Below are positions 1-60,547 of a DNA stretch of 60,547 bases, piece after piece. Where the stretch lies: the NCBI GenBank assembly GCA_016215405.1, contig JACRJQ010000002.1, positions 125,597 through 186,143 of the forward strand, in the 5' to 3' direction. This DNA comes from Candidatus Tayloriibacteriota bacterium (GTDB taxonomy: Bacteria; Patescibacteriota; Minisyncoccia; Phycocordibacterales; UBA6065). Below the pieces are notes generated by a model, which searched no databases, was not told the origin of the DNA, and was given only the letters and a program-made list of their open reading frames with translations. Numbering within the stretch: position 1 is the stretch's first letter; every line of letters starts with the position of its first letter. A program made the translations under genes and the position numbers.

Positions 1-705
1 CCTGAGAGGGGCGCCTTTGATGATCTCTAATATCTCGTCGTCCGAATCGGTGATGCGGAATATCTTCTCGTCACCCGGAGTGATGGTCTGGAAATCGTCG
101 CGGAGGGAGTTCGAAAGCGTCTCTACGTGCGACCAGAAATCCTTGCCGACGCAGATTATAGGGACTTTCGGTATCTTACGCGTCTGTATGAGCGTCACAA
201 GCTCGAAGAATTCGTCCATGGTGCCGTATCCGCCCGGGACGAATACGTAGACCTCGGCAGAGAACGACAGCGCGACCTTTCGGATGAAGAAATAATAGAA
301 GCGGATGTTCGCGGTGAGGTATTCGTTCATCTTCTGCTCGTGCGGAAGGATGATGTTCATGCCGATCGATTTTCCGCCGGCCTCGTAAGCGCCCCTGTTA
401 CCGGCCTCCATGATGCCAGGACCTCCGCCCGTGACGACGGCATAACCCGTCTCAGAGACTATCCTTTTCGCGAGGTTTCGGGCCCTCTCATAATAAGGGT
501 GTCCTTCTGTAAAGCGCGCCGAACCGAAGAAAGATACGGAACGCGGGTAGTTCTTTATGAATCTGAACGTCTGGCGGAACTCGTTATTGATAGTCGCCAT
601 CCTTCTGCGCGCCCCTTCCTTGAGCTCTTTATGCGCGAGCTCATGGCTCGTAAGCCTCGAATCTCCCGATGGTGAGCCTTTCTTTTTCCAGATCTTTCCT
701 AGCAT
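1..705 (-). CDS. LOG family (TIGR00730-like) nucleotide-binding protein, 3' end runs off the window
   Basis: Manual minus-strand translation from ATG at 705 is open to base 1 and contains SVSFFGSAR, TGGGPGIMEAGN and PGGYGTMDEFFE, the LOG-family motifs. Absent from the ORF track because there is no stop inside the window. Confidence 0.9.
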   Translation of the reverse strand, partial: MLGKIWKKKGSPSGDSRLTSHELAHKELKEGARRRMATINNEFRQTFRFIKNYPRSVSFFGSARFTEGHPYYERARNLAKRIVSETGYAVVTGGGPGIMEAGNRGAYEAGGKSIGMNIILPHEQKMNEYLTANIRFYYFFIRKVALSFSAEVYVFVPGGYGTMDEFFELVTLIQTRKIPKVPIICVGKDFWSHVETLSNSLRDDFQTITPGDEKIFRITDSDDEILEIIKGAPLR

Positions 706-797
706 GCTGTTTTCTCGTTTGTTGATAAGGGAATGCCGTTTTGCCTCGATAGTATAGTACAATATCGGAGCATTAGCATCAGTTATATCGTGAAATT

Positions 798-1316
798 ATG
801 AGAAAATTCAGCATGCGCGAATGGATCGCGGTGGCGGTAGCGGTCGTCGCGGCGGCATTCATGTTCTTCGGAGACAATGTCTGGAAGATCTTCACGGGAA
901 CCGAGGAGATAGCGAATAACCTCCAGGCGCCCCTTACAAACGCGACGGATAACCAAAGGCAGACGGCAGAATCTATGCAGAATATATCTACTACTCCAGG
1001 GCTCGAGATATACGACCTCCAGCCAGGAACCGGCGCAGAGGCGGTCGCAGGCAAAACGGTCACCGCCCATTACGTAGGCACGCTCGCCGACGGCACGAAA
1101 TTCGATTCGTCGCTCGATCGCGGGGAGCCGTTCTCGTTCACCCTCGGCGCGGGCCAGGTCATCCAGGGATGGGATCTCGGCATACAGGGCATGAAGATAG
1201 GCTCTGTCCGAAGGCTCGTCATCGCTCCGGAGCTCGGCTACGGAGACAGGGCGATCGGACCGATCCCAGCAGGATCGACCCTGGTATTCGAAGTCCAGCT
1301 CCTCGACGTCAAATAG
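798..1316 (+). CDS. FKBP-type peptidyl-prolyl cis-trans isomerase with N-terminal membrane anchor
   Basis: [48 protein letters not shown]; hydrophobic N-terminus. Confidence 0.95.
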
Positions 1317-1334
1317 GCTGCGGACGGTATCGAG

Positions 1335-1360
1335 AAAGCGGCCCTCATGGGCCGCTTTTT
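1335..1360 (+). terminator. Rho-independent terminator after the FKBP gene
   Basis: AAAGCGGCCC-TCAT-GGGCCGCTTT followed by T run. Confidence 0.8.
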
Positions 1361-1361
1361 C

Positions 1362-1389
1362 TTGACGTGGATGATTTTCGTGTTAAAAT
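1362..1389 (+). promoter_or_regulatory. sigma70-type promoter for the 1404 ORF
   Basis: TTGACG-16 nt-TAAAAT, with TG forming an extended -10. Confidence 0.65.
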
Positions 1390-1403
1390 CAAAAACGAAA
1401 CAT

Positions 1404-1835
1404 ATGCAGACCTGTCTTGCTCCAATTGAAACAATCACTATCGGGAAATTCGTCCTCTCTGCGCCGAAAAATCGGCTCGAGCTCGTCTCTTCCCTGTTCG
1501 CTCGCTACCACAAAGCCCTCAATATCGAGCTCGTATCCGGCACTCGAGAGGAGATGGTGAATCTCTCGTGGCCCAGCTACCTGAAGCTTCAAAAAGAGGA
1601 GCCTCGGCTCGTCGCCCTCCTCGAGGCCTTGGGGATACTCTCGGCCGAAGCCGCAGGGAACTTCGAGATCGTCCTTACTCCCCCGGGAGGAAGCAAAAGG
1701 ACGCTCGATGTCTTCCTCGTCGACGGCCGCAAGGGATATTTCACCACATTCCTCTACGCGACCCTCTACGACGTCCATACGACCGGAGGATGCTCGGAGT
1801 TCTTCCAGCACCCTGCTGGCGCGACAGCGAGTTGA
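1404..1835 (+). CDS. hypothetical protein (143 aa)
   Basis: ORF between a predicted promoter and a bidirectional terminator; ATG at 1404 preferred over the longer ORF-track start. No recognised motif. Confidence 0.6.
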   Translation: MQTCLAPIETITIGKFVLSAPKNRLELVSSLFARYHKALNIELVSGTREEMVNLSWPSYLKLQKEEPRLVALLEALGILSAEAAGNFEIVLTPPGGSKRTLDVFLVDGRKGYFTTFLYATLYDVHTTGGCSEFFQHPAGATAS

Positions 1836-1884
1836 ATCCAGAGCCTTTCCAGCGGCGCTCATCAGAGCGCCGCTTGTTTTATAT

Positions 1885-1914
1885 GGAAAAGCCGCGCGTG
1901 AGCGCGGCTTTTCC
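1885..1914. terminator. bidirectional intrinsic terminator between the 1404 ORF and rpoD
   Basis: GGAAAAGCCGCGC-GTGA-GCGCGGCTTTTCC. Confidence 0.8.
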
Positions 1915-1918
1915 CTTC

Positions 1919-3151
1919 CTAGTAGTTCTTGAGCTGGTTTATCTTCTCGTGCTGCCTGATCTTTTCGTGAGCCTTCGCCTCGATCTGGCGGATTCGCTCT
2001 CGGGTGACGCCGAACTCCTTTCCCACCTCCTCGAGGGTATGGGTGATGCCGTCGTTGAGCCCGTGGCGCATCTCGAGGATCTTGCGTTCCTTAGGCGAAA
2101 GGTCGTCAAGGATGCCTTTAACCTGATCCGAGAGGATGCGTCGCGAGGACTCTTGGTCTGGCGAGAGTATCTTGTCGTCCGAAAGGAAGTCGCCGAGCGT
2201 GGATTTTCCGTCGTCGCCGTCGTCCCCCACCGGAGATTCGAGGGAGACCGTGTCCTGGTCGATCTTCTCGATCTGATAGACCTTGTCTACGTCGAGGCCC
2301 ATCTCGGTAGCTATCTCGTCAGGAAGCGGGTCTCGTCCGAGGTCCTGCGAGAGCCTGCGCACCACTTGCTTGTATTTCGCGATCGTCTCTACCATATGTA
2401 CCGGCACGCGGATGGTTCGAGACTGGTCTGCGAGCGCGCGGGTGATCGCCTGGCGGATCCACCACGTCGCGTACGTCGAGAACTTATAGCCTTTCGTCCA
2501 ATCGAACTTGTCGACCGCCTTGAAGAGGCCCAGATTCCCTTCTTGGATGAGGTCGAGCAGGGTGAGGTCGGCGGAGCGTCCTACGTATTTCTTCGCTATG
2601 GATACGACGAGCCTAAGGTTCGCCTTTGCGAGGAGACCCTTCGCCTCTTCGTCGCCTGCTTCGATGCGGCGGGCGAGCTCCTTCTCCATCGCCGCGGAGA
2701 CGAGAGGATACTGCCCGATCTCCTTGAGGTACATCTGGATGGAATCGTACGATGACTCGCTTCCCATCCTGCCGAAGCCGTATTTCTTGCCGCTCTCCTT
2801 TTCTGGAGGCTCGAGGTCGAGCATTCCGCCCGATTCGAGGACGTCTACGCCCGCGCCGGAAAGCTTCTGATACAGCTCGTCGAGGAACATGATATCGTCT
2901 TCGATCGTCGGGAATTCCTTGAGGATCTCATCATAGGTGACGAAGCCCCTCTCCTTTCCCTTAGAGACGAGCCTTTCCGCCTTCTTGGCCGCTTCGCGAG
3001 CCTTGTCCTTGGCTTTCTGGGATACCGGCTTTCCCTTGCTCGAAGCCTTCGTCGCCTTTTTAGACGGCTTTGGGGCCGTCTTGCGCGAAGCCTTCTTATT
3101 TTTCTGGTTCCCCGCCTTTGCGAGGACCTGTTTTGGCTGCTTTTTCGACAT
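1919..3151 (-). CDS. rpoD: primary sigma factor sigma-70 (RpoD/SigA)
   Basis: Region 1.1 (RGFVTYDEI), [56 protein letters not shown]. Confidence 0.98.
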
Positions 3152-3159
3152 GTATCCTA

Positions 3160-4887
3160 TTATAGCCTAGTTATTAACCTCCTTATCTCCTGCTTCCTCG
3201 TAGTGAATGCTTGTATGCTCTTCATGATGCCCTCGACGTCCTCTTTCCCCTTCTCGGCTTTATGGAGCGCCATGGTCGCGTCCTCTAGCCTTTTATTTAG
3301 ATATTCCTCTTCGAGCGTCAGAAGGAGCATCTTGTATTCCTTCTCGATATCCGAATCTCCGTAGGTCACTTCCGCTTCGAGCGTGAGCTCGGCTAGGTCG
3401 TCGGACGAGAGGGTCTCGAATTCCTTCATCCTCGCCTCGCCCACCACCCCTTGAAGCTCCCTCTTCCTGTCGGCCCCTCCTTTCATGTATCGATTCGAGT
3501 AGAGTATCCCTAGAGCTTTCCTTTCGATCGACTCGAGCCGATCGAGCCTCCTCGAAGGCGGCCCCTCGGCCTTACCGAACGAGGATTGCGCGCCGCCCGG
3601 CCTGTTCTTCTTTACGTATTCCTGGAGATCCTTCCATAGCGCGTCCTCGGAGAGCGCGAGCCTGTCCGCTATCTTCTTTATCGCTTGGAAGCGCGGCGTA
3701 TCGTCCGGGATCGCAGCGACATACGGGAAGAGATCCTCCTTGACGGTCTTCGCCACCGCGGCAGGAGACGCGTTCGAATCCTTTATAGCGTCCGCGAGGT
3801 ATTCGATGAAGTCTTTCTTAGATTCGAGGGCTTTCGTCCAGTCTTTCGGATTCGCTTTTATGATATCGGCAGGGTCCTTCCCTCCCTTGATATCTACGAT
3901 CTTCACGTTCATTCCGAGCGCTATCGCGGGAACGATCCTCTTCACAGCCTTCTGCCCCGCCGCATCGGAATCGAACGCGACCACGATATTATCAGAGAGC
4001 CTCGTGAGGAGGCCGAACGCGGAATCGGCGCCTCGGTCTTCGGTGAACGCGGTCCCCGATGCCGCGACGGTGTTCGTAAAGCCTGCCTGATGCGACATGA
4101 CGAGGTCCATTTGGCCTTCGACGAGAATCGAGTAGTCCCGTTTCCTGATATCCGACTTCGCCTTGTCGAGGCCGTAAAGCGTCTTCGACTTGCTGTACAG
4201 GGCGGTCTCGGGACTATTGAGGTATTTGGGCGATTTTCCGTCGTCTACGACGATGCGGCCGGTGAACGCGACCACGCGGCCAGAGGTGTCGGATATCGGG
4301 AACATGATCCGTCCGCGGAATACGTCGTAATAAGGGTCCCCTCCGGGCTTATCGGTCTTCTTTATGAGACCGACTGCTTCGACGTCTGCGTCTCTGTAGC
4401 CTTTCGAGGCGAGATAGGATCGGAGCTGTCGCCAATCGTTCGGCGCATACCCGACCCTGAAGCTCGAGAGAGTGCTTTCAGAGAGACCTCTCCCGAGGGC
4501 GTATGCCTTTGCGTGCTTCTCCTCCTCGATCTTCTGTTCGAAATATTCCGTCGCCTTCTCGAGTATCTCGTAGAGGAGCTCTTTCCTGTTATCGGTCTTC
4601 ACTACCCTGTCGAGGACGACTCCGGCCCTTTCGGCGAGCACCTTGAGGGCGCCCATGAAATCGAGGCCCTCGAACTTCTCGACGAAGGTGAATATGTCGC
4701 CCTTCGCGCCGCAACCGAAGCAGTAGAACGAGCCTCGCTCCGGAGACACGTAGAAAGACGGGGTCTTCTCGTTGTGGAACGGGCATCGCGCCTTATAGTT
4801 CGCTCCTGACTTATCGAGCTTTATATAGGAGGACACGACCGCCGCTACGTCGAGCCTATCCTTTATCTCTTGGACATGGGTGCTCAC
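3160..4887 (-). CDS. dnaG: DNA primase
   Basis: [15 protein letters not shown] zinc finger, [21 protein letters not shown] and FDSDAAG. Confidence 0.97.
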
Positions 4888-4961
4888 TGGGTTTGTTCCC
4901 TAATTACCTACAAGCTTACACCAAAGGCAAAACCTCCGCTTTCAAGCGAAGGCGATCGCCC

Positions 4962-8642
<3,681 letters not shown>

Positions 8643-8667
8643 AGTAGTTTTCTTAAGTTATGGGAGA

Positions 8668-11600
8668 TTACTTCTTCTTGGTAATATCCTTGCCGTCTTT
8701 TCTCAGTTCGACGTCGAGCGCGAGGCCCCTGAGAGAGTTGAGAAGCACGTGGAACGAAGCCGGGATGTTAGGCTGCTGGAGCTTTTCGCCCTTCACTATC
8801 GAGTCGAAAGCCGCAGACCTTCCCTGGATGTCGTCCGACTTTATGGTGAGGATCTCGCGGAGGGTATGAGCGACTCCGTGACCGAGGAGCGCCCAGACTT
8901 CCATTTCTCCGAACCTCTGGCCTCCTCCCTGGGCCTTTCCGCCGAGAGGCTGCTGGGTGATGAGAGAGTACGGACCGATAGATCGCATGTGGATCTTGTC
9001 CTCCACCATGTGATGGAGCTTCAAGATATACATGTAGCCCACCGAGATGTCCTGCTGGAACTTGTCGCCGGTGCGTCCGTCGTAGAGAGGCATCTTACCG
9101 TTCTCTGGAAGGCCCGCCTTCTTGAGCTCTGCCTTTATCTCGACGTCGGTAGCGCCCGCGAACGGAGGCACGATCGCCTGATAGTTGAGGGTGTTAGCCG
9201 CGAGGCCGAGGTGGAGCTCGAGTATCTGTCCGAGGTTCATACGGGATGGGACGCCCAAAGGAGTGAGGATGACGTCGATAGGGGTACCGTCGGCCATGTA
9301 AGGCATATCCTCCTCGGGAAGGATGCGCGAGATGACGCCCTTGTTGCCGTGTCGGCCTGCGAGCTTGTCGCCTACAGAGACCGTTCGCAGCTGGGCCACC
9401 TCGACGTGGATCCTCTTTATGATGCCCGATTCGAGCTTGTCTCCCTTCTCGCGAGAGAAGACCTTGACCGAGATGACGCGGCCTCGCTTGCCTCCTTCCA
9501 TTCGCTTGGAGGTGTCTTTGACGTCACGGGCCTTCTCGCCGAAGATCGACCTGAGGAGCCTCTCTTCAGGAGTGAGCTGGGTCTCGCCCTTTGGCGTGAT
9601 CTTTCCGACGAGGATGTCGCCGGAGCGAACCTCTGCGCCGATGCGGATGATGCCGTCTTCGTCGAGGTTGCGGAGCTTGCCCTCGCCCACGTTAGGGATG
9701 TCGTGAGTGGTGACTTCGGGACCGAGCTTCGTGTCGCGGACGTTTACGACGAATTCCTCGATGTGGATAGAGGTGAACTTCGAGTTCTTTACGACGCGCT
9801 CGGAGAGGATGATTGCGTCTTCGTAGTTAGCGCCGGACCAAGACATGAACGCGACGAGCATGTTCTGTCCGAGAGCGATCTGGCCTCCGTCGGACGACGA
9901 CGCGTCGACGAGGACCTCGCCCTTCTTTACCTTCTGGCCGAGCGATACGACAGGGCGCTGGTGATACGCAGTGAAGCCGTTCGTCCTTTGGAACGAGACG
10001 AGCTTGTATACGGTCTCTTTGCCCTTTCCGTTCTTGAACACGACCTTATTGGCGTCTACGCCCGAGATGGTGCCGTCTTCTGGGGCGAGGACGATGCGGC
10101 CGGAATACTCAGCCGCCTTCGCCTCGATGCCGGTGGCCACGAGCGGAGCCTCAGGGATGATGCACGGGGTCGCCTGCTTTTGCATGTTCGAACCCATGAG
10201 CGCTCGGTTCGCGTCGTCATGGTTGAGGAACGGGATCATGTTCGTCGCGATGGAGAACGCCTGGTTCGTCGAGACGTCGATGAAATCGACTTCGTCGCGA
10301 TGCTTCATCGCAGGGCCGCCGTTCTGACGGATCTCAGCGAACTCGTCGCTTATCTTGCCGTCCCTGTCATACGGGGTAGCGGCGTGGGCGATGCGATAGC
10401 TCTCTTCCTCGAGGGCGTTGAGGTAGACGATCTCCTTGGTGACCTTGCCGTTCTTCACGCGGGCATACGGCGTCTCGATCATGCCGAAATCGTTGAGGCG
10501 AGCGTAGGTGGAAAGGCGGAGGATGAGGCCGATGTTAGGGCCTTCAGGAGTGTGGATCGGGCAAAGGCGTCCGTAGTGGGAAGGATGGACGTCGCGAACT
10601 TCGAAGCCCGCGCGCTCTCGCGTGAGACCGCCTGGGCCGAGGGCCGAGAGGGTACGAAGATGCTCGAGCTCGGTGAGGATGTTCTCCTGCTGCATGAACT
10701 GCGAAAGCTGGTTCGTCGTGAAGAACTCCTTGAGTCGGGCCTGGAGAGGCCTTGGGGATACGAAGGTGAGGGGCTGGGTCGTGTCAGGCTCGATGGTCGA
10801 CATCCTGTCCTGGATGTTTCGCTTCATCTGAGAGAGGCCGACGCGGAGCTTCTGCTGCATGAGCTCGCCTACGTATCGGACGCGGCGCGATCCGAGATGG
10901 TCGATATCGTCTTCGACGGCGTCGAGCTTGTTGTTGAGATGGATGATGTTGCCTATGATCGTTGCGAGATCCTCGGAGTCGATAGTCTTCTTCTCGAGCG
11001 ATTTCTCGTCCATAGGCTTCTGGAAGCGCTTGTTGAAGCGGAAGCGGCCGACGTTCGAGAGGTCGTATCGGTCTTTGTTGAAGAGCCCGTTTATGAACTC
11101 GCGGGCGTTATCCGCCGTAGCGAGGTCGCCGTCGCGGAGCTTCTTGTGGATCTCTATGTAGGCGTCGTTTAGAGTCTTTGCAGGGTCCTTGGCGAGAGAG
11201 GCAGCGATGACTTTTTGAGCGATCTCGTCGCCCTTGAAGGCCGCAAGCATCTCCTCGTCGGTCTTGTAGCCGAGCACGCGCAAAAGCGTCGTCACCATGA
11301 ACTTTCGCTTTCGGTCGATTCGAGCGTAGATGGTGCCGTCGTTATCGGTCTCGATCTCGAGCCATACTCCGCGAGCCGGGATGACCTTGGCGCCGAAGAC
11401 CGTCTTGCCTTTGACCTCGTCGGAGGTGAAGAATACGCCGAAAGAGCGCGCGAGCTGGGGAACGATCACGCGTTCGATTCCGTTTATGATGAACGTTCCG
11501 TGGGACGTCATCAACGGGAAGTCTGCGAGGAAGATCTCCTGCTCCTTCTCCGAATTAAAAGTCTTGTTCTTGAGCTTGATGCGGACCTTGAGGGGCGCTT

Positions 11601-11847
11601 CGTACGAGAGTTTGTTGTCCTTGGCGTAATGCTCGTCGTACTTAGGCTCGGAGAGCTCGAATCCCGTGAACGAGAGCTCGAACTTCTTCTCCGAGTAGTC
11701 CTTGATCGGCGAGAACTCCTGGAAAAGGTCGGCGAGACCCTTCTCCACGAGCCACTTGAACGAATTCGTCTGCGCCTCTACGAGATCCGGGATCTCGGAG
11801 AGAGCCTCCTTCCATCGTCCGAAATACTTCTGTTCTCTTTGTGCCAT
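8668..11847 (-). CDS. rpoB: RNA polymerase beta subunit
   Basis: GDKLAGRHGNKG, HYGRLCPIHTPEGPNIG, GQRFGEMEVWAL; start placed at the ATG of MAQREQKYF. Confidence 0.99.
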   Translation of the reverse strand: MAQREQKYFGRWKEALSEIPDLVEAQTNSFKWLVEKGLADLFQEFSPIKDYSEKKFELSFTGFELSEPKYDEHYAKDNKLSYEAPLKVRIKLKNKTFNSEKEQEIFLADFPLMTSHGTFIINGIERVIVPQLARSFGVFFTSDEVKGKTVFGAKVIPARGVWLEIETDNDGTIYARIDRKRKFMVTTLLRVLGYKTDEEMLAAFKGDEIAQKVIAASLAKDPAKTLNDAYIEIHKKLRDGDLATADNAREFINGLFNKDRYDLSNVGRFRFNKRFQKPMDEKSLEKKTIDSEDLATIIGNIIHLNNKLDAVEDDIDHLGSRRVRYVGELMQQKLRVGLSQMKRNIQDRMSTIEPDTTQPLTFVSPRPLQARLKEFFTTNQLSQFMQQENILTELEHLRTLSALGPGGLTRERAGFEVRDVHPSHYGRLCPIHTPEGPNIGLILRLSTYARLNDFGMIETPYARVKNGKVTKEIVYLNALEEESYRIAHAATPYDRDGKISDEFAEIRQNGGPAMKHRDEVDFIDVSTNQAFSIATNMIPFLNHDDANRALMGSNMQKQATPCIIPEAPLVATGIEAKAAEYSGRIVLAPEDGTISGVDANKVVFKNGKGKETVYKLVSFQRTNGFTAYHQRPVVSLGQKVKKGEVLVDASSSDGGQIALGQNMLVAFMSWSGANYEDAIILSERVVKNSKFTSIHIEEFVVNVRDTKLGPEVTTHDIPNVGEGKLRNLDEDGIIRIGAEVRSGDILVGKITPKGETQLTPEERLLRSIFGEKARDVKDTSKRMEGGKRGRVISVKVFSREKGDKLESGIIKRIHVEVAQLRTVSVGDKLAGRHGNKGVISRILPEEDMPYMADGTPIDVILTPLGVPSRMNLGQILELHLGLAANTLNYQAIVPPFAGATDVEIKAELKKAGLPENGKMPLYDGRTGDKFQQDISVGYMYILKLHHMVEDKIHMRSIGPYSLITQQPLGGKAQGGGQRFGEMEVWALLGHGVAHTLREILTIKSDDIQGRSAAFDSIVKGEKLQQPNIPASFHVLLNSLRGLALDVELRKDGKDITKKK

Positions 11848-12041
11848 GCAGGTTCTTATAAAAACCGGTCTCTCCCCCTCCCTTTGCTGCGCAGACGGCA
11901 AAAACGCAAAAATGCCTTTCAACTGAAGGCACTGGTCGTATTGGCGTAATCTACGAGATCTTTAGCAAGAGGTAAGGTTCGAAAACCCTTATAAATACTT
12001 CGTGTTTCCCCAGTAACACAATCTTGCTCGAAGTGGGGTAG

Positions 12042-12070
12042 ATACTACAGGAACGGCATCGAATCGTCAA
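12042..12070 (-). promoter_or_regulatory. probable rpoBC promoter
   Basis: Minus strand TTGACG (12070-12065)-17 nt-TAGTAT (12047-12042), about 190 nt upstream of the rpoB ATG. Confidence 0.6.
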
Positions 12071-12126
12071 TGTCTATCCGTCCTTCCTACCTCCGGGCCG
12101 GAATCCGAGTCCTCTTCTTTTAGCCG

Positions 12127-12202
12127 GTCCGCATTTTCCTCGCTCGATGACGCATGCGCCCTCGAAGACTCGGGTTTCTTTCTCGCTCGGAAAAATGCGG
12201 AC
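12127..12202. repeat. small inverted-repeat element (GTCCGCATTTT...AAAATGCGGAC), REP/MITE-like, copy 1
   Basis: 11-bp perfect terminal inverted repeat; left end matches the reverse complement of the right end of the 43555-43685 element at 17/18 nt. Confidence 0.6.
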
Positions 12203-12220
12203 TCGGCGGAGGGTTAAGAG

Positions 12221-12269
12221 AAAAAAAAAAGAAAAGAGCCCGGTTCGCGAAGCGAACCGGGCTCTTTTC
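12221..12269 (-). terminator. intrinsic terminator of the 12283 gene
   Basis: 18-bp stem GAAAAGAGCCCGGTTCGC-GAA-GCGAACCGGGCTCTTTTC next to A10 (a U tract on the minus strand). Confidence 0.85.
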
Positions 12270-12282
12270 TTCGCCTTAAGGC

Positions 12283-13110
12283 TTAGAGCGAGAATTCCGA
12301 GCCCACGATCGGGAGACCCTTGAAGGTGTAGATGGTGTTCGACTCGTCGTTCTTCATATGGCCCGTGACCTCTTCGACCACGATATGGAACCTGCCGCGG
12401 TCAGGGAACGGTCCGTTAACCTTAAACGAGAGCTCGTCGGACGCCGCATGCGCGACAAGCTTTGTGGTTATGGAAGCGTTGAGGGAATTCGAATCGGATA
12501 CGAGGTTCTGTTTCGACGACACGCCTATCGTCAGGTCGCCAGATCTCATCTCCTCAGAGACGACCCTCCATGTGACGCTGTCCACATACCAGAGGCCGAG
12601 CGATGCTGCCTCGCCTTTGACAGCCTCGATCGCGAGCAATTCAGTTCCCTGCCTTATGTTCTTAGGTTGAGAGAAGTTAGATGGAAGGTATGGGTAGGTC
12701 GCCGAAAACGACGGTACTTCGACCTTCTTTTGGACGGTCGTCGTGGCAGCAGGCTTTGTGGCAGGAGCTGGAGGGGTCGCTGTCGCTGTTGTAGTCGCCG
12801 CAGCCTTTACGACGGGCTTTGCCTGGACAGGCATGGCGGTTACAGGAGGTTTGGCGGCCGCAGGTAAAGGCTTCGTCGACGGATCGTCGGACTTTACAGG
12901 CGTGGTTGTCGCCCCAGAGAGCGTCGGCGACGAAGTCGCGGTCGAGACAGGCTCTGCCGGAGGAGCGTTTCGTATCTCCTTTTGAGGCTTTCGGAACCAT
13001 GAGAGCGGATTCCACCAAGCCGCGTCAGCCGCCTGAGGCGCCGCGAACGCGGCGACGAGGGCGAAGCCGAACAAGGCCACGACGTGTTTTTTCGTATATT
13101 TTGTCATCAT
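12283..13110 (-). CDS. secreted hypothetical protein with Pro/Ala/Thr-rich linker and beta-rich C-terminal domain
   Basis: Signal peptide (KKHVVALFGFALVAAFAAPQAADA), low-complexity PAT segment, TATAAT 6 nt upstream of the ATG. Confidence 0.75.
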   Translation of the reverse strand: MMTKYTKKHVVALFGFALVAAFAAPQAADAAWWNPLSWFRKPQKEIRNAPPAEPVSTATSSPTLSGATTTPVKSDDPSTKPLPAAAKPPVTAMPVQAKPVVKAAATTTATATPPAPATKPAATTTVQKKVEVPSFSATYPYLPSNFSQPKNIRQGTELLAIEAVKGEAASLGLWYVDSVTWRVVSEEMRSGDLTIGVSSKQNLVSDSNSLNASITTKLVAHAASDELSFKVNGPFPDRGRFHIVVEEVTGHMKNDESNTIYTFKGLPIVGSEFSL

Positions 13111-13157
13111 CCTTTGATTATATCTCGAAAACGGAGAAAAGATGCTACGCTGTTCAC

Positions 13158-13814
13158 ATGTATAAGAAGGCGAGGCTTCACTTTAAAAAGGCTGATCCGA
13201 GACTGTATAAGGCATCCCTCGAATTCGAGATAGCCGATTTGAAGCTCTCTGACGACCTGTTCCGCGACATCGTCTGGACGATCGTCGGCCAGCAGCTCTC
13301 GGGCAAAGCCGCGGACACCATATTCGAAAGATTTCAGAAGCTCTTGCCCGGAGGCAGGGTCGTTCCGGAAGAGATCCTCGAGCTCTCGGATGAGGAGATG
13401 AGGAGCGCTGGCCTATCGGGCGCGAAAGCGAGGGCGATCAGAGACCTATCGGAAAAAACGGCCTCTGGAGAACTCGACCTCCCAGCGCTCGCCTCTCTCT
13501 CGGACCTAGAAGTCGCCGCCCAGCTCGTCAAAGTAAAGGGCATAGGCCCCTGGACCGCGGAGATGATCCTTATGTTCTCCCTCGGAAGGACCGACGTGTT
13601 CTCGCTCGGCGACCTCGTGCTCCGTAAAGAGATCATGAATCTGCACGGCTGGAAGAAGCTCCCCGGCGAAAAAAGGCTTCAGAGCGCCCTCGCCCGCTGG
13701 TCTCCGTACCGTACGTACGCCGCAAGGATACTCTGGAAGATAGCCGATTCGAGGAAGAAGCGAGCCGCTCCGCCAAAGCGCGCGAAAAGCCGAAAAAAGG
13801 CTCGAAAAGCATAA
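13158..13814 (+). CDS. DNA-3-methyladenine glycosylase (AlkA/HhH-GPD family)
   Basis: IVGQQLSGKAA, HhH motif VKGIGPWTAEM, FSLGDLVLR, WSPYRTYAA; true start MYKK at 13158. Confidence 0.92.
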   Translation: MYKKARLHFKKADPRLYKASLEFEIADLKLSDDLFRDIVWTIVGQQLSGKAADTIFERFQKLLPGGRVVPEEILELSDEEMRSAGLSGAKARAIRDLSEKTASGELDLPALASLSDLEVAAQLVKVKGIGPWTAEMILMFSLGRTDVFSLGDLVLRKEIMNLHGWKKLPGEKRLQSALARWSPYRTYAARILWKIADSRKKRAAPPKRAKSRKKARKA

Positions 13815-13860
13815 AAAAGCGCCGCGACGGGCGCGGCGCTCGGCCGATACGGCCGAAAGA

Positions 13861-14172
13861 CTATGCCCTCTCAAGGGACGATGCGAGACGCAGGCTCTCT
13901 ATCGCGCCCTTAAGGGTCATGATCAGGAAGGCGAGCCCCGCAACCAGCGCACATTTTATGACGATATCCGTGTGCGCGAACGCAGCGACGAAGAAGCTCG
14001 TCACCGCTCGGATATCCACCAGGTCTGGCATATTCGCTATCACGTTCCCTACGGAGACGGTCGAGGCGATGATCGCGGTAGCCGCGACAAAGACGACGAA
14101 AGGCGCGGCGATCCTTCTCAAAAGGAAGATCGTCCGCACCTTCTTCATGACCTCGTTTCCAAGTAACGTCAT
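13861..14172 (-). CDS. small two-helix membrane protein, candidate anti-sigma factor
   Basis: Two hydrophobic segments; directly downstream of an ECF sigma gene. Confidence 0.6.
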   Translation of the reverse strand: MTLLGNEVMKKVRTIFLLRRIAAPFVVFVAATAIIASTVSVGNVIANMPDLVDIRAVTSFFVAAFAHTDIVIKCALVAGLAFLIMTLKGAIESLRLASSLERA

Positions 14173-14211
14173 ATCTATATGTTGCCGAGCCCCACGTCAG
14201 GCCCGTAAGTA

Positions 14212-14805
14212 TTAATACGTGTCACCTCCGCTTATCTTTCGCCCTATCTCCTTCATCTGGGCGCGGGCCCTGTGCATCCGAGTCTTTATGGCCCCCTCCG
14301 TGACTCCCTCCGCCTCCGCTATCTCCTTATAATCCTTGCCGTCGATTACGTATAACCGCAATATCCGAGCGAAGGTTTCCGGAAGGCGCGAGAACATCGA
14401 TTCGAGATAGTCCCTATCGAGCTTCTGTTCCCTCTCCGCCCTATCGTCATGCGGCAACACCGCCTCCAGGTCCTCGTCGAGCGCCGAAAAGAAGAGCCTC
14501 TCCCTCTTCATCTTCTTGTACCACATGAAGCAGACGTTCATAAGGACCTTATACGCCCACGACGAGAACCGGGCCCCCTCTACGGGGCGAAATGACCTGC
14601 CGTAAAGATATATCTTCACGAACGTATCCTGGACGATATCCCTGGCCGCCTCGTCGTCGCGCACGATGGACCTCGCTTTGCGTATGAACGCCTCTTCGTA
14701 GCGCTCTACGATGAGCTCGAAGAGATACGGGTGCTTGAAAGACGCGGCAAGGACGTCCTCGTCCCTCTTTTCCCTGAATTCGGCCTTGTGCTCGTGCGGG
14801 TTCAC
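14212..14805 (-). CDS. ECF-type RNA polymerase sigma factor
   Basis: DIVQDTFVKIY, FSSWAYKVLMN (region 2); YKEIAEAEGVTEGAIKTRMHRAR (region 4). Confidence 0.93.
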   Translation of the reverse strand: MNPHEHKAEFREKRDEDVLAASFKHPYLFELIVERYEEAFIRKARSIVRDDEAARDIVQDTFVKIYLYGRSFRPVEGARFSSWAYKVLMNVCFMWYKKMKRERLFFSALDEDLEAVLPHDDRAEREQKLDRDYLESMFSRLPETFARILRLYVIDGKDYKEIAEAEGVTEGAIKTRMHRARAQMKEIGRKISGGDTY

Positions 14806-14831
14806 GCGGTAACTATAACTCGAAAGGGCCC

Positions 14832-15482
14832 TTATGGGTTACTTCTTCCCTGCCTCCACTCGTCTATGAGCCTGTGGTTTCCGGAGAGGAGGACCTTCGG
14901 GACGCGGTACTTCTTCTTCTTGTAGAGGACGACTTCGGGGCGCGTATAGGAGTCAGGCGACGCGATGCGCTCCTCTTCGCGGGAATCGAAGTTCCCGAGG
15001 ACGCCCTCTATCTGTCGCGCCATCGAATCGATCATGATCATCGCCGGGAGCTCGCCTCCGGTAAGGACGAATGGACCGACGGAGATATCCTCCATCCTGA
15101 ACATCTTCTTGACGCGCGCGTCGATGCCCTCGTAGCGGCCACAGACGAATATGACGTGCTTGTACTTTTTCGCCGCCGTTTTGGCATAGGCGGTGTCGAA
15201 CCGCCTCCCTGAAGGAGAGAAGAACACTATCTTGGTCGCCACCTTTCCGCACGCCTTCTTCGCCTTCTCTATCGCCCTGGCGACAGGCAAGGCTTGGATA
15301 ACCATGCCTGGACCCCCGCCGTAGGGCTTTTGGTCCACTCTCGCCCACTTGTCCGTAGCGAAATCCCGAGGATTGTAGATCTTCACCTTTATCTTCCCGT
15401 CTTCGATGGCGCGCTTTAAGATCGACTCCCCTAGATAGGAGTCGAACGCGCCGGGAAACAGGGTAACGATATGAAACGTCAT
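14832..15482 (-). CDS. trmD: tRNA (guanine37-N1)-methyltransferase
   Basis: VDQKPYGGGPGMV, CGRYEGIDAR, SVGPFVLTGGELPA, YTRPE, VLLSGNH. Confidence 0.98.
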   Translation of the reverse strand: MTFHIVTLFPGAFDSYLGESILKRAIEDGKIKVKIYNPRDFATDKWARVDQKPYGGGPGMVIQALPVARAIEKAKKACGKVATKIVFFSPSGRRFDTAYAKTAAKKYKHVIFVCGRYEGIDARVKKMFRMEDISVGPFVLTGGELPAMIMIDSMARQIEGVLGNFDSREEERIASPDSYTRPEVVLYKKKKYRVPKVLLSGNHRLIDEWRQGRSNP

Positions 15483-15548
15483 GATACCTAAAGATTACAG
15501 CTTTTCGGGCGATGAGCAAGAAATCCGCCCGAAGGCGGATTTCTCTGG

Positions 15549-15938
15549 CTAGGCGAGGACGGTCTGCAAACAAGCGATGGAGTCGGGCTTTCCCCACGAA
15601 GCGCAGAACTCTATAAGCTCGTCGGCGAGCGTCCTGTTTATAGGAAGGTCGCGGCGGAGCTCTTCGACCCGCTTCACGTTCCCGTCTCTAAAGCTCGAGA
15701 GGACCGCCTGCTTTATCGCCTCGTCGACTGCGTCTTTAGGCAGCTTGAATCGGGACTCTGTCTCCCGAGCCTTGTATATGAGACCCTTCTTGAGGTAAGC
15801 GATTATGGCCTGACGCACGACTTCGCGGGCCTCGTGCTCCAAGACCTCGTCTGTCGGATCGAGGCGCGACCGCGCCTCATACGCGGCATCCACATCGCCT
15901 TTCGCCAGGGCCTTAGCTATTTCTTTTATCTCTTTCAT
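15549..15938 (-). CDS. hypothetical alpha-helical protein
   Basis: Charged helical ORF between the KH gene and trmD, flanked by hairpins; no RimM similarity apparent. Confidence 0.65.
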   Translation of the reverse strand: MKEIKEIAKALAKGDVDAAYEARSRLDPTDEVLEHEAREVVRQAIIAYLKKGLIYKARETESRFKLPKDAVDEAIKQAVLSSFRDGNVKRVEELRRDLPINRTLADELIEFCASWGKPDSIACLQTVLA

Positions 15939-15990
15939 CTGTTGGGTGAAAAGCAAAACCGCCCCTTCGGGTGGTTTCGCGTGTATGGCT

Positions 15991-16302
15991 TTAGAGATTG
16001 AGGTCGGCCATCGCCTCGTCTACGGTCTTGGATGCTCGCGCTTCCTTCGGAACGCCGCCTAGAGGCTCGGAGATCTTGAGGTTTACCCTAGAATTGTTCT
16101 TCATGCCTACGATGCGCAAGAGGGTCCTGATCGCCTTTGCGGTATTGCCTTCTCGGCCGATGATCTTGCCCATATCGGAGGGATTGACGTCGAGCGTGAG
16201 GAGAACGCCCATCTCGTCTACGGTGCGGTTTATCTTTACGTCGTTCGGATTGTCTACGAGAGACTTAACGAGAAAGTCGAGAAACTTTGCGTCTGCTTCC
16301 AT
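15991..16302 (-). CDS. khpA: KH-domain RNA-binding protein (KhpA/YlqC family)
   Basis: DMGKIIGREGNTAKAIRTLL; canonical position after rpsP. Confidence 0.92.
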   Translation of the reverse strand: MEADAKFLDFLVKSLVDNPNDVKINRTVDEMGVLLTLDVNPSDMGKIIGREGNTAKAIRTLLRIVGMKNNSRVNLKISEPLGGVPKEARASKTVDEAMADLNL

Positions 16303-16408
16303 GATTCTTGTGATTAGCTGAAAATTATCGAGCCCTATGCTCTATACGACATAATACCACCCTCAGGACAAAAGAAAACTGCCCTGTGTGGGCAATTTTC
16401 TCGATATT

Positions 16409-16759
16409 TTAGGCCTTTGGAGCCTCAGGAGCCGGGGCCGCTGCAGGAGCCGCCGCTTCCGCCTTCTTGTCTCCTTCCTTCTTGATAGGCTTCTTCTTAG
16501 GAAGGGCGTTCACCTTCTTGCCTGGGATAACCTTCTTTTCGATGAGCCAGTTATGGACGGTGTCAGAGAGCTTTGCGCCGTGAGACATCCAATGCTTCAC
16601 GCGATCCGCCTTTATCTCCTTTACGTCGTTAACAGGATCATACGAGCCGAGCACCTCAAGGTACTTGCCTGATTTGGTAGAGTTCTTCGAATCCGTGAGG
16701 ACTACTCGGAACGTCGGTACATTTACGCGCCCTACGCGCTGAAGTCGAATCATTAACAT
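16409..16759 (-). CDS. rpsP: 30S ribosomal protein S16
   Basis: MLMIRLQRVG...FRVVLTDS...LEVLGSYDP...GAKLSDTV. Confidence 0.97.
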   Translation of the reverse strand: MLMIRLQRVGRVNVPTFRVVLTDSKNSTKSGKYLEVLGSYDPVNDVKEIKADRVKHWMSHGAKLSDTVHNWLIEKKVIPGKKVNALPKKKPIKKEGDKKAEAAAPAAAPAPEAPKA

Positions 16760-16826
16760 AGACACCGATACTAGCAGAAGTGATAAAAATCGTCAATTTT
16801 AAGCGTATCTGCTATAGTGAACCTCA

Positions 16827-18872
16827 ATGAAAAACAGACCTAAGAACGAGAACAACCCGCGCGAAAAGAGCGGGAGCAGGCCGTCGAAGCGAATAGCCCA
16901 TATCCAGGGGCACAAGGCTTCTGACGCCCACAAGAGCGCGGAAAAGCCCGCGCGCGGCAAGGCCGTCATAGGACAGCTGAGCGTGAACTCCAAAGGAGTC
17001 GGCTTCGTCGAGAACCCAGAGGATAAGAGCGCTGATTTCGAGATCCTTCCGGAGTCGCTCCATACAGCGCTCCATAAGGACGAAGTCGAGATACTCCCCC
17101 TCGGCAGGCAGTCGAGGTTTAACCGTCCGCTCGCGGAAGTGGTCCGCATCATAAAGCGCAGCAAGATGCGCTACGTCGGCGTGCTGGAGTCCGCCGGAAA
17201 GGGATTCGCCCTCGTACCTGACGACAAAAGGCTCTACAAGGACGTCTTCGTCTCCGACGACGCTTCGCAGGGAGCGAAAGCTGGTGACAAGGTATATGTA
17301 GAGATATACGAGTGGGACGAGAAGAAGGGCTATCCTGTCGGCCGCGTCCTCGAGGTGATAGGCCGCCATGGCGAGCACAATGCGGAGATGAGGGCTATCG
17401 TCCTCGAGCGCGGGCTCGCTTACGACTATCCTGTCGACGTCGTCCGCGAGGCCGAAGCTATCGAGAAGAACAAGGCGATCTCGGCAGAAGAGCGCGCGAA
17501 GCGCCGAGACTTCTCCGATGTCCCTACCTTTACGATCGACCCTATCGACGCGAAGGACTTCGACGACGCCATCTCCTTTAAAGAGCTCGGCGGCGGCCGG
17601 TACGAGATAGGCGTCCATATCGCCGACGTATCGCACTACGTGCGGGAGGGCACCGCCCTCGACCGAGAGGCGCGGGAGCGAGGATTCTCCGTCTACCTCG
17701 TCGACAGGACGATCCCCATGCTCCCCGAGGTGCTCTCAAACGACGTCTGCTCGCTCAATCCCCACGAAGAGAAGCTCACGTTCTCGTCGGTCTTCGTCAT
17801 GAACGACCGTGGAGACATCCTCGACCGATGGTTCGGAAAGACCATCATAAAATCCTGGAAAAGATTCACGTACGAGGGCGCTCAGGAGGTGCTCGAGGGA
17901 AAGTCCCAGGAATATAAGAAAGAGCTCCTTAAGCTCAACGAGATAGCGAAGAAGCTGCGGGCCAAGAAAGAGGAAGAAGGCGCCATAGACTTCGAGACCG
18001 ACGAGGTGAAATTCGAGCTAGATTCCACCGGCAAGCCTATCCGCGTCTTCAAGAAGACGAGAAAGGACGCTCACAAGCTCGTCGAGGAGTACATGCTCCT
18101 CTCGAACCGAGAGGTCGCGCATTATATGTGGAGGGCGAGCGAGAAGAAGCAAGGCGCTTTCCTCTACCGCATCCACGACGCTCCCGTCATGGAGAAGATC
18201 GACAACCTCACGGTCCTCGTAAAGGCGCTCGGCTACCATCTGCCCGTCTCGAAAAAGGGCATCGCGGTCAAGGATCTCAAGCATCTCTTCAGGCAGATAG
18301 AGGGTAAGACCGAAGAGGCGCTCATAAAGACTGCGGCCATCCGCTCTATGGCGAAGGCCGTCTATTCTACTCTCAACATCGGCCATTACGGCCTCGCGTT
18401 CGAGTACTATACCCACTTCACCTCCCCTATCCGCCGCTATGCCGACCTCATCGTCCACAGGCTCCTTTACCGAGAGCTCTCGGGAGGCAAGATAGCCGCG
18501 GGAGAGATGTCGAAATACCAAAAGATAGCCGACGACAACTCCGAGAAGGAGGTCCGGGCCGCAGAAGCGGAACGAGCTTCGATCAAATACAAACAGGTCG
18601 AATACATGAGCGATCGCGTGGGACAGGTATTCGAAGGCACCATCACCGGCGTCACAGAATGGGGCATCTATATCGAGGACAAGGAGACGAAGTGCGAGGG
18701 CATGGCGAAGCTCCGCGATATGACGGACGACCGTTATGTGTTCAACGAAAAGGCCTACGCAGTCATAGGCGAGAAGACGGGAAAGAGATACTCCCTCGGA
18801 GACTCCGTCCGCTTCAAGGTGATAGGCGCCGACCTCGAAAAGAGGACCCTCGACTACGCCGTAGCGAGATAA
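16827..18872 (+). CDS. rnr: ribonuclease R
   Basis: TIDPIDAKDFDDA, VHIADVSHYV, HYGLAFEYYTHFTSPIRRYADL, C-terminal S1 domain. Confidence 0.96.
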   Translation: MKNRPKNENNPREKSGSRPSKRIAHIQGHKASDAHKSAEKPARGKAVIGQLSVNSKGVGFVENPEDKSADFEILPESLHTALHKDEVEILPLGRQSRFNRPLAEVVRIIKRSKMRYVGVLESAGKGFALVPDDKRLYKDVFVSDDASQGAKAGDKVYVEIYEWDEKKGYPVGRVLEVIGRHGEHNAEMRAIVLERGLAYDYPVDVVREAEAIEKNKAISAEERAKRRDFSDVPTFTIDPIDAKDFDDAISFKELGGGRYEIGVHIADVSHYVREGTALDREARERGFSVYLVDRTIPMLPEVLSNDVCSLNPHEEKLTFSSVFVMNDRGDILDRWFGKTIIKSWKRFTYEGAQEVLEGKSQEYKKELLKLNEIAKKLRAKKEEEGAIDFETDEVKFELDSTGKPIRVFKKTRKDAHKLVEEYMLLSNREVAHYMWRASEKKQGAFLYRIHDAPVMEKIDNLTVLVKALGYHLPVSKKGIAVKDLKHLFRQIEGKTEEALIKTAAIRSMAKAVYSTLNIGHYGLAFEYYTHFTSPIRRYADLIVHRLLYRELSGGKIAAGEMSKYQKIADDNSEKEVRAAEAERASIKYKQVEYMSDRVGQVFEGTITGVTEWGIYIEDKETKCEGMAKLRDMTDDRYVFNEKAYAVIGEKTGKRYSLGDSVRFKVIGADLEKRTLDYAVAR

Positions 18873-18925
18873 AACGAAAGCCCGCGGCGGATGCGCGGGC
18901 GAATTGCAGAAGGAAGGAGGCTTTT

Positions 18926-19171
18926 TCAGGCGATACGGACGGCATCGCCTATATCGCGGCCAGGAAGGACGATATCGCTATCTTCCATCCGGACGAGCCG
19001 GCCGCTCGTAAGGCAGGCGGCGTTGAAGGTGCTCCCGCTCTGGGAGTCCTTCACGGCCTGGATCCTTATATACGGCGGGGCGTAATCGATGCCGAGACGG
19101 TTCCCCTCTGGGCTCCAGACGAGCTTAAAAGGGGTGCCGAAAACGACTTCGCAGAACGGCTTTTTATTCAT
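18926..19171 (-). CDS. hypothetical protein (81 aa)
   Basis: Only plausible ORF in the gap between two hairpin terminators; no motif. Confidence 0.45.
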   Translation of the reverse strand: MNKKPFCEVVFGTPFKLVWSPEGNRLGIDYAPPYIRIQAVKDSQSGSTFNAACLTSGRLVRMEDSDIVLPGRDIGDAVRIA

Positions 19172-19240
19172 AGAGCGAGGGAGAGGTCGGAGTTGAGGTT
19201 GAAAGCGGGCGTCGAAGCAATGCTATCTCTAAAACGATAA

Positions 19241-19271
19241 AAGTAAAGCCGCCTCATAGGCGGCTTTACTT
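19241..19271. terminator. intrinsic terminator after smc
   Basis: AAGTAAAGCCGCCT-CAT-AGGCGGCTTTACTT. Confidence 0.8.
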
Positions 19272-21524
19272 TTATTTCGCTACCGCGAGAGCCTCGTTGA
19301 AGGCGATGGAAAGGAGCTTAGAGAAGCCTTCCCTGCCCATGGTGACGCCGTAGAGGACGCCGGCTCGCGACATCGTCTCGCGATTGTGGGTGATGACGAT
19401 AAGCTGGGAATGCTTAGAGAGGCTCTCGACCATGTCCCCGTACTTCTTCGAATTCGCTTCGTCGAGGGCTGCGTCGGTCTCGTCGAGGATGATGAAAGGC
19501 GGCGGGTTCACCTGAGAGATGGCGAAGAGGAGCGCGATCGAAGTGAGGGCCCTCTCGCCGCCGGAGAGCATCTCGAGACCCTTTATCTTCTTTCGCGGGA
19601 GATTGACGTGGATGTCTACCCCGACCTCGGTCTCTTCCTCTTCCTCCGCCATCGCTTCGAGGCCCATCTCTTCTATCTCTTCGGGCGAAGGACCCCTCTT
19701 TCTCTTCTTCTCTTTCACGACGGCCAGAGACGCCTCTCCTCCGCCGAACATAAGGGCGAAGAATTCCTTGAACTGCTTGTTTATCTTCGCTATGCCGTCG
19801 GAGAAGAGCGTATCGAGCTTCTCCGAGAGCTCTGCGATGAGCTCCGTGAGGGATGCCGCCGACTTTTCGAGGTCGACGAGCTCGCGCGCCAGGAATTCGT
19901 CCCGCTCGGACGTCTCATTGAACTCTTTCATTACGTCTCCCGCGGAAAGGCCTCCCGAATCCTCGAGCCTGACCTTTATCTTCTCTATGTGCTTTCGCCT
20001 CTCTTCTTGAAGGGACCTCTCCTCGGCCGCGTGCTCTGTCGTGTCCGACTCGTACAGATAGACGTCCCTGCCGATAAGGACCGCGCCCTCCTCGACCTCC
20101 CTTTTGAAATCAACCTTCTCGAGGCGCAGCTTCTCTTCCCGCACCGCCATGACGGAGAGCCTGCCACGGATCTCATTCTCCTCGGCCATTATCCGGAACA
20201 TCGATTTCTCGGCATCGCGAGAGCTATCCTTCTCCTTCTCTATGTCGCCCTGCAGGCTCGCATACGCTGAAGAGAGCTTGGAAAGCTCGGCTTCGGCATC
20301 CTTGGCCCCCTTATCCGCCTCTTCTTTGCGCTCCTTAAGGAGCCGTATCTCCTTTTCGAGCTCTCCCGCCCTGTCCTGAGCTTTGGTGTTCTTGTTCGAT
20401 TCCAAGAAGAGCTTGAGGGATTCTCGGATCTTCGCGAGGGCCGCCTTCACTCCGCCGAGGTCTTTCGCCCCCTCTATGTCGCCCAAAAGCTCTTCGATCC
20501 TTCCGACGAAGCCTTTGACCTTTGAGTATTCGACCGTCACAGCCTCGGTGTTAGCGGTCGCCCTTTCTCGGGCGAGCATCCTTTCGAGAGAGCCTATCTC
20601 GCCCTCGATCCTGCCTATCGTGCGCGTCACCTCGTCGCGCGATTCGCGCGCGGACTTGAGCTTCGCCTCGAGCGACATGAGCTCCGAGGATTTGGCGTCC
20701 TTATGCTTGGACGCCTCGAGGACTTTTTTCGCCTCCGAAAGCTCGTGCTCGAGCCGCGCGAGGTCTCTGCGCGGCCCTGCCGCCTCCTCCGCGAGCGCTT
20801 TTTCGGTCTCGGCCAGATAGAGCGATTCGCGCTTCAGATATTCCCGATAGACGCTCTTTAGCTCCTCTCTGAGGGCGATCGTCTTCTCGACTTTCTCGAC
20901 CTGCTTTTTGAGGAACTTGAGATGCGGAGCGATCTCCTTCCTCAAGGATTCGACCTTCTCCATGTTCTCGCGGGTCTTCTCGAGCTTCCTCTCGCTCTCC
21001 TCTCTCTTGTACTGGAATATCTTGAGGCCGAGCGCGTCCTCGAGCATCTCCCTCCTCTCCCTCGAATTCGAATTGAGTATCCTGTCTGCCTCGCCCTGAG
21101 AGATTATGTGGTGGCCGGAGGAGCCGATGTGGGCCCCCGCGAGAAGCTCGACGATGTCGCGCAGACGAACAGCCGACCCGTTTATGAAATATTCGGAGAG
21201 CGAATCCCTGTGGATCACGCGCTCTATGGCGACCTCGTCGAAATCTATGTTAAGGAGCCTCTTTCGGTTATCGAAGACGAGCTTTACCGCTGCGCGATTC
21301 GCGCGAGGCTGGGATTCGCCGCCATTGAAGATAAGGTCCTCGGTGCGTTTTCCGCGCATCGACTTTATCGACTGCTCTCCGAGGACGAAACGGAACGCCT
21401 CAGCGACGTTCGACTTGCCCGACCCGTTAGGGCCCACGACCGCCGTCACAGGCGCGTTGAATTCGAGATTTGCCTTTTTGGCGAAGGATTTGAAGCCGGA
21501 AAGCTCGAGGGATTTAAGATACAT
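19272..21524 (-). CDS. smc: Smc-family chromosome segregation ATPase, short form (750 aa)
   Basis: MYLKSLELSGFKSFA, Walker A GPNGSGKSN, Q-loop IISQG, LSGGE signature, PFIILDETDAALD, ITHN; coiled coil between the head halves. Confidence 0.9.
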   Translation of the reverse strand: MYLKSLELSGFKSFAKKANLEFNAPVTAVVGPNGSGKSNVAEAFRFVLGEQSIKSMRGKRTEDLIFNGGESQPRANRAAVKLVFDNRKRLLNIDFDEVAIERVIHRDSLSEYFINGSAVRLRDIVELLAGAHIGSSGHHIISQGEADRILNSNSRERREMLEDALGLKIFQYKREESERKLEKTRENMEKVESLRKEIAPHLKFLKKQVEKVEKTIALREELKSVYREYLKRESLYLAETEKALAEEAAGPRRDLARLEHELSEAKKVLEASKHKDAKSSELMSLEAKLKSARESRDEVTRTIGRIEGEIGSLERMLARERATANTEAVTVEYSKVKGFVGRIEELLGDIEGAKDLGGVKAALAKIRESLKLFLESNKNTKAQDRAGELEKEIRLLKERKEEADKGAKDAEAELSKLSSAYASLQGDIEKEKDSSRDAEKSMFRIMAEENEIRGRLSVMAVREEKLRLEKVDFKREVEEGAVLIGRDVYLYESDTTEHAAEERSLQEERRKHIEKIKVRLEDSGGLSAGDVMKEFNETSERDEFLARELVDLEKSAASLTELIAELSEKLDTLFSDGIAKINKQFKEFFALMFGGGEASLAVVKEKKRKRGPSPEEIEEMGLEAMAEEEEETEVGVDIHVNLPRKKIKGLEMLSGGERALTSIALLFAISQVNPPPFIILDETDAALDEANSKKYGDMVESLSKHSQLIVITHNRETMSRAGVLYGVTMGREGFSKLLSIAFNEALAVAK

Positions 21525-21596
21525 GGATATAAGGGATGTCGGAAAAGACCCTCTAAATATAGCATTTTAGGCCTTATTTCGAGAGTGAATAAACTC

Positions 21597-21626
21597 TTGA
21601 CTTTATAGTACAATATATGGTATAAT
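21597..21626 (+). promoter_or_regulatory. strong sigma70 promoter
   Basis: TTGACT-18 nt-TATAAT with TGG extended -10. Confidence 0.75.
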
Positions 21627-21729
21627 TATCAGGAATCGGGAAAGGCACGGGCTTCAGACATTAGGGCGCAAGCTTCCGGGATCTCCCCGAAAGACCAGAT
21701 GCTCCCTCACCCTGCAGCTCATCCTTCCC

Positions 21730-21897
21730 ATGAAAGTCATTCCGTTCATCCTAGCTTTCGTCATCACGCTCCTTGCCCAGATTTTCATCCCACGTCAGCA
21801 CTTGTTGAAAGTCTCGGCGACGCTCGCGGTCATGATCCTCTTGGTGGCCATCGGCATAGTCGCTGGGCGCCGCTATGGCTGGATCAAGTCCCGCTAA
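21730..21897 (+). CDS. 55-aa two-TM small membrane protein (not in ORF track)
   Basis: MKVIPFILAFVITLLAQIFIPRQHLLKVSATLAVMILLVAIGIVAGRRYGWIKSR; lies between a consensus promoter and a terminator. Confidence 0.7.
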   Translation: MKVIPFILAFVITLLAQIFIPRQHLLKVSATLAVMILLVAIGIVAGRRYGWIKSR

Positions 21898-21905
21898 AGA
21901 ACACT

Positions 21906-21940
21906 GGCCGGGATCGCGCTTCGCGCGATCCCGGCCCTTT
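21906..21940. terminator. intrinsic terminator between the small ORF and the first pilin gene
   Basis: GGCCGGGATCGCGC-TTC-GCGCGATCCCGGCC then CTTT. Confidence 0.8.
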
Positions 21941-21955
21941 GCTTTCTATCTTCCA

Positions 21956-22792
21956 TCAGCGCACAGACATCTCGCGACGCGACGCCCCAACGGCGTACAA
22001 AACCCCCACCTCCTCGGCGACGAGCGCCTTCGCGAAGAAATGGATCTCGTCCATCTGCCCGTCGAAAAAGACGTTTGGGCCAGGAAAGTACCCTGTCTCG
22101 TTCCTGTTAAAGGAGAATATTATCCTTCCGAAGCTCTGGGTCGATATATTCGTATCCTGTCCTTCGAGCCTTCCGTTGACATAGAGCGAGCGCTTGCCGT
22201 TCGCCGCGTCGTGGCTTACGGCGATGTGATACCACTTACCTGTCCCGAGGGCGGTGGTCGATGTGATATTCTGCCCCGAGCCGTTGAATATGAAATAGCC
22301 TACCGTGCCGTTGGAGTTGAGATAGATATTGTTGCTATTGCCGTTCCCTCCCGAGATAGGCGGATTGATGGGCGAGTTCGACACGAGGCCTGCGTTCGCG
22401 ATCGCGTCCGGCTTTATCCAGAACGAATACGAATAGCTCTGCGTCTGATCAGTGGGATTGGTCGTCCATACATAGCCGGTCGAACCGTCGAACGAGAGCG
22501 AACACCCGGTCGCTTTTATGCTATCGGCGGTCCACGACGCTCCGCCCACGATTGTTCCGAGATTCGTACCCGCGCGATTACCGGCAGAAGAGCCGGAACA
22601 TTCGTCTAATTCCCAAATGCCCATGGCGTAATCCCCTGCTGCCCTGCCTGCTTGGGCGGCGAACTGCTTTCCCGCAGCGATACGCGCCTTGTCCCGCGCG
22701 GAGTTGAGGGACGAAAGGACCACGCTCGAAAGGAGCGAGATTATGGATACGACCACGAGCAATTCTATGAGGGTGAAGGCTCTTTTATTCAT
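21956..22792 (-). CDS. pilin-like protein (class III signal) with LamG/ConA-like domain, #1
   Basis: MNKRA|FTLIELLVVVSII; WELDECSG...SLSFDGS...YSFWIK...WYHIAVS...LYVNG...DGQMDEIHFF. ORF-track extension upstream of 22792 is spurious. Confidence 0.9.
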   Translation of the reverse strand: MNKRAFTLIELLVVVSIISLLSSVVLSSLNSARDKARIAAGKQFAAQAGRAAGDYAMGIWELDECSGSSAGNRAGTNLGTIVGGASWTADSIKATGCSLSFDGSTGYVWTTNPTDQTQSYSYSFWIKPDAIANAGLVSNSPINPPISGGNGNSNNIYLNSNGTVGYFIFNGSGQNITSTTALGTGKWYHIAVSHDAANGKRSLYVNGRLEGQDTNISTQSFGRIIFSFNRNETGYFPGPNVFFDGQMDEIHFFAKALVAEEVGVLYAVGASRREMSVR

Positions 22793-22800
22793 TACAATAT

Positions 22801-23640
22801 CTATTCGAGGGCAACCCTCGAGCGATGAAGATCGCTCGCGTAGACGTCTCCGATCTCCGACGCGACGAGGGCTTTCGCGTAGACCCGCACATCCTCGATA
22901 TTTCCGCTGAAATAGTTGCCATCCGAACATGTGGAGCTTGGCTCCGCTCCGATACAGAGGGCATTATTCGATGAATACGTGATACTACCGCTCGGCGCCG
23001 CGTTAGCCGCGACTTCCTTACCGTCGAGGTAGAGCTTCATGACCTCGCCGTCATAGGTGACGAGCGCATGGTACCAGCGTCCCACGACGAGGGCGGACGC
23101 CGGATAGGATACCGAATGATATGAGCCGCTTATGTGGATAAGGCCGCACAGGGAATTCAGGGCGCAAGCGCTATTCTCGTTTATCGAGAGCTGGTAGCCG
23201 CCGGTCTGGGTCTTCGAGAGTATCTGCCTGCCTCCTGAGAGGCTCGCGGGCTTGAACCACGCGCTGTAGGTGATAGCCGAGGTCGGAGCGAGAGCCGCCG
23301 AATAAGGGACCTCGATATAATCGTTGGTGCCGTCGAAGAGCACCGACCCGCCGACGTTCCACGGGGTGTCTGCAGACCACGCCGGACTATTGACCAGCGT
23401 GCCGTTATTGCCGCTCCCCGACCTGTCGCGGGCGACAGTACCCGCTCCGTCGTCGAGATCCCACACGCCTACCGCATAATCACCGGCGACCCTGAACGAT
23501 TGCGCCGCGAACGACTTCGCGCCGCCGAGCCGGCCTTTATCCCGCGCGGAGTTGAGGGACGAAAGGACCACGCTCGAAAGGAGCGAGATTATGGATACGA
23601 CCACGAGCAATTCTATGAGGGTGAAACCTCCCTTCTTCAT
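22801..23640 (-). CDS. pilin-like protein with LamG/ConA-like domain, #2
   Basis: MKKGG|FTLIE; WDLDDG...DRSGSGNNGTL...ITYSAWFK...WYHALVTYDG...LYLDG...FSGNIEDVRVY. Confidence 0.92.
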   Translation of the reverse strand: MKKGGFTLIELLVVVSIISLLSSVVLSSLNSARDKGRLGGAKSFAAQSFRVAGDYAVGVWDLDDGAGTVARDRSGSGNNGTLVNSPAWSADTPWNVGGSVLFDGTNDYIEVPYSAALAPTSAITYSAWFKPASLSGGRQILSKTQTGGYQLSINENSACALNSLCGLIHISGSYHSVSYPASALVVGRWYHALVTYDGEVMKLYLDGKEVAANAAPSGSITYSSNNALCIGAEPSSTCSDGNYFSGNIEDVRVYAKALVASEIGDVYASDLHRSRVALE

Positions 23641-23660
23641 ATCTAATGAGTATATCAAAG

Positions 23661-23698
23661 GAAAAAGGCGGCGCGCAGAGAAGCGCGCCGCCTTTTTC
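23661..23698. terminator. intrinsic terminator after rnc
   Basis: GAAAAAGGCGGCGCGC-AGAGAA-GCGCGCCGCCTTTTTC. Confidence 0.8.
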
Positions 23699-23702
23699 CA
23701 AA

Positions 23703-24401
23703 CTAAGACGACCAACCTTTAAGCTCGAGAGCCCGCAAAGCGGCGTTCTGTTCGGCCTCCTGCTTCGACTTGCCCTCTCCTACCGCGATCTGGTCCTTTC
23801 CGATGAGGACTCCGACGGTGAAAGACTTGTCGTGATCGGGGCCCGATTCGCGCACGAGCTTGTATGAAGGAGTGATGCCCGACTTCTCTTGGGCCTTCTC
23901 CTGGAAAAGGGACTTCGCGTCCACCAGATTCCCCCTGGCTATCATCTTGTCCGCGAACACGAGGATGTTGCGCTCGATGAAGGTCTTGGCGGTCTCATAA
24001 TCCTGATCGAGATATATCGCTCCGACCACCGCTTCGAACGTGTTAGCGAGGATGTATTGTCGCGCGCGGCCCGTGTCCTTCGATTCGCCTTTGGACAGGA
24101 GAAGGAAGTCGTTCATAGAGAGGTTCGACGCTACCTCGGCGAGCGTAATCGCGTTCACGAGCGCAGACCGATAGGTGGTAAGCTCCCCTTCCGGCTTGTC
24201 GCCGTACTTCTTGTAGAGGAAGTCTGTGACGACGAGCTCAAGGACCGCGTCGCCGAGGAATTCCAGGCGCTCGTTGTGCTCAAGCCTCGTGTTCTTGTTC
24301 TCGTTTATATAGGAACGGTGGGTGAACGCCTGCTTGAGGAGCCCCTTGTCTTTAAAGGCGACGCTTGCCTTCTCTTCGAACCGGCTAAAATTGATATCCA
24401 T
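23703..24401 (-). CDS. rnc: ribonuclease III
   Basis: HNERLEFLGDAVL signature, LANTFEAVVGAIYLD, C-terminal dsRBD. Confidence 0.98.
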   Translation of the reverse strand: MDINFSRFEEKASVAFKDKGLLKQAFTHRSYINENKNTRLEHNERLEFLGDAVLELVVTDFLYKKYGDKPEGELTTYRSALVNAITLAEVASNLSMNDFLLLSKGESKDTGRARQYILANTFEAVVGAIYLDQDYETAKTFIERNILVFADKMIARGNLVDAKSLFQEKAQEKSGITPSYKLVRESGPDHDKSFTVGVLIGKDQIAVGEGKSKQEAEQNAALRALELKGWSS

Positions 24402-24527
24402 GCTGGGATAATGGGTTAATCCTTAACTTTCAATTATCAACCAATTATTAATTAGAAATCACGAATTAATAACTGAAAATTAATTGCGGTTGATATTACC
24501 TTTTAATGGGAATTCCGCAACCGAGCG

Positions 24528-25427
24528 CTATTTCTTCGGGATGAGCTTTATCGCCTTCGCCATGATCGGCATCATGTCGTCGTAGAAATTAAGCTCTCCT
24601 ATCTCGCCTGCCTTAAACCACTGCGCCTTGTCGAGCCCGCCGGTCTTTTTGAGGGTGAGAGGGCCGTAGGACGTCTCCGCGAGGAAATAGGTCACCTGCT
24701 TCCTGAGCTTTCCCTTTTCGGGATGGGTCGCCACGTATTCGTTCGCCGCGAGCTCTTTGAGGATCTTCACGTCGACGCCGATCTCCTCCTTTATCTTCCT
24801 TATGGTCCCAGCCTTCACGTCTTCGCCGTCTTCGAGGCCGCCCTTCGAGAGCGTCCAGCGGCCGAACACGTCATGCACCAAAGCGAGGTGTATCTCGCCT
24901 TCATGGCGGGAGAACACGACGGCTCCGCCGAGCTTTACGATCGGCATCTTGTCGAACGGCACGTTGAACTTGTCGTCTTTCTTCTTCGACACCGCGTCCT
25001 TTCCCGGCTCTCCGAGCTCCTTGTAGACGGAGCCCAGGACGCCGTTCACGAATTTGCCAGAATTCTCGCCGCCGAACGACTTTGCGAGCTCAATAGCCTC
25101 GTTGATGGCCACTTTCGCGGGCACTTCCTCCCTATCGGCGAACAAAAGCTCGTAGAGGCCGATCCTCAGCACGTTTCGATCGACGACGGAGATCTTGTCG
25201 AGCGGCCAATCAGGGGCCGCCTTGGTGATTATGGTGTCTATCTCCGGACGCTTCTTGACGACGCCAGCGCCGAGCTCTTCCATGAACTTGATATCGGAGT
25301 TTCCTGAGGCGAATTCGGACGCGTTGCGGCCTATGGCATCAGAGAGGATGCCGTCATTGTGGTCGCGGAAGTCCCACTCGAAGAGAGATTGCAGAACGAC
25401 CGAGCGAGCAAGGTGCCTATTTGCCAT
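24528..25427 (-). CDS. nusB: NusB antitermination factor fused to a C-terminal Nudix domain
   Basis: MANRHLARSVVLQSLFEWD...DRNVLRIGLYEL...INEAIELAK...FVNGVLG, followed by WTLSKGGLEDGEDVKAGTIRKIKEEIGV. Confidence 0.92.
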   Translation of the reverse strand: MANRHLARSVVLQSLFEWDFRDHNDGILSDAIGRNASEFASGNSDIKFMEELGAGVVKKRPEIDTIITKAAPDWPLDKISVVDRNVLRIGLYELLFADREEVPAKVAINEAIELAKSFGGENSGKFVNGVLGSVYKELGEPGKDAVSKKKDDKFNVPFDKMPIVKLGGAVVFSRHEGEIHLALVHDVFGRWTLSKGGLEDGEDVKAGTIRKIKEEIGVDVKILKELAANEYVATHPEKGKLRKQVTYFLAETSYGPLTLKKTGGLDKAQWFKAGEIGELNFYDDMMPIMAKAIKLIPKK

Positions 25428-25573
25428 ACAACGTGCTTATATCGTTAAATTGCCTTAGCGTTACGGTATCCATACTACAACTACGTTCGAAAAGCGCAAG
25501 TTCGCCGCCGTGCCGGCGCCTGAGGCTTGTTTGCCTGCACGATAGAAAAAAGCAGCCTCTCGGCTGCTTTTTT

Positions 25574-25798
25574 CTATCGTGCGGTCTGTGCCTCTTTCGC
25601 CTTCTTGGCCTTCTTCTGGGCCCTCTTATCGACGTCGATCGCTACGATGCCTTTATATTTGCCCGTTATCGCCGACGCGCGGTGGCGGAGGTGGACTGTC
25701 CCCGTCTTCGAGTCTACGGTCAAAGCAGGATTCTTGAGCGCGTGATGAGAGCGCCTGTTTCCTGTATGAGACCGCGTGGATCGCATTCGTACTACCAT
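25574..25798 (-). CDS. rpmF: 50S ribosomal protein L32 (cysteine-free form)
   Basis: RMRSTRSHTGNRRSHHAL...HLRHRA...GKYKG. Confidence 0.88.
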   Translation of the reverse strand: MVVRMRSTRSHTGNRRSHHALKNPALTVDSKTGTVHLRHRASAITGKYKGIVAIDVDKRAQKKAKKAKEAQTAR

Positions 25799-25843
25799 AG
25801 GCCATGTACTATAGCAGAAGCCGCAAAAAAGGCAAATCGAGGC

Positions 25844-26659
25844 TTACCTTCCCGCCAAGACCTCTCTGTTTCGGGCTTCTGCAAAGAGCCTTCCTACTTC
25901 AGAAGCGGTAAGTGTCTTCGCGTATACCCTCACTTCGTCGATAAGAGCGTTCGGACTATATGAACCGGCCGGAGACCGAGCGATGTTAAGGGCGCTCGAA
26001 TTGTTCCAACTGTTGCCGCTCGAAGCCGACGTAGAGACGAGCTTGCCGTCGATATAGAGATACCTGGTCCCTCCGCTTACGACTCCGACGAAATGCTTCC
26101 ACACGTTCGTGTCTCCTCCCTGCGCGATATAAGGCGCGTTCTGGGCATTGTACGCGATGAACATAAAGCCGTTGCCGTTGAATCCATAAGACGGAGCCGC
26201 ACCGTTAAGAAGACTATCCCCTTTATGCAAGAAAACCGCGCTCGCCGTGCTTCTCAGGTATATCCACATGGAGACGGTGAAGTTGTCGGCAAGGTCGAGA
26301 GAGGAGGAATCCGGCACGAGGACATAGCCTGCGCCGCTGACGTCGAGAGAGCAGCCTCGACCATACGGGGTATTAGCCGACCATGAATACGTGCCCGTAA
26401 GGGTGCCGATGTTCCCATTACCCGACCTGTCCGCCGCCACAGTGCCGGCGCACTCGTCGAAATCCCAAATCGCGGCCGCAGAGTCGCCCGCAGCGCGATG
26501 GACCCCCGAATCGAACTGCTTCCCTGCCGTCACCCTCGCCTTATCTCTCGCAGAGTTGAGAGACGAAAGGACCACGCTCGAGAGGAGCGAGATTATAGAG
26601 ATCACCACGAGAAGCTCTATGAGCGTGAAAGCCTGCCTGTAGTTCGAACGCTTGTTCAT
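25844..26659 (-). CDS. pilin-like protein with LamG/ConA-like domain, #3
   Basis: MNKRSNYRQA|FTLIE; WDFDECAG...FTVSMWIY...WKHFVGV...LYIDG...IDEVRVY; start overlaps the rnhB stop (ATGA). Confidence 0.92.
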   Translation of the reverse strand: MNKRSNYRQAFTLIELLVVISIISLLSSVVLSSLNSARDKARVTAGKQFDSGVHRAAGDSAAAIWDFDECAGTVAADRSGNGNIGTLTGTYSWSANTPYGRGCSLDVSGAGYVLVPDSSSLDLADNFTVSMWIYLRSTASAVFLHKGDSLLNGAAPSYGFNGNGFMFIAYNAQNAPYIAQGGDTNVWKHFVGVVSGGTRYLYIDGKLVSTSASSGNSWNNSSALNIARSPAGSYSPNALIDEVRVYAKTLTASEVGRLFAEARNREVLAGR

Positions 26660-27252
26660 AGGATCGCGGTTAGAAAGCTCTTTCGATGTAAGGGCGAGAC
26701 GCCCTGCTTTTTGATCGCGAGGTAATGAGCATTCGTGCCGTATCCTTTATGGGCTTCGAATCCGTAATCAGGATAGGATACGGCCTGCTCTTCCATATAC
26801 CTGTCCCGCGTGACCTTGGCCGCGATCGAAGCGGCGGATATCACAGGGACCTTCTCGTCGCCCTTTATTATGGTTTGCTGCGAGGCGAACTCTTTCGGCG
26901 CCCTAAGGGATCCGTCGAGGTATACGTCCGAAAGCTCCGGGTCGAGGCCCAAGGCGCCGAGCGCCTCTGACATGGCCTTCTCTATCGCCTTCGATATCCC
27001 TATGGCGTCTATCTCGAAAGCAGGTACGGACGCACAGGCGAAATCGAGCTTTCCTTGAGCCTTAAGCTCGGTGAGCTTAAGGAACCACGACTCTCTTTTT
27101 TTCTGCGAGAGCTTCTTGGAGTCCCGTATGCCCTCGAAAGACCTGAGATCGAATCCCTCAGGCACCACACAGACGCCGACAGTGACCGGACCGGCCACAG
27201 GCCCGCGACCGACCTCGTCTATCCCTACCGCGCACCTGGAGCTTATGGGCAT
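26656..27252 (-). CDS. rnhB: ribonuclease HII
   Basis: GIDEVGRGPVAGPV, DSKKL, DGS, KGDE, ISAASIAAKVTRD, HKGYGT, HRKSF; true start MPISS at 27252. Confidence 0.96.
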   Translation of the reverse strand: MPISSRCAVGIDEVGRGPVAGPVTVGVCVVPEGFDLRSFEGIRDSKKLSQKKRESWFLKLTELKAQGKLDFACASVPAFEIDAIGISKAIEKAMSEALGALGLDPELSDVYLDGSLRAPKEFASQQTIIKGDEKVPVISAASIAAKVTRDRYMEEQAVSYPDYGFEAHKGYGTNAHYLAIKKQGVSPLHRKSFLTAIL

Positions 27253-27767
27253 GGATTCTTCTTTAAAGGGATCAGAATCTCGAAATCGTCTCCGCCTCCT
27301 GTGGCGCCGTCGGGACCATAGGACATGATGCCGTCTTGGCGGCAATCGTTCGCGCCTCCTTCGCCTTCGTTCTCGTCTATACCGTACGGAGAGCCCCAGG
27401 GGTCTCTGTCCATATTCGTAAGACCGGTGACGACGCCGTTCGTATTGGTCTGCACCGCGTTTCTCACCGCTATCCAATTCGTATAACAGGCGCCGGACGT
27501 CCCCGATACGACGCCGGAACAAGAGCACCTGCTGCAGGTCGTATTGTTCGACCCGCTGCCTGCCGATATCTGGACCAATGTCTTATTCGACTCGCCTTGG
27601 GCCACCGCTACAGCCTTCGCGAATTGAAGCATCTCCTGACGCGCTTTCGATATCCTCGCCTTTGTCCTCGCCGCATTGAGCGAAGCGAGGACCACAGAGG
27701 AAAGGAGCGATATGATCGAGACGACCACGAGGAGCTCTATGAGGGTGAAGGCTCGCTTCTTATTCAT
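27243..27767 (-). CDS. pilin/pseudopilin-like protein, six-Cys GspG-like type, #4
   Basis: MNKKRA|FTLIE; CSRCSC, DPWGSPY, SYGPDG, C-terminal CP. Confidence 0.9.
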   Translation of the reverse strand: MNKKRAFTLIELLVVVSIISLLSSVVLASLNAARTKARISKARQEMLQFAKAVAVAQGESNKTLVQISAGSGSNNTTCSRCSCSGVVSGTSGACYTNWIAVRNAVQTNTNGVVTGLTNMDRDPWGSPYGIDENEGEGGANDCRQDGIMSYGPDGATGGGDDFEILIPLKKNPCP

Positions 27768-27804
27768 ATAGAAAGATTATAGCAAAGCGAACAAGGGCGG
27801 CCTT

Positions 27805-28335
27805 CTAGGGGCATTTTGGCGAAAGAGGGATGGTGATCGGACTCGCGACGTCGTCGCCTCCTCCAGACGCGCCGTCCGGACCGACGGAATATATGGTATC
27901 CGACGCCGTGCAATTCCCTCCCTCGCCCTGATTCTCGTCTACGAGATATGGGCTCCCCCACGGATCTCGAGACATGTTGGCGAGCCCTGTGACGATGCCG
28001 TTCGTATTCGATTGCACCCCGTTGAGCACCGCTACCCAGTTGGTGTAGCAGATCCCGGTGCTTCCTCGCAGGTCTCCCGAGCACGAGGCTACGCACAGGC
28101 TGCAGTTAGGTACCGTGCTCCCGCCGTTCGACGACATGGTCATGAGCAATTTCGATGACTCCCCTTGAGCTATAGCGACCGCCTTTATGAAGGCAGCCAT
28201 ATCCTGTTTCGCCTTTGCTATCCCTGCCTTCGTCCTCGCCGCGTTAAGGGACGCGAGAGCGATACTCGAGAGAAGCGAGATTATAGAGACCACCACCAAA
28301 AGCTCGATAAGGGTAAACCCCTTTCCCCGTTCCAT
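27805..28335 (-). CDS. pilin/pseudopilin-like protein, six-Cys GspG-like type, #5
   Basis: MERGKG|FTLIE; CSLCVASC, DPWGSPY, SVGPDG, PKCP. Confidence 0.9.
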   Translation of the reverse strand: MERGKGFTLIELLVVVSIISLLSSIALASLNAARTKAGIAKAKQDMAAFIKAVAIAQGESSKLLMTMSSNGGSTVPNCSLCVASCSGDLRGSTGICYTNWVAVLNGVQSNTNGIVTGLANMSRDPWGSPYLVDENQGEGGNCTASDTIYSVGPDGASGGGDDVASPITIPLSPKCP

Positions 28336-28371
28336 AGATGCGATTATAGCAAAACGAGCCTGAAAATAAGC

Positions 28372-28887
28372 CTACGGGCATTTCGCCGAAAGCGGGACCT
28401 CCTGCGTGATGTCGTCAGAATCTCCCCATATCCCGTTAGGGCCGACCGATCGCAAGCCATCCCTCGTAGCACACGCGCCGGCGCCACCCTCTCCCTGATT
28501 CTCATCGACAGCGTAAGGGCTTCCCCAAGGGTCGCGTGTAATATTGGTAATCCCTGCGAAGACCCCTCCGGTGTTCGCCTGAACCGTCGTAAGCACGTTT
28601 ACCCACGCTGAATAACAGGTCCCCGTGTCTCCCATGAGATTTGCTCCCGTCCGACAGACGCAGTCGCTGCAAGTCGACCCTGTGATGGACAAGAGCGTCC
28701 TGAAACCCTCGCCTTGAGCGATCGATATAGCCTTCGCGACCTGATACATATCCTGCCTGGCTCTAGACGTCCGGGCCTTCTCCCTCGCCGCATTGAGCGA
28801 AGCGAGGACCACAGAGGAAAGGAGCGATATGATCGAGACGACCACGAGGAGCTCTATCAGAGTGAATGCTTTACGGCGACCCTTCAT
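28372..28887 (-). CDS. pilin/pseudopilin-like protein, six-Cys GspG-like type, #6
   Basis: MKGRRKA|FTLIE; CSDCVC, DPWGSPY, SVGPNG, AKCP. Confidence 0.9.
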   Translation of the reverse strand: MKGRRKAFTLIELLVVVSIISLLSSVVLASLNAAREKARTSRARQDMYQVAKAISIAQGEGFRTLLSITGSTCSDCVCRTGANLMGDTGTCYSAWVNVLTTVQANTGGVFAGITNITRDPWGSPYAVDENQGEGGAGACATRDGLRSVGPNGIWGDSDDITQEVPLSAKCP

Positions 28888-28894
28888 TGAAATC

Positions 28895-29689
28895 TTATTT
28901 AAGCGATACAGTCTTAGTTGCCGGTGATTCGAGGGCGTAGATAGCCTCGATCTCAGAAGCGACGAGGCCCTTTTGGAAAGCGCGAACACTCGTCACCTTG
29001 CCTTGGAAATAATAGCCTCCCCCTTCGTTCTCGAGTCCTATCCAAACCGCACCCGAGCCGCCACCGAAAGAGGCGCTCCCAGCTTCTTTGCCGTCGAGGT
29101 ATATCTTGCCCGTGCCGCCCGAATAGACGTAGGCCATATGGTGCCATTTCCCGTCCCACGCGTTCGTGCCGACCGCGACAGCGGAGTTGTATCCTCCGTC
29201 TTGGACGCCGACGTTGAGGCCTCCACAGTTCTTACCTACGTAAAAATCGGTGCTCGCCCCGCCGAACAAGGCGCGATAGCAATCTCCCGCCCCGCCTTCG
29301 TATTTGTACCAGGCCATTATCGTGAAAGGATTCTGGTTCGATCGGCTCAGAGGAGTCGTCATATATTGCGTCGATCCGTTGAGGTTGATGGAATACCCCG
29401 TTCCCCACGGCGTGTCCGTAGACCAAGAGGGGCTCCCCACGAGCGTGCCTCCATTGCCGTTTCCCGACCTGTCCGCAACAGCCGTTCCCGAACCCTCAGA
29501 GAAATCCCAGAGGCCCAAAGCGAGCTCCCCCGCCACGCGATGGAGCCCTGCTTCAAAGGATCTCGCCGCGCCTATCCGCGCCTTTTCCCTCGCCGCGTTA
29601 AGCTGCGACAAGACCACGCTCGAAAGGAGCGATATGATCGAGACGACCACGAGGAGCTCTATGAGGGTGAATGCTCTTCTATCTTTCAT
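28895..29689 (-). CDS. pilin-like protein with LamG/ConA-like domain, #7
   Basis: MKDRRA|FTLIE; WDFSEGSG...FTIMAWYK...WHHMAYVY...IYLDG. Confidence 0.92.
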   Translation of the reverse strand: MKDRRAFTLIELLVVVSIISLLSSVVLSQLNAAREKARIGAARSFEAGLHRVAGELALGLWDFSEGSGTAVADRSGNGNGGTLVGSPSWSTDTPWGTGYSINLNGSTQYMTTPLSRSNQNPFTIMAWYKYEGGAGDCYRALFGGASTDFYVGKNCGGLNVGVQDGGYNSAVAVGTNAWDGKWHHMAYVYSGGTGKIYLDGKEAGSASFGGGSGAVWIGLENEGGGYYFQGKVTSVRAFQKGLVASEIEAIYALESPATKTVSLK

Positions 29690-30506
29690 AGGCGATGAGC
29701 TTTTGCGAGCCTTTCGTATAGAGCTCTTCTATCTTCGCTATCGAAAGGGCGTCTGAATATACGGAGACCTCGTCTATGAGGCCATTCCAAAGGAGGCCCG
29801 TGCTCCCCGAATAGTGCCTTCCGATGTAGAACTGATTTGTCGACAGAAGGGTCCATGTGATGTTCCCGGAATTGCTTATGAGCCTCCCGTCCTTGTACGC
29901 CATCACCTTGAGCACATTGCCCTGCCTTTGGACTACGCCGAATATCCATTTTCCATCCATATCCGACCCGAGATCGATATAGACCCCTTCGTTCTCCGTG
30001 ACCCCGACCCTCATTATCCCGAATTGGTTGGTATTATTCCTCATAGTCATGATCGCGGTATCGCTCGTGCCGACCGAATTCGAGAATACGGTCCCCCAAG
30101 TCGTCTGAGCGCTCCTCTTGAACCAAGCTGTGATGGTGAAATCGCCTGAGAAGGTGCCCGTAGGGATCGAACCGAGCAGATACGCGTTCGAGCCGTTGAA
30201 AGAGAGAGAAGAGCCCGTGCCAGAGACGGTATCGCTCGACCAAGCCGGCGATCCCTGGAAGGCGCCCGAGCTTCCATTCCTCGAAAGATCGCGAGCGCTC
30301 GTCCCCGAATTGTCGTCGAAATCCCATATGCCCCTCGCGTCTCCGCCGAGAGACCGATTGAACTGCGCCGAAAATCTCAACGCCGCTGCCTTCTGCGCTT
30401 TTGCTCGCGCGGAATTTATCGAGGCGAGCACGATAGACGACAAAAGCGATATGATCGATATCACGACGAGGAGCTCTATCAGTGTGAACGCGCGGCGAGG
30501 GACCAT
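29679..30506 (-). CDS. pilin-like protein with LamG/ConA-like domain, #8
   Basis: MVPRRA|FTLIE; WDFDDNSG...FTITAWFK...WNGLIDEVSVY. Confidence 0.92.
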   Translation of the reverse strand: MVPRRAFTLIELLVVISIISLLSSIVLASINSARAKAQKAAALRFSAQFNRSLGGDARGIWDFDDNSGTSARDLSRNGSSGAFQGSPAWSSDTVSGTGSSLSFNGSNAYLLGSIPTGTFSGDFTITAWFKRSAQTTWGTVFSNSVGTSDTAIMTMRNNTNQFGIMRVGVTENEGVYIDLGSDMDGKWIFGVVQRQGNVLKVMAYKDGRLISNSGNITWTLLSTNQFYIGRHYSGSTGLLWNGLIDEVSVYSDALSIAKIEELYTKGSQKLIAYER

Positions 30507-30649
30507 ATCCCTATTATGCCACAGGGGGCAGGCCTCCATATTTCACAATCCGCGGAGGCTTTTTAAGGCTAGATACTCTCTGCGATATGGCTTATACTGA
30601 TGCCATGTGATCGATCGCAAGGCTCTGCCCTTGGCGTTCCACACCCTCT

Positions 30650-33600
30650 ATGTCTCGCTTCATCCACCTTCACACCCATTCCCACTACTCGCTTTTGGCC
30701 GCTTTGCCGAAGATCGAGGACTTGGTGAAGGCGGCGAAAGCCGACGGCGCCCCCGCGCTCGCGCTTACCGATAACGGAAATCTCTACGGCGCGATCGAGT
30801 TCTATAAGGAGTGCAAGAAAGCGGGCATCAAGCCCATCATCGGCGTCGACTTCTACGTCGCGCCGAGGACGCGCAAAGACAAGCAGTCAGGCATCGATTC
30901 TCGCCGGACGCGGCTCATCCTCCTCGCAAAGGACTATCAGGGATACAAGAACCTCATACAGCTCGTGACGAAAAGCTACCTCGAGGGCTTCTATTACAAG
31001 CCGAGGATAGACCGCGAGCTCATCGAGGCGCATAAAGATGGCCTCATCGCGATAACTTCGGCATTCTCGGGCGACCTCACGCTCGCCCTCCAAGGAAACG
31101 ACATTTCCAAAGCCGCCGAGATCGCAGAGGGGTACAAGAAGATATTCGGGTCCGACTACTACCTCGAGATAACGCACCATCCCGATATCGACGACCACGA
31201 CACCCTCATGGAAAGGACGAAGGCGGTGGCAAAGAAGGCCGGAGTCCCTCTCGTCGCCGGAGGAAACGTCTACTATATAAAGCCTGAAGACAAACAGGCG
31301 CAGCAGACCTTGATGCTCGTGAACTCCTCGGGCGACGATCGCATATCCGACGACGATGTCGCGGACTTCTCATTCATCTCCGATGCTGCCGCTCAAGAGC
31401 GTTTCCGCGACACGCCCGAGGCCATCGCCAACGCGGAGAGGATCGCGAGCGAATGCAACCTGGAGATAGAGCTCGGAAAATGGGTCTTCCCGGACTTCAA
31501 GCTGCCCGCAGGCGAGACTCCCGACTCCGCCCTGCGCAAGGTCGTCTACGAGGGCTTTGCTCGAAGAAAGATCGACCAGACGCCCGAGATCGTCAAGCGC
31601 GTCGAATACGAGCTCGAGGTCATAAAGAACAAGGGATATTCTCCTTACTTCCTCATCGTGGCCGACCTCCTCGCCTACGCGCGATCGCACGGGATCCTCT
31701 CGAACATCAGAGGGTCGGTCTCGGGCTCCATGATCACCTACCTCTCCGGGATAACTAATATCGACCCCCTCGAATACGAGATACCCTTCGAGCGATTCCT
31801 CAATCCCGACAGGCCTTCGGCGCCGGATATCGATATGGATTACGCCGATAATCGCCGCGACGAGATGGTGGATTACGCGCGCTCGAAATACGGCATCGAG
31901 AAAGTAGCCCAGATCGGAACTTTCGGCACCATGGCCGCGCGCGGCTCCGTGCGCGACGTCACCCGCGCCCTGGGATACTCCGTCGAGACGGGCGACAGGC
32001 TCGCCAAGCTCATACCTATGGGCTCTCAGGGCTTTCCTATGACGATCGACAAGGCGCTCGAAGACGTGGCAGAGCTGCGCGAGCTCTATCAAAAGGACGC
32101 CGACACGAAGCGCATCATCAACCTCGCGAAGAAGATCGAAGGGTGTGCCCGCCACATCTCCGTCCATGCCGCAGGCGTCGTCATAGCGCCTACCGAGCTC
32201 ACCGATTTCACCGCGCTCCAGTACGACACCAAGGGTGAGCAGAAAATCATCTCGCAATACGATATGTACTCCATCGAGGAGGCTGGCCTTCTCAAATTCG
32301 ACTTCCTCGGCCTCAAGAACCTCTCGATCCTCGCCGATGTCATCGACCGAATCGAGAAGATCGAGGGAAAGAAGGTCGACCGCGAGAGCGTGCCGATAGA
32401 CGACAAGAAGACGTTCGAGATGCTCGCCCGAGGCGAGACCGAAGGCCTCTTCCAATTGAACGGCGACGGTATGACGAAATACCTCAAGGACCTCAAGCCT
32501 ACGACCATCCACGATATAAACGCGATGGTGGCTCTCTATCGCCCGGGCCCGATCCAGTTCATCCCTCTCTATATCGACCGAAAGCACGGCCGGTCGCCTA
32601 TCGAATACCCTGACCCAGCCCTCGAGCCGATCCTCAAAAAGACCTACGGCGTCCTCGTCTATCAGGATGACCTCCTCATGATCGCTCACAAGATCGCCGG
32701 CTATTCATGGGGAGAGCTCGACAAGTTCCGCAAGGCCGTGGGAAAGAAGATCCCCGAAGAGATGGCCGCGCAGAAGGAGAAGTTCGTGAAAGGCTGCGTC
32801 GAGCACAGCAAATGGGCTCCGAAAAAGGCGAACGAGCTCTGGAAATGGATCGAGCCTTTCGCCGCGTACGGCTTTAACAAGGCCCACTCCGTCTCTTACG
32901 GCCGAGTCGCCTATGAGACCGCGTACTTCAAGGCGAACTACCCCGCGATATACATGTCGGCGGTCCTTACCGCAGATTCGGGCGACGTCGAGAGGATCGG
33001 AGAGTCGATCGCCGAATGCAAACGCATGAACATCCCCGTCCTGCCTCCGTCCGTAAACGAAAGCTTCACGGCGTTCTCCGTCGTGCGAAAGGATGGCGAG
33101 CCCGACAGGATACGCTTCGGACTGACGACGATCAAGAACTTCGGCGAAGGGATCGCCCGCGCCATAATCCACGAGCGAAAAGCGAACGGAAGGTATAAGT
33201 CCCTTTCGGATTTCCTCTCGCGCATTCACGACAGGAACCTCAACAAGAAATCGCTCGAATCCCTCATAAAGGCGGGCGCCCTCGACGAATTCGCAGACCG
33301 CGCGGCCATGTACGGGAATATCGACAGGCTGCTCGAATACAACAAAGAGAAGGCAAAAACAGGCGGAGCTCAAGACTCCCTCTTCGGAGGCATGGGAGCG
33401 GGACACGATGATATCCGGCTCGATACGGTCGCGCCTATCACCAAGGCAGAGATGCTCCTATGGGAAAAGGAGCTCCTCGGCCTCTATATCTCAGGACACC
33501 CTTTGGATAAATACAAATCCGTTCTCGAGAAGCGCCCGGTACAGATTTCGACCGTCAAAGCGAAGGCGCTCAAGGAATTCGAAGAGACTCAAAAGGTCAA

Positions 33601-33850
33601 AGAGGATATGGTCGTCCTCGGCGGCATCATAGAAGAGGTGCGCGTCATCATGACGAAGAAGAACGAGCAGATGGCGTTCGTGCGCATGGCGGACCTTACC
33701 GGATCGATCGAAGCCGTCGTCTTCCCGAGGACGTACTCGAGGTTCAAGTCGATCATCGTACCGGAGAAATGCGTTGCCCTCAAGGCGAAGGTCTCTGAGC
33801 GTAACGGCGAGATATCCCTGGTAGCGGACAACCTCATGGCCCTCCAGTAG
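30650..33850 (+). CDS. dnaE: DNA polymerase III alpha subunit
   Basis: PHP domain HLHTHSHYS/ALTDNGNLYG, RGSVSGS, PDIDMD, KFDFLGL, YGFNKAHS, C-terminal OB fold. Confidence 0.98.
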   Translation: MSRFIHLHTHSHYSLLAALPKIEDLVKAAKADGAPALALTDNGNLYGAIEFYKECKKAGIKPIIGVDFYVAPRTRKDKQSGIDSRRTRLILLAKDYQGYKNLIQLVTKSYLEGFYYKPRIDRELIEAHKDGLIAITSAFSGDLTLALQGNDISKAAEIAEGYKKIFGSDYYLEITHHPDIDDHDTLMERTKAVAKKAGVPLVAGGNVYYIKPEDKQAQQTLMLVNSSGDDRISDDDVADFSFISDAAAQERFRDTPEAIANAERIASECNLEIELGKWVFPDFKLPAGETPDSALRKVVYEGFARRKIDQTPEIVKRVEYELEVIKNKGYSPYFLIVADLLAYARSHGILSNIRGSVSGSMITYLSGITNIDPLEYEIPFERFLNPDRPSAPDIDMDYADNRRDEMVDYARSKYGIEKVAQIGTFGTMAARGSVRDVTRALGYSVETGDRLAKLIPMGSQGFPMTIDKALEDVAELRELYQKDADTKRIINLAKKIEGCARHISVHAAGVVIAPTELTDFTALQYDTKGEQKIISQYDMYSIEEAGLLKFDFLGLKNLSILADVIDRIEKIEGKKVDRESVPIDDKKTFEMLARGETEGLFQLNGDGMTKYLKDLKPTTIHDINAMVALYRPGPIQFIPLYIDRKHGRSPIEYPDPALEPILKKTYGVLVYQDDLLMIAHKIAGYSWGELDKFRKAVGKKIPEEMAAQKEKFVKGCVEHSKWAPKKANELWKWIEPFAAYGFNKAHSVSYGRVAYETAYFKANYPAIYMSAVLTADSGDVERIGESIAECKRMNIPVLPPSVNESFTAFSVVRKDGEPDRIRFGLTTIKNFGEGIARAIIHERKANGRYKSLSDFLSRIHDRNLNKKSLESLIKAGALDEFADRAAMYGNIDRLLEYNKEKAKTGGAQDSLFGGMGAGHDDIRLDTVAPITKAEMLLWEKELLGLYISGHPLDKYKSVLEKRPVQISTVKAKALKEFEETQKVKEDMVVLGGIIEEVRVIMTKKNEQMAFVRMADLTGSIEAVVFPRTYSRFKSIIVPEKCVALKAKVSERNGEISLVADNLMALQ

Positions 33851-33853
33851 CCC

Positions 33854-33882
33854 TTGCTTACTTTCAATCGAACCCTTAGAAT
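33854..33882 (+). promoter_or_regulatory. probable promoter of the thrS leader
   Basis: TTGCTT-17 nt-TAGAAT immediately after the dnaE stop. Confidence 0.6.
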
Positions 33883-33888
33883 CGATCC

Positions 33889-34371
33889 TGGAGAAAAGCG
33901 CACCTGAGTCGCGCGCTGGGCATGTCATAGACCTCTGTCTCCGGCTTGATTGGCTTCTCCAAGTTCTTGACTGAACGAATGCATACGCCTCAGCCATGAC
34001 TCCCGGCAGGAAGCCTCCTGCTTCGCTGGCCGCTGCGTCGGACGGGATTCCGATAGAGGTATTCGCGATCGGTGATAGGCAGAACCGCTCATCGGCCAAC
34101 GGACTAGTTCTTCTGCTCTCGATATCGGGCGCTAAAGAGCCTCCACGTCCCCAGCTTCGTGCACGAAGCTGGGGACCTCTGCTTTTAGGTTTGACCAAAA
34201 GACGAGACAGCGATACCATTAGCGGGTCAGAGATTGCCTGGCCTACCAAGCCAGGGCCAAGCGGACCGTCCCTAATCTGACCAAAAAAGAGACAAAAGCC
34301 AGGTGGAACCGCGATCAAAGATCGCCCTAGCAAACGCATGACGAAGGTCGTGCAATTGCTAGGGCGTTTTT
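33889..34371 (+). promoter_or_regulatory. T-box riboswitch leader (transcriptional) of thrS
   Basis: T-box AGGTGGAACCGCG at 34301-34313; antiterminator AGG-TGGAACC-GCGATC-AAA-GATCGC-CCT; mutually exclusive terminator CGCCCTAGCAA...TTGCTAGGGCG-TTTTT at 34323-34371; upstream of an aminoacyl-tRNA synthetase. 5' boundary and specifier are tentative. Confidence 0.85.
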
Positions 34372-34409
34372 ATGTAGACGAAGATCGATTATCAAGATAG
34401 ATCAAGAAC

Positions 34410-36149
34410 ATGTCATCACTAGAGCAGATTAGGCACTCGTTCGCCCACCTCCTCGCCGCGGCGGTCGGCGAACTCTACCCAGACGCGAAGAACACGATCG
34501 GCCCTGCCGTCGATAACGGCTTTTATTACGACTTCGAATTCCCTGAAGGAAAGGCGCCCTCGGACAAGGATCTCAAGGACATCGAGAAGAGGATGCGCAG
34601 GATACTCCCTTCCTGGAAAGGTTTCGAAAAGGTATCGTCGAGCGCGGCCGAGGCGAAGACGCGCTTCTCTAACAACCCCTACAAGCTCGAGCTCATCGAT
34701 GAGATAGCGAGGAAAGGCGAGGAGATCACTCTCTACAAGTCAGGCGAATTCGTAGACCTCTGTCGCGGCGGACACGCCGATGTCGCGGACATGAAGGCGG
34801 ACGCCTTCAAGCTCTCTCGCGTGGCTGGCGCATATTGGCGCGGAAACGAGAAGAACAAGATGCTCACTCGCATCTACGGCTTTGCTTTCGCATCGAAAGC
34901 GGAATTAGAGGCATACGAGAAGCTCGTAGAAGAGGCAAAGAAACGAGACCATAAGAAGCTAGGCAAGGACCTCGGCCTCTTCGTATTCTCAGAGCTCGTA
35001 GGCGCGGGCCTCCCCCTGTGGACCCCGAAAGGAACCCTCGTGAGGGACATTCTCGACTCGTATGTCTGGGAGCTGCGAAAGTCTAAAGGCTATATGAGAG
35101 TAGCCATTCCTCACATCACGAAAAAGGACCTCTACGAGAAGTCTGGCCACTGGGCCAAATTCAGCGAAGAGCTCTTCAAGATCACGACTCGCGAAGGGCA
35201 TCTGTTCGCCATGAAGCCGATGAATTGCCCTCACCATACGCAGATATTCGACTCCGAGCCGCGAAGCTACCGCGACATGCCCCAGAGATACGCCGAGACG
35301 ACGATGGTGTATCGAGACGAGCAATCTGGCGAGCTCTCGGGCCTCTCCCGCGTCCGATCGATCACCCAAGACGACGCGCACGTCTTTTGCCGAGAGAATC
35401 AGATCGAACAAGAGATGTTCGCGGTCTGGGACATAATCGACACTTTCTACGGCACGTTCGGATTCAAGCTCCGTGTAAGGCTCTCTCGTCACGATCCGGA
35501 TAATTTCGACAAATACATAGGCTCGAAGGAGACGTGGCAGCGGGCGGAATCGCAGATAAAGGCGATCATCGAGAAGCGCGGCGCAAAAGACGTCATCGAT
35601 GGGAAAGGCGAGGCCGCGATGTATGGCCCGAAGATAGACTTCATCGCGACCGACTCCCTCGGCCGCACGCTCCAGGTAGCGACGATCCAGCTCGACTTCA
35701 ATATGCCCGAGAGGTTCGGTCTCGTCTGCACGAACGAGAAGGGCGAAAAGGAAGGCATCGTGATGATCCATGCGGCTATAATGGGATCTATAGAGCGCTT
35801 TACGTCGTCTCTCCTCGAACACGTCGCCGGCAACCTCCCCCTCTGGCTCTCTCCTATCCAAGTGAAGATCGCGCCGGTAAAAGAGTCGAACTTCGAGAGA
35901 GCGGAAGAAGTGGGCGCGATCTTTAAAAAAGCGGGCATCCGGGTCGATGTAGACACCACTCCGGCAGGCTTCGGCAAGAAGGTGCGAGAGGCGAAAGACC
36001 TGAAGATACCCTACACGGTCATCATCGGCGACAAGGACATGGAAAACGGCGTCGTCACCCTCGAATCGAGGGATAAAGGGAAGATCGGTGAGAAGACCGT
36101 CGAAGAGGCGCGCGACCTCCTCGTCGAAGAAGCGACCGCTAAGAGATAG
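34410..36149 (+). CDS. thrS: threonyl-tRNA synthetase (no N-terminal TGS domain)
   Basis: IRHSFAHLLAAAV, DLCRGGH, RDHKKLG, KPMNCPHH, QDDAH, GSIERF, anticodon-binding domain. Confidence 0.98.
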   Translation: MSSLEQIRHSFAHLLAAAVGELYPDAKNTIGPAVDNGFYYDFEFPEGKAPSDKDLKDIEKRMRRILPSWKGFEKVSSSAAEAKTRFSNNPYKLELIDEIARKGEEITLYKSGEFVDLCRGGHADVADMKADAFKLSRVAGAYWRGNEKNKMLTRIYGFAFASKAELEAYEKLVEEAKKRDHKKLGKDLGLFVFSELVGAGLPLWTPKGTLVRDILDSYVWELRKSKGYMRVAIPHITKKDLYEKSGHWAKFSEELFKITTREGHLFAMKPMNCPHHTQIFDSEPRSYRDMPQRYAETTMVYRDEQSGELSGLSRVRSITQDDAHVFCRENQIEQEMFAVWDIIDTFYGTFGFKLRVRLSRHDPDNFDKYIGSKETWQRAESQIKAIIEKRGAKDVIDGKGEAAMYGPKIDFIATDSLGRTLQVATIQLDFNMPERFGLVCTNEKGEKEGIVMIHAAIMGSIERFTSSLLEHVAGNLPLWLSPIQVKIAPVKESNFERAEEVGAIFKKAGIRVDVDTTPAGFGKKVREAKDLKIPYTVIIGDKDMENGVVTLESRDKGKIGEKTVEEARDLLVEEATAKR

Positions 36150-36152
36150 CGC

Positions 36153-36596
36153 ATGCGAAACAAAGGATTCACCCTCATAGAGCTCCTCGTGGTCATATCC
36201 ATAATCGCCCTGCTTTCGTCGGTGGCGCTCTCCTCTCTCAATGCGGCGAGGGCGAAGGGCAGATATGCGACCATAATAAGGCAGATGAAGGAGATCCAGA
36301 CCGCCTCGCACGGGTATTACACGGACACGGGTTCGCACGCCGCCGACACGGGTCCCGGAGGCGCGCCTGCGTTCGTCCCTGCCTACCTGAGGTCCTGGCC
36401 CACGCCTCCGTGCGGCGCGGGCTGGACGTACGATTGGGATAACTGGACGTCGAGTAACGGCTTCGTAGGAGTGCATCTCCATAACACGACCTTGGGAGCG
36501 CAGTATAAGCTTTGCACCGACACTACCTCCGCATGTTCGGCGTCGAGCGTGCAGGACATACTCACCGTGGCCCAGAGGTCGATCACCTGCCAATAG
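36153..36596 (+). CDS. pilin-like protein, short four-Cys type, #9
   Basis: MRNKG|FTLIE; YLRSWPTPPCG; starts 3 nt after the thrS stop. Confidence 0.9.
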   Translation: MRNKGFTLIELLVVISIIALLSSVALSSLNAARAKGRYATIIRQMKEIQTASHGYYTDTGSHAADTGPGGAPAFVPAYLRSWPTPPCGAGWTYDWDNWTSSNGFVGVHLHNTTLGAQYKLCTDTTSACSASSVQDILTVAQRSITCQ

Positions 36597-36651
36597 CTTC
36601 TAACAAAAAGCCGGACAGAGATGCCCGGCTTTCGCTTGGAAGTGCCCATCC

Positions 36652-36900
36652 TCAGAGGGCGCCGATGTCCCATTCATGCCCGGCGAGGACCTGCGCGACT
36701 CGCCCGTTCTCACGGGCTTTCGCGGCGATCTCGTCGAGCCACCTCTCCCAGGCGAGGGCGACTTCATGCCCGTTCATCCCGAGGGTCGATTCGAGGCTCG
36801 CCATCTCCGCAAGGAGCGGAGAGGTCGTCTCGGGACTAGGGCTCCTTTTGAGGGCGCAGGAGAGGAGGGAATGCCGAGACAGCAGGTTGGTTATGTGCAT
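36652..36900 (-). CDS. hypothetical protein (~82 aa)
   Basis: ORF from ATG 36900 (ORF track extends to 36993 through a C8 run); helical C-terminal half. Confidence 0.45.
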   Translation of the reverse strand: MHITNLLSRHSLLSCALKRSPSPETTSPLLAEMASLESTLGMNGHEVALAWERWLDEIAAKARENGRVAQVLAGHEWDIGAL

Positions 36901-37031
36901 AAGGCGGGGGGGGTATGCGGAGTTCCCTGTAACCCTATATTCCCTAGATACATTTGTAAAGGATTCGCCAAAACGCAAAACGACCCCAGACATCTGCCTG
37001 GGGTCGTGACGCGCGCAGCCTTTCGTCTAGG

Positions 37032-39110
37032 CTACACGTCGATCGTCGCTTTGTGTGCATTCGACTGGATGAAGGTCTTCCTCGAAGGGACGTCGGTTCC
37101 CATGAGCATGTCGAAGACCTTATCCGCCTCCTGCGCATCCTCGATATTGACCTTCTTGAGCATGCGCCTCGATGGATCCATCGTCGTCTCCCACAATTCG
37201 TCGGCATTCATCTCACCGAGACCTTTGTATCGCTGCACGTGGACCTTGGCCTGCTTCTTGCCTTTCGCGGCCTCCTCTTCGATCTCTTCCTCGGACGCAT
37301 CGCCCGATACGGTCTCGTCTTCAAGAGGGATCTCCTGCTTGCCGAGGACCTTCGCTTTCTCTTCTTCCGTATAGAAATAGAGGATCTCCTTTCCACGCCT
37401 TACCTTATAGAGCGGAGGCTGGGCGATGTAGATATAGCCGCCATCGATAAGGGGCTTGAAATATCGATAGAGGAGCGTGAGGATGAGCGTCCGTATGTGC
37501 GCGCCGTCGACGTCGGCATCGGTCGCGATGATGATCTTGTGATAGCGGAGCTTGGTTATGTCGAACGTCTCCCCTATCGCCGTTCCCATGGCGACGACGA
37601 GGTTCTTTATCTGCTCCGAAGAGAGCATGCGATCGAGGCGCGCCCTTTCGATATTGAGTATCTTTCCGCGCAAAGGCAGGACGGCTTGAGTCTTTCGATT
37701 CCTGCCGGTCTTCGCCGTGCCTCCTGCAGAGTCTCCCTCCACGATGAATATCTCCGATTCGGAGGCGTCGGACGATTCGCAGTCCGCGAGCTTGCCGGGC
37801 AAGGTCATGCCTTCGAGGGCACCCTTTCGGAGTATCGAATCCTTTGCGGCTTTCGCAGCCTTTCGCGCTTTCATAGCGAGGACCGCTTTGGCGATCATTG
37901 CCTTCGCATCGTCAGGATTCTCTTCGAGGAAGAGCTGGAAAGCCTCTCCGAACACGGTAGCGACCGCGGATTGAGCCTCGACAGAGCCGAGCTTCGCCTT
38001 GGTCTGGCCTTCGAACTGGATCTCTCGGAGCTTTACGGAGATGACCGCGGTAAGGCCTTCGAGGACATCGTCGCCGGTAAAGCTGTCGTCTTCCTTGCTG
38101 TTACCGTTCTTTTTAGCGTAGGTGTTGAGCGTCCTCGTAAGCGCGGTCTTGAAACCGGTGATGTGGGTTCCGCCCTCTGAGTTATATATGTTATTCGCGA
38201 ACGGAAGGATTCGGGAGGAGATGTCGTCCACGTATTGCAGCGCCACCTCGACCGATTCGACCCCATCCGCCTTCTTCTCGACGTAGAAGATATTCTTGTG
38301 CACCGGCTTTTGGATCGAATTAGTGAATTTGACCAAAGAGACGAGCCCGCCCTCGAAATAGAAGGTCTGGGAAGGCAGGTCGAGGTTGAGCTCTCGGAAA
38401 TACATGACTCCGTCGAGGTCGATCTGGCCCTTGTACTCGCGCGCGTCGATGACGGAGATGCGCAAGCCGCGCACGAGATACGCCTGCTGCCTCATATGGG
38501 TCACGAGGCGTTCGAAGCCGAACTTCTGCTGGCCGAATATCGCGGTGTCAGGCTCGAAAGAGACGATCGTTCCGTGCGCCTTGGTCGAACCGATCTTTTT
38601 GACCGCCGCCTTCTTCTTGCCTTGGGAATACTCCTGCATGTAGACGCCGCCGTCCTTGTGAACCTCGACCCTGCACATTATGGAGAGAGCGTTCACCACC
38701 GACGCTCCCACGCCATGGAGGCCGCCGGAGACTTTATATCCCGAATCCTCACCTCCGAACTTGCCGCCAGCATGAAGCACGGTCATGATGGTCTCGAGCG
38801 CGGAGACTTTCGTCTGCTTATGCATGTCGACAGGGATGCCTCGACCGTTATCGACGACCCGCACGATCTCGTTTCCTTTCTCGCCGGGAAGTATGGCTAT
38901 CTCGATATCATTCGCAAAGCCTCCCATGGCCTCGTCTCTCGAGTTATCGAATATCTCGGTCACGAGATGGTGAAAGCCGTCCGGACCCGTGGTGCCGATG
39001 TACATTCCCGGACGCTTCCTTACAGGCTCGAGCCCTTCGAGCACCTGGATAGATTCGGCGCCGTACGATGACTTCTTTTCTGGCTTTTTATCGTCTTTTT
39101 TAGAGGCCAT
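37032..39110 (-). CDS. gyrB: type IIA topoisomerase subunit B (DNA gyrase B)
   Basis: GLEPVRKRPGMYIG, DNGRGIP, SGGLHGVG, IVEGDSAGG, PLRGKILN, TDADVDGAHI, RYKGLGEMN. Confidence 0.95.
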   Translation of the reverse strand: MASKKDDKKPEKKSSYGAESIQVLEGLEPVRKRPGMYIGTTGPDGFHHLVTEIFDNSRDEAMGGFANDIEIAILPGEKGNEIVRVVDNGRGIPVDMHKQTKVSALETIMTVLHAGGKFGGEDSGYKVSGGLHGVGASVVNALSIMCRVEVHKDGGVYMQEYSQGKKKAAVKKIGSTKAHGTIVSFEPDTAIFGQQKFGFERLVTHMRQQAYLVRGLRISVIDAREYKGQIDLDGVMYFRELNLDLPSQTFYFEGGLVSLVKFTNSIQKPVHKNIFYVEKKADGVESVEVALQYVDDISSRILPFANNIYNSEGGTHITGFKTALTRTLNTYAKKNGNSKEDDSFTGDDVLEGLTAVISVKLREIQFEGQTKAKLGSVEAQSAVATVFGEAFQLFLEENPDDAKAMIAKAVLAMKARKAAKAAKDSILRKGALEGMTLPGKLADCESSDASESEIFIVEGDSAGGTAKTGRNRKTQAVLPLRGKILNIERARLDRMLSSEQIKNLVVAMGTAIGETFDITKLRYHKIIIATDADVDGAHIRTLILTLLYRYFKPLIDGGYIYIAQPPLYKVRRGKEILYFYTEEEKAKVLGKQEIPLEDETVSGDASEEEIEEEAAKGKKQAKVHVQRYKGLGEMNADELWETTMDPSRRMLKKVNIEDAQEADKVFDMLMGTDVPSRKTFIQSNAHKATIDV

Positions 39111-39249
39111 ATAATCTCGAGAAATAAAGAAACAAAGCCATGCTTTGTTAGAGAAAGTATAGCATTTTAGGCTAGTTTTCGCTCTATTGACAGCGCATAA
39201 AAATGAAGCCCTATAAGCCTAAAATCGCCGCTGCAAGGCCGATAGAACC

Positions 39250-39278
39250 TTGACGGATTCCTATTTTTTATATACAGT
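39250..39278 (+). promoter_or_regulatory. sigma70-type promoter for the 39293 ORF
   Basis: TTGACG-17 nt-TACAGT. Confidence 0.6.
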
Positions 39279-39292
39279 CTGGACGGTGCACC

Positions 39293-39646
39293 ATGATCCC
39301 GAAAAACTCCCTCCCGGCCGTTAAGGCCCTGTTCTTAAAACACGCGGTGGCATCGAAATTCGGCGCGGCGGCCCCTCGGACCGAATCCGAAGAAGAGCTC
39401 AAGGCAAGGATCAAAAAGTTCTACAGGACCTACGATCCCACGGACGTCGACGAGATCTACTCTCAGACCTCCAGCTTCGCGGCCGAGGTGGTCCCGATGG
39501 CGGCAGGGCTTATCGCCCAAGGCCATGACCCCGAGGCCGTCATGCCTCGGATACGGCGGCTCCTCGTGAGCGCGCTAGGAGATATCCCGCAAGCCGACAA
39601 GATCGTCTGCGGCCTGTATTTCTTCGCAGATCGCCACGCCAATTGA
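39293..39646 (+). CDS. hypothetical protein (117 aa)
   Basis: Protein-like composition; own predicted promoter; hairpin downstream. Confidence 0.6.
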   Translation: MIPKNSLPAVKALFLKHAVASKFGAAAPRTESEEELKARIKKFYRTYDPTDVDEIYSQTSSFAAEVVPMAAGLIAQGHDPEAVMPRIRRLLVSALGDIPQADKIVCGLYFFADRHAN

Positions 39647-39697
39647 TGCCGATGACCGCATGCTTGCAGGCGCGACCCCCGGGTCGCGCCTTTTTGT

Positions 39698-41635
39698 TTA
39701 TCTCACCTGCCAGCCTTGGGCCTTTGCGGACTCGCACGCCTGCTTCACGAAGCCGTTCGCCTCTTCGTCGGAGAGCGTCTTCTCTTTCGATTGGAAGACC
39801 ATGCGGTAGGCATACGACACCTTTCCGTCTTTCTCGAACCTATCGAAAAGATTAGGTCCTTTGACGAGAAGGCTGCCGGCTGCGGCCTGAAGCGCGCCCG
39901 CCAAGACGCGAGACACATCCTCTTCCTTCGTCTGCGACGGGGCGAAAAGGGCGATATCGCGGACGATGAAGGGATAAGGCGAGAAAGGCTCGTATCTTTT
40001 ATCCTTTGGAAGCGCGGCGAAAGCGAGACTCTCTAGCTTTCCCGACTGGGGGAGAAGGGCTAAGACAGCGTCGAAATCGAATTCCGCGAGAGCGCCCCAC
40101 GTACCGGTCTCGACCTCTGCCTTAAGAGGGGTCCCTATCGCCTTTTCGAGGTTCGCGACAGCTTCCAGCAAAACGCTCTCGGACGTGACCCCTTTTCTCT
40201 TCTTCGCCAAAGAGACCCCGAGGCAAAGAGAGGTCCTTTCTCCGGTCTTGGGAAAGATCTTCCCTATCTCGAATATCTTTATGGCCTCGAGGCCTAAAAG
40301 TTCGGCATTCCTCGAATTGGCGAGGAGCGACTCCTGGAGCTTGGGAGCGATCCGCTCTCGGAGGGCCGCCTTGTCGGAAGCGAGAGGGTACGCGATCTCA
40401 AAAGCGCCTTTCGGAACCAAGGTGTAGAGGAGAGTCTCCGAGAACCCCATGTCGACAAGCTCGTTCTTCGCCTTCTCAGACCAATAGAAGCCTTTATCTA
40501 CGGGAGGGAGGGGCGTCTCAGGAAGCTCTTTCGACGCCAAGTCCTCATATCCATAGAGCCTTCCGACCTCGTCGGCGATGTCTTCTGGGATATGTATATC
40601 GAGCCTTTCGAGAGGCGGCGTCACGTGGATGAGCCCAACATCTCTCGTCACCCTCATATCGAGCCTTTCGAGGAGGGCGACGATGTCGTCATCGGCGATA
40701 TCCGCTCCTATCGTCTTGCGGATATAGAGAGGAGCGACGGAGATCGTCCGCTCTTTTGCAGGATGCGGATACACGTCTGTCGCCGGGCCAGCCTTAGACT
40801 CAGGAGAGACGTCCCAGACGAGCTTAGTGACTCGATCGAGCGCTTCATACGCGAGCGCCGGGGTTATCTCGTTCTCGAACCTCTTCGACGAATCGTTCCT
40901 CAGATCGAGCCTTGTCGACATCCTACGGACGGTCGCGGGATCGAAGTTCGCCGATTCGATGACGATGTTCCTGGTCTCTTTCGTGACTTCGGCCCTCTTC
41001 CCTCCCTTCACACCGGCGATAGCTAGAGGCCCTATGCCATCGGCGATGACGAGGTCGGACGCCTTAAGCTCGACCTCGCGGCCATCGAGAAGCGCTATCT
41101 TCTCCCCTTCCTTGGCGAGGCGCACGCGAATGTCTCCCGCGATCTTATCGGCGTCGAATGCGTGCAAAGGCTGCCCGATGTCGAACATGACGAAATTCGT
41201 CGCGTCGACGACGGAGTTTATCGACCTCGCGCCTATCGCCTCGAGCCTTTGCCGTATCTCTATAGGGGAATCCCCTACCTTTACTCCCTCTATCCTGCGT
41301 GCCATATAGCGGCGACAGAAGCGCGCGTCGTCGACGAGGACCTTTACGGCGGCCACCTCCGGCGCAAGAGGAGCGTCCCTTCGCACCTTCCTCTCGACAT
41401 GAAGGCCGATGATCGCGCCCGCCTCTCGGGCGAGCCCCCGATGAGAAAGGGCGTAATGCGCCCTGTCAGGAAGCACTTTGACGTCGAGGATCGTATCCCT
41501 TCCCGTCTCTTCCATGCCTTCGACCTCGAACCCGTGCGTGCTCAAAGAGTCCGCCAGCCTCTCGGCTTTCGGCAGCCCCCTTTTGAGGAGGCCTGTCTTG
41601 AAATATGAATTGAGCCAGTTATATGAGAATCTCAT
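39698..41635 (-). CDS. pheT: phenylalanyl-tRNA synthetase beta subunit (lacks the B2 OB domain)
   Basis: MRFSYNWL, PDRAHYALSHRGLARE, QPLHAFDADK, SKRFE, EDIADEVGRLYGY, C-terminal FDX-ACB (PFIVRDIA...KVSYAYRMVFQ). Confidence 0.96.
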   Translation of the reverse strand: MRFSYNWLNSYFKTGLLKRGLPKAERLADSLSTHGFEVEGMEETGRDTILDVKVLPDRAHYALSHRGLAREAGAIIGLHVERKVRRDAPLAPEVAAVKVLVDDARFCRRYMARRIEGVKVGDSPIEIRQRLEAIGARSINSVVDATNFVMFDIGQPLHAFDADKIAGDIRVRLAKEGEKIALLDGREVELKASDLVIADGIGPLAIAGVKGGKRAEVTKETRNIVIESANFDPATVRRMSTRLDLRNDSSKRFENEITPALAYEALDRVTKLVWDVSPESKAGPATDVYPHPAKERTISVAPLYIRKTIGADIADDDIVALLERLDMRVTRDVGLIHVTPPLERLDIHIPEDIADEVGRLYGYEDLASKELPETPLPPVDKGFYWSEKAKNELVDMGFSETLLYTLVPKGAFEIAYPLASDKAALRERIAPKLQESLLANSRNAELLGLEAIKIFEIGKIFPKTGERTSLCLGVSLAKKRKGVTSESVLLEAVANLEKAIGTPLKAEVETGTWGALAEFDFDAVLALLPQSGKLESLAFAALPKDKRYEPFSPYPFIVRDIALFAPSQTKEEDVSRVLAGALQAAAGSLLVKGPNLFDRFEKDGKVSYAYRMVFQSKEKTLSDEEANGFVKQACESAKAQGWQVR

Positions 41636-41928
41636 TGCCTTATCTCTATCACGCTCGTCATCGCTTCGGGACCCTCGCTTCGATACGCCTTCCATCTCTC
41701 TGCATGAGCAAGGGCGAGAGCCTCCTTGCTCGCCTGGACCTCCCTCGCCTCGTCCTGCCATTTCGCTATCGCGACGAAGTGATCCGGCTCGATATGGTAG
41801 AGCGACGCCTCGAGAAGGCCGTACCTCTCTCGGTTCGCCTCAGAAAGCTGCCACCAGTCCTTGCAGAATTCCTTCTGGAGGCTTTCGGACGGTATCTTCC
41901 ACCTCTGTATGTACGCTACGCTCGACAT
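41632..41928 (-). CDS. ABM-like (dimeric alpha+beta barrel) small protein
   Basis: YIQRWKI...EFCKDW...ASLYH...FVAIAKWQD pattern; fills the pheS-pheT gap with a 1-nt gap and a 4-nt overlap. Confidence 0.6.
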   Translation of the reverse strand: MSSVAYIQRWKIPSESLQKEFCKDWWQLSEANRERYGLLEASLYHIEPDHFVAIAKWQDEAREVQASKEALALAHAERWKAYRSEGPEAMTSVIEIRQ

Positions 41929-41929
41929 A

Positions 41930-42646
41930 TCAGAATTGATTTATGAGCCTGAGGTCTCCCGAATAGAGGTGCCTGATATCGTCTATGCCGTATCGCAAAA
42001 GAACGAAACGGTCTACGCCGCCGCCGAACGCGAAGCCTTTCCAGACCTTCGGATCGAGGCCTGCGGACTTTATGACCTCTGGGTGTACGATGCCCGCTCC
42101 TAGCATCTCGAGCCACCTGTCTTTCCACCATACGTCGACCTCGACGCCCGGCTCGACGAAGCCGAAATAGCTGGAGCGGAACCTGATCCTCGCGTCGGGC
42201 CCGAGAAATTCCCCAAAGAACCTCTCGAGGGTGCCCTTGAGCTCGGCCATCGACACCTCCTTGTTCACATAGAGGCCCTCGATCTGATAGAACTGCGCCT
42301 CGTGTGTCGCGTCGGTCGCCTCGTTCCTATACACCTTCCCTGGAACGATTATCTTTACAGGTTTCGGATCTGCCTTCATAGCCTCCATGAATCTCACCTG
42401 CACGGGAGAAGTGTGGGTGCGCAGGACCCTCTTTTCCTCGCCTGGCTTCGTCTTTATCCAGAACGTATCCTGCATATCGCGAGCGGGATGGTCGGCAGGG
42501 ATATTGAGCGCGTCGAAATTATAGAATTCCGTCTCGAGCTCAGGGCCTTGCGCTACAGAGAACCCCATCTTGTCGAATATCGCCGACATCTCACGGATGA
42601 CGGACGTTACGGGGTGAAGGTGGCCTCTTTTATTCGCTTCTGACAT
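41930..42646 (-). CDS. pheS: phenylalanyl-tRNA synthetase alpha subunit (catalytic core only)
   Basis: GHLHP, NFDALNIPADHPARDMQDTF, LRTHTSPVQ, FYQIEG, FGFVEP, GFAFGGGVDR. Confidence 0.97.
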   Translation of the reverse strand: MSEANKRGHLHPVTSVIREMSAIFDKMGFSVAQGPELETEFYNFDALNIPADHPARDMQDTFWIKTKPGEEKRVLRTHTSPVQVRFMEAMKADPKPVKIIVPGKVYRNEATDATHEAQFYQIEGLYVNKEVSMAELKGTLERFFGEFLGPDARIRFRSSYFGFVEPGVEVDVWWKDRWLEMLGAGIVHPEVIKSAGLDPKVWKGFAFGGGVDRFVLLRYGIDDIRHLYSGDLRLINQF

Positions 42647-42718
42647 TAGGCTTAAAATATAGCAAAAAAGGCCGGTTTTATAAAGAAAAGCCGCCGGACA
42701 GAGTCCGGCGGCTTTTCT

Positions 42719-43456
42719 TTATTTCTTTGAAAATCCCTCGAATGCCTTGAGGAGCTCCATCGGGAGCGTGAATACCACGGTATTCGACTGGTCGGACGAG
42801 ATGTCGTTCATCGCCTGGAGGGTTCGTAGATGGAGGGCTCCCGGCGCCTCGGAGAGCGTCCTCGCGGCCTTCGCCATGTTCTGCGATGCGGCGAGCTCGC
42901 CTTCGGAGGTGATGATGACCGCCCTCTTCTCGCGCTCCGCCTCTGCCTGCTTAGCGATAGTCCTCTCCATATCTGGAGGCAAGGACACGTCTTTAAGCTC
43001 GACATTAGAGACCTTGAGCCCCCAGGCGTTCGATTCGGTCGCGATGACCTCCCTGATGCGGTTCGCGATCGCCTCGCGGCCGGAAAGAAGGTCGTCGAGC
43101 GTCGTCTCTCCGACGATATTCCTCATCGTAGTCTGAGCATACTGAGATATCGCGTGCATGAAATCCTCGACTTCCAAGATAGACTTCTCGGCCGATTCGA
43201 CCTTGTAATAGAGGACCGCGTTCACCTTGACCGATATGTTGTCTCGGGTGATCGCGTTCTGATCCGGGACGTCGACCGCTTTCACGCGCATGTCCACCTT
43301 GCGGTACGACTGGAATACGGGGACGACGACCCTCCAGCCCGGCTCCATTATCTTGGTGAAGCGGCCCATGGTGAATTTAAGGCCTCGCTCGTATTGATTC
43401 ACCTGCCTAAGGCTTATGAGGACGAGAACGACCACGGCTATGATGATGTATTGCAT
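42719..43456 (-). CDS. SPFH/band 7 (stomatin-like) membrane protein
   Basis: N-terminal TM, VDVPDQNAITRDNISVKVNAV, AQTTMRNIVG, AKQAEAEREKRA. Confidence 0.93.
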   Translation of the reverse strand: MQYIIIAVVVLVLISLRQVNQYERGLKFTMGRFTKIMEPGWRVVVPVFQSYRKVDMRVKAVDVPDQNAITRDNISVKVNAVLYYKVESAEKSILEVEDFMHAISQYAQTTMRNIVGETTLDDLLSGREAIANRIREVIATESNAWGLKVSNVELKDVSLPPDMERTIAKQAEAEREKRAVIITSEGELAASQNMAKAARTLSEAPGALHLRTLQAMNDISSDQSNTVVFTLPMELLKAFEGFSKK

Positions 43457-43554
43457 GTGATTTTCGCTAGTAACTTGTAAGTAAGTATAGCAAACGAAAG
43501 CCGGCGAACGAGATTAATACCGCCTCTAAGCTTTTTCTCCTAACACCCCGTCAG

Positions 43555-43685
43555 GTCCGCACCCCTTACGGGAACCGTCCGCTCATTGTCCGCCCAGGGC
43601 GGATCAATGAGTCTTGCGGTTCGGCCCCAAAAACCTCACCTCCTCGCGAAAGGCACTTGCGCCCCGCAGCGAAGAAAATGCGGAC
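43555..43685. repeat. GTCCGCA...TGCGGAC-bounded structured element, copy 2
   Basis: Terminal inverted repeat plus nested hairpins (CTCATTG/CAATGAG, TCCGCCC/GGGCGGA, AACCG/CGGTT); right end homologous to the 12127 element. Confidence 0.55.
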
Positions 43686-43722
43686 TGGCTAATATAGAAG
43701 ACTTGGCCAGAAAGATAATCTG

Positions 43723-43795
43723 AGCCACCTCCCAGGCTTGAACTGGGGACCTACTGTTTACAAAACAGTTGCTCTACCAACTGAGCTAAGGTGGC
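43723..43795 (-). tRNA. tRNA-Thr(TGT)
   Basis: GCCACCTTAGCTCAGTTGGTAGAGCAACTGTTTTGTAAACAGTAGGTCCCCAGTTCAAGCCTGGGAGGTGGCT; CCA not encoded. Confidence 0.96.
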
Positions 43796-43867
43796 GGATT
43801 CGACAGATAACTTATATCAGATAACAGGCAGGGAGACAAAGAAAAAAGACCGGTCTACCGGTCTCTC

Positions 43868-44260
43868 TTAGAGGCCCTCTGTGATTTGCTTCTCTCCTTT
43901 CCCTTCTTTGATCTTCTTGAGATAGAAAGAAGCAGCGCCTGATCGGGACAGGTCCTCGGTCTTCTTCGACGCCTTCTCTACGATACGATTCAAGAGGTCG
44001 TGTGCCTCGCGAAAGCCCTTTATGAAAAGCCTCACCACGAAGACGAATCCGCGGTTGGCGATGAGCACCGCGTTCTTAAGCGTGATCCTCGATATCATCT
44101 GCGAGGCAGAGCCCTTTATGGACGAGAGCATCGGGTCCGCTTTGGCAGAGAGGTCGCGCAGAGGCGTCTTGAGGCCCCTCGACCTCTCGAGATAGCCAGA
44201 AGCGAGCATGCCCGCCATGCCCGCGCCCGAAACTATCATGAGCCAGAGCTCGAGGGTCAT
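43868..44260 (-). CDS. hypothetical membrane-anchored protein
   Basis: N-terminal hydrophobic helix; co-oriented right after tsf. Confidence 0.65.
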   Translation of the reverse strand: MTLELWLMIVSGAGMAGMLASGYLERSRGLKTPLRDLSAKADPMLSSIKGSASQMISRITLKNAVLIANRGFVFVVRLFIKGFREAHDLLNRIVEKASKKTEDLSRSGAASFYLKKIKEGKGEKQITEGL

Positions 44261-44271
44261 ATGTCGCGAGA

Positions 44272-44850
44272 TTATGCGCCGTAGCGGGTGAAGCGTACGA
44301 TCTCTATCTTCTCTCCGAATTTCTGGACGGCCGCGCTCACGAGACCGGCGATAGTGACCTCAGGATTCTTTATGAAAGGCTGCTCCATGAGGACACGCTC
44401 GGAGAAATACGCCTTGAGCTTCCCTTCGAGGATCTTCGCCTTCATCTCCTCCGGCTTACCCTCTACCTCCGCTGCGAAAACGGACTCGGCGGTCTTCTTG
44501 TCTGACTCGGTGATGCTCTCCATCTTCACGAACTCAGGCTTCGTCGCGGCGATGTGCATAGCGATATCTCGCGCGAGCTCCTTGAACTCAGGGTTCTTTG
44601 CTACGAAATCAGTCTCGCACGCGAGCTCGACCATGACTCCCACCACTCCTGTCGAGTGGATATAGGCCGCTATCTGGGTAGCGTTGAGGGTCCTGTCCCC
44701 CTTCTTGGCGGCCGCCTCGGCGCCCTTCTTCTTGAGGATGACGAGAGCCTTGTCCTTGTCGCCTCCGGCCTCTTCGAGGGCCTTCTTGCACTGCATTACT
44801 GATACGCCGGTAGCGTCTCGGAGCTCTTTGATGAGATCGGTGGTGACCAT
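44272..44850 (-). CDS. tsf: elongation factor Ts (short form)
   Basis: IKELRDATGVSVMQCKKAL, ELACETDFVAKN, QPFIKN, IVRFTRY. Confidence 0.97.
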   Translation of the reverse strand: MVTTDLIKELRDATGVSVMQCKKALEEAGGDKDKALVILKKKGAEAAAKKGDRTLNATQIAAYIHSTGVVGVMVELACETDFVAKNPEFKELARDIAMHIAATKPEFVKMESITESDKKTAESVFAAEVEGKPEEMKAKILEGKLKAYFSERVLMEQPFIKNPEVTIAGLVSAAVQKFGEKIEIVRFTRYGA

Positions 44851-44911
44851 AATATGACTTTATTCTATTAAGACGGCAAAAGCCGCGATATGCGGCTATT
44901 CTATCACGAAA

Positions 44912-45628
44912 CTACTTCTTCGCCTCAGGCTTCGCGACCTTGCCTTCGGCATAGGCGCGCGCCAATTCGTCGAGGAAGAACGTCGCGGAAGCCGCGGAAG
45001 AATCGTTGGCAGGGATAGCGAAATTCACGAGAGACAGGTCGCAGTCGGACGAGGCGATAGCCACTACAGGGACGCCGGTCTGGCGAGCCTCCTCTACGGC
45101 GATGAACTCCTTCTTAGGGTCTACGACGATGAGAACGCCCGGCTTCTCGCGCATCGATACGACGCCGCCGAACATGAGCTCGAGCTTTGCGATCTCTCGG
45201 TCGATGAGGAGCCTCTCCTTCTTGGTGTATTTCGCGAGGTCTCCCTTCTCCTTCTCCTTGAGGCGGTTCTCGTACTTCTCTATGCGCTTTCGGATCTGGA
45301 CGAAGTTCGTAAGGGTGCCGCCGATCCATCGTCCGGCGACCATTGGCTGGCCTGCCTTGTTCGCGGCAGCCTTTACCGCTTCGATGACCTCGCTCTTGCC
45401 TCCGACGAAGAGAGCTTGCTTGCCGGATGCGGCGACCGAGGCAACGAACGCCTTGGCCTTCTCGAGCTCCTCATGCGTCTTTTCGAGGTCGAAGATCTCG
45501 ATGTTGTTCTTTACGCCGAATACGAAGCCTTTGGTGGAAGGGTGTCGGCGCGACTTCAGGAGGCCGAAATGGGCCCCTACCTTGAACATCGCCTCTATGA
45601 TGGAATCCTTGTTTTTTGCGGTTGGCAT
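44912..45628 (-). CDS. rpsB: 30S ribosomal protein S2
   Basis: GAHFG, IFDLEKT, RWIGGTLTNF, AIPANDDS. Confidence 0.97.
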   Translation of the reverse strand: MPTAKNKDSIIEAMFKVGAHFGLLKSRRHPSTKGFVFGVKNNIEIFDLEKTHEELEKAKAFVASVAASGKQALFVGGKSEVIEAVKAAANKAGQPMVAGRWIGGTLTNFVQIRKRIEKYENRLKEKEKGDLAKYTKKERLLIDREIAKLELMFGGVVSMREKPGVLIVVDPKKEFIAVEEARQTGVPVVAIASSDCDLSLVNFAIPANDSSAASATFFLDELARAYAEGKVAKPEAKK

Positions 45629-45706
45629 TGTGCTTTTAATCCCTGTGGGGTGTTTTTAAAACGTTTCGAAAGTCTAACAGATAGGCCGTCAAAAGGCAAG
45701 AATGGC

Positions 45707-46690
45707 CTATTCGTCGTCGTCCGCGCCTCCTTCGGCCACCTCTCCCTTCCAGTTCGCCAAAGTATCGATGATATCGCCTATCTTCTCGCCTGAAAGGATA
45801 GTCTCTATATTGTGCCAATTCTCGCGGATCCTGTGGTCCGTGATGCGGTCTTGGGGGAAATTATAGGTGCGTATCTTCTCGGAGCGGTTTCCAGTGCCGA
45901 GCTGCCCCTTCTTGTTCGCGGCGAACTTCGCGGCCTCTTCGCTGTCCTTCTTCTCCTGGAGCATCGCGGTGAGCATCATCATCGCCTTCTCGCGGTTCTT
46001 CAGCTGGCTGCGCTCTGCCGTGACGCGGACAGCGAGGCCCGTCGGCTTGTGGAAAAGGCGCACGGCGGTCTCGACCTTGTTGACGTTCTGCCCCCCCTTG
46101 CCGCCCGCGCGCGAGAATTCGAGCTCGATATCGGCTGGATTTATCTCGACGTTGGTATGCTTTCGTATAGGCAGTATGGCGATAGAGACGGTCGAGGTAT
46201 GGACGCGACCCATTTTCTCGGTCGCGGGCACGCGCTGTACGCGGTGGACGCCCGTTTCATAGCGGAGCTTCTTGTACACCTCGCGGCCGTGGATCTCCAT
46301 GGACACTTCCTTATATCCCCCGACGTCCGCTTTAGACTCATCGAGGTACGATACCTGCCAGCCCTGGCTCTGAGCATACATTCGATACATGGTGGCGAGC
46401 TCCTCCGCGAAAAGAGCCGCCTCGTCGCCTCCCGCTCCGGCACGGATCTCCATGATGAGCTCGTTCGGGAACTCCTCCTCTGCTTTATCGGCAGCCTCTA
46501 TCGCCTCGACCTGCTTCTCGATGTCTTTCTTCTGGGCGGCGATATTCTCGAGGTCCGCCTGACCGAGCTCGGCCATCGATGCGTCGGATTGCATGAGCGC
46601 CTTCAAATCAGACTCTTCTTTCTCGAGCTTCTCATACATCTCCGCGAGGTAAGATGTCTTGTGATTCTTCTTGTATTTCGCTATATCCAT
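45707..46690 (-). CDS. prfA: peptide chain release factor 1
   Basis: GGQ motif, RF1-specific PAT in [28 protein letters not shown]. Confidence 0.96.
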
Positions 46691-46769
46691 TGGTTCTAGA
46701 GTATCGCCTTTGCCTCAAAGAGAAAAGCATAGCCCGGACGGACTATGCTTTCCCTTTAGACCACCTTCG

Positions 46770-47024
46770 CTACGCCTTCTTCTTCGCCTGGCGAGCCTTG
46801 AACTTCTCGACACGGCCTGCGGTGTCGATGACGGTCTCGTTGCCCGTATAGAACGGATGCGAAGCCGACGAGATCTCGATCTGATAGAGAGGGTATTCCT
46901 TTCCGTCCTCCCACTTGTCGGTCTCCTTGGTCGCGACGGTCGAATTTATGAGGAATCGAGCCTTCGACGAGTTGTCGCGGAAGATTACCAAGCGGTAGTT
47001 CTTTGGGTGAAGTTCCTTTTTCAT
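46770..47024 (-). CDS. rpmE2: 50S ribosomal protein L31 type B (zinc-free)
   Basis: MKKELHP...VIFRD...[12 protein letters not shown]...GRVEKF. Confidence 0.95.
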
Positions 47025-47063
47025 GAGATTGACACTATATCCGAAAGGGCTTAAAAATGCAAC

Positions 47064-47858
47064 CTAGTAGCCGTTCGCCAGCTTTTCGAACCTCGGCTTC
47101 TCCTGAGCGTAGATCTCCTCGATATCGCTCGCGACGAGCGTCTTGCCGAATATATGGACGCTGTCCATCCGGCCTTGCCACCTCTCGCCGTCCCCGGCGC
47201 TATGGGCCCCGATGCGCAGAAAATCCCAATCCATGGCGTCCGCGCAGACTCCGCCGGTGCCCACCTGGACGCCGTTTAGATAGTACTTGAATCCGATCGA
47301 AGAATCGTAGGTCGCGGCGACATGGACCCACTGATTCGAAGGGAAGGAGTTAGACGCGGTCGACCCGCACGGCCAGAAGCCCAAGGAGTTGTTGGGATAG
47401 ATATAGAGCGCGTCGTCGGAGGCGACGTTCGTCTGGACGATCGCCCTATAGCCGCTGTTTGCCTTCGTGTCATAGACCCACGCGCTCATAGTCCACGCCG
47501 ACTGGTCGCGCGCCGTATACGATGTGTCCACGAAATCGTCCACTCCGTCGAAGAGCGCGGCGCAGCCGGACCCGAACGGGACGGCCGCAGACCACATAGA
47601 CGCATTCGAAAGCGTTCCCGTATAGCCGTTATTCGACCTGTCTGCGACCGAAGTCCCGGCACATTCGTCGAAATCCCAATACGCTATCGCGAGCTCGCCT
47701 GCGACCCTGTCGGCCTGCGCTGCGAAAGACCTCGCCGATCCCTGACGCGCCTTGTCGCGCGCCGAATTGAGGCTCGCGAGGACTATCGACGACAAAAGAG
47801 AGATTATCGATACGACGACGAGGAGCTCTATGAGGGTGAAAGCGCTTTTTCTCTTCAT
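47064..47858 (-). CDS. pilin-like protein with LamG/ConA-like domain, #10
   Basis: MKRKSA|FTLIE; WDFDECAG...WTMSAWVY...WVHVAATYD...YYLNG...WQGRMDSVHIF. Confidence 0.92.
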   Translation of the reverse strand: MKRKSAFTLIELLVVVSIISLLSSIVLASLNSARDKARQGSARSFAAQADRVAGELAIAYWDFDECAGTSVADRSNNGYTGTLSNASMWSAAVPFGSGCAALFDGVDDFVDTSYTARDQSAWTMSAWVYDTKANSGYRAIVQTNVASDDALYIYPNNSLGFWPCGSTASNSFPSNQWVHVAATYDSSIGFKYYLNGVQVGTGGVCADAMDWDFLRIGAHSAGDGERWQGRMDSVHIFGKTLVASDIEEIYAQEKPRFEKLANGY

Positions 47859-47874
47859 CGTTAATATGTCCCCA

Positions 47875-49278
47875 TTACCTTCCCAAGATAGGGTCGATCA
47901 TTTCCTCTTGGACCTTCGTCACCCACTTCATGACGCTGGTTCCGTAGGTATTGCCCGCCGTAGACGACGCGCACTTCCTTCCGGAATAGTATTGGCAGGC
48001 CGCGTTCTTCTCGGCCGAATAGGTCTGAAGGCCCGCTCCGAGATCGCCGAGATAGTACGAAGCGGCCATTATGGCGTGCTCCGGATTCCAGGGATTGGTC
48101 TCTTCGACTGAGATGCCGAGACCCTTCGCTATCCTCTTCTGATAGAGCTGCCACGTCGAGGGTATGAACTGCGCAGGGCCCATCGCCCCTCCCCAGCCGA
48201 ACGGCTTGCCTCCGCTGTATGCCGTTATCCAGCAAGAGACGCGGGTGTTGGTCCAGTCGAAGCCGAGATTTCCTACGATGTCCATGAATACAGGGAGGTC
48301 TCTGGTCGGGTTCATGACGCGGATCCTCGCCGCTCCCGTCGAGGCGCTCACTCCCTCGCCCGTGGAGCGATCGCGGACGAAGCATTGGCCCACGTTCTTG
48401 CCGAAGCTCGAGTCGGAAGAATCGTAGCTCGACTCCTGCATGAGGATCCCCAGGACGAACGCCGGGCGGACGCCGGTGACCTTGCCGGCCTTCACCGCGT
48501 AGTCGTAGGCGTTGCCGAAAGGTATCCCTTCGCCATCCTGGAATTTGAAGAGGCGGGCCCTGATCTGAGCCACTTTCTGCTTTTGGTCCGTGAGGATCTT
48601 CTGCGCGACGTTATACTCGCTCGTCTTGAGGGCGAGTATGGCGTTCTTCTCGGTCTTCTTGCGCTCGATAAGCCGTTTCTCCGCTTCGATAGCCTGCTTC
48701 GCGTCGAATTCCCTGTCTTTGCGGTCTTCGAGCTCTTCCTTCTCTGATTGAACCTCGTCCTTCTGGCTCCTTACCTCGTCGAGGAGCGCGGTGAGCTCTT
48801 TGTTGAGGGAGACGTATTGGTCGGCTTGAGTGTAGAAATCCGAGAACGTGCCGCCGCTAAGCATTATCTCAGGGAGCGAGACGGAGTCCTTCACGTTCAC
48901 CTTCTGTATGACGCTGCGTATCGAGCCCGTATTCCTGTCTATCTTGCCTTCGAGAGCCGAGACCACCTTGGTCTTCGCCCCGATGTCGCTTGAGAGCCTA
49001 TTGATGATGGTGTTCTGGAGCTTTATCTTCTGCTCGGCGACCCGTATCTCGGCGTTTATCTTATCGATAGCCGCCTGCGCTTCGTCCTTCTCGCTCTTCT
49101 TCGCCTGGCTGTCGGCGACGGAGCGCGCATAGTCCTCGCATTGTCTTTTCGCCTCCTGGTCCGCCTGAGCCTGAGCGCTCGAACAGAAGGCGGCGATAGG
49201 GTCCGTCGCGGCGAAAGAGGGCGACGGGAAAAGCAGATACCCGAGGATGAGAGCGGAGATGATGGCGTTTCGATGCAT
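47875..49278 (-). CDS. secreted coiled-coil protein with C-terminal lytic transglycosylase (lysozyme-like) domain
   Basis: Signal peptide, long PcsB/CwlO-like coiled coil, GILMQES catalytic Glu, GAMGPAQFIPSTW; start at 49278 preferred because the ATG at 49290 overlaps the -10 box. Confidence 0.85.
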   Translation of the reverse strand: MHRNAIISALILGYLLFPSPSFAATDPIAAFCSSAQAQADQEAKRQCEDYARSVADSQAKKSEKDEAQAAIDKINAEIRVAEQKIKLQNTIINRLSSDIGAKTKVVSALEGKIDRNTGSIRSVIQKVNVKDSVSLPEIMLSGGTFSDFYTQADQYVSLNKELTALLDEVRSQKDEVQSEKEELEDRKDREFDAKQAIEAEKRLIERKKTEKNAILALKTSEYNVAQKILTDQKQKVAQIRARLFKFQDGEGIPFGNAYDYAVKAGKVTGVRPAFVLGILMQESSYDSSDSSFGKNVGQCFVRDRSTGEGVSASTGAARIRVMNPTRDLPVFMDIVGNLGFDWTNTRVSCWITAYSGGKPFGWGGAMGPAQFIPSTWQLYQKRIAKGLGISVEETNPWNPEHAIMAASYYLGDLGAGLQTYSAEKNAACQYYSGRKCASSTAGNTYGTSVMKWVTKVQEEMIDPILGR

Positions 49279-49324
49279 GGAGGCATCCATTATAGCAAAA
49301 ACCGGCCTTCGCCGGTTATTTGCC

Positions 49325-49999
49325 TTATTTCTTGGCTTCTTTCGCTGGAGCCTCTCCTTCTGCGCCCGCTTCGCCCTCCTTCGCTTCCTTACCCTTCTTC
49401 TCGACTTCGATAGCCGAGAGGTCGATAGGAGCTGTCGGCTCTTCCTCTTCCGCCTTTGGCTCTGCGACCGACGCGACGATATCGTCGCCCTTCGTCGCGA
49501 GCTCTACTCCGTGAGGGAGCTTGATCTCGGACGCTTTGATCGAAGACTTGAAATCGACGAGAGTTGAGATGTCGACTTCGATCTTGTGAGGAAGGTCCTT
49601 AGGAAGCGCTTCGACCTCGATCTCGTGAAGCACCTTGATGAGGGTTCCTCCGAGCTCTTTGATCGCTGGCGCCACGCCTGCGAATTCGAGAGGGACGTCG
49701 ACTTTGATCTTCTTGCCCTTCTCGAAGACGTAGAAATCGGCGTGAAGGGGCTTGCCGGTGACCGGGTGAAGCACCATCTCATGGATGAGCGACTCGACAT
49801 CGACTCCTTCGCCCTGGAGGATGACCACGGTAGATTCGCCGGCGGACTTGTACGCCTTCACGAAGTCGTTATAGACGACAGAGATAGGGGTCGAAGCCTC
49901 CTTCTTGCCGTAATAGACCGCAGGGATCTTTCCCGCCTTGCGGATCGCGTCGACGTCGGCGTTGACGTCTCTTTTCTCTACTTTGAGGGTGATTGCCAT
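49325..49999 (-). CDS. rplY: 50S ribosomal protein L25/Ctc
   Basis: GKIPAVYYG, HPVTGKPLHADFY, VPLEFAGVAPA, LPKDLPHKIEVDIS. Confidence 0.96.
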   Translation of the reverse strand: MAITLKVEKRDVNADVDAIRKAGKIPAVYYGKKEASTPISVVYNDFVKAYKSAGESTVVILQGEGVDVESLIHEMVLHPVTGKPLHADFYVFEKGKKIKVDVPLEFAGVAPAIKELGGTLIKVLHEIEVEALPKDLPHKIEVDISTLVDFKSSIKASEIKLPHGVELATKGDDIVASVAEPKAEEEEPTAPIDLSAIEVEKKGKEAKEGEAGAEGEAPAKEAKK

Positions 50000-50063
50000 C
50001 CCGGTTAAGGTTAATTTTTAGCTAGGTAATCCCGCGTTCTTTCGCAGGACACATAGGTTTCCA

Positions 50064-50091
50064 AGTATATACAAAAGGCGGTAAAAGTCAA
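50064..50091 (-). promoter_or_regulatory. probable rplY promoter
   Basis: Minus strand TTGACT-16 nt-TATACT. Confidence 0.6.
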
Positions 50092-50127
50092 AACGATTAG
50101 GAAAAAGCGCCCTTTCGGGCGTTTTTC

Positions 50128-50310
50128 CTAGCTGAGAAAGAAGAAAAGGGAGAGGGCGAAGAAGACGACCGCGGCTATTATCTGGAGCTTGTTGGCGCCT
50201 TCTTCGTTCTTCGCGAGGCCCTTTTTCATGAGCCATGCGGCGAGCTTCGGCGTCGCCGATCCGCCGAAATTCCTCGGGGCGAATTTATTCTCTTCGAATT
50301 CTACTGGCAT
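50128..50310 (-). CDS. small single-TM hypothetical protein (60 aa)
   Basis: C-terminal hydrophobic helix; hairpin downstream. Confidence 0.65.
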   Translation of the reverse strand: MPVEFEENKFAPRNFGGSATPKLAAWLMKKGLAKNEEGANKLQIIAAVVFFALSLFFFLS

Positions 50311-50365
50311 GGTTTTATGGCTAGATTAAAAGACAGGACCGACATAACCTGCTTTCGCGATTATA

Positions 50366-52003
50366 TCATGACCTCACGAGCCGCGACATCATATATTCCT
50401 TGGTGCCCCCCACCTTCTTTCCCGGATTGAAGATATTGGCGGGGTCGAATATATCCTTAGTCCTCCTAAAAAGCTCCACGATCTCCGGACCGTACATCTT
50501 TTCGAGATACGGGGTCCTCACGATGCCGTCATTGTGCTCTGCGGTTATCGATCCTTTATACGACACGACGAGGTCGTATATCTTGTCCGATACCTCGGCG
50601 ATGGCCCTGGCGTTCGAAGGGTCCGTCATATCCATAAGGGGGATGATATGGAAGTTCCCGTTTCCGGCATGGCCCGCGATGGTGTACCAGAGCTTGTAGT
50701 CGTCGAGTATCTTTCGCATCTTCGGCAGGAATTCCGGCATCGATTCGGGCCGCACGACTACGTCATCTACGAATGGCGCTGTACGCCTTCCGGTCACGTG
50801 CTTTCGAAGGAGGTTGAAGCTCTCGCGGCGGATGATCCAGTACTTCTCCGAGTCGGCCTCGCTCTTGGCGCGGCGCATCTTGAACCCGTATGGCCGGATC
50901 TTCTCTTCGAGCTTCCCTATCGTCGAATCTATCTCCGCCTCGTCGTCGCCGGAGAACTCGACGAGAAGGACGAGCTTCGGCATCCCGCCGGTAAGAGCCA
51001 TCCATGCCTCGGGCAAGAATCTCGCGGCGAGGCGCATGAAGTTCCACGGCTTCATGTTCTTCATCATGTCCGGCATGAACTTCACCGCGAGGTCCATGGT
51101 CGAGTCGTCGTAGGATTCGAGGCTCTCGGGACCGAACGGCAAGATATCGTTCACGATGTCGCCGAGCCTGTCGAGGGTAGGCATAAAGACGACGAAGAGC
51201 TTGGAGAGCTTCTTTACCGGGACAAGGCGCACCGTTATCTCGGTCACGATGCCGAACGTGCCCTGCGAGCCGACGATGAGCTTGCAGAGATCGAAGGTCT
51301 TGCCGTCCCAGACGTTCCAGAGATAGTAGCCGGCGGAATTCTTCGAGACCCTCGGCTTAGCCGCCTGTATCTTATCCTCGTTCTTTATGATGAGGTCGTA
51401 GAGCGAGCGATACATCTCCCCCTCGACGTTCCTTTGCGCCATCTTTCCCTCGAGCTCCGGCTTCGAGAGAGGCCTCACCGCGTACTCGTTGCCGTCGCGG
51501 AGCACGATCTTCAAGGAGCGCACGTAATTCTCCATCTTTCCGTATTTGAGCGTCTTTTCGCCTGCGCAGTTGTTCCCCACCATGCCGCCGAGCGCGTTAA
51601 GGTTCTTAGAAGCGGTATAGCACGGGAGTATAGCGCCCTTCTTGAGGGTCTCGACCTCGAAGTCGCGATAGAACGTCCCCGGCAAGACCGTCGCTTCGGT
51701 TTCGGAAAGAGAGAGTACGCCGTGCATATACCTCGTCGTGTCGAGGATTATGGACTCGCCTACGGCGGCTCCCGACATGTCCGTCCCTGCCGCCCGCGCG
51801 GTTATAGAGAGAGACGGATCGTTCTTCTTGTTCTCAGAGACCCATTTGACCACCGCCTTTATGTCCTGGGCGTCCTTCGGGAAGACCACGATCTTAGGCA
51901 TGACCTCGAAGAGGCTCGCGTCGCGGCTGAATTTCTTGAGGACTTCAGGGGAATCGTCCGTATCTCCGCCGATGAGCGCCTTTATCTCTTGTGCTAGGTT
52001 CAT
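50366..52003 (-). CDS. FAD-binding oxidoreductase (GlcD/Dld-type FAD-linked oxidase family)
   Basis: ARAAGTDMSG, GGMVGNNCAG, GSQGTFGIVTE, GHAGNGNFH, ITAEHNDG, FNPGK. Confidence 0.92.
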   Translation of the reverse strand: MNLAQEIKALIGGDTDDSPEVLKKFSRDASLFEVMPKIVVFPKDAQDIKAVVKWVSENKKNDPSLSITARAAGTDMSGAAVGESIILDTTRYMHGVLSLSETEATVLPGTFYRDFEVETLKKGAILPCYTASKNLNALGGMVGNNCAGEKTLKYGKMENYVRSLKIVLRDGNEYAVRPLSKPELEGKMAQRNVEGEMYRSLYDLIIKNEDKIQAAKPRVSKNSAGYYLWNVWDGKTFDLCKLIVGSQGTFGIVTEITVRLVPVKKLSKLFVVFMPTLDRLGDIVNDILPFGPESLESYDDSTMDLAVKFMPDMMKNMKPWNFMRLAARFLPEAWMALTGGMPKLVLLVEFSGDDEAEIDSTIGKLEEKIRPYGFKMRRAKSEADSEKYWIIRRESFNLLRKHVTGRRTAPFVDDVVVRPESMPEFLPKMRKILDDYKLWYTIAGHAGNGNFHIIPLMDMTDPSNARAIAEVSDKIYDLVVSYKGSITAEHNDGIVRTPYLEKMYGPEIVELFRRTKDIFDPANIFNPGKKVGGTKEYMMSRLVRS

Positions 52004-52173
52004 GCCCGCAATTATATCAGAGAGACATACGTAAACTATTCGACCCCGCTATTCGTAAGGAACAATAAGGGCGAGCTCCTGCGAGGGCGGCCCCGGCCTC
52101 TTCCGGGCATCTCGGCACGAACAGAGGATCCAAGGTACCGGCCGAGGCGAGCGTTACGACGATCATTACAACA

Positions 52174-53046
52174 TTGATGAACACCACTATGAGAAAACGA
52201 AAATTATGGAAGGCGGCGGCCGGAATTTTGGGGATGGCGTTCGCCTTCGCTCTCGGATCGGGATCCGCAGAGGCTCAGACCGACAGCCAGTATGGGAGCA
52301 GCAGGATGAACCTAGGCTCCGGCGGCGCGGCTGACGCATCTACATCAGACGGGTCGACGTCCGCCGGCACGGCCTCGGGAGAGACCCAAGGAGCGGCTAG
52401 CGCGGCGGCAGACGTTACAGGGACGGCTTCTCCTAGAAGCGGCGGGCCGGCATTCGCTCCGGGCGCAGCCGATATCATGCTCCTCTCCTCTGCCGACCTT
52501 GCTGTCGGAATGACGGGAGGCGAAGTAGCGACCCTTCAAGGGTTCTTAGCCGAGCTCGGATTCCTGGACCTCACCGGCATAGGCGGGCCGACCGGCTATT
52601 ATGGGCCGATGACCCGTGACGCGGTGGCCCGCTACCAGTCCGCCATCGGCGTGCCGGCGACCGGATACTTCGGTCCGATGACGAGAAGCGCCATGGCCAT
52701 GCATTTCGTCAGGAATGATTGGATGGGCGACGTTTCCGGCGGCGCAGAAGGGTCAGGCATAGGCGGAGGCGAGAGCTCCGACCTCGTCGCCGGAAGCGCG
52801 GATGCCGGCACCGGCGGACCGGACATGGAGATGACCGGAGTATTCTCCGCGACGAATCCAGGCGCCTGGTTTAACGGCGTCTGGTATCCGAACGCGGTCG
52901 ATATGAGCGTGAGAGCGCCAGCGAGCGCGGCGAGCGCCTCTGGCCCATCGGGTACGACGACCAATGCCGGCGCTTCGGCTACGGACGATGACGGAACAGA
53001 CGATGCGACAGGAACCACCAGCGCGGACGACAGGATGGGACCATAA
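52174..53046 (+). CDS. secreted peptidoglycan-binding-domain protein with low-complexity flanks
   Basis: Signal peptide; LAVGMTGGEVATLQGFL...TGYYGPMTRDAVARYQ...ATGYFGPMTR. Confidence 0.85.
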   Translation: MMNTTMRKRKLWKAAAGILGMAFAFALGSGSAEAQTDSQYGSSRMNLGSGGAADASTSDGSTSAGTASGETQGAASAAADVTGTASPRSGGPAFAPGAADIMLLSSADLAVGMTGGEVATLQGFLAELGFLDLTGIGGPTGYYGPMTRDAVARYQSAIGVPATGYFGPMTRSAMAMHFVRNDWMGDVSGGAEGSGIGGGESSDLVAGSADAGTGGPDMEMTGVFSATNPGAWFNGVWYPNAVDMSVRAPASAASASGPSGTTTNAGASATDDDGTDDATGTTSADDRMGP

Positions 53047-53054
53047 CGACGGAT

Positions 53055-53085
53055 AGAAAAGGCCGCGCTTCGCGCGGCCTTTTCT
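53055..53085. terminator. bidirectional intrinsic terminator
   Basis: AGAAAAGGCCGCGC-TTC-GCGCGGCCTTTTCT between convergent genes. Confidence 0.8.
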
Positions 53086-53128
53086 TGCCCCCTTTACCGA
53101 GGTTTCGCCTCGTTACGGCGGGAGAGGA

Positions 53129-54019
53129 TTAGAGCTTATTGAAAATCATAAGCTTCTCCTCCACGACCTTCTGTATCGCCTCCACCACAGGCTTCTCGAG
53201 CTTATACGGAGCGACCTCTCCCGGGCTGTTCCTTAGGGTCGCTTCGAGCGCGTTCTTGTATGCGACACGGAGCTCCGTATTCACATGGATGATAGCGACG
53301 CCGGCGTCTATGGCAGCCTTGAAGTCCTCTGCGGAATTCCCCGATCCCCCATGGAGGACAAGGGGTATCTTCACCGCATCCGAGATGTCTTTTATGCGCT
53401 TTATATTAAGCGCAGGATCCACGCCTCCTTTGAGCATGCCGTGGATATTGCCTACCGCTGGCGCGAGCATGTCGACGCCGGTCTCTTTCACGAACCGGAG
53501 CGCCTCTTCGGGCTTCGTGAGGAACTCTTCCCCTATCCTTACGCCCTCCGGTATGCCCTCGAGCACCTTCGAAGATTTTCCGATGAAGCCTATCTCGGCC
53601 TCGACGAGGATGTTCTTGTCTTTCGCCTTGGCGTATCGCACGCATTTTTTGGTGAGGGCGACGTTATCCTCGAACGAGCGCTCGGTCCCGTCGAAGATGA
53701 CCGAGTCGTAGCCCGCGTCCACGACTTCCTTTACCCTCTCGAAGGAATAGGTATGGTCCGCGTTAAGGAACACAGGGGCGCCTTCCGCCTTCACGGAATC
53801 GACGAGCGACCTGACCTGCGCCACTCCTACGAAATCCCTCTCCCCTTCAGAGACCCCGATGATGACCGGCACGCCGATCTTTTTCGACGCGTTGACGACT
53901 GCCCAGAATCCGTCGATGTTGGAGATATTGAAATGCCCGATCGCCACCTTTCTCTTGAGAGCGTCGGATACATGCCATTTGAGGCTCTTCGGGCCCGACT
54001 TTCTGAAAAAATTGAACAT
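53129..54019 (-). CDS. fba: class II fructose-bisphosphate aldolase family protein
   Basis: GHFNISN, NADH (HxDH-equivalent site), SVIFDG, EAEIG, AVGNIHG, LVLHGGSG, VNTELR. Confidence 0.9.
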   Translation of the reverse strand: MFNFFRKSGPKSLKWHVSDALKRKVAIGHFNISNIDGFWAVVNASKKIGVPVIIGVSEGERDFVGVAQVRSLVDSVKAEGAPVFLNADHTYSFERVKEVVDAGYDSVIFDGTERSFEDNVALTKKCVRYAKAKDKNILVEAEIGFIGKSSKVLEGIPEGVRIGEEFLTKPEEALRFVKETGVDMLAPAVGNIHGMLKGGVDPALNIKRIKDISDAVKIPLVLHGGSGNSAEDFKAAIDAGVAIIHVNTELRVAYKNALEATLRNSPGEVAPYKLEKPVVEAIQKVVEEKLMIFNKL

Positions 54020-54057
54020 GAGGATATGTTACCATTGTTTTTTGCTAAAATATCCCT

Positions 54058-55053
54058 ATGTTCTCAAAACAAATAGACTTTCTCGCCATCGGGGATATCG
54101 TGACCGACGCGTTCATAAAATTAAAAGACGCCCACGTCACCGACTGCATAGACCACCGCGCGCGAGAGCTCTGCGTGAAATTCGCCGACAAGATACCGTT
54201 CGAGTCGGTCGACGTCATCGCGGCCGTAGGCAATAGCGCGAACGCCGCCGTATCGGCTTCGAGGCTCGGGCTCTCTTCCGCCCTCGTTTCGGACCTGGGA
54301 AACGACATCTACGGAAAGGAATGCCTCGATTCGCTCAAGAGGGACAAGGTGGGGTCTAAATACGTCACGGCGCACAAAGGGATGCCGACGAACTATCATT
54401 ACGTCCTCTGGTACGACTCGGAAAGGACGATACTCGTAAAGCATCAGGACTACCCTCGAAAGCTCCCTCGATTCCCTGAGCCCAAGTGGATATACCTCTC
54501 TTCCCTCGGCGGAAATTCGGAAGGCTACCACGCCGAGATAGCCGGATACCTCGAGAAGCACCCCGGCGTGAAGCTCGCCTTCCAGCCGGGTACGTTCCAG
54601 ATGTCTCTCGGCGTCGAAAAGCTCAAAGCGATCTACGCGAGAGCGGACGTCTTCTTCTGCAACAAGGAAGAGGCCCAGAGGATACTCAAGACCGAGGAAT
54701 CGGATCCGAAGAGGCTCATGGAGATGGTCCGAGGCTTGGGACCGAAGATCGTCGTCGTCACCGACGGCCCGAACGGCGCCTACGCCTACGACGGCGCGGA
54801 TGCGTTCTTCATGCCCGTCTATCCCGACCCGAAGCCAGCCTACGAGAGGACGGGCGCTGGCGACGCGTTCGCCTCGACCTTCACGGTCGCTCTCGCGCTG
54901 GGAAAGAGCCTCGATGAGGCTCTCAGATGGGCGCCTATAAACTCGGCCTCCGTCGTTCAAGATGTGGGCGCGCAGCGAGGCCTCCTCTCGAAAGAGAAGC
55001 TCGCGGAGTGGCTCGCCAAGGCTCCCGCCGATTACAAGCCGAAGAAGATCTAG
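54058..55053 (+). CDS. PfkB/ribokinase-family carbohydrate kinase
   Basis: GNSANAAVSASRLG, FCNKEEA, VVTDGPNG, ERTGAGDAFAS. Confidence 0.95.
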   Translation: MFSKQIDFLAIGDIVTDAFIKLKDAHVTDCIDHRARELCVKFADKIPFESVDVIAAVGNSANAAVSASRLGLSSALVSDLGNDIYGKECLDSLKRDKVGSKYVTAHKGMPTNYHYVLWYDSERTILVKHQDYPRKLPRFPEPKWIYLSSLGGNSEGYHAEIAGYLEKHPGVKLAFQPGTFQMSLGVEKLKAIYARADVFFCNKEEAQRILKTEESDPKRLMEMVRGLGPKIVVVTDGPNGAYAYDGADAFFMPVYPDPKPAYERTGAGDAFASTFTVALALGKSLDEALRWAPINSASVVQDVGAQRGLLSKEKLAEWLAKAPADYKPKKI

Positions 55054-55073
55054 CCCGTAGTTAAGCCGCCCCT

Positions 55074-55146
55074 AACACCTCAACCGGTTGAGGTGTTTAG
55101 AACGGCTCAAGAAAGCACCGATTCGCTTGGCGAATCGGTGCTTTCT
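55074..55146. repeat. perfect 24-bp palindrome plus 17-bp-stem terminator hairpin
   Basis: AACACCTCAACC|GGTTGAGGTGTT (55074-55097); AGAAAGCACCGATTCGC-TTG-GCGAATCGGTGCTTTCT (55110-55146). Confidence 0.75.
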
Positions 55147-55226
55147 CTCCCCTTAATGTCCGCGGACCAGCTCTCCTCTGAGCGAGGCCTGCCTCTCGGG
55201 TATCCCGAGAAAGCAGGAGAGCGAAA

Positions 55227-55892
55227 CTATTCTACCTGATCGCTTATGAGAAACGCCTCTTTGAGCTCTCGAAGGGCCGAAGCAGGGCTTTCGCTTACGT
55301 CCTGCCCTTCCCGCCTGAGACCGGCGACCGCCTCCTTTTTCGATTCTCCGAACACGAACGCGTACGCCGCATCCATCTTTCGTATCGCTTTGAGGGTGAG
55401 GGTGATCCGCGTATACCGCGACGCCTCGTATGCTTCGACGAGCCTCTCGGAGCCTACGGCTACCGAGCCTGGCAATACTCCGGCGATATGGCTGTCGGCG
55501 CCTATGCCGAACTGGCCGATAACGATATCGGAATCTTTGCAGAGCCGCTTATATTCGCTCTCGTATCTCTCGACGGTCTCTTCGAGCGAGAGCCCGCAAA
55601 GGACAGGGGTTCCTCGGACGACCGAGAGATCGAATCCCGCCTCGGAGAGCTGTCTCCAGTTCGAATCTTCATGGCCCGGCTCGCCGTACCTCTCGTCGCC
55701 GAGGACGACCGAGAGGTTCGCGAGCTCTTTCGGAGTCTTCTCGCGCAGGATGGCGAAAGCCGCCGCGGCGAGCGCTATGTTAGAGCCTCCCGGAAGGGCC
55801 CAGAGGACCTTTTTCCCGTGGATGAGCTCGAAGACGAGCCTATCCGCCAGAGTACGGACGGCGAGCTCCCTATTGCCGCGTATGAATTCCAT
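55227..55892 (-). CDS. 6-phosphogluconolactonase-like protein (NagB/Pgl fold)
   Basis: LPGGSN, LGDERYGEPGHEDSNW, GIGADSHIAG, RITLT, GESKKEAV. Confidence 0.85.
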   Translation of the reverse strand: MEFIRGNRELAVRTLADRLVFELIHGKKVLWALPGGSNIALAAAAFAILREKTPKELANLSVVLGDERYGEPGHEDSNWRQLSEAGFDLSVVRGTPVLCGLSLEETVERYESEYKRLCKDSDIVIGQFGIGADSHIAGVLPGSVAVGSERLVEAYEASRYTRITLTLKAIRKMDAAYAFVFGESKKEAVAGLRREGQDVSESPASALRELKEAFLISDQVE

Positions 55893-55896
55893 AGTT

Positions 55897-56466
55897 TTAT
55901 CTGAGATTCTTCTGAAACGGCGACCAAAGGCGCCTGTCTATCACATAGAAGAGATAGAGTATGAGGATGCCGAAGACCCATCCCGCGAGGACTTGAGAAG
56001 GATAGTGGACCCCTAGATATATACGAGACAGCCCTACGAGAAGTATGAGAGCGATGCTTCCCCACATAAGGACGCGGCTCTTCGGATGCCTATGGGCCAC
56101 CCAGCCGAGGACGACCATAGACATGAGCGCGTGACCCGAAGGAAGGGCGAACCCGTCGTCGTTGTCATAGGCGATGACTGCCGAATCGATCACGTACGGC
56201 CTCTCTATATGGAAATAATATTTTGCGGACAGAAGGATCGCGAAGGAGACGGCCGCGATGACTAGGATCTCGAGCGCGACGCGCCACTTGTCGATAAGGA
56301 GGAGGGCGACGAAGAATGCAGCCACCATGATCGGATAAGAGCCCACGCCGTGAGAGAGGAACTTGGCGACCGATAGCCAGGAAGGGCCTATCGATTGCAC
56401 GAGGCTTAAAAGCTCGACGTCGAAGGCGTAAGAATATGAGAGGAATGCGTGGTAGACGGCTTGCAT
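55897..56466 (-). CDS. PAP2-family membrane phosphatase
   Basis: KYYFHIERP, PSGHA, SRIYLGVHYPSQV. Confidence 0.93.
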   Translation of the reverse strand: MQAVYHAFLSYSYAFDVELLSLVQSIGPSWLSVAKFLSHGVGSYPIMVAAFFVALLLIDKWRVALEILVIAAVSFAILLSAKYYFHIERPYVIDSAVIAYDNDDGFALPSGHALMSMVVLGWVAHRHPKSRVLMWGSIALILLVGLSRIYLGVHYPSQVLAGWVFGILILYLFYVIDRRLWSPFQKNLR

Positions 56467-57026
56467 TAGATCGGTTTTATAAAAGTCTTTTGGATATCCG
56501 CCCGGCGCAAGAGCTCGGCTTGGAGATTCGAAGCGAGCCCTTTATCTATCGCCTCTATGATGCATCCGGACTCGTTCCTCGATGTCGAAGGGTTGTCCGT
56601 CGCCGCAGTGGTCACGACGAGCTTCGAAACGCCGAGTATCCTCTGCTCGAGCGTCCTCTCTATGTCCACGTTGTGTATCTGCCGATACGGGATGGCGATC
56701 TCGACCGTCGTGAATACGCCGTGCCTCATCTTGAACGCGTCTTCCGCCAGGCAGAACGTCCTATTCTTGTGTATGAGCCGCGTCGATATTACGGCGAAAA
56801 GGCCTGTGAGGAAGAAAAGGGTCCAGCACCCGAGGCCGAAGAGGGCGACGGTCTTCCTCATCTCGACGGGAACGACCGAGAGATTGCGGGCGAAAGACAA
56901 AAGAACGGCGAGGACGAGGAATCCCATAGCGATAGAGAGCCTCTCGTAGAGAAAGAGCCAGAACGCCCTCTTTCCCATATTGAGATATACGCCCTGGGGA
57001 AGGTTGTAATACGCTCCTTCTGACAT
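56466..57026 (-). CDS. bacterial PH (bPH_2) domain membrane protein
   Basis: Two TM helices, then HGVFTT...IPYRQIHNVDIERTLEQRILGVSKL; ATG 57026 lies 7 nt downstream of TATACT. Confidence 0.85.
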   Translation of the reverse strand: MSEGAYYNLPQGVYLNMGKRAFWLFLYERLSIAMGFLVLAVLLSFARNLSVVPVEMRKTVALFGLGCWTLFFLTGLFAVISTRLIHKNRTFCLAEDAFKMRHGVFTTVEIAIPYRQIHNVDIERTLEQRILGVSKLVVTTAATDNPSTSRNESGCIIEAIDKGLASNLQAELLRRADIQKTFIKPI

Positions 57027-57074
57027 AGGAGGAAGTATACCCTGCGCCAAAGGCTTTATCCAAGCCGCTCGAAG

Positions 57075-57557
57075 CTACGGCGCCCCGACTTCTTCTACGT
57101 CCTGCCGGAGGATGATATCGCCCTCGCCGAACTCGAATTCGGCTTTGCGGATGAGCTTTCCCGAGATCACCTTGGGGAGCCAATAGACGTCATCCGGCCA
57201 CATCTCCTTATAGGGTATCTCTCCCGTCTTAAACCATCTGGGTGCCATCTCCTCGCTCTCGACCGGCTCTCCCTCCCATGAAAAGCAGAGATACGCGTGG
57301 ACGACCTGGTCCCATTCCGGCTTGTTCGCGAACGTGAAATGGAGCTCGGCGACCTTCGATATCGATTTAGGCCTCACCCCGATCTCCTCTTCGGTCTCGC
57401 GCAGGGCCGCCGCCTCTACCGTCTCGCCCTCGTTCGCTTTTCCTCCCGCCCCGTTCCATCTGCCCGCGCCGAATCCGCGCTTTTTCATAGCGAGGCATAT
57501 CTCGCCGACCTTCCCATCCTCGCTCTTCACTAGAAACAAAAGAGTCGAATTCCTCAT
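57075..57557 (-). CDS. Nudix hydrolase, MutT/MTH1-like 8-oxo-dGTP diphosphatase
   Basis: KKRGFGAGRWNGAGGK, intact Nudix box ETVEAAALRETEEEIGV, EMWPDD. Confidence 0.92.
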   Translation of the reverse strand: MRNSTLLFLVKSEDGKVGEICLAMKKRGFGAGRWNGAGGKANEGETVEAAALRETEEEIGVRPKSISKVAELHFTFANKPEWDQVVHAYLCFSWEGEPVESEEMAPRWFKTGEIPYKEMWPDDVYWLPKVISGKLIRKAEFEFGEGDIILRQDVEEVGAP

Positions 57558-57612
57558 AGAGAGATTATAGCAAAAAGCCCAGGCGAGGCCCGGGCCTTGG
57601 CGAAGGACTTCC

Positions 57613-58137
57613 CTATCGAGAGAGCGCCTTGAAAGCGAATTTCTCTCCTTCCGGCCCCCTGATGGTGAGGACGTCTCCTTCGACGTAGAACGACGCTCCT
57701 GCGCTAAGCATGGATCCGAAGCTCGCTTCCATGGACATGAGGCCCGCGGGAGCGCCGCAGAACATCTTCGTGGACGCGAGGTCTGACCTTATGACGCCGT
57801 CCAACAGGACGAACGTTCCTGACATTTGATTGCAGAACTTGGCGCTTAGGGACGCTCCGCTAAACGAGAGCGTGTAATCCTCTCCTTCTGCCATAGGAGA
57901 GTTCTTATATGAAGCGAGCTTGAACGTCACGCCGTCTATCTCTACCGGCGGGACATACGGTCCCCAGGTCTCGACGGACACGAGGTCGACCTCCTTTATA
58001 GCCTCGTCTACGGGACGCTCTCCCTTAGAAGCCGGTTTCCCTGAACTCGAAGACATAAGGACGATAAGGAGGATGACGACGACTGCCGCCGCCGCGTAAA
58101 TTATGTTTCTTTCGGTAAAAATGTCTTTAGGGTTCAT
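57613..58137 (-). CDS. META-domain membrane-anchored protein
   Basis: N-terminal TM; FCNQMSG...LASTKMFC (paired Cys)...LTI. Confidence 0.8.
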   Translation of the reverse strand: MNPKDIFTERNIIYAAAAVVVILLIVLMSSSSGKPASKGERPVDEAIKEVDLVSVETWGPYVPPVEIDGVTFKLASYKNSPMAEGEDYTLSFSGASLSAKFCNQMSGTFVLLDGVIRSDLASTKMFCGAPAGLMSMEASFGSMLSAGASFYVEGDVLTIRGPEGEKFAFKALSR

Positions 58138-58186
58138 GCGCGTATGCGAAATTTCGTAATACGGACATTATACAAACATCGAAGCG

Positions 58187-58804
58187 TTATGGCACTGGGG
58201 CTTTAAAGGCGGTTCCTTTATAGGAAAACGCCAAAGGCCTTCCCTTGCGAGGAGACTTTTCGAGCTCGACTCTGCCGAATCCCGCTCCGCGCACCAACGC
58301 CTCGATGTCTCGGTCGAGGTTGCAGCCTCCGGCGCACCTCTTCCAGAGCGGATTAAGCGCTGCCTGGACGAGAGCGACGCGCCGGCTCGACGACTTTCCG
58401 TGCTCGATGAAAAGGAATCTCCCGCCGGGCTTTAGCACCCTGAGGACCTCGGAGAGCGCGGAAGCGACGCCTGGGATGGTGCAAAGGGTCCATGTGGACA
58501 GGACCGTATCGACCGAAGAGTCAGGAAGAGGGACGCTCTCCGCTCCGGAAGCGATGCGCTCGACCGGGATCTCTGACGCTCCTATCCTCTCTTCGGCTAT
58601 GCCGTAAAGGGAGTCCGACGGTTCGAGCGCGTAGATCTTTTCGACGCCGCTATAAAATGGGACGTTCCTGCCGGAGCCGAAGCCGATCTCTAGGACGACC
58701 CCCTTCGCCTCCGAGACTATCGATGCGCGCTCTCGGTCCATGAATGACATCGAGAGGTCGAGGAGTCGCGCGAAAAGGCCTTTTTTGTTTCCGTTCACGG
58801 ACAT
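58187..58804 (-). CDS. class I SAM-dependent methyltransferase
   Basis: VLEIGFGSG, DSSVDTVLSTWTLCTI, VLKPGGRFLFIEHG. Confidence 0.93.
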   Translation of the reverse strand: MSVNGNKKGLFARLLDLSMSFMDRERASIVSEAKGVVLEIGFGSGRNVPFYSGVEKIYALEPSDSLYGIAEERIGASEIPVERIASGAESVPLPDSSVDTVLSTWTLCTIPGVASALSEVLRVLKPGGRFLFIEHGKSSSRRVALVQAALNPLWKRCAGGCNLDRDIEALVRGAGFGRVELEKSPRKGRPLAFSYKGTAFKAPVP

Positions 58805-58811
58805 GGCGGGA

Positions 58812-58997
58812 TTAGTCTCGAATCCAGCGCGCCGCCGCGATCAACGCGAGGATGACGCCCACGACGACGAACCATGTAGCGTAAGGAAGGATAGCCTCCG
58901 ACCAATAAGAGCCGGCAGCAGCGCCTATCGCGAGAACCGAGAGCTTTATAAGGCCCATATCCCCCCAGCCCATCTCTTTGCTTTTGAATATTCTCAT
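58812..58997 (-). CDS. small two-TM hypothetical protein (61 aa)
   Basis: Hydrophobic helices; TATAAT 6 nt upstream of the ATG. Confidence 0.7.
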   Translation of the reverse strand: MRIFKSKEMGWGDMGLIKLSVLAIGAAAGSYWSEAILPYATWFVVVGVILALIAAARWIRD

Positions 58998-59019
58998 ACG
59001 GCTATTATAGCCTGTCGAT

Positions 59020-59184
59020 GGAGGCGGAGAGAGTTTCGGTCCCTACAGGACCAGTACCCCGATTGGCGCGAGTACGCGACTCAATCGGGCTTCGAATCTC
59101 TCACGCAGGCGTACCACGCCTGCTCGCCTCCGCAAATCAAAATCGCCTTTCGGCGATTGATTTGCGGAGGCGGAGAGATTCGAA
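59020..59184. repeat. inverted and direct copies of the tRNA-Ser 3' end
   Basis: 59091-59102 and 59125-59138 are exact reverse complements of 59173-59184 and 59159-59172; 59020-59032 GGAGGCGGAGAGA repeats 59166-59178. Confidence 0.8.
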
Positions 59185-59251
59185 CTCTCGATACCCTTGC
59201 GGATATACGACCTTTCCAGGGTCGCGCACTAGACCACTATGCGACGCCTCC
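59165..59251 (-). tRNA. tRNA-Ser(GGA)
   Basis: GGAGGCG acceptor stem, CGACC-CTGGAAA-GGTCG anticodon arm, long variable arm, GTTCGAATC T loop, G discriminator; CCA not encoded. Confidence 0.96.
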
Positions 59252-59346
59252 GTGAGACTTAATTTATACTCGATTATGCGATTTTCTCCAAATGCTTTTC
59301 CCAGCGCGCGAGTAACTTTCTCCCTGGTTCGGGTATTATATGCAGC

Positions 59347-59658
59347 ATGACCAAAAAACCCATCTATAACGCCCTGCTCGCCGCGGGGTACATATCGCTC
59401 ATCGTCTTGGGCGGAAACCTCGTAGCCTTGATCGACATACCGACCGAGGATAATCTGTTCGCTCCGATGGGAATGCTCGCCCTTCTCGTCCTCTCAGCCG
59501 CAACGATGGCGTATCTATTCTTCTATCAGCCGGTCATGCTCCTTATCGAAGGCAAGAAAGAAGAGGCGGCGAAGCTCCTCCTGAAGACCATCAGCGCGTT
59601 CGCGGTCATCACCGCCATCTTCCTCGCCCTCGCGCTCTTCGTATTCCCGTTCGTCTAG
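59347..59658 (+). CDS. three-TM hypothetical membrane protein
   Basis: Three hydrophobic segments; TATTAT 7 nt upstream of the ATG; hairpin downstream. Confidence 0.75.
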   Translation: MTKKPIYNALLAAGYISLIVLGGNLVALIDIPTEDNLFAPMGMLALLVLSAATMAYLFFYQPVMLLIEGKKEEAAKLLLKTISAFAVITAIFLALALFVFPFV

Positions 59659-59716
59659 CAAAAATCGCCCTAGAAGGCGATTTGAGGATTCGTCTGACAC
59701 CTGTTTCCCCTAGAGG

Positions 59717-60547
59717 CTACCATCGCCCCGAGGAGCCTCCGCCGCCTGACATCCCACCGCCGAATCCGCCAAAGCCCCCGCCGGATCCTCTGCCGCCTCC
59801 CAATCCTCCGAACCATACGCCGCCGTGGCGTCCTCCTCCGGGAGGGCGCTTGCCCCCGAATTTCTTGGAGAGGAGGTAGTCGAGAACGAGACCGACGAGG
59901 GCGAGTATGGCTGCTGGCACGACGGACGCGAACATGACGAATCCCAGGACGAAGCCCAATACCCCTCCGAGCCACCAGGATTTGCTGTAGATAATGACAG
60001 GAATGAGGTTAAGGACGAGGACGAGCGCGATACCGAAGAAAGACGAGAGGTCGGGTCCTCCGCGAGACATCCTGGATTCGACGAATCCCAGAGCCTCTGG
60101 ATCGTTCTTCACGAGGCCTATTATCTGGTCGGCAGCCTTGTCCACCCCCGCGAAATAGTCGCCGGCCCTAAATTCTGGGACGATGATCTCGTCTATTATG
60201 AGGAATGAGGCCACGTCGGTCACCACAGGCTCGAGCCCGTAGCCCACCTCGATCCTCACCTCCCTTTCGTTCGGCGCGACGAGAAGGAGAAGGCCGTTGT
60301 CCTCCTTCTCCTTGCCTATACCCCATTCCTCGAAGAGCTTGACCGCATAGCTCTCGATCGTCTCATCATCGAGCGAAGGCACGGTGACGACGGATATCTC
60401 CGCGCCCGATTCCTTCTCGAAGCTATCGAGCTTCGACTCGAGAGAGCTCCTCTGCGCCTCTTCGAAGATGCCGGCGAAGTCGTTCACGAACCCCGAAGGC
60501 TTTCCCGGAGAGACGTATGCCGAAGCGGCGCTCGCTTAAGCGAGCGC
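59717..60547 (-). CDS. TPM-domain (YgcG-like) membrane protein, 5' end at/over the window edge
   Basis: VNDFAGIF, EISVVTVPSL, WGIGKEKEDNGLLLLVA, RIEVGYGLE, Gly-rich tail GGFGGFGGGMSGGGGSSGRW; signal-peptide remnant ASAASA upstream. Confidence 0.9.

What the first reader, a model, noticed from the sequence alone, without database searches (positions are those of the whole stretch)
59020..59251. tRNA-Ser trailer encodes its own antisense and an anti-antisense: possible maturation switch or tRNA mimic
Seen: directly 3' of tRNA-Ser(GGA), a hairpin pairs the acceptor 3' strand, discriminator and trailer (59159-59172) with 59125-59138. TTCGAATCTCTC (59091-59102) is also exactly complementary to the T-arm segment (59173-59184), separated by an inserted GCAGGCGT/ACGCCTGC hairpin. 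Further on, 59020-59032 repeats the tRNA end and can re-pair with the antisense copy. Read on the plus strand, 59020-59132 closes with the same GGAGGCG/CGCCTCC-G acceptor-like stem around several hairpins. Inference: either alternative folds gate tRNA 3' processing, or an opposite-strand tRNA-like RNA exists, or this is a relic of an element that targeted the tRNA end.
Basis: partly seen in the sequence, partly recalled or inferred. Interest (0 to 1): 0.65.

Follow-up and report, generated by a model that had tools for sequence, protein, structure and literature searches.

The report
Mirror-armed insert behind tRNA genes
The odd repeats behind this serine tRNA gene are one copy of a small, protein-less, strongly folded DNA insert found behind about twenty tRNA genes of this ultra-small bacterium; each copy carries a reversed and a direct copy of its own tRNA's tail, is missing from the same sites in sister species, and matches no described element.

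Summary
It is not a private feature of tRNA-Ser(GGA). The unit 59020-59133 (+) is one member of a family. My covariance model finds at least 17 strong copies in this 836-kb genome and 0-24 copies in 24 of 41 genomes of the same order.

Each copy lies just 3' of a tRNA or tmRNA gene, on the opposite strand. Reading away from the tRNA, a copy has five parts:
- a terminator hairpin
- an inverted copy of the tRNA's acceptor 3' strand
- a ~22-nt hairpin
- an inverted copy of the T-stem and T-loop
- a conserved two-hairpin core

A direct repeat of the tRNA end follows in about 40% of copies.

Two congeners have none (0/37 and 0/41 tRNA genes). In one of them at least five syntenic tRNA loci are "empty", and the 99%-identical tRNA-Ser(GGA) lacks the unit.

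Best reading (about 55%): a non-autonomous insertion element at the 3' end of tRNA genes. The enzyme is unknown. This genome has no reverse transcriptase, no dedicated integrase and no correlated transposase.

A tRNA maturation switch is not supported. Nothing in Rfam or the searched literature describes the family.

The parts
59165..59251 (-). tRNA-Ser(GGA) gene. On the plus strand the acceptor 3' strand is 59166-59172, the T-stem 3' strand 59173-59177, the T-loop 59178-59184 and the discriminator 59165. CCA is not encoded.
   Evidence: ARAGORN; Rfam RF00005, 56.2 bits; sequence
59133..59164 (-). Terminator hairpin (Tm): an A-rich arm, the GC apex AATCGCC-GAAA-GGCGATT and a T-rich arm. It is oriented to stop the tRNA transcript. 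Its stem runs on without a gap into the pairing between the tRNA end and its inverted copy.
   Evidence: Terminator scan, minus strand 59158-59141 plus TTGATTTG; inverted repeat I1. Comparable hairpins are part of the extra DNA at syntenic loci in G000 versus G008.
59125..59132 (+). Inverted copy, part 2: CGCCTCC+G. This is the tRNA's acceptor 3' strand plus discriminator, written on the opposite DNA strand.
   Evidence: 16-nt perfect inverted repeat 59125-59140 / 59157-59172. Across the family this segment is 86% identical to the local tRNA.
59104..59124 (.). Hairpin H3 (stem GCAGGCGT 59105-59112 / ACGCCTGC 59116-59123, loop ACC). It splits the inverted copy exactly between the acceptor part and the T-stem part.
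   Evidence: Sequence. The gap is a constant ~22 nt in the family. All 7 modelled pairs show changes on both sides.
59091..59102 (+). Inverted copy, part 1: TTCGAAT+CTCTC. This is the tRNA's T-loop plus T-stem 3' strand, written on the opposite DNA strand.
   Evidence: 12-nt perfect inverted repeat with 59173-59184. Across the family this segment is 95% identical to the local tRNA.
59036..59090 (.). Conserved core. It contains TCG, hairpin Ha (GGTCC 59038-59042 / GGACC 59048-59052, loop CTACA), the joint AGTA (59053-59056), and stem P3 (CCCGATTG 59058-59065 / CAATCGGG 59082-59089) with an apical CGCG-AGTA-CGCG hairpin.
   Evidence: Invariant columns TCG, AC, CAGTA-CC and GGC-TCGA in 11 copies. 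Covariation: 92.5% of cells paired versus 56.5% in shuffles, and 293 cells with changes on both sides versus 95. Covariance-model hit at 107 bits.
59020..59032 (+). Distal direct repeat GGAGGCGGAGAGA. It is the reverse complement of tRNA positions ~60-72 and forms the 5' arm of the plus-strand fold. It is read here as the outer end of the insertion, possibly the displaced original tRNA end.
   Evidence: Direct repeat D1; chance expectation. In the family this repeat is bimodal: either intact or at chance level.
59020..59164 (.). The whole insertion module as read here: distal repeat, core, split inverted copy and terminator.
   Evidence: Covariance-model match 59020-59133. Congeners with the orthologous tRNA and a syntenic 5' flank lack all of it.

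Best explanation
The structure is one copy of a family of small (about 130-175 nt), protein-less insertion modules that sit in or at the 3' end of tRNA and tmRNA genes in one order of Patescibacteria (CPR).

Reading away from the tRNA, each module has:
- a terminator hairpin
- an inverted copy of the local tRNA from the discriminator back to the T-loop, split by a ~22-nt hairpin at the acceptor/T-stem boundary
- a conserved core of two hairpins bounded on both sides by T-loop-like TCGA motifs
- a direct repeat of the tRNA's T-loop-to-3'-end segment

SHOWN:
- The family exists, with strict position and orientation.
- The arms match the local tRNA.
- The hairpins covary.
- The same syntenic tRNA loci are occupied in this genome and empty in congeners.
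- Tandem copies occur.
- The inverted copy is kept while the distal repeat decays.

INFERRED:
- The module entered by recombination in the T-loop region. The tRNA's present 3' end plus terminator would then have come with the module, and the distal repeat would be the displaced original end, as with integrative elements at tRNA genes.
- The inverted copy plus the tRNA-end copy would fold, as single-stranded DNA or RNA, into a duplex mimic of the target. A trans-acting host enzyme would use that mimic. The only tyrosine recombinase in the genome is one Xer-like protein.
- Cores are exchanged between co-resident copies by recombination bounded by the T-loop-like motifs.

It is not a device specific to tRNA-Ser maturation.
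For: Family and position. The covariance model finds 17 strong and about 7 weak copies in this genome, and 0-24 copies in 24 of 41 relatives. Of 49 aligned copies, about 40 have a tRNA on the opposite strand just beyond the 3' arm, usually 14-50 nt away. The rest lie beside tmRNA, inside tandem arrays or at contig ends.

Arms. The copy of T-loop plus T-stem is 95% identical to the local tRNA, and the copy of acceptor plus discriminator is 86% identical. The hairpin gap is about 22 nt. The distal repeat is either 12-13/13 or at chance level. By a strict criterion, 17 of 46 tRNA/tmRNA genes in this genome carry the split inverted copy.

Presence and absence. Congeners G003 and G008 score 0/37 and 0/41 by the same criterion. 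Both flanks are syntenic at eight tRNA loci. At five of them (Phe, Val-GAC, Gly-GCC, Leu-CAA, Thr-CGT) conserved downstream sequence resumes clearly 150-450 nt further out in this genome. At Trp, Gly-TCC and Met the trailer match is only 11 nt. In G008 the tdk gene starts 12 nt after tRNA-Phe, and the tsaD start codon overlaps the CCA of tRNA-Val. For tRNA-Ser(GGA) itself the gene is 99% identical and the 5' flank is syntenic in G008, with no module.

Tandem copies occur at Ser-GCT, at Val-GAC and in G036.

Core exchange. Cores that are 94-96% identical sit at different tRNAs in one genome. The identity tract ends exactly at the T-loop-like motifs.

DNA-level signal. Stems are almost purely Watson-Crick: 741 Watson-Crick pairs, 49 G-U and 20 A-C. 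No promoter was found for the plus strand.

A second, unrelated core type uses the same arm logic.
Against: - No enzyme is identified. This genome has no reverse transcriptase.
- Each of 39 of the 41 genomes has mostly one Xer-like tyrosine recombinase, whatever its element count.
- Y1 transposase presence does not track the elements.
- None of about 20 candidate proteins tested tracks them either.
- No excised or circular form and no larger autonomous relative was found. There were no viral-contig hits and no distant direct repeats.
- How the arms come to match about 20 different tRNAs is unexplained. The conserved hairpin H3 lies between two locally matched segments, which simple copying from the tRNA cannot produce.
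- The inverted copy is maintained while the distal repeat decays. This fits a function in cis as well as it fits mobility.
- Whether the indels are insertions here or deletions in congeners is inferred from the repeat structure, not from a dated phylogeny.
- For the Ser(GGA) locus itself the 3' flank is not syntenic with any relative, so no exact empty site exists.
Confidence: 0.55

Rival explanations
1. Functional small RNA. The plus (anti-tRNA) strand would be transcribed into a ~115-nt structured RNA. A conserved scaffold (Ha, P3, H3) would carry exchangeable segments identical or complementary to the 3' end of the neighbouring tRNA. It would act as a tRNA-specific mimic, decoy or guide.
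For: - Hairpins covary strongly: 92.5% of cells paired versus 56.5% in shuffles.
- Conserved G-U wobbles at two P3 positions exist only on the plus strand (columns 79:169 with 14 UG, and 82:166 with 19 GU plus 3 UG).
- Conserved scaffold parts alternating with locally matched parts resembles guide RNAs.
- The tRNA-matching 3' arm is maintained while the distal repeat decays.
- A weak promoter-like TTGAAT-16-TATAGC ends just before 59020 (my reading of the sequence).
Against: - No promoter passes the scan.
- In tandem arrays each unit is directly preceded by a terminator.
- Outside those two positions G-U pairs (13) do not outnumber A-C pairs (20), and the minimum free energy is on average better on the tRNA-sense strand (-52.1 versus -48.6 kcal/mol, 40 of 49 copies).
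- The 5' arm needed for the acceptor-like stem is at chance level in about half the copies.
- A trans-acting RNA would not need to sit next to its target gene.
- Whole congeners do without it.
Confidence: 0.2
2. By-product of replication. Template switching at two natural palindromes (the terminator hairpin and the TTCGAA of the T-loop) would create an inverted triplication of the tRNA end. There would be no mobility and no function.
For: - The arrangement is copy, hairpin, inverted copy, copy.
- The junction with the terminator stem is seamless, and the boundaries lie in the palindromic T-loop.
- No enzyme is needed, which fits the empty enzyme search.
- The arms are always local.
Against: - It does not explain the conserved 59-90-nt core or the conserved H3 hairpin, which are shared by loci at unrelated tRNAs and across families of the order.
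- No core-less version exists among 31 occupied loci.
- The predicted second terminator copy after the distal repeat is usually absent.
- Counts per genome are close to all-or-none.
Confidence: 0.1
3. Cis-acting switch for tRNA-Ser. The trailer's antisense and anti-antisense segments would control folding, termination or 3' processing of the tRNA precursor.
For: - The tRNA end, terminator and inverted copy form one continuous hairpin.
- The inverted copy is conserved in the family.
Against: - The terminator's T-run precedes the antisense segment, so most transcripts should end before it.
- Nearly identical tRNA-Ser(GGA) genes in G008, G013 and G011 lack it, and G003 and G008 lack it at all tRNAs.
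- The conserved core beyond the antisense segment is left unexplained.
Confidence: 0.07
4. Assembly artefact at this locus.
For: Raw reads could not be checked.
Against: The same architecture, with locus-specific arms, occurs at 17 or more loci here and in 24 other assemblies.
Confidence: 0.01

Closest known systems
Integrative elements (prophages, genomic islands) that recombine in the T-loop of tRNA/tmRNA genes through tyrosine integrases, for example mycobacteriophage Ms6 at tRNA-Ala (PMC1762012)
   Same: - The target is the 3' part of tRNA and tmRNA genes, and the boundary lies in the T-loop.
- A direct repeat of the tRNA end flanks the insert, and the tRNA stays intact.
- Tandem accretion occurs.
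- Occupancy varies between relatives.
   Different: - The module is only 130-175 nt long, with no integrase or any other ORF.
- The genomes hold a single Xer-like recombinase.
- The same core serves about 20 different tRNAs.
- It carries an inverted copy of the target and a conserved folded core.
Folded single-strand attachment sites: CTX-phi attP(+), used by host XerCD (PMC3442271), and other elements that exploit Xer (PMC5357621)
   Same: - The element has no integrase of its own.
- Two inverted target-like segments can fold into a duplex.
- After integration, one inverted segment lies a short loop away from the junction.
   Different: - Those elements target dif, not tRNA genes, and are kilobase-sized phage genomes.
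- Here neither a single-stranded form nor Xer involvement has been tested.
Miniature non-autonomous repeats (MITEs such as Correia elements; REP/BIME with RAYT transposases). This comparison rests on my own knowledge.
   Same: Both are small, non-coding, hairpin-rich, multi-copy and patchy between close relatives.
   Different: - The terminal arms are not constant. They differ from copy to copy and match the local tRNA.
- The target is strict.
- No cognate transposase tracks them.
RtT repeats behind tyrT in E. coli (Rfam RF00391). This comparison rests on my own knowledge.
   Same: Both are repeat units behind a tRNA gene that contain a copy of that tRNA's 3' end.
   Different: - No Rfam match at E up to 10.
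- RtT occupies one locus rather than about 20.
- RtT has no known inverted copy or shared core.
tRNA-like structures and acceptor/T-arm minihelices (the tmRNA tRNA-like domain, viral 3' tRNA-like structures, mascRNA). This comparison rests on my own knowledge.
   Same: The plus-strand fold stacks an acceptor-like 7-bp stem on a T-stem-like 5-bp stem and contains the T-loop sequence.
   Different: - It is not accepted by the tRNA or tmRNA models.
- The core is inserted between the T-stem 5' strand and the T-loop.
- The 5' arm is decayed in half the family.
- There is no evidence of transcription.

Membership tests
tRNA gene (plus-strand unit 59020-59132) | Cloverleaf recognised by ARAGORN or by Rfam RF00005 | tested here: not met
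   Only the minus-strand tRNA-Ser is called.
tmRNA or its tRNA-like domain | Match to RF00023 at the gathering score (47 bits) | tested here: not met
   5.4 bits, E = 8.5. ARAGORN finds the genuine tmRNA elsewhere in the genome.
RtT RNA (RF00391) | Match to the Rfam model | tested here: not met
   No hit at E up to 10 in 58700-59500.
tRNA-targeting integrative element | Insert flanked by a direct repeat of the tRNA 3' end, with the tRNA gene intact | tested here: met
   13-nt repeat here. Distal repeats with at most 1 mismatch in 14 nt at nine places across eight tRNA loci in this genome.
tRNA-targeting integrative element | Orthologous site empty in relatives | tested here: met
   Both flanks are syntenic between G000 and G008 at eight tRNA loci, and downstream homology resumes clearly at five. 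For Ser(GGA) the tRNA and its 5' flank are conserved, the 3' flank is not syntenic, and no module is present.
tRNA-targeting integrative element | Encodes, or travels with, a dedicated integrase | tested here: not met
   The element has no ORF. Most genomes hold one Xer-like PF00589 protein whatever their element count.
tRNA-targeting integrative element | Excised circular form or an attP junction | not testable with these tools
MITE | Terminal inverted repeats conserved among copies, plus a short fixed target duplication | tested here: not met
   The arms differ between copies and equal the local tRNA end. The repeat is 13-17 nt long.
MITE | Small, non-coding, multi-copy and variable between relatives | tested here: met
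IS200/IS605-derived or REP/RAYT repeats | Co-occurrence with a Y1 (HUH) transposase | tested here: not met
   PF01797 is present in 13 of 41 genomes. It is absent from G009 (17 copies) and G023 (22 copies) and present in G011, G031 and G034, which have no copies.
Retroelement (SINE-like or tRNA-primed) | A reverse transcriptase is available, and the arms are copied from mature tRNA including CCA | tested here: not met
   This genome and most element-rich genomes have no RVT_1 hit. The repeats extend into gene-level trailer bases rather than CCA.
Xer-exploiting element with a folded single-strand site | Two inverted target-like segments able to fold into a duplex | tested here: met
   Inverted repeats I1 and I3, and the fold.
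Xer-exploiting element with a folded single-strand site | Integrates at dif by the action of Xer | not tested
   The target here is a tRNA gene. I did not look for a dif site, and Xer activity cannot be tested with these tools.
Intrinsic terminator (part 59133-59164) | GC-rich hairpin followed by a T-run on the transcribed strand | tested here: met
   Minus strand 59158-59141 plus TTGATTTG.

The most novel reading that the evidence does not exclude
This would be a new class of protein-less integrative element that carries both strands of its own target. The inverted and direct copies of the tRNA tail, held by a conserved junction of hairpins, would fold (as single-stranded DNA or RNA) into a mimic or guide for the T-loop-to-3'-end of one tRNA gene. 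General host machinery would insert the module. The target-matching arms would be rewritten or exchanged when it colonises a new tRNA. That would make it a naturally programmable, nucleic-acid-guided insertion system in the smallest bacteria.
Probability: 0.2. Interest if true: 0.9.

Novelty: new variant of a known kind. Interest (0 to 1): 0.7.

Why it matters
tRNA gene ends are the classic landing sites for mobile DNA, but every known user brings or borrows a recombinase. This family occupies a third to a half of the tRNA and tmRNA genes in genomes of 0.6-0.9 Mb. These genomes have one Xer-like recombinase, no reverse transcriptase (in this genome and most element-rich relatives) and no correlated transposase. 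Each copy is tailored to its own tRNA.

If the modules are mobile, they point to an unknown way of recognising and entering a target by base pairing. If they are functional, they are a tRNA-linked RNA or DNA device that some CPR bacteria need and close relatives do not.

There are practical consequences too:
- The modules explain odd tRNA flanks and synteny breaks in CPR assemblies.
- They may replace the 3' end and terminator of essential tRNA genes.
- They give a concrete, testable system: defined occupied and empty pairs, a covariance model and clear negative-control genomes.

Tried and rejected
1. Rfam scan of 58700-59500 at E up to 10. It returned only the tRNA plus chance-level hits.
2. 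Exact and gapped core patterns against viral contigs: 0 hits.
3. Flank pattern against metagenome contigs, looking for an empty or variant site: 0 hits.
5. Search for an empty site at the Ser(GGA) locus through the downstream methyltransferase. Only one distant homologue turned up, and the 3' flank is not syntenic anywhere.
6. Enzyme hunt. Y1 transposase, tyrosine recombinase and reverse transcriptase profiles over 41 genomes show no association.
7. Partner-protein hunt. I rebuilt three whole relatives and listed ORFs shared by the element-rich G000 and G023 but absent from the element-free G003 and G008. I then profiled about 20 of them over the 41 genomes using concatenated queries. None tracks the elements. 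TruB, a PolB-like exonuclease, TrhO and CorA are simply missing from the more reduced G003.
8. Large autonomous versions. I found no far-away direct repeats of tRNA ends and no cargo ORFs in clustered hits, which turned out to be ordinary tRNA clusters.
9. Strand assignment by G-U versus A-C pairs and by free energy gave conflicting results.
10. Core-less 'shadow' minihelices: none found.
11. Ribozyme or k-turn readings of the core. I found no hammerhead, twister or k-turn consensus by eye and no Rfam hit, so I dropped this line.
12. Literature: five full-text searches found no description of the family.
Full report
OBSERVATION. tRNA-Ser(GGA) lies at 59165-59251 on the minus strand. The 13-mer GGAGGCGGAGAGA occurs at 59020-59032 and again at 59166-59178, inside the tRNA's acceptor and T-stem region. 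Perfect inverted repeats join 59125-59140 to 59157-59172 and 59091-59102 to 59173-59184. The GCAGGCGT/ACGCCTGC hairpin sits between them. The two exact copies of the 13-mer are the only ones in the 60.5-kb window; shuffles give 0.47 matches even with one mismatch allowed. The minus-strand RNA folds with z = -11.3 and the plus-strand unit with z = -6.4.

NOT A PRIVATE FEATURE OF THIS tRNA. A BLAST of 59020-59165 against the window's own 836-kb genome found further copies, each next to a tRNA or tmRNA gene. I built a covariance model from 11 copies. It finds 17 strong and about 7 weak copies in this genome and 0-24 copies in 24 of 41 genomes of the same order, with a patchy spread inside the genus. 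In a sample of 300 genomes from the phylum it hit only this order, though under stricter filters. Of 49 aligned copies from about 25 genomes, about 40 have a tRNA gene on the opposite strand just beyond the 3' arm, usually 14-50 nt away. The others lie beside tmRNA, inside tandem arrays or at contig ends.

ANATOMY. Written on the strand opposite the tRNA, a copy runs in this order:
- the reverse complement of the local tRNA's 3' end back to the mid T-loop (the distal direct repeat)
- TCG, then hairpin Ha with a YTACR loop
- the joint CAGTA
- stem P3, with a variable tip
- GGC, then an exact copy of the local T-loop and T-stem 3' strand
- 'A', a ~22-nt hairpin H3, then 'T'
- a copy of the local acceptor 3' strand and discriminator
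- a terminator hairpin
- the tRNA

In 25 copies from many genomes, the copy of T-loop plus T-stem is 95% identical to the local tRNA. The copy of acceptor plus discriminator is 86% identical. The H3 gap stays near 22 nt. The distal repeat is either intact (12-13 of 13) or at chance level (6-8 of 13). So the inverted copy is kept while the distal repeat decays.

A model-independent scan looked for an inverted acceptor copy at 7/8 or better followed by an inverted T-part at 10/12 or better. It finds this arrangement at 17 of 46 tRNA/tmRNA genes here. That count includes loci with other core types. A second core family (GGTCACAGG...CGCGACCCCGCCTCGCG) uses the same arm logic.

Hairpins Ha, P3 and H3 covary strongly. 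92.5% of cells are paired, against 56.5% in shuffles and at most 55% when partners are slid. 293 cells show changes on both sides, against 95 in shuffles. One caveat applies: this alignment was fitted to the model.

PRESENT HERE, ABSENT IN SISTER SPECIES. tRNA-Ser(GGA) genes that are 99%, 98% and 95% identical exist in congeners G008, G013 and G011 with no trace of the module downstream. In G008 and G013 the genes on the tRNA's 5' side are the same as here, so the locus is orthologous. The 3' side is rearranged.

I rebuilt three whole relatives from fetched regions. By the same criterion the split inverted copy occurs at 14 of 31 tRNAs in G023 (another genus), at 0 of 37 in G003 and at 0 of 41 in G008.

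G000 and G008 are broadly syntenic. Both flanks are conserved at eight tRNA loci: Phe, Val-GAC, Gly-GCC, Leu-CAA, Thr-CGT, Trp, Gly-TCC and Met. At the first five, conserved downstream sequence resumes clearly 150-450 nt further out in this genome. At Trp, Gly-TCC and Met the trailer match is only 11 nt. Two cases are especially clear. In G008 the tdk start codon lies 12 nt after tRNA-Phe, against about 245 nt here. The tsaD start codon overlaps the CCA of tRNA-Val(GAC) in G008, against about 420 nt here, filled by two modules in tandem. At these loci the extra DNA includes the terminator hairpin. These results make the module dispensable for the tRNA and give it the behaviour of an insertion.

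RNA OR DNA? The evidence is mixed.
- Stems are almost purely Watson-Crick (741 Watson-Crick, 49 G-U, 20 A-C). This fits a DNA-level constraint or a constraint on both strands.
- The G-U excess on the plus strand comes from two conserved P3 positions. Elsewhere A-C pairs (20) outnumber G-U pairs (13).
- Free energy is on average better on the tRNA-sense strand.
- At this copy the terminator is oriented for the tRNA transcript, and no plus-strand promoter passes the scan. By eye I see only a weak TTGAAT-16-TATAGC ending at 59011.
- In tandem arrays each unit is directly preceded by a terminator.
- Transcription could not be tested.

WHAT IS SHARED BETWEEN COPIES. Within single genomes, cores at unrelated tRNAs are 94-97% identical. 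Examples are Arg-GCG and Gln-CTG in G015, a tmRNA-like gene and Leu-TAA in G023, and Ser-GGA and Ser-GCT here. In the first two pairs the identity tract runs exactly from the 5' ATCG to the 3' GGCTTCGATT, the T-loop-like bounds of the core. H3 is only about 75% alike, the arms are local and the terminators are unrelated. Between the two Ser loci, whose tRNA ends differ at one base, both arms carry the locally correct base. Cores are therefore exchanged or converted between loci at the T-loop-like motifs, while the arms follow the local tRNA.

ENZYMES. This genome has no RVT_1 hit, one Xer-like tyrosine recombinase (as do nearly all 41 genomes) and one Y1-transposase-like ORF. Y1 transposase presence across genomes does not follow the elements. 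I listed ORFs shared by the element-rich G000 and G023 but absent from the element-free G003 and G008 and profiled about 20 of them over the 41 genomes. None tracks the elements. A 155-aa orphan occurs only in three element-bearing genomes but is absent from most others. No viral contig carries the core. No large version with cargo was found.

MOST LIKELY MECHANISM (about 55%). I read this as a non-autonomous insertion module of tRNA and tmRNA gene 3' ends.

Shown:
- the family exists, with strict position and orientation
- the arms match the local tRNA
- orthologous loci are occupied here and empty in congeners
- tandem copies occur
- the distal repeat decays while the inverted copy is retained

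Inferred:
- Entry is by recombination in the T-loop region, as for integrative elements at this sublocation (PMC1762012). The present tRNA 3' end and terminator would then come with the module, and the distal repeat would be the displaced original end.
- This inference fits three observations. The terminator is part of the extra DNA. A second terminator and an older module follow the distal repeat at Val-GAC. Four tRNAs that encode CCA in G008 lack it here.
- The tRNA-end copy and its inverted copy can fold into a duplex mimic of the target. This recalls the single-strand attP hairpin that CTX-phi offers to host Xer (PMC3442271). I propose this only as an analogy.

Not explained: which enzyme acts, and how arms specific for about 20 tRNAs arise while H3 stays between the two matched segments.

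RIVALS.
- A plus-strand functional RNA built as scaffold plus tRNA-matched segments (about 20%). It is supported by the covariation, by the two conserved wobbles and by retention of the 3' arm. It is weakened by the missing promoters, the decayed 5' arm, the strict adjacency to the tRNA and its absence from whole congeners.
- A pure replication by-product, an inverted triplication through the terminator and TTCGAA palindromes (about 10%). It explains the arms but not the conserved core and H3. No core-less form exists.
- The tRNA maturation switch (about 7%). It conflicts with the terminator position and with the module-free orthologues.
- An assembly artefact (about 1%).

KNOWN RELATIVES AND NOVELTY. 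Rfam 15 has no matching family. Five full-text searches found no description. The family behaves like integrative elements at tRNA genes but fails their membership test on the integrase. It fails the MITE test on constant terminal repeats. It fails the IS200/REP test on the transposase and the retroelement test on the reverse transcriptase. I file it as a new variant of tRNA-targeting insertion elements. There is about a 20% chance that it is something categorically new: a protein-less element that carries both strands of its target as a guide.

Earlier notes of this scan on other copies in the same genome reached similar descriptions. I consulted them only after forming my reading, and I re-derived the family, the arm statistics and the occupied/empty evidence independently.

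LIMITS. The polarity of the indels is inferred. The Ser(GGA) locus itself has no syntenic 3' flank in any relative I could search. The covariance model sees only one core type, so copy counts are lower bounds.

Noticed in passing
G000 C4:102217-102372 (distal unit behind tRNA-Ser GCT); G000 C5:43716-43914 (behind tRNA-Ile GAT); L038 (G029, behind tRNA-Val GAC): A second, unrelated core type (GGTCACAGG...CGCGACCCCGCCTCGCG) is bracketed by the same inverted and direct copies of the local tRNA end. It is sometimes nested in, or tandem with, the first type.
   Followed up: partly
L040 (G008 C8:314387-317000) versus G000 C4:53843-54547: The gene that follows tRNA-Ser(GGA) in G008 lies next to tRNA-Gln(CTG) in this genome. 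Synteny between these congeners breaks exactly at tRNA 3' ends, as if the repeated modules or the tRNA ends mediate rearrangements.
   Followed up: partly
Whole genomes G000, G023, G008, G003: Encoded CCA is rarer in the element-rich genomes (4/45 and 3/31) than in the element-free ones (8/40 and 10/36). tRNA-Ser(GGA), Phe, Val(GAC) and Asn encode CCA in G008 but not here, where they carry the module. The difference is suggestive but not statistically firm.
   Followed up: partly
G000 C6:51063-51569 (outside the window); G023 C3:66751-67185; G012 C20:12060-12527: A 155-aa protein with no Pfam match occurs only in three element-bearing genomes out of 41. In G023 it lies between two module-bearing tRNA genes. 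It is absent from most other element-rich genomes, so it is at best a weak lead.
   Followed up: partly
window 58990-59019: The palindrome GGCTATTATAGCC gives a perfect TATAAT on the minus strand 6 nt before the ATG of the 61-aa membrane ORF (58812-58997). That mRNA is therefore probably leaderless. The promoter scan also picks TCGACA-17-GAGAAT here.
   Followed up: no
window 43722-43795: The window's other tRNA gene, tRNA-Thr(TGT), has no module. Its best inverted-copy scores are at chance level (5/8 and 6/12).
   Followed up: yes
G008 C3:76893-76968 and downstream (fetched in L198): In G008 the start codon of the tsaD-like gene overlaps the encoded CCA of tRNA-Val(GAC), leaving no spacer. 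tdk starts 12 nt after tRNA-Phe. tRNA and mRNA are probably co-transcribed there.
   Followed up: no
Whole genome G003: G003 (same genus) shows no tblastn hit for the TruB-like pseudouridine synthase, GroEL/GroES, a gene cluster on C5 that I guess to be ATP synthase (not annotated), TrhO, CorA and others that most relatives have. It is a more reduced genome and a poor negative control for presence/absence tests.
   Followed up: partly
L026 (G036 C43:295-594): Two 100% identical modules lie in tandem with a 166-nt period next to one tRNA gene. This indicates recent duplication or repeated insertion.
   Followed up: no
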